A stretch of DNA of 64,000 bases from Octopus vulgaris (Eukaryota): contig OX597817.1 of NCBI GenBank assembly GCA_951406725.2, forward strand, positions 24,056,001 through 24,120,000, given 5' to 3'. The notes beneath the pieces were generated by a model, which saw nothing but the letters and a program-made list of their open reading frames with translations, had not been told where the DNA came from and made no database searches. Shown here piece by piece: positions 1 to 64,000 of the stretch. A program made the position numbers and the translations under genes. Every line of letters starts with the position of its first letter. The stretch's first letter is position 1.

Positions 1-330
1 CTCTATAGGTGAGTGAATTGCTTGACACACTTGACACATCAGGGCATTGACAAAATGTCTCTCCTTATTTGCTTTGATTCTTTATATTCTGAACTCAAAT
101 CCCGTTGAGTTTGATTTTCTCTTTCACTACCATGCAAGAACTTGATATATTCAACAGTACATATTCAAAAGTAGACTAGACAATATTTAGTAACTGCTCT
201 TTACCTTCTGAACCCAAATCTTGTTGAGTTTGACATAATAAAGAATGACTCAACTACAGGAGTCTATTTTATTGATTATCCAATCGACACAAATTTGTGG
301 CATTGTGCTTATGTTAAAACCATTGTGTTT

Positions 331-795
331 GCGTGGCAGAAGCGTTAGAACATGGTCATAATGTCAGGCAATATTCATTTCAGTTTTTTTACGTTTCCTG
401 TTCAAAATACTCACAGGTTCAACTTCCACATTCAACTTTGAAAGGGTCGATAAAATATAATATATATATTTTTTTACTACCCACAAGGGGCTAAACACAG
501 AGGGGACAAACAAGGACAGACAAAGGGATTAAGTCGACTACATCGACCCCAGTGCGTAACTGGTACTTAATTTATCGATCCCCAAAGGATGAAAGGCAAA
601 GTCGACCTCGGCGGAATTTGAACTCAGAACGCAGCGGCGGACGAAATACCGCAAAGCATTTCGCCCGGCGTGCTAACGATTCTGCCAGCTCGCCGCTAAA
701 ATATAATATATATCGGAGATAATCTGACGATGGCTTAAGCGATTAATATTCCCTTTTCAATTTTCTGGCTTTGTGCCCATCATAATGATATTTAT
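331..795 (+). mobile_element. Old, degenerate Nin-domain-like SINE, split by a younger copy of the same family
   Basis: Decayed head gtggcagaagcgttagaac, then gttcaaa and gggtcgataaaat. It resumes after 713 with tail-like tttctggctttgtgcc and resembles the copies at 49157 and 61544. Confidence 0.55.
468..696 (-). mobile_element. tRNA-derived SINE with Nin/Deu-domain-like core (family B)
   Basis: Minus strand reads gcggcgagctggcagaatcgttagc...gagttcaaattcc (A/B boxes), then gcctttcatcctttggggatcgataaattaagtacc. A 17-bp TSD taaaatataatatatat lies at 451-467 and 697-713. Confidence 0.9.
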
Positions 796-1550
796 TATTA
801 TAATATTATTCTTTATAAGTCATAGTTATCCCTATTATCTCATATTGCCCATTGTCATATGTGATTAATTTTGGCAGATTATCTTGCCATTCTTTAAAAA
901 TCTACAGAATAATATTTCACAAAATGAATGTTTGTTTCACAATAATATTATTCAAATATAATTCAGTGGTTTAATGACGAATTTGACAATTGGCGATTTG
1001 GAGATAAACAATGGAAATTCGTTCTGTCACTTTAGAAGGAGAAGTGATGAGAGAAAGTGAGTGGGGTTCCATGAGCTAGCTTGACGATTAAGAGCAGTAT
1101 TTTTAATGACAATTGGCAGACATAAGTCGTCGCAATGTTTTGATTATCTTTAAATCAAATGCAAATTCAAAGTAAGTAGTTCGAAGCAGAAGAAAATGAA
1201 AATTATAATCTTTAGTAATATAGAGAAAGACTATGTTACAATGACCTTGCAAGACCTTTGCCCAGTAACTAAAACCAGAAGATCATGTAATGTAATCTAG
1301 GATGAGCCACACTAGTTTTTAATGCACTACTCTAACAAAGAAAATAGAAACATTTTAATTTAAACAAGTGTAACCCATTACTAAGAAAAATAAAACCTTA
1401 TTAACAATACCCAGTTTCTATGGAAATTTAAGGTCTTTCTATCTTGTATATATCAGTGTATCTTCCTCTTCTTATCTAGATTTTATGCATAACTTAAAGT
1501 GATCATTACTGTCATTCATCCGCTGATGGTCCTTGAGATGCAGTATATCA

Positions 1551-1798
1551 TCTATTATATAAAATCCGTTCTGTCTGTCTGTGTGTGTGTCTTCTAGGAT
1601 CTCGGGCATCCTCCATCCGATTGCGCTCAAATTTGATATGTAGATACCGACGGAATCAAGATGTGTATAAGCCTTGAAAGAATTACAAAAGTCGATTTCA
1701 GGTGAGAATGTGATCGATAAAGACAAGTTGTTTTGAGAAAATTTGGTTTAAATGCTTGACAACTCAGCACCGTCAATTGGACGGGGTCGTTTTGCTCG
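1551..1798 (+). mobile_element. Non-autonomous Helitron
   Basis: 5' TCTATTATATAAAA plus (ctgt)n and a ccgatt..aaattt motif. The 3' hairpin ccgtc-aattg-gacgg is followed by CTCG (CTRR-like). It sits between A and T. Confidence 0.7.
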
Positions 1799-1827
1799 TA
1801 ATATAATAATGCAGTATATCACAATAT

Positions 1828-2145
1828 AAACAAGAGTACTCAGAGAGCCAAGGCAACTCCAACGTGCTCTCAACAAGTAGTCAGAGATGATTTTTAAAAT
1901 GAATATATCGGAAATAAACTCGGCGGCTCTCACAAACGAGAATACTAAAAATGATCCCGACCGCTCTCAAAAATTAAGTAAAAGAACAGAAAAAATAGTA
2001 CAGAATCCTTGTCTGGTATTGGATCGATCCCCAAATTTAATCAGTTCATGCCAGTTACGAGGCCAAACATTTCTGAAAATTTCATCTGTATCCATCCAGC
2101 GGTTCTTAGGATATCTTGCCCACGGACAAACAAACAAATGCGACT
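1828..2145 (-). mobile_element. Helentron-associated (HINE/DINE-like) non-autonomous element, partial
   Basis: Reverse complement of the element at 13310-14362 (acaagagtactcagagagc..., ggatcgatccccaaa, (acaa)n). Confidence 0.65.
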
Positions 2146-2929
2146 AGTGTACTATAATATAATATAATATAATATAAAATAGTATGTTATACGCGAGCGC
2201 AGTTCCTGTCAATAAATCGTCCACTAGCTCTGTGATTTCACATTACTCTGGAATGAAATTCCTTCATTGAAAAATAAGTAACTGTTGGTGACCAGAAGAA
2301 AATGTGGCTGTGAAGCATCTGATTCAATTACCTTACAGTATATCATACACACGCCCACACACACACACACACATACACACACTGATGGAAGAAAAGGGGG
2401 CTAACTTCCAACATAACCCTTTGTTGGAATGCAAGCGAATAGTTGTGGATAGATAGATAGATATAGATTAAGATATATTTTCAATGTTACTGGTCACCGA
2501 ACATTCTATCTTCACCAGCTAAAAGTTTCCACTTTCTTCGTCTGCATAGCAAAATAGTTTAACTTGTGATTACTTTTGCTACTATTTGCCATTGTAGGCG
2601 ATTCTTATAATATCCATTTTGTTGAGTATGTGTCTTCTCACGCTTGCATGGATTGCAAAGGGAATTCTTTTGAGACAGGATTTTACGCCTGGATGCTTTT
2701 TCTGTCACCAACTTTTCACTGTTTGCCAAATAAGCGATTCATAAGTCCAAATCGAATGTGAATTTTGTTATCGTTTGCTCAAGCGGTGATAATCGCAGAA
2801 TAGCATCATTCTTGTACGTTCTTGCAGTTTATATCTACTATATTTACTCACTATGTATGAGGCCGCCCGGAATTACATCGGAATCTAAGTTTACGAAGTG
2901 AACTTCTTAACTAAACACAGCTACATGTT

Positions 2930-3033
2930 TATATGTACACACATACACACACACATACATACATACATACATGTGTATGTATACATGCATACATACATGT
3001 GCATGTATGTATGTATATATATATATACATATA

Positions 3034-3120
<87 letters not shown>

Positions 3121-3175
3121 GTATATATGTATATATATATATGTATATATATAAATATATACTTTTATATATATA

Positions 3176-3232
<57 letters not shown>

Positions 3233-3300
3233 AAACATCAGGTTGTATGGTGTATTATCTATATTTTATGTATATTTGTATGTATGTATAAATATATGTA

Positions 3301-3361
<61 letters not shown>

Positions 3362-3362
3362 A
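2930..3362. repeat. Compound (AC)n/(ACAT)n/(AT)n microsatellite
   Basis: Direct reading; source of the YI-repeat ORFs. Confidence 0.95.
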
Positions 3363-3379
3363 TATTTGCATGTAAACAT

Positions 3380-4030
3380 TATACCAATGGTAGTGGCAAG
3401 TGCAGGCTTCGTAACATGGTAAGATGGCTCATCTGGAAATGTTCCTTTGACCCAACTCCATGTCTAAATTCAAGAGCTGAACTTTTTGGATCATGTCCAT
3501 ATGTGCCAAATACCTGTTATGGTTTTATCTTTAAAATATATCCTACTAGGCTCATTAATAACCCCTAACCCTGGAACTCATTTTCTCCTCCCACTACTCT
3601 CTATCTAAATACCTCCCAACTTCTATCTCCTAATATACTTAGTTCTCCGCCAAATCATTCCATGTTTAATCTCCTTTCTCTCAATACCTCATATGCAAAA
3701 CTTCTTCCTTGAAGACGGAGGCTGGTATTATCCGATGATGGAATAAATTTACAATCATTATTTGGGACCACCAAGTCCTCAGAAACAGCTGTTAGACTCG
3801 TAAAACTTTTATTCGGCCCTTTTAATTCCTGATATCATTTCTATCCTGTGTAATTCGGATCTTTTTATGTGTAAACACATGTACATTTCTTGTATTAAAT
3901 GTGTTTAATATTGTTTATATATCGACTTACCTAACTTGCTTATCCTTACATTTCCTCTGGTACCTGCTCAAATTTAAACCTCTTGAGCACTACGAAGTGT
4001 ATTTTATACGGAGAATATCTGTCTCTCATC
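3380..4030 (+). mobile_element. Penelope-like element terminal (pLTR) fragment with degenerate hammerhead at ~3701-3800
   Basis: ttgaagac-ggagg...cctca-gaaa-cagctg-tt has a CUGANGA/GAAA-like core and palindromic stem III. It ends in (AT)n. Confidence 0.5.
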
Positions 4031-4034
4031 TATA

Positions 4035-4045
4035 ATATATATATG

Positions 4046-4140
<95 letters not shown>
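4035..4140. repeat. (AT)n microsatellite
   Basis: Direct reading. Confidence 0.95.
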
Positions 4141-4529
4141 TTGAAGATAACACATTCAGTCTGCAAGTATATTAGAATTTGTGCAGTTGAAAATTATAAA
4201 ATTAAATTAAGTATTATCGATTCTTTAGATCTTGCTAATTTTTCTGGAAACAAATTTTGTTAGTCTGTTAGGAACTAGTTGTTACTATTCCAAAATGTTT
4301 GCGCGATTTAGATACAATTATGATAAGATGCAGACACGTATTGCCATTGTGCATTTTTTCCGTGTTTATCGTGAAGATAGCTGGGAAATTGGATTTTAAT
4401 CGAAATCTAAAACTAAATGTGATATGACAATGCGAAATATAAAAATTTATTATCAAAATTTCCCGAAGATAATCTCAATTATTTGAAAACTGGGCAAATA
4501 TGCGTCAGTAAACTGTATTTGCCTATAGT

Positions 4530-5330
4530 AGATATCTATTCAATGTTTTCTTTGGATTCACCAGTATTGCTTTCAACAAATATTTTGAAACTGGAATATT
4601 GTTTGCCCACTGCAATGTAGTGCATCGCTGGTCATAGACAAAACAGTCATCGGTAAGTAAATTCTCATAAATTTCTTCAGTTTCGTTTATCGTCACTGCA
4701 AAAGCAGTTTAGATAGAAATGCTTTTTTCATGGTGGTGCCCCAAGACGAGCTCTACCAATAGTGAAGAAGAGCCGACTAATTACAATTCGTGAAGCCCTG
4801 TATTTAAATGTCACATTTGCGTGCTAGACATTAGGCAGCACAAACACTTAATGAACACAAGAACTGATAAACAGGTCATTGAGGCCTCGATATTATCATC
4901 AAAGAAAGGCGGCGAGCTGGCAGAGTCGTTAGCATGGTGAACGAAAGTGAAAGCAAATTCATTGTTCTGTCCCGGCTAGACAAATTTGAGACCTTTCATA
5001 GTTCTGACTAAGATTTCACATTCAATAATTCTTTTCATCAACTGGATAGCTATTCTTGTCCTTTTTCGGAGACACTACGTTGAACTTGTTCATAAATTAC
5101 GTAAGAGAATAATAGGTTTATTCAATTTTCAGCGCCAGATTACGATCGGGTAGACCGGATGATTTTTTCGTCATTGAGAAATTCTTTTGGTATTATGTGT
5201 TTCTGTTCGTCTTCTAGTACTGATTTAGCAATGGCAAGGAAAATCTCTAAGCCCGGGTCACAACAAAGTCATGGGAAGCAGCATGGCGGATGTCATGTTG
5301 GGCGTATTGAACTTTATTCGGCGTATGATC
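4530..5330 (-). pseudogene. Decayed Helitron RepHel (PIF1-type helicase) C-terminal fragment
   Basis: Frameshifted minus-strand peptides PKEFLN..SGLPDRNLALK, PIILLRNL, TRIAIQLMKRIIECEIL and AFAVTIN match the Helitron helicase motifs YPTEFLN/PSGLPPH/PIMLLRNL/CNGTRL/AFAMTINK. A SINE-B head fragment sits at ~4907-4945. Confidence 0.75.
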
Positions 5331-5398
5331 TTCATTTGGCGAAAATATACGACACAGTCTGAACAGAAGAGCCTCTTCAGACAACGGTCAGTCTAGGG

Positions 5399-5739
5399 CA
5401 GGCCTGGGCAACTCGAATTACATTGCGGGCCATTTTAATCACAGAAAGTTTTTTGTGAGCCACTTGGATACTAACAGAATGGAAAGTATTTTGCTTTCTC
5501 ACGCTATTATTCCAAAAATGAATGAATGATCGTTGATTCAACGTGGAATATTATCGATGCAAAAAAAGCAGTAGTATCTGTATATTTCTTATTTCTTTTT
5601 CATTACAAACTTTAATTTTTGATAAAACTTTTTTAAATGATTATTTAAATAAATTCATTTCAAGAAAGTACCAAGCGGACCACACGATAAAAGTCTGAGG
5701 GCCGCATGTGACCCGTGGACCTCGGGTTGGCCATCCCTG
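5399..5739 (+). mobile_element. hAT (Charlie-like) MITE
   Basis: Termini caggcctgggcaac / gttggccatccctg with gcgggcc-type subterminal motifs. Exact 8-bp TSD gtctaggg at 5391-5398 and 5740-5747. Confidence 0.85.
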
Positions 5740-5866
5740 GTCTAGGGTCAACCAATCCAGTTAGCGGATTAGTCTGTTGATAGAACTGGCAGTTCATCAA
5801 CTCACTTTAGCTACTTGAAAATACTATAGTTTAGAGCCTTGTAGTGTCAGCAATTAAATATGGATG

Positions 5867-5898
5867 ACTACTACTACTACTACTACTAGTAGTAGTAC

Positions 5899-5935
<37 letters not shown>

Positions 5936-5950
5936 TGTAGTAGTAGTAGT
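5867..5950. repeat. (CTA)n/(TAG)n microsatellite, self-complementary arrangement
   Basis: Direct reading. Confidence 0.9.
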
Positions 5951-6109
5951 ATATTGCTTGATATTATTGAAGCATATTGGTCCTTGATCAAGGAAAATTC
6001 TCATGTAGAATCCTTCTCCATGAAGTAGGGAGCCATTTTTTTTCTCTTTGGAATAGCCTGTAGTCATCCATTTGCTTAGGTTGCTTTTCTATTCATTGGT
6101 TGTGGTGCA

Positions 6110-6337
6110 CCTGGTGAAATAAATATTGTATCGAAGTCGCGTATTGTCCTTACCTTCGAAACGCGGAATAGCTGAAACAGGGACAACTGAAGAAGGGGAA
6201 TATTCTTTATGTTGTATGTCTCGTTCTCTGTTTGTTTCTTCGTTGTTCGAAAAAAGTTCGTTTCTATGTTTTTGCTTTTATGTTTTCGTTTATCATAGTG
6301 TTCAACGTTTTTTATGTCCTGTACCCATATATGCATG

Positions 6338-6340
<3 letters not shown>
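6110..6340 (+). mobile_element. Interspersed repeat, probable Penelope-related non-autonomous fragment
   Basis: gaaacagggacaactgaagaagg... A second copy lies on the minus strand at 56320-56510. Ends in (AT)/(GT)n. Confidence 0.55.
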
Positions 6341-6406
<66 letters not shown>

Positions 6407-6501
6407 GTATTACATATATGTATGTATATATGCATATATTCATATAGTATTTATATTATTATCTGATCGAACGCTACGCATCCTTTTCCAAGTAAGTTTT
6501 A

Positions 6502-6504
<3 letters not shown>

Positions 6505-6545
<41 letters not shown>

Positions 6546-6581
6546 GCATTATGACCCGGCAACGCCGGGTCATAGTGCTAG
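6505..6581 (+). mobile_element. Minimal Helitron or isolated Helitron 3' end
   Basis: (TC)n(TA)n, then hairpin gcattatgacccggc-aac-gccgggtcatagtgc ending in CTAG followed by T. Confidence 0.6.
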
Positions 6582-6719
6582 TGCATGTATATATGTGTAT
6601 ATATATGTGTACATATTATATATACATCTATATATATATATACATCTTCACATAAAATACAAAATACAAAGTTATATCTTAATGTCGCTAGTGATAACAA
6701 TACTCAAAATATATAACAG

Positions 6720-7674
6720 ACTGGAATTGCAGGCCCGTCTCTTGCAATTTCGATCAATTGTATCTTGTCCTCCCTCTTGTATAGAAGTGTGGCTACAATC
6801 CAGCCTACCTCTGCTTCTGGGGGGACATTTTAAATTTTTATCCGGGACGTCCGACGTCCCAGATATAAAGGTAAAAATAAATTATTTCCACTTTGCAAGG
6901 TTCGAGTTGAGTACTCCCTTGTACGCTCCGTTGACTCGAACCTTGCTTCTATTGTGGCGAATTTACCGCCTCTAGTTAGATACTTAATATCTTTCATATT
7001 CGCACCAAGACACTTTTCGATGTTCAAATCTTTTTTTCTCTACATTGTATACTTTATAGACAATAGTCTTTTCTTTAATTTAATTTTTTATTTCGTTTGG
7101 TGGTGTTATCCTAGATTCATCGTCTTTGTCGGTGATCAATCCGAAATAGGTTTGTATTTCTTCCATTTTAATTTTAATGAGTTCGCGCCAGCCGACGGCT
7201 GCAGCGAAATTCATTTTTGGACTTTCTTCTATCGAAGACATTTTAACAAAAATGCTTCCGTATAAACGGTGAAAATATTGTCAATTTCCCCAAACAGGGG
7301 CACAATTCTATTTTTAAACAATAACCAAAGCTCCTTCTCCCAAAGGGGAAGGGTTATGATTTACAATTATTTAACAAATTCAACACAACAACCTTTCCCT
7401 TACGAGGAACCAACAAACGTGATAACACTAGTTAAACAGTAATAATAATAATAACAACAAACCTTACGGTGAATCAAAAAGCAGTACGCAGTTGAAGTTA
7501 TAGTCCTTTATGTATAAGAAATAAACCAACAACAGTACTCAGTAGAAGCGTCTGTTCGAGAAAATAGATATTACATACAGCCAAATTTCATATAGATACT
7601 TAATGCTAGATAATTAGCAGATAATCTAATGTAAAAGCCGTGGTAAAAGGTATGTGCACAGCTCCATCTGGACT
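6720..7674 (-). mobile_element. Tx1/L1-type LINE 5' fragment (5'UTR plus decayed ORF1)
   Basis: Minus strand gives MSSIEESPKMNFAAAVG from ~7241, then LPLYLGRRTSRIKI / NVPPEAEVGWIVA, which resembles Tx1-type ORF1. Confidence 0.55.
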
Positions 7675-7849
7675 ATTCCATTTCTGCACACTAATTTTAT
7701 TTTTAATTTATTCCCATTCAGGTGAAACCACTTATTCAAGTTCAAGTCATTGATGTAATTTTATACCAATTGCTATTTTTACATTTGTTATGTTACGATT
7801 ATATTATGCTTTAGTTTGATTTTAATTATTGCTTACTACATATAATTCA

Positions 7850-8126
7850 ATTGTTATTATTATTTTTATTGTTAAAGTGAAAGTATCTGACATAAATTAG
7901 AGAAATGTTTTTGTTTCACTTTTAACACGTAATACTGAAATAGTGGAGAAGATATGAGATTGCTATGGGCTCACTCTAGGCAAGAAGTTGAACATTGTTT
8001 TGCCCATGAAATTACATGAGCCCTAAGTAAAATTTGAATGAAATTGGTTGTGTAGTTCTAAAGTTTTAGGGAAACACACAGACAGACAGACAGACCGACA
8101 CACATTCTCAGTTTTATATATATAGA
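7850..8126 (-). mobile_element. Non-autonomous Helitron 5' part
   Basis: Minus strand begins tctatatatataaaactgagaatgtgtg(tctg)n...ccaatttcattcaaattt. Confidence 0.6.
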
Positions 8127-8127
8127 A

Positions 8128-8335
<208 letters not shown>

Positions 8336-9184
8336 AATATTGACTCTCAATTCATTGTCTATGATTTCGCTATACGACTTTTTGAAAGTTGAAATCTATG
8401 AAGATAATTTTAGCAAACAATTAAATGCACCAACGCAGATGCGTAAAGTCAGTCAGTATTTTCAACATTTTATTGCTACTGCGTACGACGACCACCGCCG
8501 AGTCTTACCAATATAATTACCTCCCGACAAACTATTTCAGTTCTTAACATATCGAATGCACACAGGGACAAACATATAGACAGTTGTGTTTGTGTGTGTA
8601 CATACGTATCTGTCTTTGTGTATGTACGTACGTATCTATGTGTGTGTGTATGTGTGTGATTTTTACGTCAGCGTTCTTTGTTCTCCTATCTGTAAGCGAC
8701 ACGACTACCCGACAGTAACGCACTTAGTATAACTCAAATTATATCTTGATTCTCTATCTCTCTCCTTCTCCCTCTCCCCCTCTCTCTCTTTTCTCCTCTC
8801 TTTCTTTCTCCCCCCTCTCTCTCTCTCTCTCTCTCTCTTTCTCCACCTTCTCTCACCCTCACGCTCTTTGTCGGCACAGTAACCACTTTTACTTTGAATT
8901 ATTTCCCTTAATGTGACAGCTTCCATTACTATGATATTAATATTATGATAGTTATACACGCACACATACATACGTACATATATTGATATATATATACATA
9001 TGCACATACACACACACACACACACATTAAATATAAATCTAACTTCACACATTTAAGTGAACTGTTTATCCAAATAAATCATTTATGCAAAAACCAACAA
9101 ATAACATCTCACAGTTTAAGTGTTATTGGGTCACTCGATTAACTCAAATGACTTACATCTTTCCTATTACAATAGTAATAGCTA

Positions 9185-10383
9185 TGCGATGGGGTACTCT
9201 GTGAGACAAGCCCGTTGTAGTTCGGGGTTTCGCCGTTCGAAGTGACTTGATAAAACCCCCAGGAATCAGTACGCTGACCGGTGTTTGTGGATTTTTGCGA
9301 TGGCTGAAATTCTGTTTTCTGCTGGGGAAAACGGCGACCGAAACAGTCGTAATGCTTCAAACAGCTTACAAAGACGCTTCCATGATCAAAACGCAAGTTT
9401 CCGAATGGTTTTTCGCGTTTTAGGAATGGTCACTTGTCGCTTGAAGATCTACTTCGTTCAGGGTGACTGTCGAACTCCCGAACAAATGAAAACATTATGA
9501 AAACTCATATGGAGTCATAACTGAACATTTGACGAACTTGTGGATATGACTGGTGTGTCCTAGAACTCCTACCAACGAATTTTGAGCGAGGAATTGTAAA
9601 TGAAAAGAGTTGTGCCTCAATTGCTCACGGAAAATCAAAAGCAGTCATGATTGAATGCGTGTCATTAATGGATGACGAAAGCTGGGGCTACGGAATTTGC
9701 AGATATGGAAGTGGTAAAAGAAAAAACGACAGAGGCGTTAAAAAACATCTCTTTTCAAGAATTCCAGCACTGCTTCGAACAGTGGAAAACGCGTCTGGAT
9801 TGATGCATTGCTTCCAATGCAGAATACTTAGAAGGCGATGAATGTGTAAATATGTAAAAGGCGGAGGTAAAGGATATGGACCGCACCCACTTTCGGGGTT
9901 TTTTTTTGTTTTTCTACAGAAACCCACCTTCTCGACTGCGGAGATTCCGAATCTGCAAAAATAATCGGCATTTAAAAATTTTAATCCCTGCCAATTTTTC
10001 ACTTTTTTAGAAACCTTTTTGGCGAAATACGCAGAAAAATACGGAGATTATAATTCTGGAAAAAAAAGTTTTTTGAAAAATTGAATTTTTTTTTTTTTTT
10101 TCAGAATCATAATCTTCGTATTTTTCTACTTATTCCGCCAAATAATTTTCTAAAGGAAGTGAAAAATTCAGGGGTGAGGTGGATGGAGGATTATTAAAAG
10201 TTTGAAATGCAGATTTTATTTTTTTGCAGATTCGGTATCTCCGCAGTTGAAAAAGTGGGTTTCTGTAAAAAAAAAAAAAAACTGAAAGCGGGTGCGGTCC
10301 ATGACCTTTACCTCCACCCATGTAAAACTAAGTGAATAAAATTATATTGCAAAATTCCGGTTTCTTTTGGGTACCCCATCGTA
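9185..10383 (+). mobile_element. Internally deleted mariner transposon, interrupted by a MITE
   Basis: TIRs cgatggggtac / gtaccccatcgta. Decayed peptide FCFLLGKTATETVVMLQTAYKD..QVSEW..RFRNG..LED..RSG and C-terminal EYLEGD. Confidence 0.85.
9860..10319. mobile_element. Long-TIR MITE, Merlin-like (GG termini, 8-bp TSD)
   Basis: TIRs of ~125 bp, ggcggaggtaaagg... / ...cctttacctccaccc. TSD atgtaaaa at 9852-9859 and 10320-10327. Confidence 0.8.
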
Positions 10384-10913
10384 TGTGTGTATCTTTGCAT
10401 GTATACCAATGGCTTGCGAGGGAAATTGTAGATGGAGAATGTATGGAAGCTCCTCGTATGTATATGAGTGTTTATAAAATATTTACTTATATTATCTTAG
10501 ATACATTTCATTCACAAATGATGATTATTAGGTTTATAAGGCAATTTATATAATCAAGTTGCATCTGAGAAATAGTGGTTATTCCTTCGATGGCAAATCT
10601 ATCATAAATTTTACATTTCTGGGAAGATTTCACAATATAATTTCACTATGTAATTTGCCATGTATAACGATACTCGATCTTTGTTAATGAGGTGTACGTA
10701 AAATGATGTAACTAAATGTTTTATAGACTATTCCTCCTCTTTTATTTTTGTTTTCTCCATGTTCTTTGTGACACACTCCGGTACTGATTCATACAAAATG
10801 TTACAAAGACAATAATACATGTCTTTTATATAACCTCGCCATAGCTATATGAAAACACATACGGAATTTTTAACCACTGGTTATTTGTCATACAAGTTAA
10901 ATTTTAAATTATA

Positions 10914-11116
10914 CAGGTTTGGCAGAAAGTTTGGCCCTATTTCAAAGGTTAATAAGAAAAAAACACAAACATGAAGATACAAGAAAAAACAATGCTCTCT
11001 ACTCCAGGCTATGGTAGGTAATACCTGAAACAGGATAAAAAATGGTATTTAATGAACTTCATGTGTTTGTTTTTTATTAATCTTTGAAATCGAGGCAACC
11101 TTTCTGCTGCACCCTG
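10914..11116. mobile_element. Tc1/mariner-type MITE
   Basis: ta-caggtttggcagaaag..tttcaaag at the left and ctttgaaa..ttctgctgcaccctg at the right form imperfect TIRs. Confidence 0.6.
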
Positions 11117-11330
11117 TGTGTGTGTGTGTTTGTTTGTTTGTCTGTGCCCCACCACACTTGGCTACTAGTTTTAGTGTGTTAAAGTTCCTGTAACTTAGCA
11201 TTTTGACAAAAGAAAACATTAGAATAAATACCAGACTTAACAAAAAAAACATACAGGGGTCAATCTGTTTTATTAAATTACTACAAGGTGGTGCCCCAGC
11301 AGTCTCATGACTGAAATGAGTAACGGATGT
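11117..11330 (+). mobile_element. Degenerate 3' half of SINE family A
   Basis: gtaacttagc..gacaaaaga..agaataa..ggtggtgccccagc..tgactgaaatgagtaa. Confidence 0.6.
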
Positions 11331-12178
11331 AATATACACACACACACAAACACACACACATATGTATGTGTGTATGTGTTTAGGTATGTATGTACGTGCG
11401 CATGTATGTGTGTGTAATAAAATGGTTGAAACTGGAATACCTTTTGTCATAGATTTGCTGAATAATTATTGACTTGGGGATAAACAGGCTGATATTCTAC
11501 AATTTAATTGCCTAAGAATAATTTGTTGATAACATAGAGACTAAATGTGTTAAATTCTCATGCGATAGTTTTTATTCAAAACACAAATTCTAAACGAAAT
11601 AAATTGAAACAATATTCAGTATTTAAATTAAATATGTCGTTTTTAATTAAAATATATAAAAAGTAAATTCACAAAGAAATATAAAAATAACAAAAATTTA
11701 TAATTAGTAAAAATAAACATAAATTCCATATAGAAATAAAGGACCACATGAAAGGCGACATTCTATACTTAAAAGAATATCATGAAAATTGATGTCCAAC
11801 AATGGAATCAATAAACACAAAATGAAACTGGAACATATTAAAATAGAGCATTTATTGAGAGATGACAAAATGCATATTAAATTAGAGATGAAAAGAGCAT
11901 GTATAATATGAACAGTTACTAAATAAATGTCAAAAGATTTTCCACTTATAAATAACCCAATTTTTTTCAGGCATTGTGTAGCAATCATTAGACTACACTA
12001 CATTTTTAAATGTATCCTTTCTTTAATTCAAAGAGCCAGGTATATTTTATGGAATATTTGGCTATTTTTCCCAGCAGGTCGAGTCACCACTTAGAGGCTC
12101 CCTAGTTAGTTGATAGTGAGTTAATAGTAGAGATTTATATTCAGAACATCTAAAGTAAAAAGCATACTGCATAAACTA

Positions 12179-12352
12179 TTGTGTCTGGGGAGAGTCATTT
12201 TCCTTTTGTGCCTTATAATGTAACACACTCACCGGTGAAATTTCCACTTATTTCTTATATTTATTTTTATAAATAAGAAATAAGTGGCAATTTCACCGGT
12301 GAGTGTGTTACATTATAAGGCACAAAAAGAAAATTACTCTCCCCAGACACAA
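12179..12352. repeat. Near-perfect foldback palindrome (~80-bp arms, ~14-nt AT loop)
   Basis: ttgtgtctggggagagt...ccacttatttcttat / ataagaaataagtgg...actctccccagacacaa. Confidence 0.9.
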
Positions 12353-13223
12353 CAGAATATGCTTCAACATACAAACTCATATAAAGAATCTTGCAAACCA
12401 AATTCAAAAACGAAATACTGCATAAAGGTAACTGTAAAAAACTCCTTCTCTTATTGGCCCACCTCTCGCTCTCTCTATCTCTCTCTGTCTCCCTCCCTTT
12501 GTATTCACCTTCATCAACTGAAAAGTATATTTAGGGAGGTAATTTGTAATGTGGCCATGAGCAGTATATATAATATTTATCATTTCTCAAGAAAGGCAGA
12601 ACAAAAGGCAGAACCTAAGCAAATAATCCTTACATATATATCATCTTATTATTATTAAGGGTCTCTTAGCTGCTAGCAACATCACAGAAGAGACATAGAC
12701 TTTGTGAGCTTCTGTGAGAACAGCCCATCTTGGAGAGCAGCTGTTCAGAGAAAACTTGATTCAGAGTAGATAGTATACTCCAGTTCTATCAGACAAAAAT
12801 TCAAGTATGGATAACATCATAAATGACACTCAGTACATGCTGTAAAGTAGTTTGTGAGATATAAAGCATGTCACAGTTTCAAGAAGATAACATACTGCAA
12901 ATAGTACCTGACATGTGAGAGTGGAATACATTTCCAGCTAGATGGAAGGTGATATGAGTGTAAAAAAAGGGTACAGTAAATAATGCTATAAAATCTAAGT
13001 GATTGTAGAGTAAAGGATTGAGACCAAGAAAAGAACGATATCAGGAAAACCTAAAGAGACAGCAAGTGAGAAGTTCAAATTGGTATTATGTCAGGGTGTG
13101 ATATATTTGGTTTTGCACAAAGTAGTGTTCTAGAGAATGTTTAAGAAAACATAAAATTATGAGTTTGTTTTACAGTTTGAGATTACATAGACAGTATTTT
13201 AAATAGGATATGGGCAGTTCCCA

Positions 13224-13291
<68 letters not shown>

Positions 13292-13310
13292 TACTACTAC
13301 TACTACTACT
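13224..13310. repeat. (ATT)n(CTA)n microsatellite
   Basis: Direct reading. Confidence 0.95.
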
Positions 13311-14362
13311 ACCTCTGCCTTAGCGAAGGCGGAGATATTGTTTTCAGTCGTGTTTGTTTATTTGTTTGTTTGTCTGTGGACAAGTTATCTCAAGAACTGC
13401 TTGATGGATTTGGATGAAACTTTCAGTGATGTTTGGCCTCATGACTGGCACAAAACTGAGTAGATTTGGGGATCGATCTGGTACCAGAAAAGGATTCTGG
13501 ATAACTTGTTATATTTACTTTACCTTTCATGACGTATTACGATCTTATGCTGACTTTCAAGTCTTTCTCTGATTATCTCCCTTGAAAGCACGCTCATGGT
13601 TTCCACTTAACTTATGGCGGCGTTGCTGTTTCCAAAGCTTTATTTTTGTTTCTCTGTTATTAATTTTACTCAAATCTCTATCTTAGTAGAAACTGATGGA
13701 TAAAGAAATCAAACTACATTACCAAATGCCAGCAAAACTGTTCAGACATTAGACAAAAATAACATATTCAGTAACAATAATAAATTTCATTTATCTTTGA
13801 CAATTTCTAGAATTACCAATTTTGAATACGTGGCTCCTGTTTAAAACCTCTTACTACTTGATAATTGCATTTCTAACTCTGCCTTGAAGGATGCTTTACT
13901 TCTTGGACACACGTTTTTGTGTGCAATGATGTTGTTAAACCTCCATTAACAGCACTCTATGCAGGTCATTTCCGTTTTCTTTCTCACATAGATAAATTTT
14001 CGAATACAGACCTTAATGGTTATAAAGACATTATACCAGAGAATAGACTAAAAAAAAGGCCCTGTTCCCACTGTTCCTGCTCCCACTGCAGATGACACAC
14101 ACGGTATTATAAACACTGCTTGCACACCTGACTTCACACTCCATGACTACCACTGGGATCGATCAGGTACCAAACAAGGATACTGGATTATTTTTCCGCT
14201 TTTTTTACTTAATTTTTCAGAGCAGTCAGGTTCATTTTTAGTATTCTCATTTGTGAGAGCAGTCAAGTTTCTTTCAGATATTCTCATTTTAAAAATCATC
14301 TTTGGTTAATCGTTGAGAGGATGTTGGTGTTGCCTTGGCAGAGCTTTGTGCTCGCTGAGTGC
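13310..14362 (+). mobile_element. Helentron-associated (HINE-like) element with internal cargo
   Basis: 5' tacctctgcctt-agcg-aaggcggaga hairpin, then (tttg)n, and 3' ccttggcagag..ctcgctgagtgc. The motif gggatcgatc.ggtacc..aagga..ctggat is duplicated at 13469 and 14155 around ~650 bp of cargo. Confidence 0.7.
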
Positions 14363-14483
14363 AATGATGTTGTTAAACCTCCATTAACAGCACTCTATGC
14401 AGGTCATTTCCGTTTTCTTTCACACATAGATAAATTTTCGAATACAGACCTTAATGGTTATAAAGACATTATACCAGAGAATA

Positions 14484-14834
14484 CCCGTCTGATAAAGGTA
14501 CACCAGGCACATGCATCACAACAATATGTGCGCGACATGGTGATCTCATATCAAGATAAACAGCACATGACCTTGCAGGTGGGGCCCGGTTAGAATTTTC
14601 TTCAGGTTGAGTAGCCCATCCCGCTCAAACGGTCCCTGAATAAGGGTTGTTTAAGGATGTTGAAAGAACCACAACTGGTTAAGGTCAAACAACTGACAAG
14701 CAAATCTGTGGTATTGAGCAGAATATTTGCTGTAGCCCATCTTTTATACCAAGACAAAACAATGTACATGATAACACTTCCAATCAGTTTAGATCAGAAG
14801 CCATGAGAGCCACTGCCTGGTACTGCATCAGGGC

Positions 14835-14868
<34 letters not shown>

Positions 14869-14882
14869 ATTATTATTATTAC

Positions 14883-14920
<38 letters not shown>
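14484..14920 (+). mobile_element. 5'-truncated non-LTR retroposon fragment with (ATT)n tail
   Basis: GC-richer ~350-bp body ending gcatcagggcattt, directly followed by (ATT)n. Confidence 0.5.
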
Positions 14921-14922
<2 letters not shown>

Positions 14923-15134
14923 GCAAGTACAATTGCTATTGATATAATTGCTTGTTTCCTCTTCTTCATAAATGTTTCTTTTTAGTAGAAGCATAGAACT
15001 AATGCTTCCACTATTTATTCTATTTTCCCTTTCACAAGAAAGTATATATCATGTTGTAAGTAGTAAGTAACATATTTCATTAAAACATATTTGGGTTCCT
15101 TGTTTGTGCAGATAGCAGAAATAGTATATATGCT

Positions 15135-15428
15135 TACACACACACACATACACACATACATACACATAAAAATGCATGTATGTATATCTATACATACAAA
15201 TCTATCTATCTATTGCATATAAGTCTCTCTCTCTCTATATATATATATATACATATATATACACACATATAAATATATATTCATGCTTGCATACACATTC
15301 ACACACCACATGCATACATATAAAAATACACACACACACATATATATATATATACCACACATACACTACACATAAAAATGCATGTATGTATATCTATACA
15401 TACAAATCTATCTATCTATTGCATATAA

Positions 15429-15465
<37 letters not shown>

Positions 15466-15655
15466 ACAGATGTGTGTGTAGGTGTAAAATATATATATAT
15501 ACACATATATATAAATATATATATATATATATGTAAATATATATATATATATACATATATATACATACATACATATATACGTATATATACACACATATAA
15601 ATATATATTCATGCATGCATACACATTCACACACCACCTGCACACATATATAAAT

Positions 15656-15688
<33 letters not shown>

Positions 15689-15735
15689 CACATATATATA
15701 ACTACACACACAAACATATATATATAAATATATAC

Positions 15736-15779
<44 letters not shown>

Positions 15780-15790
15780 ACACACACTCA
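15135..15790. repeat. Low-complexity (AC/AT) region with internal block duplications
   Basis: cacataaaaatgcatgtatgtatatctatacatacaaatctatctatctattgcatataagt occurs at ~15163 and ~15369. atattcatgc.tgcatacacattcacacaccac occurs at ~15277 and ~15605. Confidence 0.85.
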
Positions 15791-16160
15791 CAAATAATAT
15801 ATAAAATAATAGTGCATGCAATACATGTACATTAAACTGAAGCAATACATGTTTCTGTATTCTTTCTTTCTCACCCTCTCTTTCCTTGCTATATATCACA
15901 TTAAATTGGTTTTATTGCATCAAAGAATTCATGTGTGAATGCATATATGAATATGCATATGTGTGTGTATGTGTGTGTATTATGGGCTATAGTGTATTTG
16001 ACTGTGAGCATCGGATTTGTGTAGTGCCATTCCGGTAGGAGAGAATGTTCATATGTTGTTGTTGTTCCTCTTATTGTTTACCTTTTTTTCTTCTTCTGCA
16101 AAATTTTTTTGTAATTTATCTATTGCAGTAGAAAGTAGCATTTGATTTTTATTGCCACAA

Positions 16161-16161
<1 letters not shown>

Positions 16162-16200
<39 letters not shown>

Positions 16201-16202
16201 CA

Positions 16203-16234
<32 letters not shown>

Positions 16235-16412
16235 ATAACAATAATAATAATAATAATGATAATAATAATAATGAGGATGATGATAATAATAATAATGGTA
16301 ATAATAATAATAATGATAATAATAATAATAATAAATAATAATAATAATAATGATCAGGAGGATGATGATGATAATAATAATGGTAATAATAATAATAGTA
16401 ATAATAATAATG

Positions 16413-16468
<56 letters not shown>

Positions 16469-16567
16469 TATTATTATAATATTAATAATAAAAATAATAA
16501 TAATAATAATGATTATAATATAAATTATAATAATAATAATTGCAATAATAACAATGATAGTAGTAGT

Positions 16568-16599
<32 letters not shown>

Positions 16600-16632
16600 A
16601 AGTAGTATTAGTAGTGGTAGTGGTAGTAGTTA
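16162..16632. repeat. Compound trinucleotide microsatellite (AAT/TAG/GAT/CAG)
   Basis: Direct reading; source of the 213- and 230-aa artefact ORFs. Confidence 0.95.
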
Positions 16633-17097
16633 TTGCATTTTCTTTCATAATCGGAATAACATAAATATAAATATATTTAAAGACATCCATTTACGTTTCC
16701 ACATTCACACATATGCACACCCACAGAGAGACTCCGGTAAAAGCGAATATCTGTTTGGGGCAAGGTGCGGGTGTTGTGCATGCATTAATAATTATAATGT
16801 TCCGCACATGTTGGCTGTATGGCCTCAGGAATAAATGCATCTATTTATGATTAGGTATGTGTGCAAACATATGTGATTAAGTATATTGTATATGTATGTA
16901 CATGTGCATACATAATCACTACTATTTAGCATTTATATACATATGCATATATATGTACAGACACACACATATATATATATACACACACACATATATATAT
17001 GTGTGTGTATGTATACACACACACATAGATAGATAGTGTGTGTGTGTGTCTCTCTCTCTATATATATATGTGTGAGTTTTGTGTGTGTGTCTGTCTA

Positions 17098-17169
<72 letters not shown>

Positions 17170-17170
<1 letters not shown>

Positions 17171-17830
17171 TAGCAGAAATACCTGGCGTTGCCCGGGTTA
17201 AAGAAAATAATGAAATTTAGAAGTGCCTTTTAGATCTCTAACATGAAACGTTGACTATGCAGTTCTCAACAGTAATTAGCTGAAGTACAAATTATTAATG
17301 TCAATAACATGTTTTATCCGATGTTCTCACTATTTAAATTGTTTAAAAAAATCAGGTAGTTCTAATATACAAAATTTAGGGGATAGAGTGTTTTTTAGGA
17401 GGGGTGGAGGGGGGATTTTCGTCTTAACTTTAAGGAAAATGGAAATTTTTTTAATGAAATTGTCTACAAATATACCTCGGACTAAGTAGATTCCAAACAT
17501 AGGAATTTGGGGGAAAACAATTGGAGGTTACTTTTGCGAACTGTTGCCCACTGGTGGTGCAGGTGGTGGTGGTGGTGTGGGGTTCGGAATAAGTTGTACA
17601 TATTTGTTTCAATTTTCTCCTTTTGTGCGTTTGTGCATCCGTATATAACCCTTAACCCTAGTCGTAAAATTTCGGAGAAAAAATTGAAAAGTTAAAGAGT
17701 GGGTGTATTAAAACATCTAAAAGTAGATGTTTTTAGCATATTCAGAATCTCTGTTGGAGACAAAGTCGGAATCCGCAGAGAAAAAAAGCACGAAAGCTTG
17801 GCATGCTTATTCTCACTGTCCTCACAGATA
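17170..17830 (-). mobile_element. Non-autonomous Helitron-like element
   Basis: Minus-strand 3' end acccgggcaacgccaggt...CTAG-T at 17170-17200. The body 17370-17641 is homologous, in inverted orientation, to 18857-19150. Confidence 0.6.
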
Positions 17831-18049
17831 TATATATATATAATGAAAAAAGTTCAAACGGGGAATTATTTCATGTTTATTATAGAGATTATGTAAAAAA
17901 TTATACTTTACACTTCTATATTTAATTGTGCGTATAAATTCCTTATTTTTGCTTCTATTAGAACCGTTTACCTGAGAATTTACTTAAAGTGAAACAAAAG
18001 ATAGTATGCAACAGACAAGTCGTCTTAATAACACACACACATATATATA

Positions 18050-18709
18050 TATCTGATTCTTTGGTCTACTCTTCCCCCACTCTCTCACATGTCTCTGTCT
18101 TTCTCACTTTGCACCCTACTGATTCTGTCGCCAAGCCAATCTTTGGCACGCTCTCTTTCTTCTCCCCTCTTTAATTCCTTCTTTCTCTCTCTTCTGCCCC
18201 CTTTGGTGCCTTCATCCTCTTTCTCTTCTCTCTTTGATTCCTTTGACCTCTTGTTTTTCTCTCTCTTCTCCCCTCACGTGACCGCTGGTCAACCAGCCTT
18301 TCGGCTTCTAACCAGCGCCGTGAGAACATCGTTGTCTTCGTCTGCCGATAAAGGCATTTTTTTTCCAAATACGCCAGCTAAACTAAGTTGTACTGTCTAT
18401 TAGTCGTAAGACACCCGCTGTTTTTGTCCTGTTATTACTATTATTGTTTTTTGTATTTATATTCGTGTGGCATCGTCCGTTTTTCTGTCCTTGTTTCGTA
18501 TACATTCGATCCTTTTTCCAAGAAATCTAATGCTTGTAGCTTAGATTTTCCTTGGGGCTGGCCGGATCGGAGCGATCTCAAGATTAATCAGCCGAAATTG
18601 CGAGGATGATCCGGTTCTTGACTGAAGATTGAAGGCTTCGAATGTCTCGCCCGTGTTTTTTGTAGTGTCTTCTAAATGTTTTACGTTCTTGTCCCAGTTT
18701 GTATTTTTC

Positions 18710-18715
<6 letters not shown>
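18050..18715 (+). mobile_element. Probable Penelope-like non-autonomous repeat between (AT)n tracts
   Basis: Pyrimidine-rich tract, then a degenerate hammerhead-like segment ccgataa-aggc..gcc..taaactaa..ttagtc-gtaagac at ~18330-18415. Confidence 0.4.
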
Positions 18716-18765
<50 letters not shown>

Positions 18766-18856
18766 GTGTACCAGATATTTAGCTGTTATTTTTAGCATGT
18801 GTTTTCTGGTGTGGGCTTCATTTGCCTTCATTACCAGTTGCGTCAGTAGAAATCTG

Positions 18857-19215
18857 CGGATGCACAAAGGCACAAAACAAAAACTGTAACAAATATGGAC
18901 GACTTGTTTCGAAACACCCCCCGAATGGGGAACAGTCTCAAAAATAACCCACCCGCCCCCAATTGTTTTCCCCGAAAATTTCTATATATTCGGAATCTAC
19001 ATAGTCCGATGTTATATTTATAGACAATTTTATAAAAAAAATATTCATTTTCCTTAAAATTAAGCGAATTGAAGTGGACTCCGGTGAATTTTCCGAAAAT
19101 CCTCCCCCCCTCCTAAACCCCGCCCCCAACAATTTGGTATATTTGGGATTTAGTTGGTATAACATATATTCGTAGAAAATTTCATAAAAAATATCCATTT
19201 TTCTGAAAGTTTTAT
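18857..19215 (+). mobile_element. Repeat fragment homologous (inverted) to 17370-17641
   Basis: cggatgcacaaa..caattgttttccc..ggaatctac.tagtccga..agacaatt..cattttccttaaa. Confidence 0.65.
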
Positions 19216-19225
19216 GATCATCCAT

Positions 19226-19635
19226 AGGCGTAGGAGTGGCTGTGTGGTAAGTAACTTGCTAACCAACCACATGGTTCCGGGTTCAGTCCCACTGCGTCGC
19301 ATCTTGGGAAAGTGTCTTCTGCTATAGCCCCGGGCCGACCAATGCCTTGTGAGTGGATTTGGTAGACGGAAACTGAAAGAAGCCTGTCGTATATATGTAT
19401 ATATATAAGTGTGTGTGTATATGTTTGTGTGTCTGTGTTTGTCCCCCTAGCATTGCTTGACAACCGATTCTGGTGTGTTTACGTCCCCGTCACTTAGCGG
19501 TTCGGCAAAAGAGACTAATAGAATAAGTACTGGGCTTACAAAGAATAAGTCCCGGGGTCGATTTGCTCGACTAAAGGCGGTGCTCCAGCATGGCCGCAGT
19601 CAAATGACTGAAACAAGTAAAAGAGTAAAAGAGTA
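19226..19635 (+). mobile_element. tRNA-derived SINE family A, full length
   Basis: Head aggcgtaggagtggctgtgtggtaag..ggttcagtccc, CORE-like ttgggaaagtg, internal (AT/GT)n and an (agtaaaag)n tail. Confidence 0.92.
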
Positions 19636-19814
19636 TCCAATGTCGGCGAGTGGGGCAGAAATCTGTAGTTATGTCCTGTTGACAACTGATCAATTAAATG
19701 AAATCTCCATATGAAATCTTTTTTCTCGCATAGGTATATATCTTAAGCAAACAGAAAGCCGGAGAAGAATATAAAAAATAAAAGTAACTTTAGAAATTCA
19801 TTTTTATCTGAAAT

Positions 19815-20763
19815 CGTCACACGACCGTGCGAAGGAGAGGTGACTAGAATGGCTCCTTTAGTACACGACACGGTCGATTACAATATATGCGAAAAGGATA
19901 AATGAGTACAAGTGCTAGAAGGGAAAGAGAGACACAGCCAGTAGAATGTTTAAGAGAAGATTTTATTGATAGGTTAACATGTGTGTCTGTGTGTGCGTCA
20001 TATATGCATTATAATAATAGACAGGCCGTCATGTATACAATGTGAATGTGTGTGCATTAAGTAGAGGGCATTGAAAGAGTCTATAATATGACGTTAGAAG
20101 AATGTTCAGACACAAGGATGATAAATACCAGTTGGTAGTCAAGGTACACGATAGTTGAAGTGCTGTAACAAGAAGTTGTGGCGAAGAAGCACAGCCGGTT
20201 GAGGCACATGTCGTGTAAGAAGTTGCGACTACTATGCTGCAGCCGGTCACTCGATACAGGAAGTTCTCGCAGGTTGTGCTTGCTGTTAACCATGGTGAAG
20301 TAATTCACGAACAGTGAGGAGATAGAAACCTGTACGAGTGATGCTGGTTGCTGTGTACGTAGAGAGATGCCGTTGACGACGTTAAGACGGAGGTGACAGA
20401 GATGGAGGTCCTGAATGCTGCTGGACGAAGTGATGCTGTTTCTCCATGTTGATGCTGTTGGTGTTGTCGCTGGAACTGGCTGTGTGCTCTGTGGTTAGTG
20501 GTTAGACCTAAAAAGGTATGGAACCGAAAGACGAAAGACGGTGTTGAAGCTAACCTTTTATGCTGTACAGTCGGCGCAAACTGGGGTTTCGAAGAGACTT
20601 CTCACGTGACCTTATCAGAAGGCTGCAGTTGGTTGGGTTGCATATTGGCGCGCAATAGAGCAAGAGACAAAAGTGCGCCAACACCAACCAATCAGAGTAG
20701 TAGACACAACAGGGTCCAAAAGAGCGGCCGTAGGCTAGCTGTTATCTACTACGTCCGTACTCA
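19815..20763 (-). mobile_element. Probable solo LTR
   Basis: GC-richer ~950-bp block with cgtcac.. / ..ctca ends. On the minus strand a TATA-like cataaaagg (~20555) precedes AATAAA (~19965). No TSD seen. Confidence 0.4.
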
Positions 20764-20997
20764 TGTGTATATAACAGAGAGAGAGAGAGAGAGTTCGCTA
20801 CACATATGTGTGTTTAAATAGTTGGTTACTTAGTTACTACTGCACCAAGAATAATCACATGGGTTTTAAATGTGAAATATCAAGTCTTAATAAGATCAAC
20901 AAATCTCCCACTCATTGTCTGTTATGCTTTTTCCCTCTCTACATGAATTTACCACACTTTATCACTCTCTGTATATTAAATCGCTCCTGCATTTTGC

Positions 20998-21030
<33 letters not shown>

Positions 21031-21314
21031 CATATGATATGTAATTGCTTTCTGTCATGCAGAAAATGATAGCTTCCTAATCCTGTTTTCTGATTGGGTA
21101 AAAATTATCAAGCTTAAATCTTCTGAATCGCTGATTTAAATTTTTTTTCTGGAATAAATGGATCACAAAATCGGATTCAGCATGAAAATGTATATCAATA
21201 TACCCAAAATTTGAATATTTTGATTCAATTTTAAAATTTAAAAATCCGTGACAGCAACAAAAAAGATCTCTTTCCCCCTCTCTCTAATTTTCTTTTTCTC
21301 CTTTCTCTCTGTAA

Positions 21315-21364
<50 letters not shown>

Positions 21365-22931
21365 CTTTTAAGCTTTTGTAGCGTACACTCGAGTCAAATT
21401 CCTCTCCTCATTATTAGATATACGTACATACGAACGTAGCAGATAACAGCTAGTCTTTAGTCGCTATTTGGACCCCATTGTGTCCACTATCCTGATTAGT
21501 TGGTATTGGTGCACTTTGTCTCTTACTCTGTCGCGCCTATATGCAGGTTCAAGGCATAAACCCTCTTCCCGAGTGACGGCATAAGTTCTAGCTGTTTTGA
21601 TAAGGGAAATCGGAAAGATTTGACATGATTTCATCGGCATTTACTTGTACCAAAGAACACTCTTTCAATAAACAACACGCTGATCTCATAAGTGTTGCGT
21701 GGTAGAAATAAACGCAATTACCAAACTTTCAATTCAGTATTTCGGTTTTTTTTCTTTTTTTCTTTTTCTTTTTCTTTTTGCATTTCAATTTGTACATCTG
21801 TACTCCCGACTCCGTACAAGCGCATATGTAAAACGACGTCCTTTATTTATTAATCATTATCTACTGATATCAAAATAACTAGTATATTGAAAAATATAAA
21901 TTTTTTTTGGGGGGAGGGGGGCAATTTGTGACTCCAAGGGTTGAAAGGGGGCCTTTGGCCAAAATGGGTTGAGAACCTTTGCTTTAAACGTTCGTCAATT
22001 GTGGTTAGTAAAATGTGTGAGTAACATTTGTGCTTGAGCTGATTTGCTAACTGCTAACCATTGTGTTGCTGGGAATAGTTCTTATGTTGATGTTAGTTCT
22101 GTGTTGCTGTCAGCATTTCGTCATGATGATATCAGATCGATTATGTATGTTTGCCATATTGTTTTCCGTGTTGTCTCTCCTACAACCAAAGGCTCTCTCT
22201 GCGCTCCCTGGGTCTTGATTCGGTTAGGAAAGGAAGTCTACAAAGTTGGAGGATGTAGCGGGTTCAGAGTGGAGAGTTGAAATAGAGGAATAACAAGAGG
22301 AGATAAGAGAAGCAGAGCATGGAGAAGGAGATTATGAGTGACTAGGCGATTGAATAGAAGTAGAAGTAGTTGTATTGAGTCAAGAAATTGATAAGAAGAT
22401 ATTGTAATGGGAATCTTCGTTGGTTGGTATGTTGACAGACTGATGTTCATTAATCAGGATAGTAGGGGTTATAGAAGACTAGAAGAAGAGACAACGAGCA
22501 AAGTAGGGAGTGTGGTTGAGATAGCGGGTGAAAAGGGGCTACTGAGAAAGAAAAGTAGGAGTGAGGAAAAAAGGAAGGGCGAGTATTGAAATGGCAGTGA
22601 TGGGATTTAGTTATTGATGTAGGCAGGGAGTCGAAGGGGTAACTGGGGGAATGGTGGTGAGATGAAGACAGACGAGGAATACTGAAGTAAGGAGAAAAGT
22701 ACAAAGAGAATAGACAGATAGTACTGGACAACACACTTGATATTGCTGTTGGTCATGCACATTTGCAAAAGTTACATTTATAACTGAAAAACAATTTATT
22801 TAGCACTCAAATGAAATAGAGTAAAACAAATTCATTCTGATGTTGTTGTTGATATTCATGCCTAAAGTTGTACTGATTAAGCAGGCGTATGATCAAATGC
22901 GTTACAAATGTCCAATGAGATATGCCTTTAA

Positions 22932-23151
22932 ACCTTTAGTGTTTAAACCGGCCATACCAGGCCAAAATTGTCTTCCTGTTTTATGCTCAAACCAGCCAGC
23001 TCTGCCCTCTCACACCTACCCTACAAAGTCAGTCTAAAAATAAACAGGGGTATCATCAAAATCTCAGAGTTACAAGATGCTGTACAATTAATTTAAAACA
23101 ATGTAATTAAACAGGCTTTACATTTGACAGATTAATCTGAATGCTAAAGGG
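22932..23151. mobile_element. piggyBac-type MITE
   Basis: TTAA on both sides with termini acctttagtgttt / gaatgctaaaggg. Related copy at 36500-37072. Confidence 0.75.
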
Positions 23152-23935
23152 TTAAGATTGTTTGGGGTGAGCTAATTGAGACATCATAATGTGTTTCTAA
23201 TAGTTTAAGTTAACACATATAGACTTCCGTATTAACAGTCCTATAATTAGCACTAATAAACAGGTTAAGTGCATAAGCTCAAATTTTTGAGCGAATCACT
23301 AGCATTTCACGCTCAATATCTCTCTGTATGCTATACATTGCCTACTGCTCTATAGATACACTTTGTCGGTTAAAATATTACAGCGCAATTTATTTGTTAG
23401 TTGATCCTCCTGTTGATATTAATGATGCTCTAGTCGTAAGTTTAACTGAGGAATTGTGAAGCGATGAAATTTCATGTTTATAATTACAAACCTTGTATTA
23501 ACTGAGATGAACCATCATTCTTGAAAACAGTCTAGTCTGACACTGCAGCAAACATGATTTCTATAGAACGAGCACCGCTTTGAAGACCATTTGATTAGAT
23601 ATCATGGTTAAATACGGCAAAGTTGATTATGAAAACAGGAAGAAACTTTTCTATTGGAAATTACGATTACAAAAAGAAATAAAAATGCAAAAAATAAAAA
23701 TATGGCGCCTATTAGCAACAAAGTTTACCAGTTCACTGTAATCTATCGTCTGATGGCTGCAAGAGTTATGTTAGCTGCTACATGAAGAGAATGGAAAAGA
23801 GAGAAATAGATGAGTAGGAGAAGAGAAAAAGATTAAATTGATAAAAATGTCTAGATACATACATATCCACACGCAAACCCACACACAAACACACGCACAC
23901 ACATTCACAATATGTATACATGCATACATATGTAT

Positions 23936-24752
23936 ATTAGATTGGTACGAAAATAGTTTCAAAATTTGATGCTTATTCTGAAATAAACTTTTATTTAACT
24001 ATGTTCATGTAATATACCATTATGAGGGGCGGATTTCCATTGATTTATGCTGATAGTTTTGTTTCTATTGTTTATTTTTATTAATTTTAGGCTGGACAAA
24101 TAGCAAATTTATTGTGGTTTGTGTCGTATGAGTTCAAAATAAAACATCAAGTAACTGTTGGCAATATTTTGGCCAGAACTATTGTCAAATGTACATCTCA
24201 ACATTAGTTTTAAACATTTTGGGTAGAATCGAAAGCTTAAAGATGACGAACGTTGTGGACGACATTTTGCAATAGACGATGGCCAATTGAGGACTGCTGT
24301 TGAAGCTAGCCCACAAAAAGAATCTTAAGAAATGAAAAGAAAAATCTATGCGTTGATCATCCAAAGTCATTCAACATTTATTAACTTAGTGAGTGAAAAA
24401 GCTAGATAAATGAATGCTCTAAGAGCTAAACGAAAATTAAATGCATCACTGATATAATTCTAAGCTTTATTCGTGCAACAAAAATAATCCATTTTTTCAT
24501 CCTGCTGAAAAACAGATAAATTCTGTGAAAACTGAAAACAAATAAATACTTTCTCTGTGGAAAACAAATAAATTCTACGGGAAAACTTATGTATTCCTGG
24601 TAGATGCTTGAGGTGAAACAGTTTCCCTAAGAGAGGCTATGGAAAGAAAGCTGTGTTTACTGTTTACTGATCAGAAAACCGTCCACAATTATACATTGCC
24701 AGGGAATAGACAAAAACGCTTATTGAAACTAACTATTACTTTTGTACCAAGA
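23936..24752 (+). mobile_element. Decayed mariner transposon
   Basis: Ends tattagattggtacgaa.. / ..ttttgtaccaa. Peptide SLKDDERCGR..IDDGQLRTAVEASP. Confidence 0.65.
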
Positions 24753-25548
24753 CGAAGACACTTGAACTGTGGGAGTTTTACAAATGAATTTTAATATTTG
24801 TTTGGTTCAGAATGGTAATGGATGAATATAACAGAGTTTATGAGGAGAGAGGTGAGAGAGAATCTTTGTATTTACTGGCTTTTATGTGTGTTACTACCGA
24901 AATGTGCCTGTGCGAGGGAGAAAGTCTGTGAAATATAGCAAGTGTCTGTTTTGTGATTAGGAAGAATACTTATGTGACTGCAAAATTTGTCTTTGTGACC
25001 GAAAAAAACCCTCTAAAAAATCAAACAATGCATGCTGATAAGTTTAATCTCTCAGACAGTAGGATAGTGAATGTATTAAGCGGGCATGGATGTTTATTTG
25101 TGAATGTAACTTTCAGTGGTGCATAGGAGTCCACATTATATAGACCAAGGCAGGAAATTAATACAGGAAGAATTGTGGTGGCTGAGACATTGCAACTGTC
25201 ATTTAATTAGATTTGGTGTATATCTGTATTTATATACATCTGCTCTCTACATATACGTGCACCAATATAACCACACACGCAATAAAAGATTTAAGTGTGT
25301 GTGTATGTGTATGGGTATGTATGTGTGTCTGTATGTATGTGTGTGTGTGTGTGTGTAGATATATACATACTGTGATGAAAGTACAGCAGATAACACACGC
25401 ACGTATATATAGAGAAATATTTAATTTTACTAATAGATATTGTCAGTTTCATCATTTCAAAAAAGTTTGGAAATCCAGTTAAAGTCGAAACACATACAGA
25501 TACTTTTCAAAATCATTAACTTGTAAAGGCAAGTAAATATAAATAAAT

Positions 25549-25958
25549 AGGCGCAGGAGTGGCTGTGTGGTAAGTAGCTTGTTTACCAACCACATGGTAC
25601 CGGGTTCAGTCCCACTGCGTGGCACCTTGGGCAAGTGTCTTCTACTATAGCCTCGGGCCGACAAATGCCTTGTGAGTGGATTTGGTAGACGGAAACTGAA
25701 TAAAGCCCATCGTATATATGTATATATATGTGTATGTGTATGTGTATGTGTGTGTTGGTGTTTGTCCCCCTAGCATTGCTTGACAACCGGTGCTGGTGTG
25801 TTTATGTCCCCGTCACTTAGCGGTTCGGCAAAAGAGACCGATAGATTAAGTACTGGGCTTACAAAGAATAAGTCCCGGGGTCGAGTTGCTCGATTAAAGG
25901 CGGTACTCCAGCATGGCCGCAGTCAAATGACTGAAACAAGTAAAAGAGTAAAAGAGTA
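25549..25958 (+). mobile_element. SINE family A, full length
   Basis: Same head, body and tail as 19226-19635. Confidence 0.92.
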
Positions 25959-26399
25959 AATATTCTTAATTACTTCAAGTGTCTTTTCAACCTCGTTTAT
26001 TTGACGCTCTACTTCCGAAAGAAAAAAGCTTCCTTTTCACAAATTTTTTTTTTATTTTTATATTTATGGATTTGAGTTTTTTTTTTTCGTGCGAGCCAGA
26101 ACGGTCAAGAAAAAGAAAAATGATTCTGACAAGAGTTTGAGAATTTGCTCCTTTTTATGTGGGGATTATGGCTCAAAATGCTATCATTTGAAATAGAGTT
26201 TACTTGGTTATAGACCTGCACGAGGTCAGAGGGTCATGTAACAGTATGAATGATATTTTCTCTAAAAGTTAAAGCTGTATTAGTCCGGTGAATGTATCAT
26301 GTGGTAGCATGAACAGGAGGATATCTGCATAGCTAAAAATAAAGATATAACTTATTTGTGCGTACGCAAGTGGCAGTATGTACTGTATATGATTTTCTA

Positions 26400-26945
26400 T
26401 GTTTGTCTACGTTTATTTTTGAGAATGTGAACTTCGATTGTGTGATGTCGCAGGTCGATTTTCTGTTATAGCTTATTTAGTAGCTTGTGGGATGAATTTT
26501 CAGATGCTTTCTCGTGATAGTAGCAGTTGCGAAAGAGGATTATATGGAAGACCAGAGTGAAAGGTGTAATGTCAGACACCATGACCTCTAGCACCGCCCT
26601 AACGAACTTCTTCAGATTCCATCTGAAGAGGAAGGTCGAGCTAGAGAAAAGGTGTCTGACAGAGTCTATATTCACACGGATGCTGGGTGTGAAAGGCCCT
26701 TCATGAACACGCCATGATTACCTACCAAAAGGTTTCAGCTGAAATAACAGGGCTCATGGGGTCGTCTATTCTGTTCTTTTATCTTCATTTGTTTATTTTG
26801 TTTATTTGTCCTTATTTAATTTTCATTGTAAATTCATCTCATTGGAAATAACCCACCCGTTCTTATTGTAAAAAGTTCCATGTTGACCCCAAACATTGTA
26901 TTGTCCCCATCTGTGTTAATCCGTATGGATAATAAAGAAATTAAA
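26400..26945 (+). mobile_element. Tx1/L1-type LINE 3' end
   Basis: VAVAKE / IIWKTRVKG..LTNFFRFHLKRKVELEKRCL resembles the ORF2 C-terminus. Followed by a T-rich 3'UTR and aataaagaaattaaa. Confidence 0.65.
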
Positions 26946-26959
26946 CGTATTTCTTTTGA

Positions 26960-27650
26960 CAAGTAGTGTATGTTGCCACTTCTTGGACTATTGATGTTAT
27001 ATTTTAGCAAGTAGTTTGGCGCTGCTGTGTACCTTTTTTCTTAGAGATTTGGTTGTCTTTTGCTTTACCTTATTTTGTTGACATCGAGTACATTTGTCAT
27101 TCTTCGGTATTGCTTCGATAATGGAATGTATTATGAATAGCATTGTATAGTTCTCTCTTTATTTTATGTGCTGTGATGTATGGTAAATTGTTTGAAGATT
27201 TAAAATTGTTTTGGCCTTTCTTGAATGTCGATTGTTTTGGTACGTTCTACTTCTTTATCAATTAACTTTGTTGGATATCGTCTTTTATGCAGTATAATTG
27301 TCTTAATTCTTGGAGTCAAATTTCGAGTTTCAAAATTCAAAGTTCTTCGCACTAGATTAACTGGTGTGTTTGTCTTGGTATAATTTAGGTGGCAATATCA
27401 GGTATTATTTAAAGTCTGTCAGTTTGAAATGGATGTTATTTTCAATGCTTGTTTCTCTTTTATTATTAAAATGTCTTAGAAATATAGTTGAATTTGATTG
27501 TAGTCCATTGTGAACTGTGTGCTGTTTATGCTATCAATTAGGATTTTAAAACTAATTTGTTAAGACTGTATGCCCACGCAGTATTCCAAGTAAGGTTTCC
27601 CATTATCTATTAAATATTTTTGATAGCTGATGTTGTACGTTAGTCAATAT
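26960..27650 (-). pseudogene. Decayed Penelope-like RT thumb/linker fragment
   Basis: Minus-strand KLTDFK*YL (cf. KPTDSxQYL), PVNLVRR (cf. IPFNLARR) and PYITAH (cf. PYVTTHNP). Confidence 0.55.
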
Positions 27651-28754
27651 CAGTCATATATTTGGTTTTCAAATTATGCCATTCTAAAATCGAGTAAGTC
27701 GAGGTAACTTTTGTTCCCACTGTAGTTCCAGATATTGTTTGCAAACTTATTGGACTGGAAAAATTTCATAGTTGTGATTTTGTGTGTTGCATTAATTTAA
27801 TTCCTTCAGTATTTAATATTTTTCTATACAGCTTAGAAATTATTTAGGTACTCTTTAATTCTAATAAAGTTGGTGGAGCAGATATAAGTTTCTGCTTTTG
27901 CATTAAAACTATAGTAGGCAGTCTTTCCCCGATTTGAAATGTTTCAGTATAGATAATCAAAAGTACTAAATAACGAAAATATGCACAATGAAAATACAAA
28001 CTACTAATTACTGAATAAACTATGCCACTGAATGAGTTGTTACGTTATTGTCGCTCATATTCTCACAGATATACAACCAAATGCACCACTTATTGTCAAT
28101 CGCATATAAAGTAATCTATTTCTCAATTTCTAACTAATCTGAATCCTGCTTATCATACTGTAACATGACACAATCACTGGATAAATAGAGCCTTGATTTG
28201 GGCACAGTCGTAGTCCATACTGGCACATGTTCTTATAAACGGACATAAAGCGAAATCATTATTCAGTGTGTCACCTAGGATATTCATTGAAATTTGGCTT
28301 TTAGCGCAATTATCATTCATTCAGTTACAATATCCTCTAGTCTCATAATCAACTTTAACGTACCATATTCTACTGTAAATGAAAACTGAGCTTTGATATC
28401 CCATTAAAAGGGACAGCTTTACAAATTACAGTCATATTTGAGTGAAATACGCTGTTAAAATAGGTCCCTCCATCTCACATTACATAAAAAAAATCACAAA
28501 ATAGGAAATCAGTAAAATAAATGCAATTATATTAATTTTTAAAGATTCGAAGTGTATTTTTAGTTACTTTTCTGTATATACAAACAAAAAGAAACACGCA
28601 CACATGGAGAGAGTTAGTGAGACTATTGATGGGCAGGTTTTGAGACTGGAGAACTGATTTCCTCCCATTCAACAACCAAAAGGGGACATTTCTTTTGGCC
28701 AGATTCCATTCCTATATCAGCTGAAAATATCAATTCCAGCTTCTTTTTACCATT

Positions 28755-29143
28755 ATTCTTTTATTGTTTTATCTTATTTCAGTCATTTGACTGTGGCCAT
28801 GCTGGAGCAGTGCCTTTAGTCGAACAAATCGACTCCAGGACTTATTCTTTGTAAGCCTAGTACTTATTCTATCGGTCTCTTAAGCCGAGCAGCTAAGTTC
28901 TGGGGTCGTAAACGCACCAACATCGGAGTCAGGTGACAGTGGGGGGAGGGACAGACACAAACACACGAATACATACAGATATATATGACGAGCTTCTTTT
29001 CAGTTTATATTCTACCAAACCCACTCACAAGGCTTTGGTCAGCCCTTGACTATAGTAGAACACACTTACCCAAGATGCCACGCAATGGGACTGAACCCAG
29101 AATCATGTGGTTGGGAAGCAGACTTCTTACCACACAACCACTC
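28755..29143 (-). mobile_element. SINE family A, diverged
   Basis: Reverse complement of the family A consensus seen elsewhere in the window. Confidence 0.88.
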
Positions 29144-30059
29144 AACATTTTAGCATAAATTTTGGGGTCATCCACAAAGTAATTATGGTTTGCATTGGTA
29201 CCTCTAGTAGCTGCTGACCCTAGCATGTCACTATTTGTTATGTTATATGTTTTGTAGGAGGAATGAAAATGGATTTAATGCCGAAATGAGCAGAATTACA
29301 AAAGGACTATCTTCTTGGAATATTCCTTTTGAAATATATATATATAACATTGGAGACAATCGATCTGCTCTCAAATCTGAGGTCTGCGAGAGCCTCTCAG
29401 AAGCAGAAGTTAAGGTAGCAGGCACGTTTACCAAATTTCAGGAGCCATGACTGTGAAACAAAAAACGAATGCCTTCCTATAATCGAGTCATACCGTGGCA
29501 AGGCACCTATGGTATAAATGCATGCCAGACAGTTCAGCTTTGTGTATCAAAAGGTTTTCGGCACAACCCCACACTTCCAGCATTTCTCATGCCTGCTTAC
29601 CAGGCACTGTGCAGTTGGACTCGCAACGATCCTCGATGGATTGGTTGAGACGGCTTGTGCAGAGTTTGCGCATAATGTATAGACAAGCAATATGTGTCTG
29701 TGCTATAGTAAACCAATTTCGTATGTCAATCTGACTTTCGTTTGCACATTTGAATATACATATTTGTGGTTTTCTGTAAAACGTCCCTTTATGAATGTGT
29801 ATGTTTATGTGAATATATATGTATATGTGTATGTGCGTGTGTGCGTGTGTGTGTGTGTTTGTATGTGTGTGTATACATATGTGTCTATAAGTGTTATTAT
29901 GACGGTATGAATGTATGTAAGCATACACTCATAAAAATTACCCCGCATGTGCCAACTTAGTCATAGGGCTTCATGAAATATAATCTATGAGAAATCATCC
30001 GAAACTTCTGAAGAAGAAGAAGAAGAATACAGCTGTTTTTTTATTAAAGAAAACTGGAA

Positions 30060-31010
30060 GAGGATTCTATATGATTGTTTTATTTTATGGAGGGAAAAAT
30101 ACTGACAATTCAAAAATTTTATAAACAGCTTAATACTTACATTGACTTAACTACGCAATTCAGCAAATTTAAAGTTCCTTTGTTAGACAGACAATCGACA
30201 TTACAAGAAGGAATTCACAACGGGAAACTGATGTTCACTTTAAACCCACCGACTCACGACAATACCTCCTCTGCAAATCATGTCACTGAAAGCACACATG
30301 AAAAAGCATCTCATACAGGCTAGCTGAATGAATAAACACAATGGTATCAAACTCTGAACCAATAAGCCGAATATTTAAGTAAAAGAAAGAAATACATATA
30401 AGAAAATACCCCATAAAATTAATTGAATTTGCGATTCAGAAATCCCAGCAAATTGACATTAGAAACCTCGAAGATCAAAACCCAAGAAAGAAGAAAATAC
30501 TGTCCTATGTATTTCAATTTTTATCCAAGAAACACCGAATTTTGTTTTCTAAAATATATGTAAATCTACCAATATTACTACAGAACAAAAATAGGAAAAG
30601 GTCTTGGAAAAGCATGCAATTATATTATTAAAAAGTAAGTAAAATCATTAAAAAGGATTTTAATCAAGGCAAAGCTACGTAGTCAAACGGCTGACCATAA
30701 CGTAAGCAACTGCGGAGTATGTAGTTACTTATTTGAATGTCCTAAATACCACTTCAAAGAGATCTCTACCTTTAAAATTAGAAACAACTCCTCCAATAAT
30801 TCGGAAAACCTAGTGTACATTATGAGATGTAAAGTTTGCTGAGAACACTACATTGGACAAATGGGTATTACACAAAGAAAAGGAATGACGGTAAACCGAC
30901 AACAAATCAGGGAACCATACACAACAGAAAAACATTGCTGAGTTAACGTATAGATAGCTATGAGCGACAAATCTTATATATCCCAAACTCACCTTCATGA
31001 TACGTTTAAC
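30060..31010 (+). pseudogene. Decayed Penelope-like ORF (RT thumb plus GIY-YIG endonuclease)
   Basis: KPTDSRQYL at ~30242. LVYIMRCKVC*EHYIGQMGITQRKGMTVNRQQIREP at ~30810 is the PLE GIY-YIG motif. Confidence 0.8.
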
Positions 31011-31144
31011 AATATCGTTTCAGTTGAACTATGATACAAAACATTTCTTCTCTGAAAACGTATCACTATATTTATATTTTTCATACATATAAGCACAAGA
31101 AATAAAATCATTTCCTACGAATATTAAAACGTTAAACTTCTTTT

Positions 31145-31803
31145 AATTACACATAAACAAAATTGAATACATACACAGGGTATGTGCTGTTAATTTGAAG
31201 GTTGGCTGCGGTTCTTAGGTGTAAGAGGGTATGTTCACTCTGCATCTGGTGTAAAAAAACACCTAAAAGTAAGTCTCAATCAAACGAGACATCTCGCATA
31301 AGGCCTTTTCATGGAGCAACAGACATCGATGTTTCATCATTGTTTCGACTTATCAATACCAAAAACCGAACAAGGGCTGAAACAAGCCATATCACCAATT
31401 ATGACAATATGCTAGATGGTTTAGATACCATCTGCTGGCATGTCCCAACGTTTCATGCCACGGAAAAAAAATCAACTATGAATCAGAAGCAGCTTGAGAT
31501 ATATAAACAAGATTGAACACACATACTCAGGGTGTGTGTGTGTGTGTGTGTTGTTAGTTCGGGGTCGGCTGCGGTTTTTAGGCGTAAGAGAATATATTCT
31601 CTATGTCAAATCACCTGATCGATGTCTTTCGCTCCAAGAAAGGACCTGCTGTGGGTTGTTTCGCTTGACTGTGACTTATATACGGGTGATTTGTTTTTAC
31701 ACTTAGGCACTTAGATTATATATTCTCTTATGCCTAAAAGCAGCAGCCAACACTCGAACAACACACACCCAGTGTGTATGTGTGTTCGACTTTGTTTATA
31801 TAC
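31145..31803. mobile_element. Cluster of three Penelope-like pLTR copies, two tandem and one inverted
   Basis: 31145-31400 and 31500-31600 are direct copies, and 31618-31803 is inverted. Another copy lies at 45795-46050. Confidence 0.7.
31315..31362 (-). ncRNA. Degenerate minimal type I hammerhead ribozyme motif
   Basis: Minus strand reads ttgataa-gtc..gat-gaaa-catcgatg-tc-tgttgc, with palindromic stem III and a GUC site. Confidence 0.5.
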
Positions 31804-31819
31804 CCCAGGCTGAAGCTAC

Positions 31820-32170
31820 TTCTAATTCAGTTTTACTTCAAGATTTCTTGCCAATGGGAAAAGAGCTGGTTTCCAGTCTAGATCAAAAGCTCCTTCAATG
31901 GAATTTCAACATCAACAACAGGGTATTTTTGTATGTATGGTTTGTTTTATGTATGTCTTCTCATGCATATACTTGCATATCTAGACATGTTCATATATAC
32001 TTAAATGATAAACTTCTCCTAAGTTATACAGATTTTTACAGTTCCAGTGATGGATTGGATCTGTAGTCTTCGAATCAGCTTTCTCCTTTCGGGTTTTGAG
32101 AACCCTAATTTCTCAAGATTGGTATTTAGGCAGTGTGTTACATATTCTAGTGCCCCAGTAATTACAGGTA
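31820..32170 (-). mobile_element. R4/Dong-like (REL endonuclease) LINE 3' end
   Basis: PVITGALEYVTHCLNTNLEKLGFSKPERRKLIRRLQIQSITGTVKIC followed by a 3'UTR. Confidence 0.7.
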
Positions 32171-32977
32171 TAAATCTGAACTTGTAATGTATGTCTATAT
32201 ATGTATGAATGCATATACAGATATAAACTTTGATGCATTTTCAACGTTTCCTCATAATTACACACACACACACATACGTGTGTGTGTGTGTATATATGTA
32301 CAAATAGATATATGTTTTTATATACATACGCAATATATGATTTTCCATGTCATCATCATCATCACCATCATTGTCATTATCATTATCCTGTTATGTTAGC
32401 CTTCTATGTTTATATTGGCTGCATAAGATATCATTGGTGCAGTTAGTAGGTACTCAAATGTTTAATGTGTACCTAGATATGTTGGGTGACTACTTCCTAA
32501 TAACACTTCATTTTTAGCTTCCTAATTTTTCGATGGACGATTTTGATAACACCAAAACCCAGTGTACTGGGTTCTTTATTCGTAGCACCAACACTAAAGG
32601 GTTGATATGTCCTTGGCAAGGCAAAAAGCATTCTCACAATCTCACACGTTGTTGGACATACTGAGTGTGATTTTCCTGACACCATCACTAGTAAAATAGC
32701 CATGTTGAAGACTAGACAAAAGAGGCCACAGAAACCCTCATCTCGCTTCATCACCAAACTCTTAACAAAAGAGTATGAGTGATAGGGTGATTAATGTTAG
32801 TGGTGGCGATGATGTGATGGGGAAAGAATACTAGAAATACTCAGTATTCTGAGTTAGGTGAATCAGAAAGTTTAGCCTTTGTTATACAAAAAGTCATATT
32901 GGTCATGTTTAGAAACCCTTTGATCAGAGAGTCCTGTGGTTTAACAATGAAACCAACAACTACAGCAACAGTAGCAG

Positions 32978-33186
32978 CCGTCCAAGAATTTGGACCTGGA
33001 AACCTCCATTTCCAGCGACTTCGAGGGCCACCTCCCAGTGGTGTCGGGCGTCAACAAAGAGCCGTCGACTACAACAAGACAACCAAAGTTTTTTTCCCAG
33101 AGTCTGGGTGTCTCCAGCCCCTAAGCCCTAGACCATCACCTAATCATCCTTACCCGTCTTGTTGCTTAACAACAACAAAAACAACA
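32978..33186 (+). mobile_element. Headless ~210-bp structured retroposon with (CAA)n tail, copy 1
   Basis: 16-bp TSD acagcaacagtagcag at 32962-32977 and 33187-33202. Near-identical copy at 58513. Confidence 0.8.
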
Positions 33187-34431
33187 ACAGCAACAGTAGC
33201 AGATGGAGTGAAAAAAGGACAGTATTTTAGGATTGCTGATTCATATGAACGTTCCATGATTTGCATTTAGTTTTCTTGTAGTAGTTAAGCTGTTTCACAA
33301 AATGAAATAATTACTCTTTACTTTTCTGAAAATCTGCTGTGTTTTAGAGGGAAACATCCAGCCTAACATGGATAGAAACCTTACAATATGTGATAATACA
33401 AAACGTTGAGGAAAAAAATTGATAATAAACTTTGAAGAAAAAGACATCAGCAAAGAAAATCTAACAACTGAACTGAAAGAACAACACTGAAGTGAATGCA
33501 GATAAAGAAGGAGAAAAAACAGTAAAAAACACTTTAAAATAGAAGCAAATCTGTTTTGCAAATCATAAATATAAAATATGTCAGTCATAAATTATTACTA
33601 AAACAAACCCTGATTTCTGCAAAAAGGTTTTATATGGTTCAAGAATTTCACATACATTACGCACTTAGTTGTTGAAATTACATATATATGAATGTATATA
33701 TGAGATATATATGTGCATGTCTGTATATATATACATATATATATATAATGCACATATTTATGTATGTGTTTGCATGGTTCTCTCTCACTTTCTCTAACAC
33801 TATTTGTTTCTTTCCAACCGTCCCTGTTTTTCTCTATCCTTCCTATTTTTTCCTTCTCCGCATGCTGTTTTCATGTTTTTCTTTCAATTAAACAGAAAGC
33901 AACACTGCTTATGTTCCTTTAATCTGTGATTTTTCTCTTTCATTACACTGTGTGATGGATGTCTTTTTGCTGTTACTCTTTGTTCTCTGTTTGTCTTGCT
34001 ATTTTTACCCACATCGAAAGGCCCCAGTCTAATTTACTTTTTAGCTATAATTCTCGAAAGATCATTGTTTCTACCTTGTTTTTTTTTTTTTCTGATGAAA
34101 TCCTTCGGCTACCATCTTGCATTTTTAACTTTCAAATACACTCACATTTGTTCCTGTTATTGTTCCAGTTTTCTAATTTTTGTTCCTCGCAGCTTCAAGA
34201 CTACTTCCTAATAACATCACTAGATGGAGTCGACGTATCAAAATGTGTCAAAACTGCAATGATATCTAGCTAATAAAATGATTTTACAAATTCATATTCA
34301 TTTGCTTTTTTTTGCATTTTTTGGTTTTTACCGTATAACTTTACTCACATGCTCACCCACACACATATATACATATATATGCGTGTGTGTACATACAAAC
34401 ATACGTACATACATACATTTACACATATGTA

Positions 34432-34980
34432 TAGGGTGTTCCAAAAGAAACAGTGCACTGAACATTTTCATAGGTATACATAAAGAAACAGTGCACTGAA
34501 CACAAGAAAGGATATTTATAGTTGAAAATGTTTTCGTGTCAGTATGGCTGCAGTTGGTGATGTCTTTGGGGATCGTGTGATCTCTCGTGGTTTGTGGCCA
34601 CCTCGATCACCGGATTTAACACCTCCTGACTTTTATTTGTGGGGCAAATTGAAAGACTCAGTGTATGCAGACAATCCTCGAACTACGGATGAACTGAAGC
34701 AGAAAATAACAAGTGTTATTCAAAACATCAAACCTGATGAACTTGAGTGTGTTTTTCAAAACACGCAGCGTCGCGCTCGTTTATGTCTGCAGGTGAATGG
34801 CGCACACTTTCAACAGTTATTGTAGATCATATCTTACTGCACGAGTCAATCCTCAATCGTACTTTAGTTGATAAGGTATTAAATTTGTGAATATTTGCAA
34901 TAAATAGTATTTTTCTGTGAGTTTTGTTTCTTTGGGTTATTAGCATATTCCTACTGCACTGTTTCTTTTGAAACACCCTG
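34432..34980 (+). mobile_element. Internally deleted Tc1/mariner-superfamily element retaining the transposase C-terminus
   Basis: TIRs agggtgttccaaaagaaacagtgca / tgcactgtttcttttgaaacaccctg with TA flanks. ORF 34544-34825 contains WPPRSPDLTPPDFYLWGKLKDSVY...NGAHFQQLL. Confidence 0.9.
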
Positions 34981-34987
34981 TATAAGT

Positions 34988-35060
<73 letters not shown>

Positions 35061-35270
35061 CACATATATAGATGAGTGTATTTTTCCCTTGTTAACAATT
35101 AACGCGGAAAAAATAGATAAATAGTTACCAGGGTAGCAAAAAAATCACACAAGTAAAGAGGTTGTAACTCCTTGTTTTTAAAGGTAGAAACTTCGGGTTT
35201 ACGTGGAATTTTTTGTGTAATATATAAATAAATAAATGGAGTTTAACGCAGGTATAATTCAAATACTTTT

Positions 35271-35353
35271 ACTTCCGACACACGTTTCGAAGATTTCACT
35301 GATATTATTCAAAAGAATAAAAGGTGTAAAGCAATTCTTCTCTTCGGGGAAGT
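35271..35353 (-). ncRNA. Type I hammerhead ribozyme fold with core variant CCGAAGA
   Basis: acttcc-ccgaaga-gaag..cttc-gaaa-cgtgtg-tc-ggaagt, with stem I acttcc/ggaagt and a GUC site. Confidence 0.7.
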
Positions 35354-35619
35354 GAAGAAATGAAACTCGTCAATAAGATATTTTAACAGAAAATGATGGA
35401 TATGTATAGTGATTTATTGAACGCTATTAGTATTGCTTGAAAAAACGTTATATGATATAACGTCAGAAGTAGCCTATAGAAAGAGGAGGGATATTTTTTA
35501 GTGAATGTTAAATATAAAAAGAAAATTAATGTTTAAATTATCTATAATGATAGAGTTTACTTATATGAACTAAAGGTATGTTTTTGCCAATGTTTACATC
35601 GGTATGCACGCTCTATAAT

Positions 35620-35700
35620 CTGAAGAGAAGATTACATTGCTTTATACCTTTTATTCTTTTGAATAATATCAGGGAAATCTTCGAAACATGTGTCGGAAGT
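35620..35700 (+). ncRNA. Hammerhead core with intact CUGAAGA but lacking the stem I 5' strand
   Basis: ctgaaga-gaagatt...aatcttc-gaaa-catgtg-tc-ggaagt. Confidence 0.65.
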
Positions 35701-35770
35701 AAAAGTATTTGAATTATACTTGCGTTAAACTCCATTTATTTATTTATATATACATATATATATTTCTATA

Positions 35771-35819
<49 letters not shown>

Positions 35820-35831
35820 CATATATATATA

Positions 35832-36495
35832 CAGTGGTGCACACTGTTCCGCTAATCCACTAGTTAACTTTTCATCCAGCGGATTAGCGTTGTCACTAAC
35901 TTTAAGTCCGCAAAAAAATTCATATGTTTGTTCCTGTCTGTTGTGAGCATGTCTTGAAGAGTCTGCTTGGTACGCTATTGGCTGACTACCTGTACACGTG
36001 ACAAGACGTGATTGTTTGACATAGCAGCAGCTAACTGAGCTAGCATTGCATAATTCTGCAATCTTGAGTTATGTTCACTTACGACGTTGCCACATTACAG
36101 ACAGTCTTACAGTGTCAGTGACAGCAGTGTACGTTATCAGTTTATCAAGTTATTGCTTATCGTTATGGAAGGTGAAGATGTTTTTGTTTAGCCTCATGAT
36201 GAAGGGCCTGTTGAGGAGTCTGCAACAGCTGTGAGTTAGGCAGAGGTCACTCAGGTTGTGAGCCAGGAGTCTCAGAACTCGTGGTCTCACATAGAGGACT
36301 ACTTTGTCCTTACATCAAGGGATAAGAGGAACGTTAAAATCCTGTATTTCTGGTGCATCATGTACTGGCCCAAGGAAACCACTATCAAGGAACAAGCAGT
36401 GAACCTCTTCAACTTGAAGTCACATTTCAAGAGCAAACACCCAGTGTATGCCATCCAGTTTGAGGAGAGGATCAAGGCCAGCTTTTTCCCTGTCC
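35832..36495 (+). mobile_element. hAT transposon 5' fragment with decayed BED zinc finger
   Basis: Start cagtggtgcacac with ccgctaatcc/ggattagcg subterminal repeats. Peptide WSHIEDYF..ILYFWCIMYWPK..NLFNLKSHFKSKHP follows the BED pattern W..F..C..C..NLxxHxxxxH. Confidence 0.7.
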
Positions 36496-36499
36496 TTAA

Positions 36500-37072
36500 C
36501 TATTTAGCATTCAAACTTGCTATATCCAGCCCAAATATTCTATGTTTTATGTTGAAAGCAACTAGACCCAGCCTCTTACACCTATTCTGAAATGTCATTC
36601 TAAAAATAAAAAATCGAATTATCGAAATCTTTAAACTATGAAATAATACATAATTAACTGAAGACAATATCAATGAAAAAGTAGGTAGTGGAGGAGTGTT
36701 GCATACCCTGAGCACACACAAGGGTAAAATAAAATTTAATTTAATAAATATATTTTCAGACGAATTCGTATTTCGTCAAAATGACAACAAGTTATTTTCC
36801 CTGCTTATCATTTACACATACGTAACAAAAGAAAAAAAGAGTTTTAATCGCTTGCCAGTTTTGAAAATAATCAAACCAAATTAATAAGTTCGAGATACTC
36901 ACCGAATGAATATTTCTACTAAATTTGGCAAAAATCCGTTCAGCCATTTTCCAGTAATTTTGCAAACACACAGACAAACGAAGATGTGTGATAACAATAA
37001 CATGCATTCGCTTATGCATGTGGGGTAAAAACAAGCATTACATTTGACTGAGTAATCTATATGCTAAAGGGT
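36500..37072. mobile_element. piggyBac-type MITE interrupted by a HINE-like element (~36680-37033, minus strand)
   Basis: ttaactatttagcattcaaac...ctatatgctaaaggg is homologous to 22932-23151. The insert has aaaatccgttcagcc..(acacagacaa)..gcattcgcttatgc. Confidence 0.65.
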
Positions 37073-37464
37073 CGAAAGCAGCAGTTTTTTTTTTAATCAA
37101 GTGTTTCTGGAGTGCTTTGAAATTTGCAGGATTCTGCTACCATGTCTGTGTGTGAGAAAAAAATGCTGATAGCCATTAACACACCTTGAAACTGCTTGTT
37201 ATTGGCAGCAGTACCCCTTGCATGACTGCATCTGTTGTGTATACACAATATTTTCTTTTGATGGATAAACAAATACAGAAAGAAATAAAGACACATACAT
37301 GCACACACACAGATAAATAGATATAAATTGTGAGGTTATGAGTGTGTATGTGTATCAATGTAAGTGTACGACTATGTTGTTCGTGAGTGTATAGTTATGT
37401 ATATGTGTTCTTAGCTGTATGTTTATAAGAACGTGTAATAAATGTAATGGCATTTTAAAATACA

Positions 37465-37584
37465 TATATATACACACACATATATATATATATACATATA
37501 TATATATAAATTTATATATAAATATATATACATATGTATGTATGTATTTATATATGTCTATATATATATATATATGTATGTATG

Positions 37585-37623
<39 letters not shown>

Positions 37624-37638
37624 GTATATGTATATATG

Positions 37639-37701
<63 letters not shown>

Positions 37702-37702
37702 A
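37465..37702. repeat. (AT)n/(ATGT)n microsatellite
   Basis: Direct reading. Confidence 0.95.
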
Positions 37703-38290
37703 CACGTCTATTAAATAACTAAACAAATACACAAACCAATCAAAACTACCTTGAATGTTAGACATACAACATGACGCCACGTAAAATGAAATAAATCATT
37801 TACAACAATATAACACTACATTGAATCAAGTGATAAGAACAAAATTTTTGTCAAATTAACTAAGTTTAAACCAACACCAATCAAATTCCCAGCAAGAGAT
37901 CAGAATACAAAGGAATCTCAAGGGACTAAATTAACTCAACTCAAAAGTTTATTTTAGAAAATTTACTGAAACTATCATGACAGTGAGAATAAAAAAGTAT
38001 TTATAACCAAACTATGATGTCAAGAGAATATAAAGAATGTGGATGCTTCTTCTCATAATGTTCAACAATGAACTGGTAGTCATTTGAGAATAGAATGAAA
38101 TACCTTACAGTATTTATTCTAGTTCATTGCATTCTGAATTCAAATCTTATGAAGGTTAGTTTTACCTCTCATCCTTTTGGGGTTCAATAAAATCGAAGGT
38201 AGTGAAACAGTGGAATTCTTAGAGTGTCAGATAAGACATCTGTCAATATTTGTTTCAGCTCTTTCTATTCTAAGTTCATAAATATTGGTT

Positions 38291-38462
38291 AAGCATAGGT
38301 GTGGCTGTGTGGTAAGTAGCTTGCTTACCAACCACATGGTTCCGGGTTCAGTCCCACTGCGTGGCACCTTAGGCAAGTGTCTTCTACTATAGCCTCGGGC
38401 CAGCAAATGCCTTGTGAGTGGATTTGTTGAACAGAAACTGAAAGAAGCCCGTCGTATATATA

Positions 38463-38513
<51 letters not shown>

Positions 38514-38735
38514 GTGCGTGTATATGTTTGTGTGTCTGTGTTTGTCCCTGCAACATCGCTTGGCAACTGATGCTGGTGTGTTTACATCCCCGTAACTCAG
38601 TGGTTTGGCAAAAGAGACCGATAGAATAAGTACTAGGCTTACAAAGAATAAGTCCTGGAGTCTATTTGCTTGACTAAAGGTGGTGCTCCAGCATGGCCAC
38701 AGTCAAATGACTGAAACAAGTAAAAGAGTAAAGAG
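38291..38735 (+). mobile_element. SINE family A
   Basis: Family consensus; the tail runs into (AG)n. Confidence 0.9.
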
Positions 38736-39114
38736 AGAGAGAGAGAGAGAGAGTCTTATTCCATCATCTAGTTTAACACCACCACTTACTACCTTTAATA
38801 TAGGTCACTCTGGCGCAAGCATTTGGGTCAAATCCCTTGATGGAAGATTATTTCTGCTACTGGTTTCGAAGGTCCTATGAAAAAGAAGGGTCATGAGCAC
38901 TGCTGGTCCATCCTTGACTAAATGATAAAAAAAAGGGATTCTAACCATATTCTGATCTAATTCAAATTCCTCCTTTTTGAAGGATGTTTTAATGTTTTAC
39001 ATACAGCTGGTATTCCAGTTTCCTGTCATAAGCTGGTCTTTAAGAGACACTGTTCAGTAGAGAAATGTCTCCTTGTATGCAATGCTCATTTGTCACAAGT
39101 AGCATATTTCAGTG

Positions 39115-39507
39115 TCGTGGAGGCGCAATGGCCCAGTGGTTAGGGCAGCGGACTCGCGGTCATAGGATCGCGGTTTCGATTCCCAGACCGGGCGTTGTGA
39201 GTGTTTATTGAGCGAAAACACCTAAAGCTCCACGAGGCTCCGGCAGGGATGGTTGTGATCCCTGCTGTTCTCTTTCACCACTACTTTCTCTCACTCTTAC
39301 TTCCTGTTTCTGTTGTACCTGTATTTCAAGGGGCCGGCCTTGTCACTCTCTGTGTCACGCTGAATATCCCCGAGAACTACGTTAAGGGTGCACGTGTCTG
39401 TGGAGTGCTCAGCCACTTACACGTTAATTTCACGAGCAGGCTGTTCCGTTGATTCGGATCAACCGGAACCCTCATCGTCGTAACCGACGGAGTGCTTCCA
39501 TCCATCC
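39115..39507 (+). mobile_element. tRNA-derived SINE family C (head X plus tail P)
   Basis: ggaggcgcaatggcccagtggttagggcagcggactcg..ggtttcgattcc, a (tcca)n tail, and a 9-bp TSD atttcagtg at 39106-39114 and 39508-39516. Confidence 0.9.
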
Positions 39508-39719
39508 ATTTCAGTGCTCAACTACCTTTTGGTCACAGCTAGTTTAACTGAAGCACTGTTGAATATAACGTTCTGACTAGAATCATAATTAAATGTATAT
39601 GATTTTAGCTAAAGACCTATTATTAGGTAGTTTTATACCTTTTTCACTCAGCTAACATACCTATACAGTAGTTAAAGGTGCCTTATTATAGTAGAGCCAA
39701 ATTCTTTGCTTTTTGTCTT

Positions 39720-40530
39720 ACTTGCTGGGTGTAGAGAAAAGTGAAATTCATGTTATTAATGCTAACACACATTGCAAGGACATGAGCAGTGAGAGACTTT
39801 CAAAGGACTGACATCTTGGAGCTGGAAGGATTGGGTATTGTGATTAATTCAATATCTGAGATGGGGCAGACACAGGTGGGGTTGGCACAGCATGATGAAT
39901 CAAAGGAGGAAAAACAAGTGGGTTTGGATAGCCTGAATAGAAGTAGAATTAACTCAGTGAGCTCCAAGTTGCAGGGCCAGTTTAGTTATAGTGGAAAAGT
40001 CACCGAGAGAGAGAGGAGACTACCTTCTTGTAGATCAGAGGCTGAAACATGTCTGTGAGTGACTTTATGTCTGTTAGTTGAGTGGCTCTTTTTTAGATGT
40101 GGTCTATGTTTGCAGTGACAGATATGAGAGCAACAATACATTGTGGGCTTCAACTGAGCTTTGTAGAATACCAATGAACATAGTAGGTTGAAATATCTCT
40201 AGGCTTTCGAGGGAACATGCTGTATTTGGGATGCAGTCGTTGCTACATTAAGAATATCCTTCCAGAAGGAGAAATACTTCAGGTTGTGTAATGCTCACGA
40301 TTAGGTGGATATGGTGTAATGTTTTTTTTTGTTATTGTTAGTGTTTGTTTTCTTACTATTGAAAGAGACAAGTTTGGCACATCTCCACTAGAAGATGTCT
40401 TTAAGGTCTCTTTGTTGAAGGACTTAGTGTGGATTTTGCATGTGGTATTAAGGCTGCAGGAAGATGAAGCAGATTCTGGGAAGGTTACAAACAGTTTCTG
40501 TTGGTCTGCTTTATGAGACGAGAAGACAGC
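39720..40530 (-). pseudogene. Decayed CR1/Jockey-group LINE RT C-terminal fragment
   Basis: FYKAQLKPTMYCCSHI (cf. LYKAQVRPxMEYCSHIW), continuing to HRHVSASDL. Confidence 0.7.
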
Positions 40531-41700
40531 AGTAATAAAAGAGTTGGTAGTATTAAATAAATTATATAGATAAAATTTTTTGTATGAAAAATCTACAAAC
40601 TGACATTAGATTTCAGTTAAAGCCCTGTTTGTGCATTTTACAAGTTTTAGGCTTTTGGGAACAGCTCGTGTTTCCTCAAATATCATTCCACTCTCTTACC
40701 AGCTTGTGGCTTTTTATATAAATAAGCAATTGTTATTTCAAAGTTTATGTTATCAATATCAATTACTTAGGTACTAAAAGAATATATATTGGGAAAGAGA
40801 TATGGGTGTTGCTTTAGTCTACCTAGTTCTTTTGCAGACACCAACCACAGCAAATATGGCAGAGTTCACACAGACTATTCAAACAAGTTAGTATTAATGT
40901 ATTTGCTGTAGTAAGCATCAAAAATATTATAACTTTTCAATTAGTAACTTGAAACCAGAGCTTAACATTAAAAAAATTAAAGACCTGTTCAAATATTTAC
41001 ATGACTTCAAAGATCATTGAGTGACAATTCTGAGTGTGTAAAACTATAATCAATGACAGTCAAACCACAATGATTCCATCATATTTTCCAAGCATAGTGT
41101 ACTCCAAACTATATATTCTGTGTCCTTTTTTTGTTTTTGTTTTTTGATGATTTTATGGAGATTAGCAGATGAAAGAACCACATAAAGCACTCACATTAAC
41201 ACTCATATTTTATAAGATGAATCATAACATGAAATCACATGAAGTGAGTCACATGAAGTCCAAAAGTGGGGTTTACTGACATCAAGGGTTGTAAGATAAC
41301 AATTTATATTCTTTTAGAGTTTGTGGAAAAGAGAATATCAAGTAAAATGGTCAATAAAATACATAGACAAGGAGGAAAAGTTCCTTTCATTATACACCCA
41401 CAAGTTCTTTTCGGTAAAAAAAAAAAGTGTTTTTTTATGAAATTGGGGAGGATAATTTCAAAAGATAATATAATGCTAGAAATAGCAATCAGGAGTTAAA
41501 TAGTTTTTACCAAAAATATAAAAATATGTGTTCAAGTAAGGTAAAAATTCTTTGTTACAAATTAATTCTTTCGTGTTTCCACTTGTGTATGCTTATGTAT
41601 TTGATTTCCCTATGAGAAAATTTTTGTGTTCAACTTTTTGTGTTTTTGCTCTACATCATTGAGAGATTGAAAAGGTTTGCACTAATGCATTTTAAGGTAA

Positions 41701-42094
41701 TCTCTCTATGTATAAAGCTGAAGTTGTCTGTGTGTGGCAGGTTTGGTAGCCTTCAACTAACACTATCTCCTCCTGGACCCTGCAGCACAAGTCGACCAAA
41801 GTTGACAGTATGTTAGAAGAAGGCTTGCTCTTCCTTCCGTAGAAGAAAAAAATTCAAATTGGACCATGTTAACACCAAAAATTATTTTCATCAAAAAGGT
41901 GCTTTTTTTCTATGGAAATCTATATTTTTTACAATTTTTTTACTGCTGTGTCGCCATTTTTTCGGTGTATTTCAACCAGAAAAATGTTCACTTAAAGAGA
42001 TTAACAAGTTACATAATGAAAAATTTTTACTTTTCAAAAATTCCAATTCTAAAGGGTCGAAAAAAACCTGAGCAATGCTGGGCAATACTGCTAG
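41701..42094 (+). mobile_element. Non-autonomous Helitron
   Basis: 5' TCTCTCTATGTATAAAG, 3' hairpin cctgagcaatgctggg plus CTAG, inserted between A and T. Confidence 0.8.
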
Positions 42095-42728
42095 TCTACA
42101 ATAAGAGAGAGAAAAAAGAGAGTGAGAGAGAAAGAGAGAGAGAGGGAGAGAGATGGTGGGTTAAAGAGAGTGTGTACACATGTTAATGACACTGGGCATT
42201 AGAACAATTGGCTAGCTCAAAATCTAGCTTCCCTTTGACTTAATCTAACCAAACCATTTCTTTATCAGTTAGCAATGTACTCATCAATGAGAGTTTCTGA
42301 AGCGTCATGCTGACTGACCAGTTTTAGCCAATAGAATGAATTTTGATGACTTTGTCAAGTCCCTTCATCTTCGATACTCATACAAGAAATGATTTTTGCC
42401 AATATGGCTTTTAATGCTTTTGATTACAACTGCAATGGTTGTTTCTTATACTGGTGTATATATATATATATATATCCGAGTTTGACTGGCGAACACAAGA
42501 GAAACAAACAAATGGAAAGCTAATGGTGATGTAATAGTGAGAAGTTCTTCATATTAACATTAGTTTCAAGTATCAAAGATAATTTCATGTATACTCTTTT
42601 TATTTCTAACATGTTCAAAACAATACGAGATTTCAAATGAAAATAATCAAAATATTGTAAATACCACTATGACCAATATCCAAACTACGGTGGAGAAGGT
42701 TAACCACTGGATTTGGTTAATAAGAGAC

Positions 42729-44210
42729 GATTGCATGGAATTTTATTTAGAAGGGCATCTAAGTTCAGGCATTTCATGAGAAGTCAGAATCGCACTCTCA
42801 TCTAAAGGTCAACTGCAATCATATTATTAACTACAGTTCATCATTTATAAACTTAACAATTTCATAAATATATGTCTAACGAGATTAGATTGCATGCTTG
42901 TTACAATGAATACTGAGCTTTATTTGATAACCAGTTGATCTAGCATGCAGGGCCGCATCTCAGTGAGGAGGCGGGCAGTGCGCATTGATGCTGTCGAGAG
43001 GTAGGCCCAAACCAGCGTGCATTCTCTCTTGATGTCCCCATACACTTGCTGGTTTCCGGTATGTGGAGTTCTTGACTGGTAGCACTTGCATGTGCAAGTT
43101 GTTTACAAGACATCGTGTTCAAAACAATACAAGATTTCAAATTAAAATAATCAAAATTTTGTTAATTTATAATTCATTGAAAATTTCAGAAAGAAAATAT
43201 TTTGCTTTAGTTGTGGGCCACATTAAACTTAATATAGTTGTCATTGACATAATTACAGATTTAATATTTATTTACTATGCTGGCATTGATTAGACATGTC
43301 TGCCAAGATGTCATCAGATGAGACCATTCACATCATGTCAGTCATGAGATTCTAAATCCTAGGATATAACCTCACCACTTTTCGTTTGTATCTTTCACTG
43401 CTGCAGGCTTTGTTATTGTTTTCGTTCCTTCTCGAGCCATGCCTGGCTCATAAGGGCCGGTTTCCTGGTTTCTTTGGTGCACAGGTTCCCCATCTGGATG
43501 GGACGCTGGGCCGTCGCAGCTGAGTTGCAAGTTGCAGGAAGAAAGAGTGAGAGAAAGTTGGGGGGAAAGAGTCAGCAGAAGTTCACCATTAACTTCTGCC
43601 GAAGCCACATGGAGCTTAGGTGTTTCACTCATAAACACACACATCACCCGGTCTGAGATTCGAACCTGCAATCCCTAGACTGCGAGTCCGCTGCTCTAAC
43701 CATTAGGCCATGTGCCTCCACGCAGACTTTGTCTTTCCAGTGAACTTGATACAAATAGCAGTTTAATACATAAACAAATAAAGATATACAAAATGATATG
43801 ACTAGAAACTTTAAGAACTTCACCATGTGTTTAAAAAAAAACTATTAAATGTTTGTACTATGTACACCTTCTTTACTCTTTCATATGAATCACAAACTTT
43901 CAAATCAGCTTCAAATTAACTTAATCTAGAAGAGATTGTCTTCCCTGTAAATAGTTAACTACCTGTGGCCACCACATAAGATTTTTGTTTTTTTCCAAAT
44001 ACCTTCAAAAAGAAGAAATTGTTTAAATTTCATTGTAACAAACATGCAATCTAATCTCGTTAGACATATATTTATGAAATTCTTAAGTTTATAAATGATG
44101 AACTTAAGTTAATAATATGATTGCAGATGACCTTTAGATGAGAGTACAACTCTGACTTCTCATGAAATGCCTGAACTTAGATGCCCTTCTAAATAAAATT
44201 CCATGCAATC
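42729..44210. repeat. Inverted repeat, ~180-bp arms (42729-42910 and 44029-44210)
   Basis: gattgcatggaattttatttagaagggc...gttacaatgaa / ttcattgtaac...gcccttctaaataaaattccatgcaatc. Confidence 0.9.
43410..43722 (-). mobile_element. tRNA-derived SINE, head X plus Meta-domain-like body
   Basis: Head shared with 39115. Body gcgacggcccagcgtcccatccag..gaaaccaggaaaccggcc..atgagcca..ggctcg resembles the MetaSINE core. Confidence 0.75.
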
Positions 44211-44515
44211 ATTTTGTCTCAAATTTTAAAATTATCTTCATGTAAACAAACAACATACATTTTGGTATAATGTCCAGAAAATAAATTTTCTTCATAGAAT
44301 TTTCAACTTCGGAATAATCTGATTCATATGAAACTGCAATGAAGAATTTTTTTGGTCTGTTAACAGATTGTCATTTATGCCAGGGGAAAATTATATGAAT
44401 ATATTCCATGTTCTAAAATTTCATTAATTCATACTGTTGGTTCCTTTAAGTCTTGTTATAAAAATAAATAGACAAACACATATATGAATGTAAATATAAA
44501 TGTACACATGGGCAG

Positions 44516-44548
<33 letters not shown>

Positions 44549-44741
44549 AACACAAACACATATATGCAACTGCACAACAAATGGGCTTGAGTGTGTGTGG
44601 AAAATCCAAATATATGTGCACAAAGAGATAATTAATGTACTACGTGTATGTGTGTTTAAACAGAGACAAGCATATAGATATGCATACACACGTACACATA
44701 GACACACGCACATGCACACACATATATGAGAACAAATATAA

Positions 44742-44778
<37 letters not shown>

Positions 44779-45399
44779 AAGTCTTGCCTCTACATGCCAT
44801 ATCCAATAGCATGCTATTGATTTTGATTAAGAATAATAGAAAGAAATAAAAGAGTTTGAATTCGAGGTTGCGTATATGTGTGCATGTGCGTGTCTGTGTA
44901 TTTGTATATGTATGTATTTTGTGTGCAGGTGAGTGTATTTACTGACCTAGGTGTTTTCAAAGTACTTGCTGCTTGTAATGCATTGTGATAGAAGTCTTCC
45001 TCAAGAAGGATTTACAATAACAGCGTGACAGACACATGCAATGTAATTCCTTACTTTTAAATGGATACATTTATCAGGATGGATGGATTGATATATGGCG
45101 ATTTCATTATAAACAGGAAATAATTCCTGTGACACTCAGAAATAAATTAGCTTATGTACATGATATATGAATGAACTTACATGAATCAATCCTTGGAAAT
45201 ATTGACCTAGCATTCACCTTCACCACCGCCAAAATGGTAATAGAACCAAGTGATGTTGAAATTGTGATATACGCTGCATAAGTATACAAGAATGCTTGCA
45301 TGTCTATGAGTATGCAGAAATAGCGACATTAGCATACATATCTTTATACAAACATGTATGTATAAATGTATGTATGTATGTATGTATGTATGTATGAAT

Positions 45400-45690
45400 G
45401 CATCATCATCATCATCATCATCATCATCATTGTCATCGTCGTCGTCGTTGTTTAACGTCCTAGTTTTCCCTGCTAGCATGGGTTGGACGTTTTGACTGGG
45501 GTCTGGGAAACCAGGAGGATGCACCAGGCTCCATTCTGATCTGGCAGTGTTTCTACAACTGGATGCCCTTCTTAATGCCAACCACTCCGTGAGTGTAGTG
45601 GGTGCTTTATATATGCCACCAGCACAGGTGCCAGGGGAAGCTGGCAGTGGCCATGATCGGTTAGTGCTTTTTTATGTGCCACCGGCATGG
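45400..45690 (-). mobile_element. SINE/LINE-tail family D with (GAT)n tail
   Basis: Minus-strand ggcattaagaagggcatccagttgtagaaac..ccaacccatgctagc..ggacgttaaac, then (GAT)n. Second copy at 52535-52860. Confidence 0.75.
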
Positions 45691-45794
45691 TATGTATATA
45701 TATATATATATATATATGCATGCTTACATACACTCACACACATACATGTATATATATATATTCAAATATGAATTAGAAGTGACTCGAGGTATAT

Positions 45795-46050
45795 AAACTA
45801 AATCAAACACACATGCACAAACAACACACATGCTCAAGGTATGTGTGTTGTTAGTTCGTGGGTCAGCTGTGGTTTTTAGGTGTAAGGGAATATATTCTTT
45901 ATGTACCTGGTGGAAAAAACACCAGAAAGTAAGTCATAGTCAAGTGAGACAACTCACATATATCCCTTCTCAGAGCAACAGACATCAATGTTTCATGATT
46001 ATTGAGACTTTATCAATGCTGCATACTGAACAAGGTCCACTGCAAACCAT
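45795..46050 (-). mobile_element. Penelope-like pLTR copy with degenerate hammerhead (45975-46022)
   Basis: Homologous to 31145-31400. Minus strand reads gcagca-ttgataa..gaaa-cattgatg-tc-tgttgc. Confidence 0.65.
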
Positions 46051-46087
46051 ATTTCTGACTATAACTATATGACTATATATGTATGTG

Positions 46088-46119
<32 letters not shown>

Positions 46120-46154
46120 TGTATGTATGTATGTATGTTTGTATGTATAAGGTT

Positions 46155-46482
46155 TGTGAAGGCACATGGCTTAGTGGTTAGGGGCATTCGGCTCATGATC
46201 GTAAGGTTGGGAGTTCAATTCCCAGTGGTGTGTTGTGTCCTTGAGCAAGACACTTTATTTCACATTGCTTAAGTCCACTCAGCTGGCAAAAATGAGTAGT
46301 ACCTGTATTTCAAAGGGCCAGCCTTGTCACACTTTGTGTCACGCTGAATCTCCCTGAGAACTACGTTAAGGGTACACATGTTTGTGGAGTGCTCAGCGAC
46401 TTACACGTTAATTTCACAAGAAAGCTGTTCCGTTGATCATATCAGCTGGGACTCTCGTCATCGCAACCGACTGAGTGCTCCT
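46155..46482 (+). mobile_element. tRNA-derived SINE, head Y (CORE-like) plus tail P
   Basis: gtgtccttgagcaagacacttt; the 3' half is shared with 39315-39500. Confidence 0.8.
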
Positions 46483-46497
46483 ATTTATGTATAAGTG

Positions 46498-46542
<45 letters not shown>

Positions 46543-46947
46543 TTACATATGTATGTGTGTGAGTGTACATATACATCTATACATACTTGTGAATATGCTG
46601 TCCTCAGGGTTAACATTTGCACAAGCTCCTGTGGAGGCCTGACGAGCATTTACCCTAAAGGAGGGCTGTAAAATTGAATAACCTTCAAAAGGACATCATG
46701 AGATAGAGTCAATGATTCTTTATTAAATTCAACATGCAAAATTTGTCGTGTCAAAACTCCACCTAAATTTCTGGAACCTTAATACCAAAGATTTTTAATG
46801 ATTTGTCCTGTTTCAAACTTCACCCAATCTTATCAATTCAAAACTTTATTGGATCTTTTGTCACATTTTTGCTGGAATCCAAAGATTTTTACCATTCTAA
46901 ATTTCTCTTCTTTTTCAATATGTCATTTTATGTCACTCTCAGACATT

Positions 46948-47382
46948 GTTGGCATCCTTTTTGTCTCGGGAGACAATGGAGTTGCGCATAAAATAGTCTA
47001 GTCCGGCTTTTACATTTCATGTCCTGATACATTTCCTGCTGTGGCTGTGTAGTCCTATCCTGGACAAACACTCTCTCTGGCAGGTACTGCAAATGTAGCG
47101 AAGACTGTTCCTGGCTGGTTGTAATGCCATAGTTTCTTGTTGACGTCTTCTCTTGTCTTTCCATTTCTCCTCTCTCTCTCTGTTACTCCTTTGAATTCCC
47201 TCTTTTACGGTATGTCGCCAATCTCCACGGTTGCCGGCAACTGCTTCCCAACAGCTAATATTGATGTTGCAGGCCTTCATGTCCCTTTTGCAAACATCCT
47301 TGTAACGTAAGAACGGTCTACCCACAGACCTAGTACCCCTAGCAAGCTCTCCGTAGAGTATGTCCTTGGGGATTCTGCCATC
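46948..47382 (-). mobile_element. 5'-truncated RTE (BovB-like) LINE
   Basis: GRIPKDILYGELARGTRSVGRPFLRYKDVCKRD...CSTCQRECLSRIGLHSH, with tail ccattgtctcccgagacaaaaaggatgccaac. A 45-bp TSD lies at 46903-46947 and 47383-47427. Confidence 0.92.
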
Positions 47383-48326
47383 TTCTCTTCTTTTTCAATA
47401 TGTCATTTTATGTCACCCTCAGACATTATTTTACTACATTTGTACCTTGATATTGATATGTACAACTTTTCTCTTCTAATTTCAATGAAAGTATAATTTT
47501 TACCTCTTGTGAATTCGTATTGGGTAAAAAATTATATGAAAGAAAAAAAAATTTGTATCATGAATATAAAAGAACCTTGTCTTCTTGGAGAATGGACTCT
47601 GTCTGAGGAAACTGACTATCTCTTCATATTTCAAGGATTTTTTCAGGAGGGGCAAGGATTTGATCAATAATAATTGGCAAAATTGCTCTCCAATATTTGT
47701 TCTGACTCTTTCCATTTTAAGATTCAAACCTACCAAAAGTCATCTTAACTTTTCCTTTCTACATTTAATGGTATCAATACCAGTTAAGTACTAGGGTTGA
47801 TATAATTGACTGTTCTATCATCTCAAATGTCTTATGTTAATTCCTATTTTAGGAATTAATATTATGTATTCGGAAAAGTGTTAATTGTCAATAGAGACCA
47901 AAAAACAACTTCAGAGGAATAATATCACTTGATTAAAATCATAAAAAGATAGATTATTTTAGATATTACATAAACATTCGTCCATTTTAGCTGTTTGAAT
48001 TTTAATATTTCAGCTAACAAGCAAATGGTGATCATATATTTTAAAACTTGTTGTAATTCAAGCAATTTTTTTGCTACATTTTTTTAAAAAGGACTCCACT
48101 TTTCAGATATATTATAAATAAAATAACTCACTTTATCTGCCAAATGATAGTGTATTAATTATTCTATTTATGTATTGTAAAAATAATGAAACAAAGTATT
48201 TAACAAATTTGATCTATGGTATCACATGAGACAAACTCACAGGACAGGAAGAAGACATTCTGGGAAAAGATTGAGGAAGTTGTTCACACATTGCTACTAA
48301 CTCCCAATCCATAAAACGAAATTATA

Positions 48327-48815
<489 letters not shown>

Positions 48816-49095
48816 ATGTATGGGATAAATTTCATTGTTGTTGTTACTGTTTTTGTTTTTGTTGTTCCAAAGAGGCTCAAAAAAATCTGTTTTGACAAAT
48901 GATGTCATGGAACATTCTGTTAGTATGGAGATAGCAAGTAAGGTCCCTTTGTGTTAGGAACAATGAGCATAAAATGGCAAATTACCCCTTCTAACTGCTC
49001 TACCCCCATCCATATGCAATGAGATCAACATAATCGATTAGTCCCCTCCTCCAAAATTTCAGGCTTTGTGCCTTTAGTAGAAAGGATTATTATTA

Positions 49096-49156
<61 letters not shown>

Positions 49157-49159
<3 letters not shown>

Positions 49160-49375
49160 GGTAACATGCTAGCAAAATTGCTAGCATGTTGGATGAAATG
49201 CTTAGCGGTATTTCACCCCATTATCACATTCTGAGTTCAAATTCTGCCAAGGTCGACTTTGCCTTTCATCTTTTAGGGTTGATAAAATAAGTACCAATCA
49301 AGCTCTGGGATCATTGTAATCGACTTGTCCCCTCTCCCAAAATTGCTGGCCTTATGTCAAAATTTGAAATAATTA
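49157..49375 (+). mobile_element. SINE family B (Nin-like), older subfamily with (ATT)n tail
   Basis: gagttcaaattctgccaaggtcgactttgcctttcatc..gataaaataagtacc. Confidence 0.8.
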
Positions 49376-49394
49376 TTATTATTATTGTTATTTA

Positions 49395-49885
49395 TTTTTA
49401 TGACAGGTTTTGTTGGAACTCTTGGAGTCTTGCATGCATAGCAGACTTGCTACATGCAACCTATGGTATCATGCTATCCATTCTTTTCAACTATGTAATA
49501 CTTTCCTGATTATTCTGGCCATGCCAAGGAGGCAAACCTTTTGTAACAGTTCTACTGGGAACTCTATTTCAATTTCCTTTAAATTCCTCTTGATGCCTTC
49601 TGATACTATCCCCAAGGACCCAACAAAAATTGGCCCTATCTTCACCTGGCTATTTCTATAGCCGGGTTGTAATTATCTGTATTTTTGCCTTCCTTTTTGA
49701 CTATTCGTAGGTCAAAGGGACATACAACATCAACTATATAGCACATGTAGTGCATCTTGTTGACGACAACTAGATCTGGTCTGATAAGCTCTAGCACCTG
49801 ATTTGTTTGGATTAAGAAACCCCAGAGGATTTTGCTAATCTCTGACTCCATCACTTTCTGCAGTTCGTGCTCATACCATACCTCT
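49395..49885 (-). mobile_element. R4/Dong-clade LINE 3' fragment (REL endonuclease) embedded in (AAT)n
   Basis: ILWGFLIQTNQVLELIRPDLVVVNK..IVDVVCPFD..KEGKNTDNY shows a PD-D/ExK-type pattern, followed by LLQKVCLLGMARIIRKVL. Confidence 0.85.
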
Positions 49886-49897
49886 CTCTAGCACCCA

Positions 49898-50293
<396 letters not shown>

Positions 50294-50659
50294 ATAGAGT
50301 TATGTTTATTAATAGGTTGGTGGATTGGCAGACTTGTTTGAGCTTTAGATAAAATGCTCTGCAGGCTTTATCTGGATCATTACATCCTAAATTGAAATCC
50401 TGCTGTGATTCTTTGGAATATATTTGCTAAAATTTTCAGTTACCAGAGGAAACCTTTCTGAATGTAGAAATAAAAAGTATATGCCTATTTTTGCAAACTT
50501 TATCTTATTTACTTACACTTGCAAAATTTTAAAATTCAAAGCAACTATCAGACACAAACATAGTACATGACAAAATTTTAATTAGTAAACAAAGAAAGGC
50601 ACAAAAATAAATTAAAAGCTAAATGAACAAAAGGAAGATAGATTCTTTCTTTTTCTTTT

Positions 50660-51063
50660 TCTTTTATTCTTTTACTTGTATCAGTCATTTGACTGCGGCC
50701 ATGCTGGAGCACTGCCTTTAGTCGAGCAACTCGACCCCGGGACTTATTCTTTTGTAAGCCCAGTACTTATTCTATCGGTCTCTTTTGCCAAACCGCTAAG
50801 TAACGGGGACATAAGCACACCAGCATCGGTTGTCAAGCAATGCTAGGGGACAAACACAGACACACAAATACACACTCGCATACATATATATATATACATA
50901 TATACGACGGGCTTCTTTCAGTTTCTGTCTACCAAATCCACTCACAAGGCTTTGGTCGGCCCGAGGCTATAGTAGAAGACACTTGCCCAAGGTGCCACGC
51001 AGTGGGACTGAACCCACAACCATGTGGTTGGTAGACAAGCTACTTACCGCATAGCCACTCCTG
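50660..51063 (-). mobile_element. SINE family A
   Basis: Reverse complement of the family consensus. Confidence 0.92.
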
Positions 51064-51299
51064 AGTACTTTTAATTAGAAAAATATTCCAAACTGTCCAG
51101 TAAGTAATTTTGAAGCTATTGAAAATAACAGCAACAAGAGAAACACTAGCACAACCAGATATTTTAACTCACATAATGGTTGTGTTAAAGTTCATCTTAC
51201 TTTCATTCTAATACCAAAAAAAAAACAACATAATTTGTAGGCTTAAGACAGTTCTAAAACAAAAGTAAAAAAGTATTCAGGAGAATTTTGCAAAACCAG

Positions 51300-51720
51300 G
51301 TTGTCTTACATCAGCCTGGAGGAACAACCAAAAGTCACAGGGAACAAGGTCAAGACTCTAGGGAGGATGAGAGACAATTTTGATGCCCATCTGTGTTAAA
51401 TTGTTGGTCAACAGGATTAGATTGTGGACTGGTGCATTGTTCTGGAACAGGTGCTACTAACCTGAGTGGAAGAGCTCTGGCTTTTTACGATGAGTCTCTC
51501 TTCTTGAATTCCTTAAAAACCTCCACAATGTACTTTTGTTGACAGTCTGACCTGATGAAACCCAGAAGATGTAGATGATGCCCTTGCTGTTGAAAAAGAG
51601 ACGCATCATGAGCTTCCAGTAGACTTGCTTTGCCTGGCCTTCTTGCATCTGGGGGAGTCAGAATTCTTGCATGGAGCACTCTTCTCTTGGTCTCTAGATC
51701 ATAATTGTAGATCCCTTTTT
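51300..51720 (-). pseudogene. Decayed mariner transposase catalytic region
   Basis: IYNYDLETK, KLMMRLFFNSKGII, GQTVNK, QNNAPVH and SLDLVPCDFWLF. Confidence 0.8.
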
Positions 51721-52534
51721 TGTTTCAGGTTATCAGAGACCCAGATACATTTAATGTAAAATGTTTAATAATGATATATTAAAATTACAATAATCTAGAA
51801 CAGATATAACTGCCTCTCCCTAAAAAGGGACTCAAAACTTCTGGAATGCACCTATAACCTTATGATAGCAACAATAATCACTCAAGGATACCTCAACAGA
51901 TATTCTCTAAAACAAAAAATAATCACAAATGTTATGGCACTGTATGCTGCAATTTTAAAACTGAAGACTCAGCCCAATATACAGGGCAAAGAAATACAGA
52001 AGTGATCATAAAACACTTTGAAAATTATGTGGATTCATAGTTGGCAATCACTTTTGTATAAAAGTTTGGGCAGGTGATTAAAGTAGGGTTGACAATAGAT
52101 GAGACATGTTGCCAGGAACATAAAAATGGATTTCCAAGTTTTAATGTCTCTTGAAGTCCATAAAACCATATTGGAACTGTGCTCAGATGAAGTCATAAAG
52201 ACAAAGAGCATGGGGTTGACGGTACAAGACAAAAAGTTTAGTTGATATATTTGCAGTAGTAAGAACCACTCCAGAGCCTTTTGCTCAGATGAGCTGTACA
52301 GAGTAAGGAAACAAGAAAGAAAAGTAATGGAGACCATCTGGGGCAGAATCAAAGGTTACAAACCCTGGTTTCTAACATACCATCACTTACTTAAAGCTCC
52401 ATAAACAGTGGGGAAATTAATTTTGTACTCAGTTCTAGAAACAAACGAAACATCGCCTAACAGTAGTACAACCTTGTTGTCATGCTATGAAGAGATAATG
52501 TGCACAGAGGAAAGTGCATAAAATACTGAGTGAA

Positions 52535-52589
52535 ATCATCATCATCATCATCATCGTCATCGTCATCATCATCGTCATCATCATCATCG

Positions 52590-52632
<43 letters not shown>

Positions 52633-52860
52633 GTCTGTTTTCCCTGCTCGCATATATTGGACAGTTTGCTATGAGCTGGCCTGCAGGGGAGCTGTCCAGA
52701 CTCCAGTTGTCCATTGTAACATGCTTTCTACAGCAAGATGCCCTTCCTAATGCTAACCAGTGGGCTGGGTGCTGTTTATGAGCCACTAGCATGAGTGCAT
52801 TTATGCAGCACCAGCATGAGTGCATTTATGCAGCACCAGCATGAGTGCATTTTACATGGC
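52535..52860 (-). mobile_element. Family D copy with (GAT)n tail and internal 25-bp tandem repeat
   Basis: Homologous to 45400-45690. agcatgagtgcatttatgcagcacc occurs ~2.7 times at 52787-52855. Confidence 0.7.
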
Positions 52861-53474
52861 ATTAGCCATGTAAAGGATAAACCTGTATGTATGTATGTAT
52901 GACAGCGATCTTACTTAGCTGGATGTCAGTGATTATGGAAAAAAAAAAACCCACCTCCACCATAAAAATGATAGGCAGCACAAAACAGATAAGATTGGTG
53001 AGGAGGAACAATTTCTTCAAATTAAAAAGATATTCCACCTCAGAAAACAATGAAGATGAAGAGATGAAAGAAAAGCTGAGATCAAAGAAAAGCCAAACCA
53101 ACAGATAATAGATAAAGTCATATATCTGTGATACCATGGATATTCTGATGAATTTACAATAACAAAGGCACAGTTTAGTTTCGAATACAGAAAACATGTA
53201 AAAATGTTATCTACTACATCCGTATTCATGTATACATAACAGAGAGAGAGAGAGAGAGAGAGAGTTCACTACAGTATAAACAAAAGAGACTTTAATTATC
53301 TGAAGCAGTGATACTCTTAAGACTTGGATGTTTTTCAGTCCCTTCAAACTCAAAAACTATTAGGTGCATAGGATGACAATACAAGTAATGGCAGGCAAGC
53401 AGTCAAGCAGGCTAAGCTGTAGAGTACTATAACCCAATCTAGTTAATAAGTTTTCATATTTTATTTCTTCTTAA

Positions 53475-54088
53475 CCTTTTTGTTACTGTATTTATTTTGA
53501 GATGCTCTGTGCTTCTTTCAATTACTTTAAATATAACAAAGAATTTAGTAAAATAGCTTAGTTAGGCACAGGAGTGTGTGTGGTAAGTAGCTTGCTTACA
53601 AGCCACATGGTTCCGGGTTTAGTCCCACTGCATGGCACCTTGGGCAAGTGTCTTCTGCTATAGCCTCAGGCCAACCAAAGCCTTGTGAGTGGACTTGGTA
53701 GTCGGAAACTGAAAGAAGCCCGTCGTATATATGTGTATGTGTGTGTATACATTTGTCCCCACAACATCGCTTGACAACCGATGGTGGTGTGTTTATGTCC
53801 CCATAACTTAGCGGTTCAGCAAAAGCGACCAATAGAATAAGTATTAGGCTTCAAAAAAATAAGTCCTGGGGTCGATTTGCTCGACTAAAGGCAGTGCTCC
53901 AGCATGGCTGCAGTCAAATAACTGAAACAAGTAAAAGAGTTTAAAGAGTAAAAGAGTATCATTCAGCTAGTGTTAAGAACATAAATTGCAACAAAGCTTT
54001 GGTGGAAGATTTTAATTCAAAACTTATGAAAACATGATATTTGTACTCAGAGCCAAGGGCGGTTTCAGCCAGTTTGGTAATGAAAGGG
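53475..54088. mobile_element. piggyBac-type MITE hosting a SINE
   Basis: TTAA-cctttttgttac ... gtaatgaaaggg-TTAA. Confidence 0.75.
53564..53958 (+). mobile_element. SINE family A nested in the MITE
   Basis: Family consensus. Confidence 0.9.
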
Positions 54089-54967
54089 TTAAAGATATCT
54101 CATTTTAATTACCGTGTTTTATCATACACCTTTATTTCCATGCAAATATTTATGTTTCAAAATTTTGGTTCGTATATTTATGTACAGTGTAACATCTTTC
54201 ACTTCACTTCTTATTTTTTCATAACTTATCAGTCCCACACCATTTATTTTCTTTGTAAGCCCTTTGGTTAATGTTTTTTCACATCTCTAAAGGATCTTGT
54301 GGCTAATAAATAAAGATCATCACCAGCATTGTCTTCAATTGCAGTTATTACTTTTTCTCTATGTACACATATTCACATTTAATAAATAGAAACATATTAC
54401 TTTAATATTCCTTCTTTCTTAATCATTTTTTCTTAATATTTTATTTTAATCTATTTTGAAAACATTCATAGATAATTTCTGATTGAAATTCTTTAATTAA
54501 TAATTATGGATAAATTTATCTCCATTTTGGAAGGAAATTCTATGAAAAAACAATGCATAATTTCGATTCAATAGTGTGTTTTAATTACTTTAGACTTTTA
54601 TCATTAATCTCTAATGAAGAATTTATCGTAAAATAACAAAGAATTAATGGTTGTTACAATTTCCCATATTTTGACATATTAATTTTAGTTTGTTTCCTTT
54701 CACTGCTTTTATTTTGTTGGGGAAGGAAAAGATGTAACAATGATTGTTAATTATGCACTGGAAGAACAACAAATAGTAAAATATATCAATAATTAAATAT
54801 ATCAATAATTTCATTGATGTATTTAATAATATATTTAGCATATCCATAATCTTAAAGAAACAACATTTTACTTATAACAAGCTTTGTATCCCATGTTGCA
54901 TTTACTTGGTATATGACTATTGAATAGGTTAAATCAGTCTAGCAGCACCAATCAGCTTGCAAGCATT

Positions 54968-55120
54968 TATGGGCGTAGCCATGCCTGTGTGGTTAAGAAA
55001 TTGATTTTGCCATTGTGTTTAGGTTCAATCCCATCATGTGGCATTTTGTGCAAATGTCTCTTATGAGGAACCCAATTCTTGTGAATAAAATTTTGAAGTT
55101 TTAAATTGTACAGAAGCTTG
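54968..55120 (+). mobile_element. Degenerate SINE family A 5' part
   Basis: tgtggttaagaa..ggttcaatccca..gtggca..gcaaatgtct. Confidence 0.55.
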
Positions 55121-55384
55121 CTGGTTGGACTCAAGCTGTTTTGAGTTAAAAGATTTACATTTGGTACCATCACATTCTTTTAGTTGCCTTTAGCAGAGTC
55201 ATCTCTGTGACAAGCATTCCTTATTTGGTCTTTTGTCAAAAGATATCAAGATTTTTTTCTCTGTTTTACTTAACCAATCTTAGAGGCTTGGAAACAGTCT
55301 CCCCACTGATTAAGTAAAATAAAAAAAAATATAGTATATGAAATGGAATATGAACATATTTTCACTCTTGCTCTTTGTATTTAT

Positions 55385-56319
55385 ATTAGGTCATCAAGTA
55401 TGAAGTTTGTAGAAAGGAAAAAAGTTTGCTAATGTTTTATAAATACAAGGACTAATTTTATTCACCAAAGTATGCACCATATTGTCAATACACTTTTACC
55501 ATTTCAGCAGTAGTTTGTCTAGCCTGGAACTGTAAAAGCCTGGCAATCTAGAGTCAATAAAATCTTGGAAGGTGTTTTACAGAATCGTTGGAATTAAATT
55601 TTTCTCCTATCAAAAATTATCCACATTCTGGAAGAAGTGGTAGTCAGTGGGATCAAGATCAGGTGTGGATGGTGGATGATGGAGAACTTCCAACTCCAAC
55701 TCCTCTAGTTTCACCAATGTTGTTTTTGTGATGTGTGCTCTGGCATTGTCTTGCAATAAAATAGGGGTGGATCTGTTGATTAATCTAGGCTGTTTTTTTT
55801 GTTTTTTTGGTAAGTTTCTGTATAATTTGGTCCAGTTGGCTGCAGTATACTTCGGCCATGATTGATGAGCTAGGTTTAATGAAATCATAATGGATCATTC
55901 CTGCCAGACCTTCAAACACACACCATCAGCTACTTTTGATGAATTTTGCTTTTTGGACTGGATTTTGGTGGCTCGTCTTTGTCCAACCATTGTGTTGAAT
56001 GTTTACTGTTGTTGTATTGAATCCATTTCTCATCATATGTTACAATTCGATTAAAAAATTATTCATTTTTGTGACGATAAAGTAGCATAATGCAGGCTTT
56101 CATTGAGTTCATGTGGAACTGACTTATCCAACTTTTTTACTTTACCAATTTGAATTTGGTGAGTCAATATTGTTTGCTTGCTAACACCAAACAACAATGA
56201 TAATTCATGGGCATTTTGAGATGGATCTGACACAATGGTGGCTTTCATTTCGTCATTATCCACCTTTGTTTTTGGTCGACCGCATTGCTCATTTGTGAGG
56301 TCAAAGTTACCAGAACGAC
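55385..56319 (-). mobile_element. Decayed mariner transposon, 5'-truncated
   Basis: GNFDLTNEQCGRPKTKVDNDE..IGKVKKLDKSVPHEL and LLQDNARAH..VLHHPPSTPDLDPTDYHFF. Confidence 0.9.
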
Positions 56320-56510
56320 CTACATATATATGTATATATACATGCATATATGGATACAGGACATAAAAAAAACGTAGACAAAATGAGAAACGAGAACATA
56401 AAAACAAAAACATAGAAAACGAACTTTTTTTGAACAACGAAAATAACAAACAGAGAAACGAGACAGACAATATGAAGAACATTCCCTTCATCAGTTGCCC
56501 CTGTTTCATA
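56320..56510 (-). mobile_element. Second copy of the 6110-6340 repeat
   Basis: Minus strand reads gaaacaggggcaactgatgaaggg...tttttatgtcctgtatccatatatgc. Confidence 0.65.
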
Positions 56511-57346
56511 TACACACACACTTGTAAAATTAATTAGCATATACTCATGTAGACTCAAGCATGCATAAATATACATGGAAAAGTAGATAGATACTAATAT
56601 ACTACATCCGACGTTTTACAGTTCATTTCTGTGTATATCTCAGTTTTAGAACAAGTACATTGCATTCTCGCATGACGTAAGTGACGACTGAGAGAGATGA
56701 GGACAAGAACAGAATCCCGCCATAAAAACAATGTCACTTAAGAAACATCCAAGCTATGCTGGCATTGAGAAGTAGATGTAAAGTGTTGTTGTTATTGTTG
56801 TTGTTGTTGATGATGATGATGATGGTAGTGGTGGTGATGATGATGATGGCGATGGTGGTGGTGGTGGTTGTGGTGGTGGTGATGATGTTGATGTGTATAG
56901 CTACAGCAGTTAACCATTTTAAAGAATTATTCATTTACAGAGATCATTTTCAAGTCGTCTCATGATCAAGCCTTAATTTGAAGAACAGCTACACACTACA
57001 CAAGTAAGTAGTCATGTGAGTTAAATTTGGTAGAAAACCATGCAAAAACCTGTTGCAGTGATTGATTTTGTTCCTGTGGGTTAAAGTCAATACATCATTT
57101 ATCTTAATGCCACACCATGATTCTAGAATTCTAGAATTCCTTCCACACTGTACATACAGATGGATGTTACAGGCAGAACAACATTTTTTCTCTTTCTTAT
57201 CCATCTCAGACATCCTGAAAAGTATTATGGGTACTTCCCTTACTCAACTGACTAAACTTTTAAAAAATAATAATAACAGAATGACAATCTACTGGAGGTC
57301 AACTCTGATGTTGTTGACTGATTTTCATAACTTTTAAGTGAAAGCT

Positions 57347-57489
57347 AGGCACAGGAGTGGCTGTGTGGTAAGTAGCTTGCTTACCAACCACATGGTTCCA
57401 GTTTCAGTCCCACTGCATAGCACCTTGGGCAAGCCTTGTGAGTGGATTTGGTAGAAGAAACTGAAAGAAGCCTGTTGTATATGCGCATG

Positions 57490-57527
<38 letters not shown>

Positions 57528-57727
57528 TGTGAGTGTGTGTTTGTGTGTCTGTGTTTGTCCCCCAACATCACTTGACAACCGATGCTGGTGTGTTTGACAA
57601 AAGAAACCGATAAAATAAGCACTAGGCTTACAAAGAATAAGTCCTGGGGTTGATTTGCCCGACTAAAGGCGGTGCTCCAGCATGGCCGCAGTCAAATGAC
57701 TGAAACACGTAAAAGAGTAAAAGAGTA
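57347..57727 (+). mobile_element. SINE family A with two internal deletions
   Basis: Family consensus lacking the tgtcttct..ccaa and acgtcccc..ttc segments. Confidence 0.88.
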
Positions 57728-57937
57728 TAGATTTATTTTTTTCACTTTGAATCCTTTAAGAATAAGGAAGTAAAATAACGATTCATTTTCATTTTGATGA
57801 TGTGAATTCCAAAGCCAACAAGGGAGTCACTAAGTGGTTGCTTGACCTGTTTAAAAATAGTAACCAAATCTCACTGAAATGACACCTTACCATCTTAAAC
57901 AAGAAAGTCTCACAGATAATTTATTCCTACATAACTA

Positions 57938-58262
57938 TGGAAGGTGCATGGTTCAGTGATTAAAGCATCAGACTCACAATCATGTGGACTGGCCGTGTGT
58001 TGTGTTCTTGAACAAGATACTTTTTTTTCATGTTGCTGCAGTTCATTCAGCTGTAGAAATGAGTTGCAATGTACTGGTGCCAAACTGTATTGGGCCTTTG
58101 CTTTCTCTTGGACAACACTGGAAGTATGGAAAAGGAAGGCTGGTATACGTGGATCACTACTGGTCTTCCATAAACAACCTTACCTGGACTTGTGCCATGG
58201 ATGGGAATTTTCTAGGTGCAATCCCATAGTCATTCATGACCAAAGGGGGTCTTTACCTTCTT
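57938..58262 (+). mobile_element. tRNA-derived SINE, head Y plus tail Q
   Basis: Head tgtgttgtgttcttgaacaagatacttt resembles 46155, but the 3' half differs and ends gggggtctttacc. Confidence 0.65.
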
Positions 58263-58389
58263 ACATAGATATAAAAGAAAACCAGGATGGCGATGGCTAT
58301 ATTGTCTTTGAAGTTAGTCAATCAGAGCTAACCTGGCCTTAAACAAGGACACAGATTCTAGTTGAACAGTACAAGTGTGGTGATAAAAG

Positions 58390-58990
58390 GAGTACTGCTG
58401 GCTCCAAGAAGCAAAGGCCATTTTAGCAATAGCAGAAAAGACAGAGAAAAGACATCACATCTTTGAGCCAGAAGCTGAAGTGCATCTATGAGCACAGCAG
58501 CTGCAGCAGCAGCCGTCCAAGAATTTGGACCTGGAGATCTCCATTTCCAGCAACTTCGAGGGCCACCTCCCAGTGGTGTCGGACATCAACGAAAAGCCCT
58601 CGACTACAACAAGAAGACCAAAGTTGTTTTTTTTTCCCAAGGTCTGGGGTCTCCCACCCCTAAGCCCTAGACCATCACCTAATCACTCTTACCCGTCTTG
58701 TTACTTAACAACAACAGCAACAACAAACAGCAGCAGCAGCAGTACCAACAGCAGTAGTAGTAACAACAATAGCAGCAGCAGCATCCCGAATGTGAAAGCA
58801 ATACTCTATTGCTGGTTTCACCAGAGCATTATTGAGTATCAAGAATTGTTGGTGGCTGAAGTATGTTCTAATCCTACAGAGAAGGCCCACTCATTGTGAT
58901 TGGCGTATTAATGATGGTCTTTCTCCAGAAGAGATCGTTGGTGGTAATGAGATCCAACATTTGAAGAGATTGTTTGGGCTAAATATTTTC
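58390..58990 (-). pseudogene. Decayed CR1/Jockey-group LINE fragment split by the structured retroposon
   Basis: GLLCRIRTYFSHQQFLILNNALVKPAIEYCFHIRDAA, resuming as LQLLAQRCDVFSLSF..NGLC at 58400-58480. Confidence 0.7.
58513..58730 (+). mobile_element. Headless structured retroposon, copy 2
   Basis: Same 5' start (ccgtccaagaatttggacc) and (CAA/CAG)n tail as 32978; flanked by (CAG)n. Confidence 0.8.
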
Positions 58991-59789
58991 ATTACATTTC
59001 TGTTACCCGATCATTGACACATTTCCTCATAGTGGGATATATTCATGATTTACTAAATTTAGTCAACTGAAAGAAATCCTTTTGATCAACCATGTATTGA
59101 ATCCTGAATGTTAGATATGCTACCTTGATCATAATCTTCCTCATCAGAATCATCATTGTCAATTTTTCACGCTATGGTTTGCATTACAATATTGATACTG
59201 ATATGTATAGCTTTGATGAGATTTAATTCTCTTTATCTCATCCATATTACATCATTTTCTTTTCCATTTTCATTAATGGAAAATATGCTGTATCACTTCT
59301 AACCAACTTTTGCACAACCATATCATTATAAAATCTCGTCATGCTATATTTTAAAATTGCATCACCTTCAAATACTGATCCATTCAACAGAGTATTGATA
59401 AAATCCTAATAGCTATGTATCTCACAGTTTGGCATATCTGACAATTAACTTTTCATTTAACTCCTATATACACAGTTACATTGTGTCGTTCGTTTTTACA
59501 ACCCTTTCTAGGTTACCTGTGCATCTGTTATAATCATATTTATTGTTCCACTAAAGTATTACTCAATTACAAACTGTTCAGAATGCTTGTGCAATAGACT
59601 ATCCTTATTTCTGACTATACAGGAAAAATATTTAGGTAGATATGTGTTGAATCTGGTTCTATAAAATGTATTTTCCAAGCACTACTTCACATAATCTGTC
59701 TTACCTCAACTTTCAAAGATTTCAGATGGTAAACAGTGTGTTATTCATCATATATTATCTCATGTGATATCACTCTAATATATATATAC

Positions 59790-60745
59790 ACACACACATG
59801 TTAGAAGTAAATAGACACCCCCATAAAACATCGTTTTCTGTTTATTCTAACTTGTAAAGGTTTATATTTCTTATTAATTGACATTTTTATGTTTCAGATT
59901 CTCTATGTGACTGTTTAATCATGCCATGTACAAAAGAAGCCTTGGAACTGTCTGTATATCAAAGAGGCCATATTGTGGGTCATTCTGAAGGTGGATTTAG
60001 TCAGCGTAAAATCGCAGTCCCAGAAATGTCAGTCCCAGAACAGCTGTCAGGTATCTCCACAATCTTGGTTACTATTGCAGAGCAGGAAGAAGGAAGCCAC
60101 ATCTTTGACCAGCCAATAAGAAACAGAGAAAAGATTAGACCAGTGAGATGGTAGAGAGGCCATTAGCATGATGAGTCCAGATTTGCTGTATTTCCTAACA
60201 GTGGTCGAGTGTGGGTCTGGAGACTCTGTGATCAAGAACTTGATATGAAAAGATTGCAACCAGCAATGAAACACAGCAGCTATTCTGCGATGGTCTGGGT
60301 AACAATTTGGAGCAATGGTTGATCAGAGCTGGTAGAGTGTGAGGGAAAGATAAACTCAAATAAATATGTGTCCATATTGCAGAAAGGACTCCTTCCAAAC
60401 TTCTCCAGTGGTGAAATGATTAAAGAAGACTCTCTATTTATGAAAGATTGAATTCCTTGTTACACAGTTAAAAATGATCCAAGATTTGTTGGAAAAGAAT
60501 GGCATTAGAAAGCTTCCGTAGCTAAGCCAGTCACCAGATATGAACCCTATAGAACACCTCTGGGGCATAATGGACAGGACATTTCATAAACAGAGCCAGA
60601 AAGCATCTTCAAAACCAGACCTTTTGAGATTATCGCATGAAACTTAGCAAGAAATTCTACCAGAGAATATTCACCATCTGATAAGTAACATGCCTAATAG
60701 GGCCCTTGCATTGAAAAATGCAAAGAGCATTCTACTAAATATTAA
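59790..60745 (+). mobile_element. Decayed Tc1 (DD34E) transposon
   Basis: ELSVYQRGHIVG..FSQRKIA, DESRF..GRVWVWR, KINSNKYVSILQKGLLP, QSPDMNPIEHLWG and MPNRALALKNAK..STKY. Confidence 0.9.
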
Positions 60746-60819
60746 ATGTTCACATCATAACAACTAACAAATACACACACACATATATATTATGTATGTA
60801 TGTAAGTATATATGTCAAC

Positions 60820-60850
<31 letters not shown>

Positions 60851-61282
60851 CAGAGAGAGAGAGGTACAGACAAACAGAGAAGCAGTAATGTGTTCTATAA
60901 ATAAAGTGTAAGGTTAATAAGAAAAAAAAGTTCTTGACACCAATGATCTTTATAATATAGATCAACATATTCTTGTAGAGTCATCTACAATGCAATGTTG
61001 ATCTTCCATGTTTTTTCCAAAAATTATTAATAATCAAAATCAAAATAGTGCCTTTAATTTTTTATTTGTACAATTATACAGACAACTTCATTTTCTGTCT
61101 ACCAGCAACTGTATGTTTTACCTCAATTACCATTACCATTAAAATGGGCATTGATTTTTTACATAAATGTTCAGTGGGGTTTATTCCACAAGGAAGAATT
61201 TTTTGTAATATCTTTTGGGAATAAAGTTGAGATTTGGGGCGATTTAATTAGTTTCTATTTCAGTTGAATCTACTGACAGATA

Positions 61283-61375
61283 AATTGATGATGATAGTGG
61301 TGGAATAAGAATTGATGATAGTAGTGGTGGAATAAGAATTGATGATGGTAGTTGGTGGAATAAGAATTGATAATC
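61283..61375. repeat. ~27-bp minisatellite, about three copies
   Basis: aattgatgatagtagtggtggaataag repeated. Confidence 0.85.
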
Positions 61376-61543
61376 AAAGTTGCAACTGTAAGAATCATAG
61401 AGGTGGGCTTCTATATGGTCATTCAACCTGCTAGAAATAGTCATCTATTCTTCTTCACATCACAGCACGACATCTTAAAATGTAAAGAATGACTCATTGA
61501 ATAGTATAGTCCTACATACATTATGACAGAATAAAGGGTAGAA

Positions 61544-61782
61544 AATAAGGCGGCGAGCTGGCAGAAACGTTAGCACGCCGAGCGAAATGCATAACCATAT
61601 TTCATTTGCCATTATGTTCTGAGTTCAAATTCCGCCAAGGTCGACTTTCCCTTTCATCCTTTCGGAGTCGATAAATTAAGTACCAGTTACGCACTGGGGG
61701 GGTCGATGTAATCGACTTAATCCGTTTGTCTGTCCTTGTTTGTCCTCTCTGTGTTTAGCCCCTTGTGGGTAGTAAAGAAATA
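61544..61782 (+). mobile_element. SINE family B (Nin-like), full length
   Basis: Near-identical to 468-696. A 16-bp TSD agaataaagggtagaa lies at 61528-61543 and 61783-61798. Confidence 0.92.
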
Positions 61783-61974
61783 AGAATAAAGGGTAGAACA
61801 ATCGTGACTGGAATGCTTTTGATCATTTCTGCTTAAACATGACTAAAAGCATAAAGATATGATATAACAGTCTACTGCTAGTTGTACCCATCTTCATACC
61901 AAAAAAGTTATTTATCATACCACTGACTCGTTAATGGTGCTATGCTAATTTGACACAGGCCAGGTGCCTTGTCA

Positions 61975-62108
61975 ATCTCAATACCCATTTTTGCCAGCTG
62001 AGTGATATGGAGAAACATGAAGCAAAGTACCTAGCACAATGATACAACATGCCTCCCAGGCCAGGCATCGAAGAATCCAATTGCTTAACTATTATGCTAC
62101 ACACCTCA
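61975..62108 (-). mobile_element. Degenerate head-Y SINE fragment
   Basis: Minus-strand gttgtatcattgtgctaggtacttt..cactcagctggcaaaaatgggta resembles 46230-46300. Confidence 0.5.
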
Positions 62109-62132
62109 GAGCTAAAATGGAATTAAACAGTA

Positions 62133-62515
62133 TGCTAACCAGCCACATGGTTCCAGGTTCAGTCCCACTGCGTGGCACCTTGGGCAAGTGTCTTCTGCTA
62201 TAGCCCCGGGCCGACCAATGCCTTGTGAGTGGATTTGGTAGATGGAAACTGAAAGAAGCCTATCGTATATATATATATATATGTATGTGTGTGTATTTCT
62301 GTGTCTGTGTTTGTCCCCCTAGCATTGTTTGACAACCAATGCTGGTGGGTTTACGTCCCCATTACTTAGCGGTTCGGCAAAAGAAACCGATAGAATAAGT
62401 ACTGGGCTTGCAAAAGAATAAGTGCCGGGGTCGAGTTGCTCGATTAAAGGCGGTGCTCCAGCATGGCCGCAGTCAAATAACTGAAACAAGTAAAAGAGTA
62501 AAAGAGTAAGAGTAT
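62133..62515 (+). mobile_element. SINE family A, 5'-truncated
   Basis: Family consensus from gctaaccagccacatgg onward. Confidence 0.9.
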
Positions 62516-63673
62516 ACCCAATTCTACAATGAAGGCTTTCTGCCTAACTACATGGAGATAGATATATTCTTCAGTTATTTTATATAGCAGTGATATTCGC
62601 TATCAGCAATAACATTTCTGTGTAAATAATAAATACACTAAGCCAAATGACTTCATATCTGTATATCTGGTCTGAATTTTCTCCTTTACCACTTCTAAAA
62701 TAGCATGTGTTGTTTGGATAACCAATTTCCTCTTTTGAGTGCCCTCTGTGTTACATCTGGAATATTATAATATTATATTCCCCAAAATCGTTATTCAAAT
62801 GTCATATTTTTACATATTAGCATATCTTTGGCTTCAGATAGAACTCATAAACATTTTATTTATAACATGTAGTTCAACAATCTTATCTTTCTTACCACTG
62901 TCCCACCATGTTATCAACATACATTTGCTCTAGCTATATTCTATCTTTGTAATACAGACATACATTATCTGTATCTTTTTTTTTTTCTTTTAAATTTAAA
63001 TTTAAATTTAAAATCCTTCATTGTTTCTCTTCTGATGAATGTTTTTTTTATTTTTTATATTTCAGCATTCAAAAATGTTTAGTGAAGATTTAGAATCAGA
63101 TGGAAGAAATCGACAACCCTGAGTGAATGCAAAATTGAAATGTTAAATAGTGCTATGAAAATGAATGGTATAGAACTGACAGTCTTTACAATTCAAGAAA
63201 TTCTATAAATGTTTTGGAGAAGTAAAAAAATGTCTTTGAAGATAAAAACACTAGAAATAACATAAAAGGAAAATAAAACAGAAAAACGGGAAATTCTATT
63301 CTAATTAATATACAGATTTTTCAAAATAATTCTGAGTGAATTAAATGAATAAATAGATAAAGTACACAAAATTTTAGGAAAAAAAAAAATTAAAATATAA
63401 AAACAATAAACTTTGTATGGTAATATTTAAAAGTGACAGAATAAAAAAAGATCACTTTTCAATAAAATAAAAATAAAAATTTAAAAAGCATTGAAAATAA
63501 GATTTGAAAAAAAATAAAAACGGGAAGTAGAATCTTATTTGCAGCAAGTAATATTTAAATGAGGAAATCTAATTTTTGGACAATGAGAATTTAAAGTAAG
63601 TTTCTGTATTCTGAGTTAAGGCAAGCAGTTAAGTAAAATGTATTGCCTAGCAGGATTCTGTGAAAAAGAACTG

Positions 63674-63790
<117 letters not shown>

Positions 63791-64000
63791 GTAAAGAACT
63801 TTTTACATATATTGAAATGCGCAAGCTGGAAATGTATCAAATTTAAATGATAAATTCTGAAGAAATAATGTTATTGAATAACTGATATCACATCAGTTTA
63901 GCTAGTCTCTTGTTGTATGAGAAAAGCTCATTATGAGAGCCACAGCTAAGTGAGTTAATAGTGTTGTAAACATTCAAACAGTACTGTGGGCTTGGCAAAG

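Follow-up and report, generated by a model that had tools for sequence, protein, structure and literature searches.

A short retroposon of Octopus vulgaris with a predicted HDV-like ribozyme head and a 3' end in common with an Ingi-like LINE

Two copies in the window and their family

The window, i.e., the whole 64,000-nt stretch of Octopus vulgaris DNA that was analysed, contains on its forward strand two copies of a short repeat that are 87% identical to each other over 246 nt (E 9e-83), confirming the original prediction that both are real copies of one element. The body of copy 1, without its tail, occupies 32977–33170 (nhmmer, model positions 1–195); it is followed by an (AAC)n tail at 33171–33186 and bracketed by a 15-bp target-site duplication, acagcaacagtagca, which lies at 32962–32976 on the 5' side and recurs as a second acagcaacagtagca at 33187–33201 on the 3' side. 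This duplication had been put at 16 bp, a length reached only by counting the following G, and the common start of the two copies at C 32978; the duplication is real and the exact start is indeed shared, but the first base is G 32977 (58512 in the second copy). Copy 2 extends over 58512–58709, and its own changes, which break two pairs of helix P1 and remove P1.1 of the ribozyme predicted below, have probably left it dead. Both copies carry private breaks in the predicted ribozyme core; folding gives copy 2 a z-score of −3.5 but copy 1 one of only −1.3. The CR1-like relic said to surround copy 2 is plausible by eye, with one minus-strand reading frame running through the insertion site, but the best tblastn match reaches only E 0.34 and leaves the relic unconfirmed. 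The stems named at the outset are all present in the sequence, and the absence of a tRNA head is likewise upheld: there is no tRNA gene and no Rfam match in the window, no A box was found in the element, and the lack of a tRNA-like head and of A and B boxes, together with an internal T run at 33089–33095, sets it apart from tRNA-derived SINEs.

Members of the family measure 195 nt, carry an (AAC)n tail and encode no protein; there are about 2,700 of them, a figure that follows from 1,290 genomic occurrences of an exact core 20-mer (0 for the control) and from the retention of this 20-mer in 16 of 33 copies picked independently of it. Base +1 is G in 94 of 98 distinct full copies (these come from 114 distinct matches; the remaining 16 are fragments of copies that carry an interruption or have lost a part). 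A target duplication was found in 47 of 59 copies, and since a G follows the 3' duplicate in only 18 of those 47, G1 is to be seen as part of the element; duplications of at least 10 nt occur in 43/59 copies as against 12/59 when the flanks are swapped as a control. Random 5' truncation, of the kind that would have made the repeat a plain LINE 3' UTR, is absent. With the 3' 73 nt as the query, all 30 copies examined among the 40 listed extend to bases 1–6, and 24 of them to base 1; 80 evenly spaced 10-kb stretches (800 kb) yielded four copies at two sites, all four of full length; and 29 of 30 consecutive core matches on one contig reach bases 1–4. This consistent retention of the head indicates that the element is not a truncated LINE 3' UTR. 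Mean divergence from the majority sequence is 4.1%, a value biased low, as many of the copies are best matches; the changes are mostly at CpG, with no linked variants except two CpG pairs and the T run. The family sequence is also present in sequencing runs of five organisms. Tandem arrays of two or three full copies occur (L161:6348-6985, L209 and L044), each copy sitting inside the repeat beside the previous one, and six copies (on contigs C2, C4, C20, C26, C28 and C29) are broken at or near CCCTAGAC by one and the same sequence starting CAGTGGTTTTCAAC, which we take to resemble a hAT-type terminal repeat.

Other repeats lie around these copies. A 5'-truncated RTE-BovB piece with a CAA-like end (46945–47390, minus strand) is flanked by a 48-bp direct repeat (46903–46950 and 47383–47430), long for a target duplication. 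An interspersed repeat of ~410 bp, its copies 67–92% alike and far commoner than the element, is seen at 19224–19635 and in about ten other places, including 25547, 28754, 38290, 48329, 50660, 53563, 57346 and 62133. Long palindromes or inverted-repeat pairs at 6519–6606, 9860–10318, 12169–12362, 35220–35751 and 42729–44210 are probably the ends of DNA transposons. Beyond the window, the genome carries Dong/R4, RTE-BovB and CR1 LINEs: at least five Dong/R4 families are nested in (TAA)n (L129, L163, L138, L140, L146, L149 and others), with the L129 copy opening with about eleven tandem repeats of 22–23 nt and L163 with two. There is also a decayed R2-like element (L093:4400–6800) with an RLE-type C terminus, around which no rDNA was noticed.

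The head as a predicted ribozyme

For the first 92 nt of the element, the predicted fold is that of an HDV-like ribozyme whose P1 is interrupted by two hairpins. The original prediction had noted an HDV-like layout in which a full P1 and P1.1 could not be placed; the layout is supported and both can be placed, albeit with P1 in two parts. The 5' strand of P1 begins with G1-C2-C3 (32977–32979), which pairs with 33047–33049 and has the predicted cut just 5' of G1. It is interrupted by a 36-nt insert (32980–33015) of two abutting hairpins, without unpaired junction bases (a predicted four-way junction), and resumes as CGAC (C40-G41-A42-C43; 33016–33019), which pairs with 33043–33046. The 5' strand of P2 (33021–33029) pairs round a bulged A with its 3' strand (33059–33068), where copy 1 has a mismatch of its own at 33064. 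P3 (ACC/GGU) and its loop L3 (UCCCAGU) take up 33030–33042, the 3' strand of P1 (GUCGGGC) and a following GU take up 33043–33051, this GU providing a one-pair P1.1 with C33035, and a CAA loop in place of P4 is succeeded by J4/2 (together 33052–33058), with the predicted catalytic C at 33055 and the reading CGAA in most copies and CAAA in copy 1. Thus, the elements follow each other in the HDV strand order (P1, J1/2, P2, P3, L3, P3', P1', P1.1, J4/2, P2') with all helices pairing.

The split P1 is the peculiarity of this fold. GCC and CGAC form seven of seven Watson-Crick pairs with GUCGGGC, as 3+4 round the 36-nt insert, as against at best 4/7 for a contiguous P1, which falls short of a contiguous helix of 6–7 bp; with P1 non-contiguous, the head is filed as an HDV-like variant and not as a canonical member. 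A canonical contiguous P1 and a ribozyme on the reverse strand were both sought and not found. The insert closes into two hairpins in all four copies folded, at −11 to −14 kcal/mol. When the first 44 nt are shuffled, a split P1 arises in 157 of 20,000 cases with Watson-Crick pairs only and in 3,321 of 20,000 with G-U allowed; the full descriptor, which was composed after the sequence was seen, matches 0 of 2,000 shuffled heads and nothing on the reverse strand.

Measured against known ribozymes, the head shows both agreements and deviations. G1, at the RNA 5' end, pairs with a pyrimidine (C73), and J4/2 (C79-G-A-A) fits C-R-R-A. P1.1 is the single pair C59-G74, retained in 87 of 98 copies, and one such pair suffices for the active ribozyme L1TcRz (PMC3185411). 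In L3, U57 and G62 are present, but A61 stands where the descriptor fixes a C (PMC6326823), and an inactive R2 ribozyme has been described with C-to-A plus G-to-A in L3 (PMC3774820). J1/2 measures 1–3 nt, and a 1-nt spacer left drz-Agam-2 with little activity (PMC4908430). G72A, present in 10 of 98 copies, disrupts the second P1 pair, and P1 mismatches are uncommon and reduce activity, although a 4-nt P1 has been reported for one R2 ribozyme (PMC3774820). Active ribozymes devoid of P4 exist (PMC3774820; also 10.1101/2023.06.13.544163). The whole core is intact in just 29 of 98 copies. Within the family there is no covariation, the variation being CpG decay, and the ribozyme half is no better conserved than the 3' half (3.1% vs 2.7% non-CpG changes); no difference would be anticipated among dead copies descended from a single source, and the family by itself is therefore no test of the fold.

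Outside the family, a sister LINE offers a comparison. Its full-length but broken copy (L326:3307 to ~7975) is bracketed by a 12-bp duplication, carries an (AAC)n tail and starts at the homologous G, and its P1 consists of GCC, one bulged U and CAAC against GUUGGGC, i.e., it opens with the same GCC and is split at the same place, a single U corresponding to the 36-nt insert of the element. P3, L3 (including the deviant A61), the GU and J4/2 are the same in both families, as is the bulged A of P2, and the sister LINE has a short P4. One P1 pair (G-C to A-U) and three P2 pairs are changed on both sides and are still Watson-Crick. Relative to the sister copy L328, four of 18 ribozyme pairs are changed and all four remain Watson-Crick (P 4e-6 to 2e-5); relative to L326, 4/4 double changes are compensatory (P 6e-5 to 3e-4), alongside two further one-sided breaks. 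These values come from a simple count over one sister family with three heads, aligned and structured by hand, of which only two retain the first GCC, L329 being without it. Hence, the covarying stems that had been called for appear in the comparison with the sister family but not inside the family itself.

The domains of this LINE point to its kind. L326, searched in pieces against Pfam, gives PHD, Exo_endo_phos (just under the cut-off), RVT_1 and RNase_H (under the cut-off), in the order 2A-like motif GDIETNPGP, PHD fingers, APE, RT, RNase H, and intact relatives show the same domain order. None of the 56 relatives returned bears a clade name, and the label is therefore kept at "Ingi-like". 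The domains and the 2A-like motif match descriptions of Ingi (PMC12278014, PMC3708506), and suggest that the sister LINE and the partner LINE introduced below are Ingi-like; a 2A-like GD(V/I)ExNPGP motif near the N terminus belongs to Ingi but also to other clades (PMC3708506), and RNase H separates Ingi from Vingi (PMC13708176).

The alternative that survives best, though an unlikely one, sees the head as an internal Pol II promoter starting at G1, like Pr77 in L1Tc, with an inherited HDV-like fold that the P1 insert has disabled, so that cleavage is lost. The deviations in P1, L3, P1.1 and J1/2 and the lack of visible selection among copies accord with it, as does the coincidence of cut site and transcription start in L1Tc (PMC3185411). 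However, the insert lies exactly at the position of the sister LINE's bulge and leaves all seven P1 pairs in place, and four pairs changed on both sides are not required of a DNA promoter; moreover, the promoter and ribozyme roles can coexist. If the predicted ribozyme does cut, it would mean that the HDV substrate helix accepts a large inserted domain and that searches for a contiguous P1 overlook a natural class of ribozymes—Rfam gave no match here.

A different HDV-like core was encountered with a relaxed core pattern: the 5' end of an RTE-BovB family has a standard-looking one (ACC UCCUCGU GGU, then GG) with a long J1/2, unrelated in sequence to the element, in L171, L187, L190 and L199 (at ~1400–1560) and in three more matches. 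The four named head relics are decayed and failed the strict ribozyme descriptor. No further family emerged from a search with an L1Tc-like loop pattern.

Target sites and the partner LINE

In 63 of 98 copies the insertion site is an NCA-phase repeat, i.e., one with at least three in-phase NCA units within 15 nt upstream, against a background of 0.7%. AGC makes up 17 of the 19 pure triplet sites; AAT, although no triplet is commoner in the background, is absent from them, and (CA)n accounts for 4/98. At the 35/98 non-repeat sites, a duplication of 8–15 nt (median 12) is present in 29 of the 35, and C is found at −14 in 22/35 and at −2 in 19/35. Targeting is thus a strong preference, loosely held at each of the two nicks and presumably aided by pairing of the tail: the proposed aim at (CAG/CAA) microsatellites stands as a bias and fails as site specificity. 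It has been considered, and given little probability, that this bias is secondary, with an endonuclease of little selectivity and repeats that grow by slippage or persist as harmless. In favour of this, AAC repeats arise from the tail itself, and 12 of 59 copies show duplications of at least 10 nt even when their flanks are swapped; against it, the repeats lie on the 5' side, beyond tail seeding, they are AGC and neither AAC nor AAT, the two C preferences hold even where there is no repeat, and the partner LINE occupies the same kind of sites.

This partner came from a search for RNase H, which gave eight matches. One of them, L258, with RNase_H above the Pfam cut-off and located in a CAG/TAG repeat, ends in the last 29 nt of the element followed by (AAC)n: element 33142–33170 and L258:2373–2401 are identical at 27 of 29 positions (E 5e-7), and other copies of that LINE family end alike. 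The partner family, 45% identical to the sister LINE over the RNase H region, shows random 5' truncation and the same targets as the element. The head of the element is attached in 18 of its 42 distinct copies, inverted in 15 and in sense in 3, where it is fused to the LINE 3' part (an older unrelated piece in L337 is excluded, and two doubtful short inverted pieces and a false L382 match are uncounted). Ten of the 42 have long inverted heads, running from positions 1–27 to 93–149 and joined head to head with the LINE piece; another five have short inverted pieces that start at position 110, against a background of 1.6%. The starting point falls within head positions 108–112 in 12 of these 15 inverted pieces, at the 5' edge of the T run of variable length at 33089–33095. 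The sister copies L328 and L329 also carry an inverted head.

The heads linked to the LINE have variants of their own: A at position 30 in 4 of 10 scored LINE-linked heads and in 0 of 72 short elements, and, in three LINE-linked heads, ATG at a place where AAG is present in 75 of 80 short copies. These variants indicate that LINE-linked heads derive from another template than the short elements, which most simply would be the LINE's own 5' end, suggesting indirectly that the element and the partner LINE have the same head. In the heads of L288, L382 and L245 the ATG precedes the T run, and an open frame lies behind it in the middle of the element (33086–33140); positions 110–166 may represent the start of the LINE coding frame with the start codon lost.

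Pattern searches did not find a full-length direct partner LINE. A pattern for a LINE with the whole 3' half of the element gave nine matches, all of them variants of the short element, and one for the ribozyme with another continuation gave a single match, a short element; with each of these patterns, about one in two such LINEs would escape detection. A pattern for the first ~166 nt, which also misses about half, gave 89 matches (deletions, later insertions and one inverted head) without a shared LINE continuation, and none of the loose ends among the matches listed leads into one. Clustering of the sequence 5' of AAC tails in the collected loci gave no LINE partner either. The CR1-like, three RTE-like, Dong/R4 and R2-like LINEs of the genome were considered as partners and rejected, having neither end in common with the element. 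Accordingly, the search for a LINE sharing an end succeeded for the 3' end (29 nt plus (AAC)n), but for the 5' end only by way of attached heads and without a full-length direct partner. There is a third RNase H LINE family as well, a more distant one (L259–L264, L330–L344 and L349), which likewise has (AAC)n tails and lies in CAG/GAC repeats; no 5' head was recovered from it, and L332 and L342 have ordinary internal inversions.

It is very improbable that the element is instead a SINE in its own right, headed by a ribozyme and with nothing but its 3' end taken from a LINE, the inverted heads being primed in trans from short-element RNA. No LINE was found continuing in sense past ~166 (by a pattern that such a LINE passes only about half the time) and just 29 nt are common at the 3' end, but the LINE-linked heads have their own variants (A30 in 4/10 vs 0/72, ATG vs AAG), the head lies in cis in the sister LINE, copies of which (L328, L329) show the same inversion, and there are three sense fusions of the head to the LINE 3' part.

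The two shared regions may be brought together by a long-range stem of 10 bp. In the minimum-energy fold its 5' arm (33072–33081, positions 96–105) pairs with 33155–33164, the 10 nt preceding the last CTTAAC, so that the 3' arm lies inside the 29 nt in common with the LINE. In the sister family the arms have other letters and are complementary again, with three pairs kept of three or four double changes (P 0.005–0.04), and the 3' arm is alternatively able to form a local hairpin; covariation here appears weaker than that of the ribozyme. If it is real in the long RNA, the stem would keep the head next to the 3' end during integration, and both the inversions at a fixed site and the fusions of head to tail would find an explanation.

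A proposed life cycle and its known parallels

On these grounds, it is probable that the element is a short non-coding retroposon whose head and last 29 nt are common to an RNase H-bearing Ingi-like LINE, of which it is likely an internal-deletion product, and whose first 92 nt are a predicted HDV-like ribozyme with a split P1, which would cut before G1 and likely fix the 5' end. Its cycle may be pictured as beginning inside a host or neighbouring Pol II transcript, since Pol III would be halted at the T run inside the element; from that transcript, predicted self-cleavage would release an RNA with G1 at its 5' end. The LINE protein would then recognise the shared 3' end and nick CAA/CAG-like DNA, on which the (AAC)n tail could pair and reverse transcription begin. 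The second nick would fall 12–14 nt from the first, as suggested by the observed median duplication of 12 at non-repeat sites; a CAG tract has the preferred bases at both nicks, and hence the repeat bias. The 10-bp stem, linking the region after the ribozyme with that before the tail, may keep head and tail together. In a long LINE RNA it would often let the second DNA end prime on the head, giving inverted heads, and jumps of the reverse transcriptase from the 3' region to the head would give sense fusions and thereby the birth of the short element.

A broader and more tentative proposal, put forward as a possibility rather than as the likelier outcome, is that these animal Ingi-like LINEs possess an active HDV-type ribozyme with a plug-in domain in P1, which may be as little as one base or as much as a two-hairpin four-way junction, and that the 10-bp clasp would put the head at the integration site, where the second DNA end would prime at a fixed landing pad. 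Such programmed twin priming would close off truncated insertions by means of an inverted head and give rise, over and over, to short head-plus-tail elements like the present one. In L1 twin priming, an inverted 5' part and a 5'-truncated 3' part lie in one target duplication, the inversion points are spread, and the two parts are nearly adjacent in the RNA. Here, in contrast, the starts of 12 of the 15 inverted parts cluster within 5 nt of one spot next to the ribozyme, well away from the first-strand stop. The 5'-3' stem and the fixed-site inversions bear on how the 5' ends of non-LTR insertions are joined and on the origin of short bipartite derivatives.

Short derivatives with a ribozyme head have been described for Ingi, R2, RTE and Vingi (PMC5786205, PMC3414825, PMC4035085, PMC6765202). 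Among the bipartite non-autonomous LINEs of RTE, Ingi, Vingi and R2 (Kojima 2018, PMC5786205), which, as is probable for the element, consist of LINE 5' and 3' parts only, the available text ties the retained 5' end to ribozymes; that text does not contain the word "octopus" or any such family, which its supplementary alignments or Repbase could contain. The literature covered, i.e., listings and excerpts of openly available papers, yielded no description of the family, the P1 insertion, an Ingi-like 5'-3' stem or a fixed-site head inversion. As for the claim of an undescribed element, the family and the fold variant thus appear to be new, but the kind, a ribozyme-headed LINE deletion derivative, is known. 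The most reasonable placement, and a rather likely one, is that of a deletion derivative of the NARTc/SIDE type, with a ribozyme fold not found described.

The comparisons that follow rest on the consulted portions of their sources. The Drosophila R2 SIDEs and R2/R1 hybrids similarly combine a ribozyme 5' end (predicted in the element) with a LINE 3' end, are not Pol III products, have a precise 5' junction and have been proposed to originate by template jump or deletion (PMC3414825). They differ in being rare and restricted to 28S rDNA, whereas the element is dispersed in ~2,700 copies and would use an APE/RNase H LINE (PMC3414825). As regards the fold, the absence of P4 is paralleled by the minimal P4-less HDV-like and theta ribozymes (10.1101/2023.06.13.544163) and the peripheral hairpin domain outside the core by drz-Agam-2 (PMC4908430); however, the known extra domains are in J1/2 or P4, and that of the element would lie inside the 5' strand of P1, between pairs 3 and 4. 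A close likeness is with NARTc, RIME and SIDER, derived from L1Tc and ingi: they too are non-coding and have a target-site duplication, and they bear features that are probable or predicted for the element, a 5' end in common with an APE-RT-RNase H LINE (PMC3185411, PMC4035085, PMC12278014) and an HDV-like ribozyme at +1 with a one-pair P1.1. Unlike them, the octopus element belongs to an animal host, ends in (AAC)n rather than poly(A), has a 36-nt insert in the predicted P1 and no P4, and shows a strong CAG bias, a predicted 10-bp stem and a recurrent inverted head on the partner LINE. The range of ribozyme-headed Ingi-like elements and their short parasites would be extended from trypanosomes to an animal, in which they have a preference for CAG repeats.
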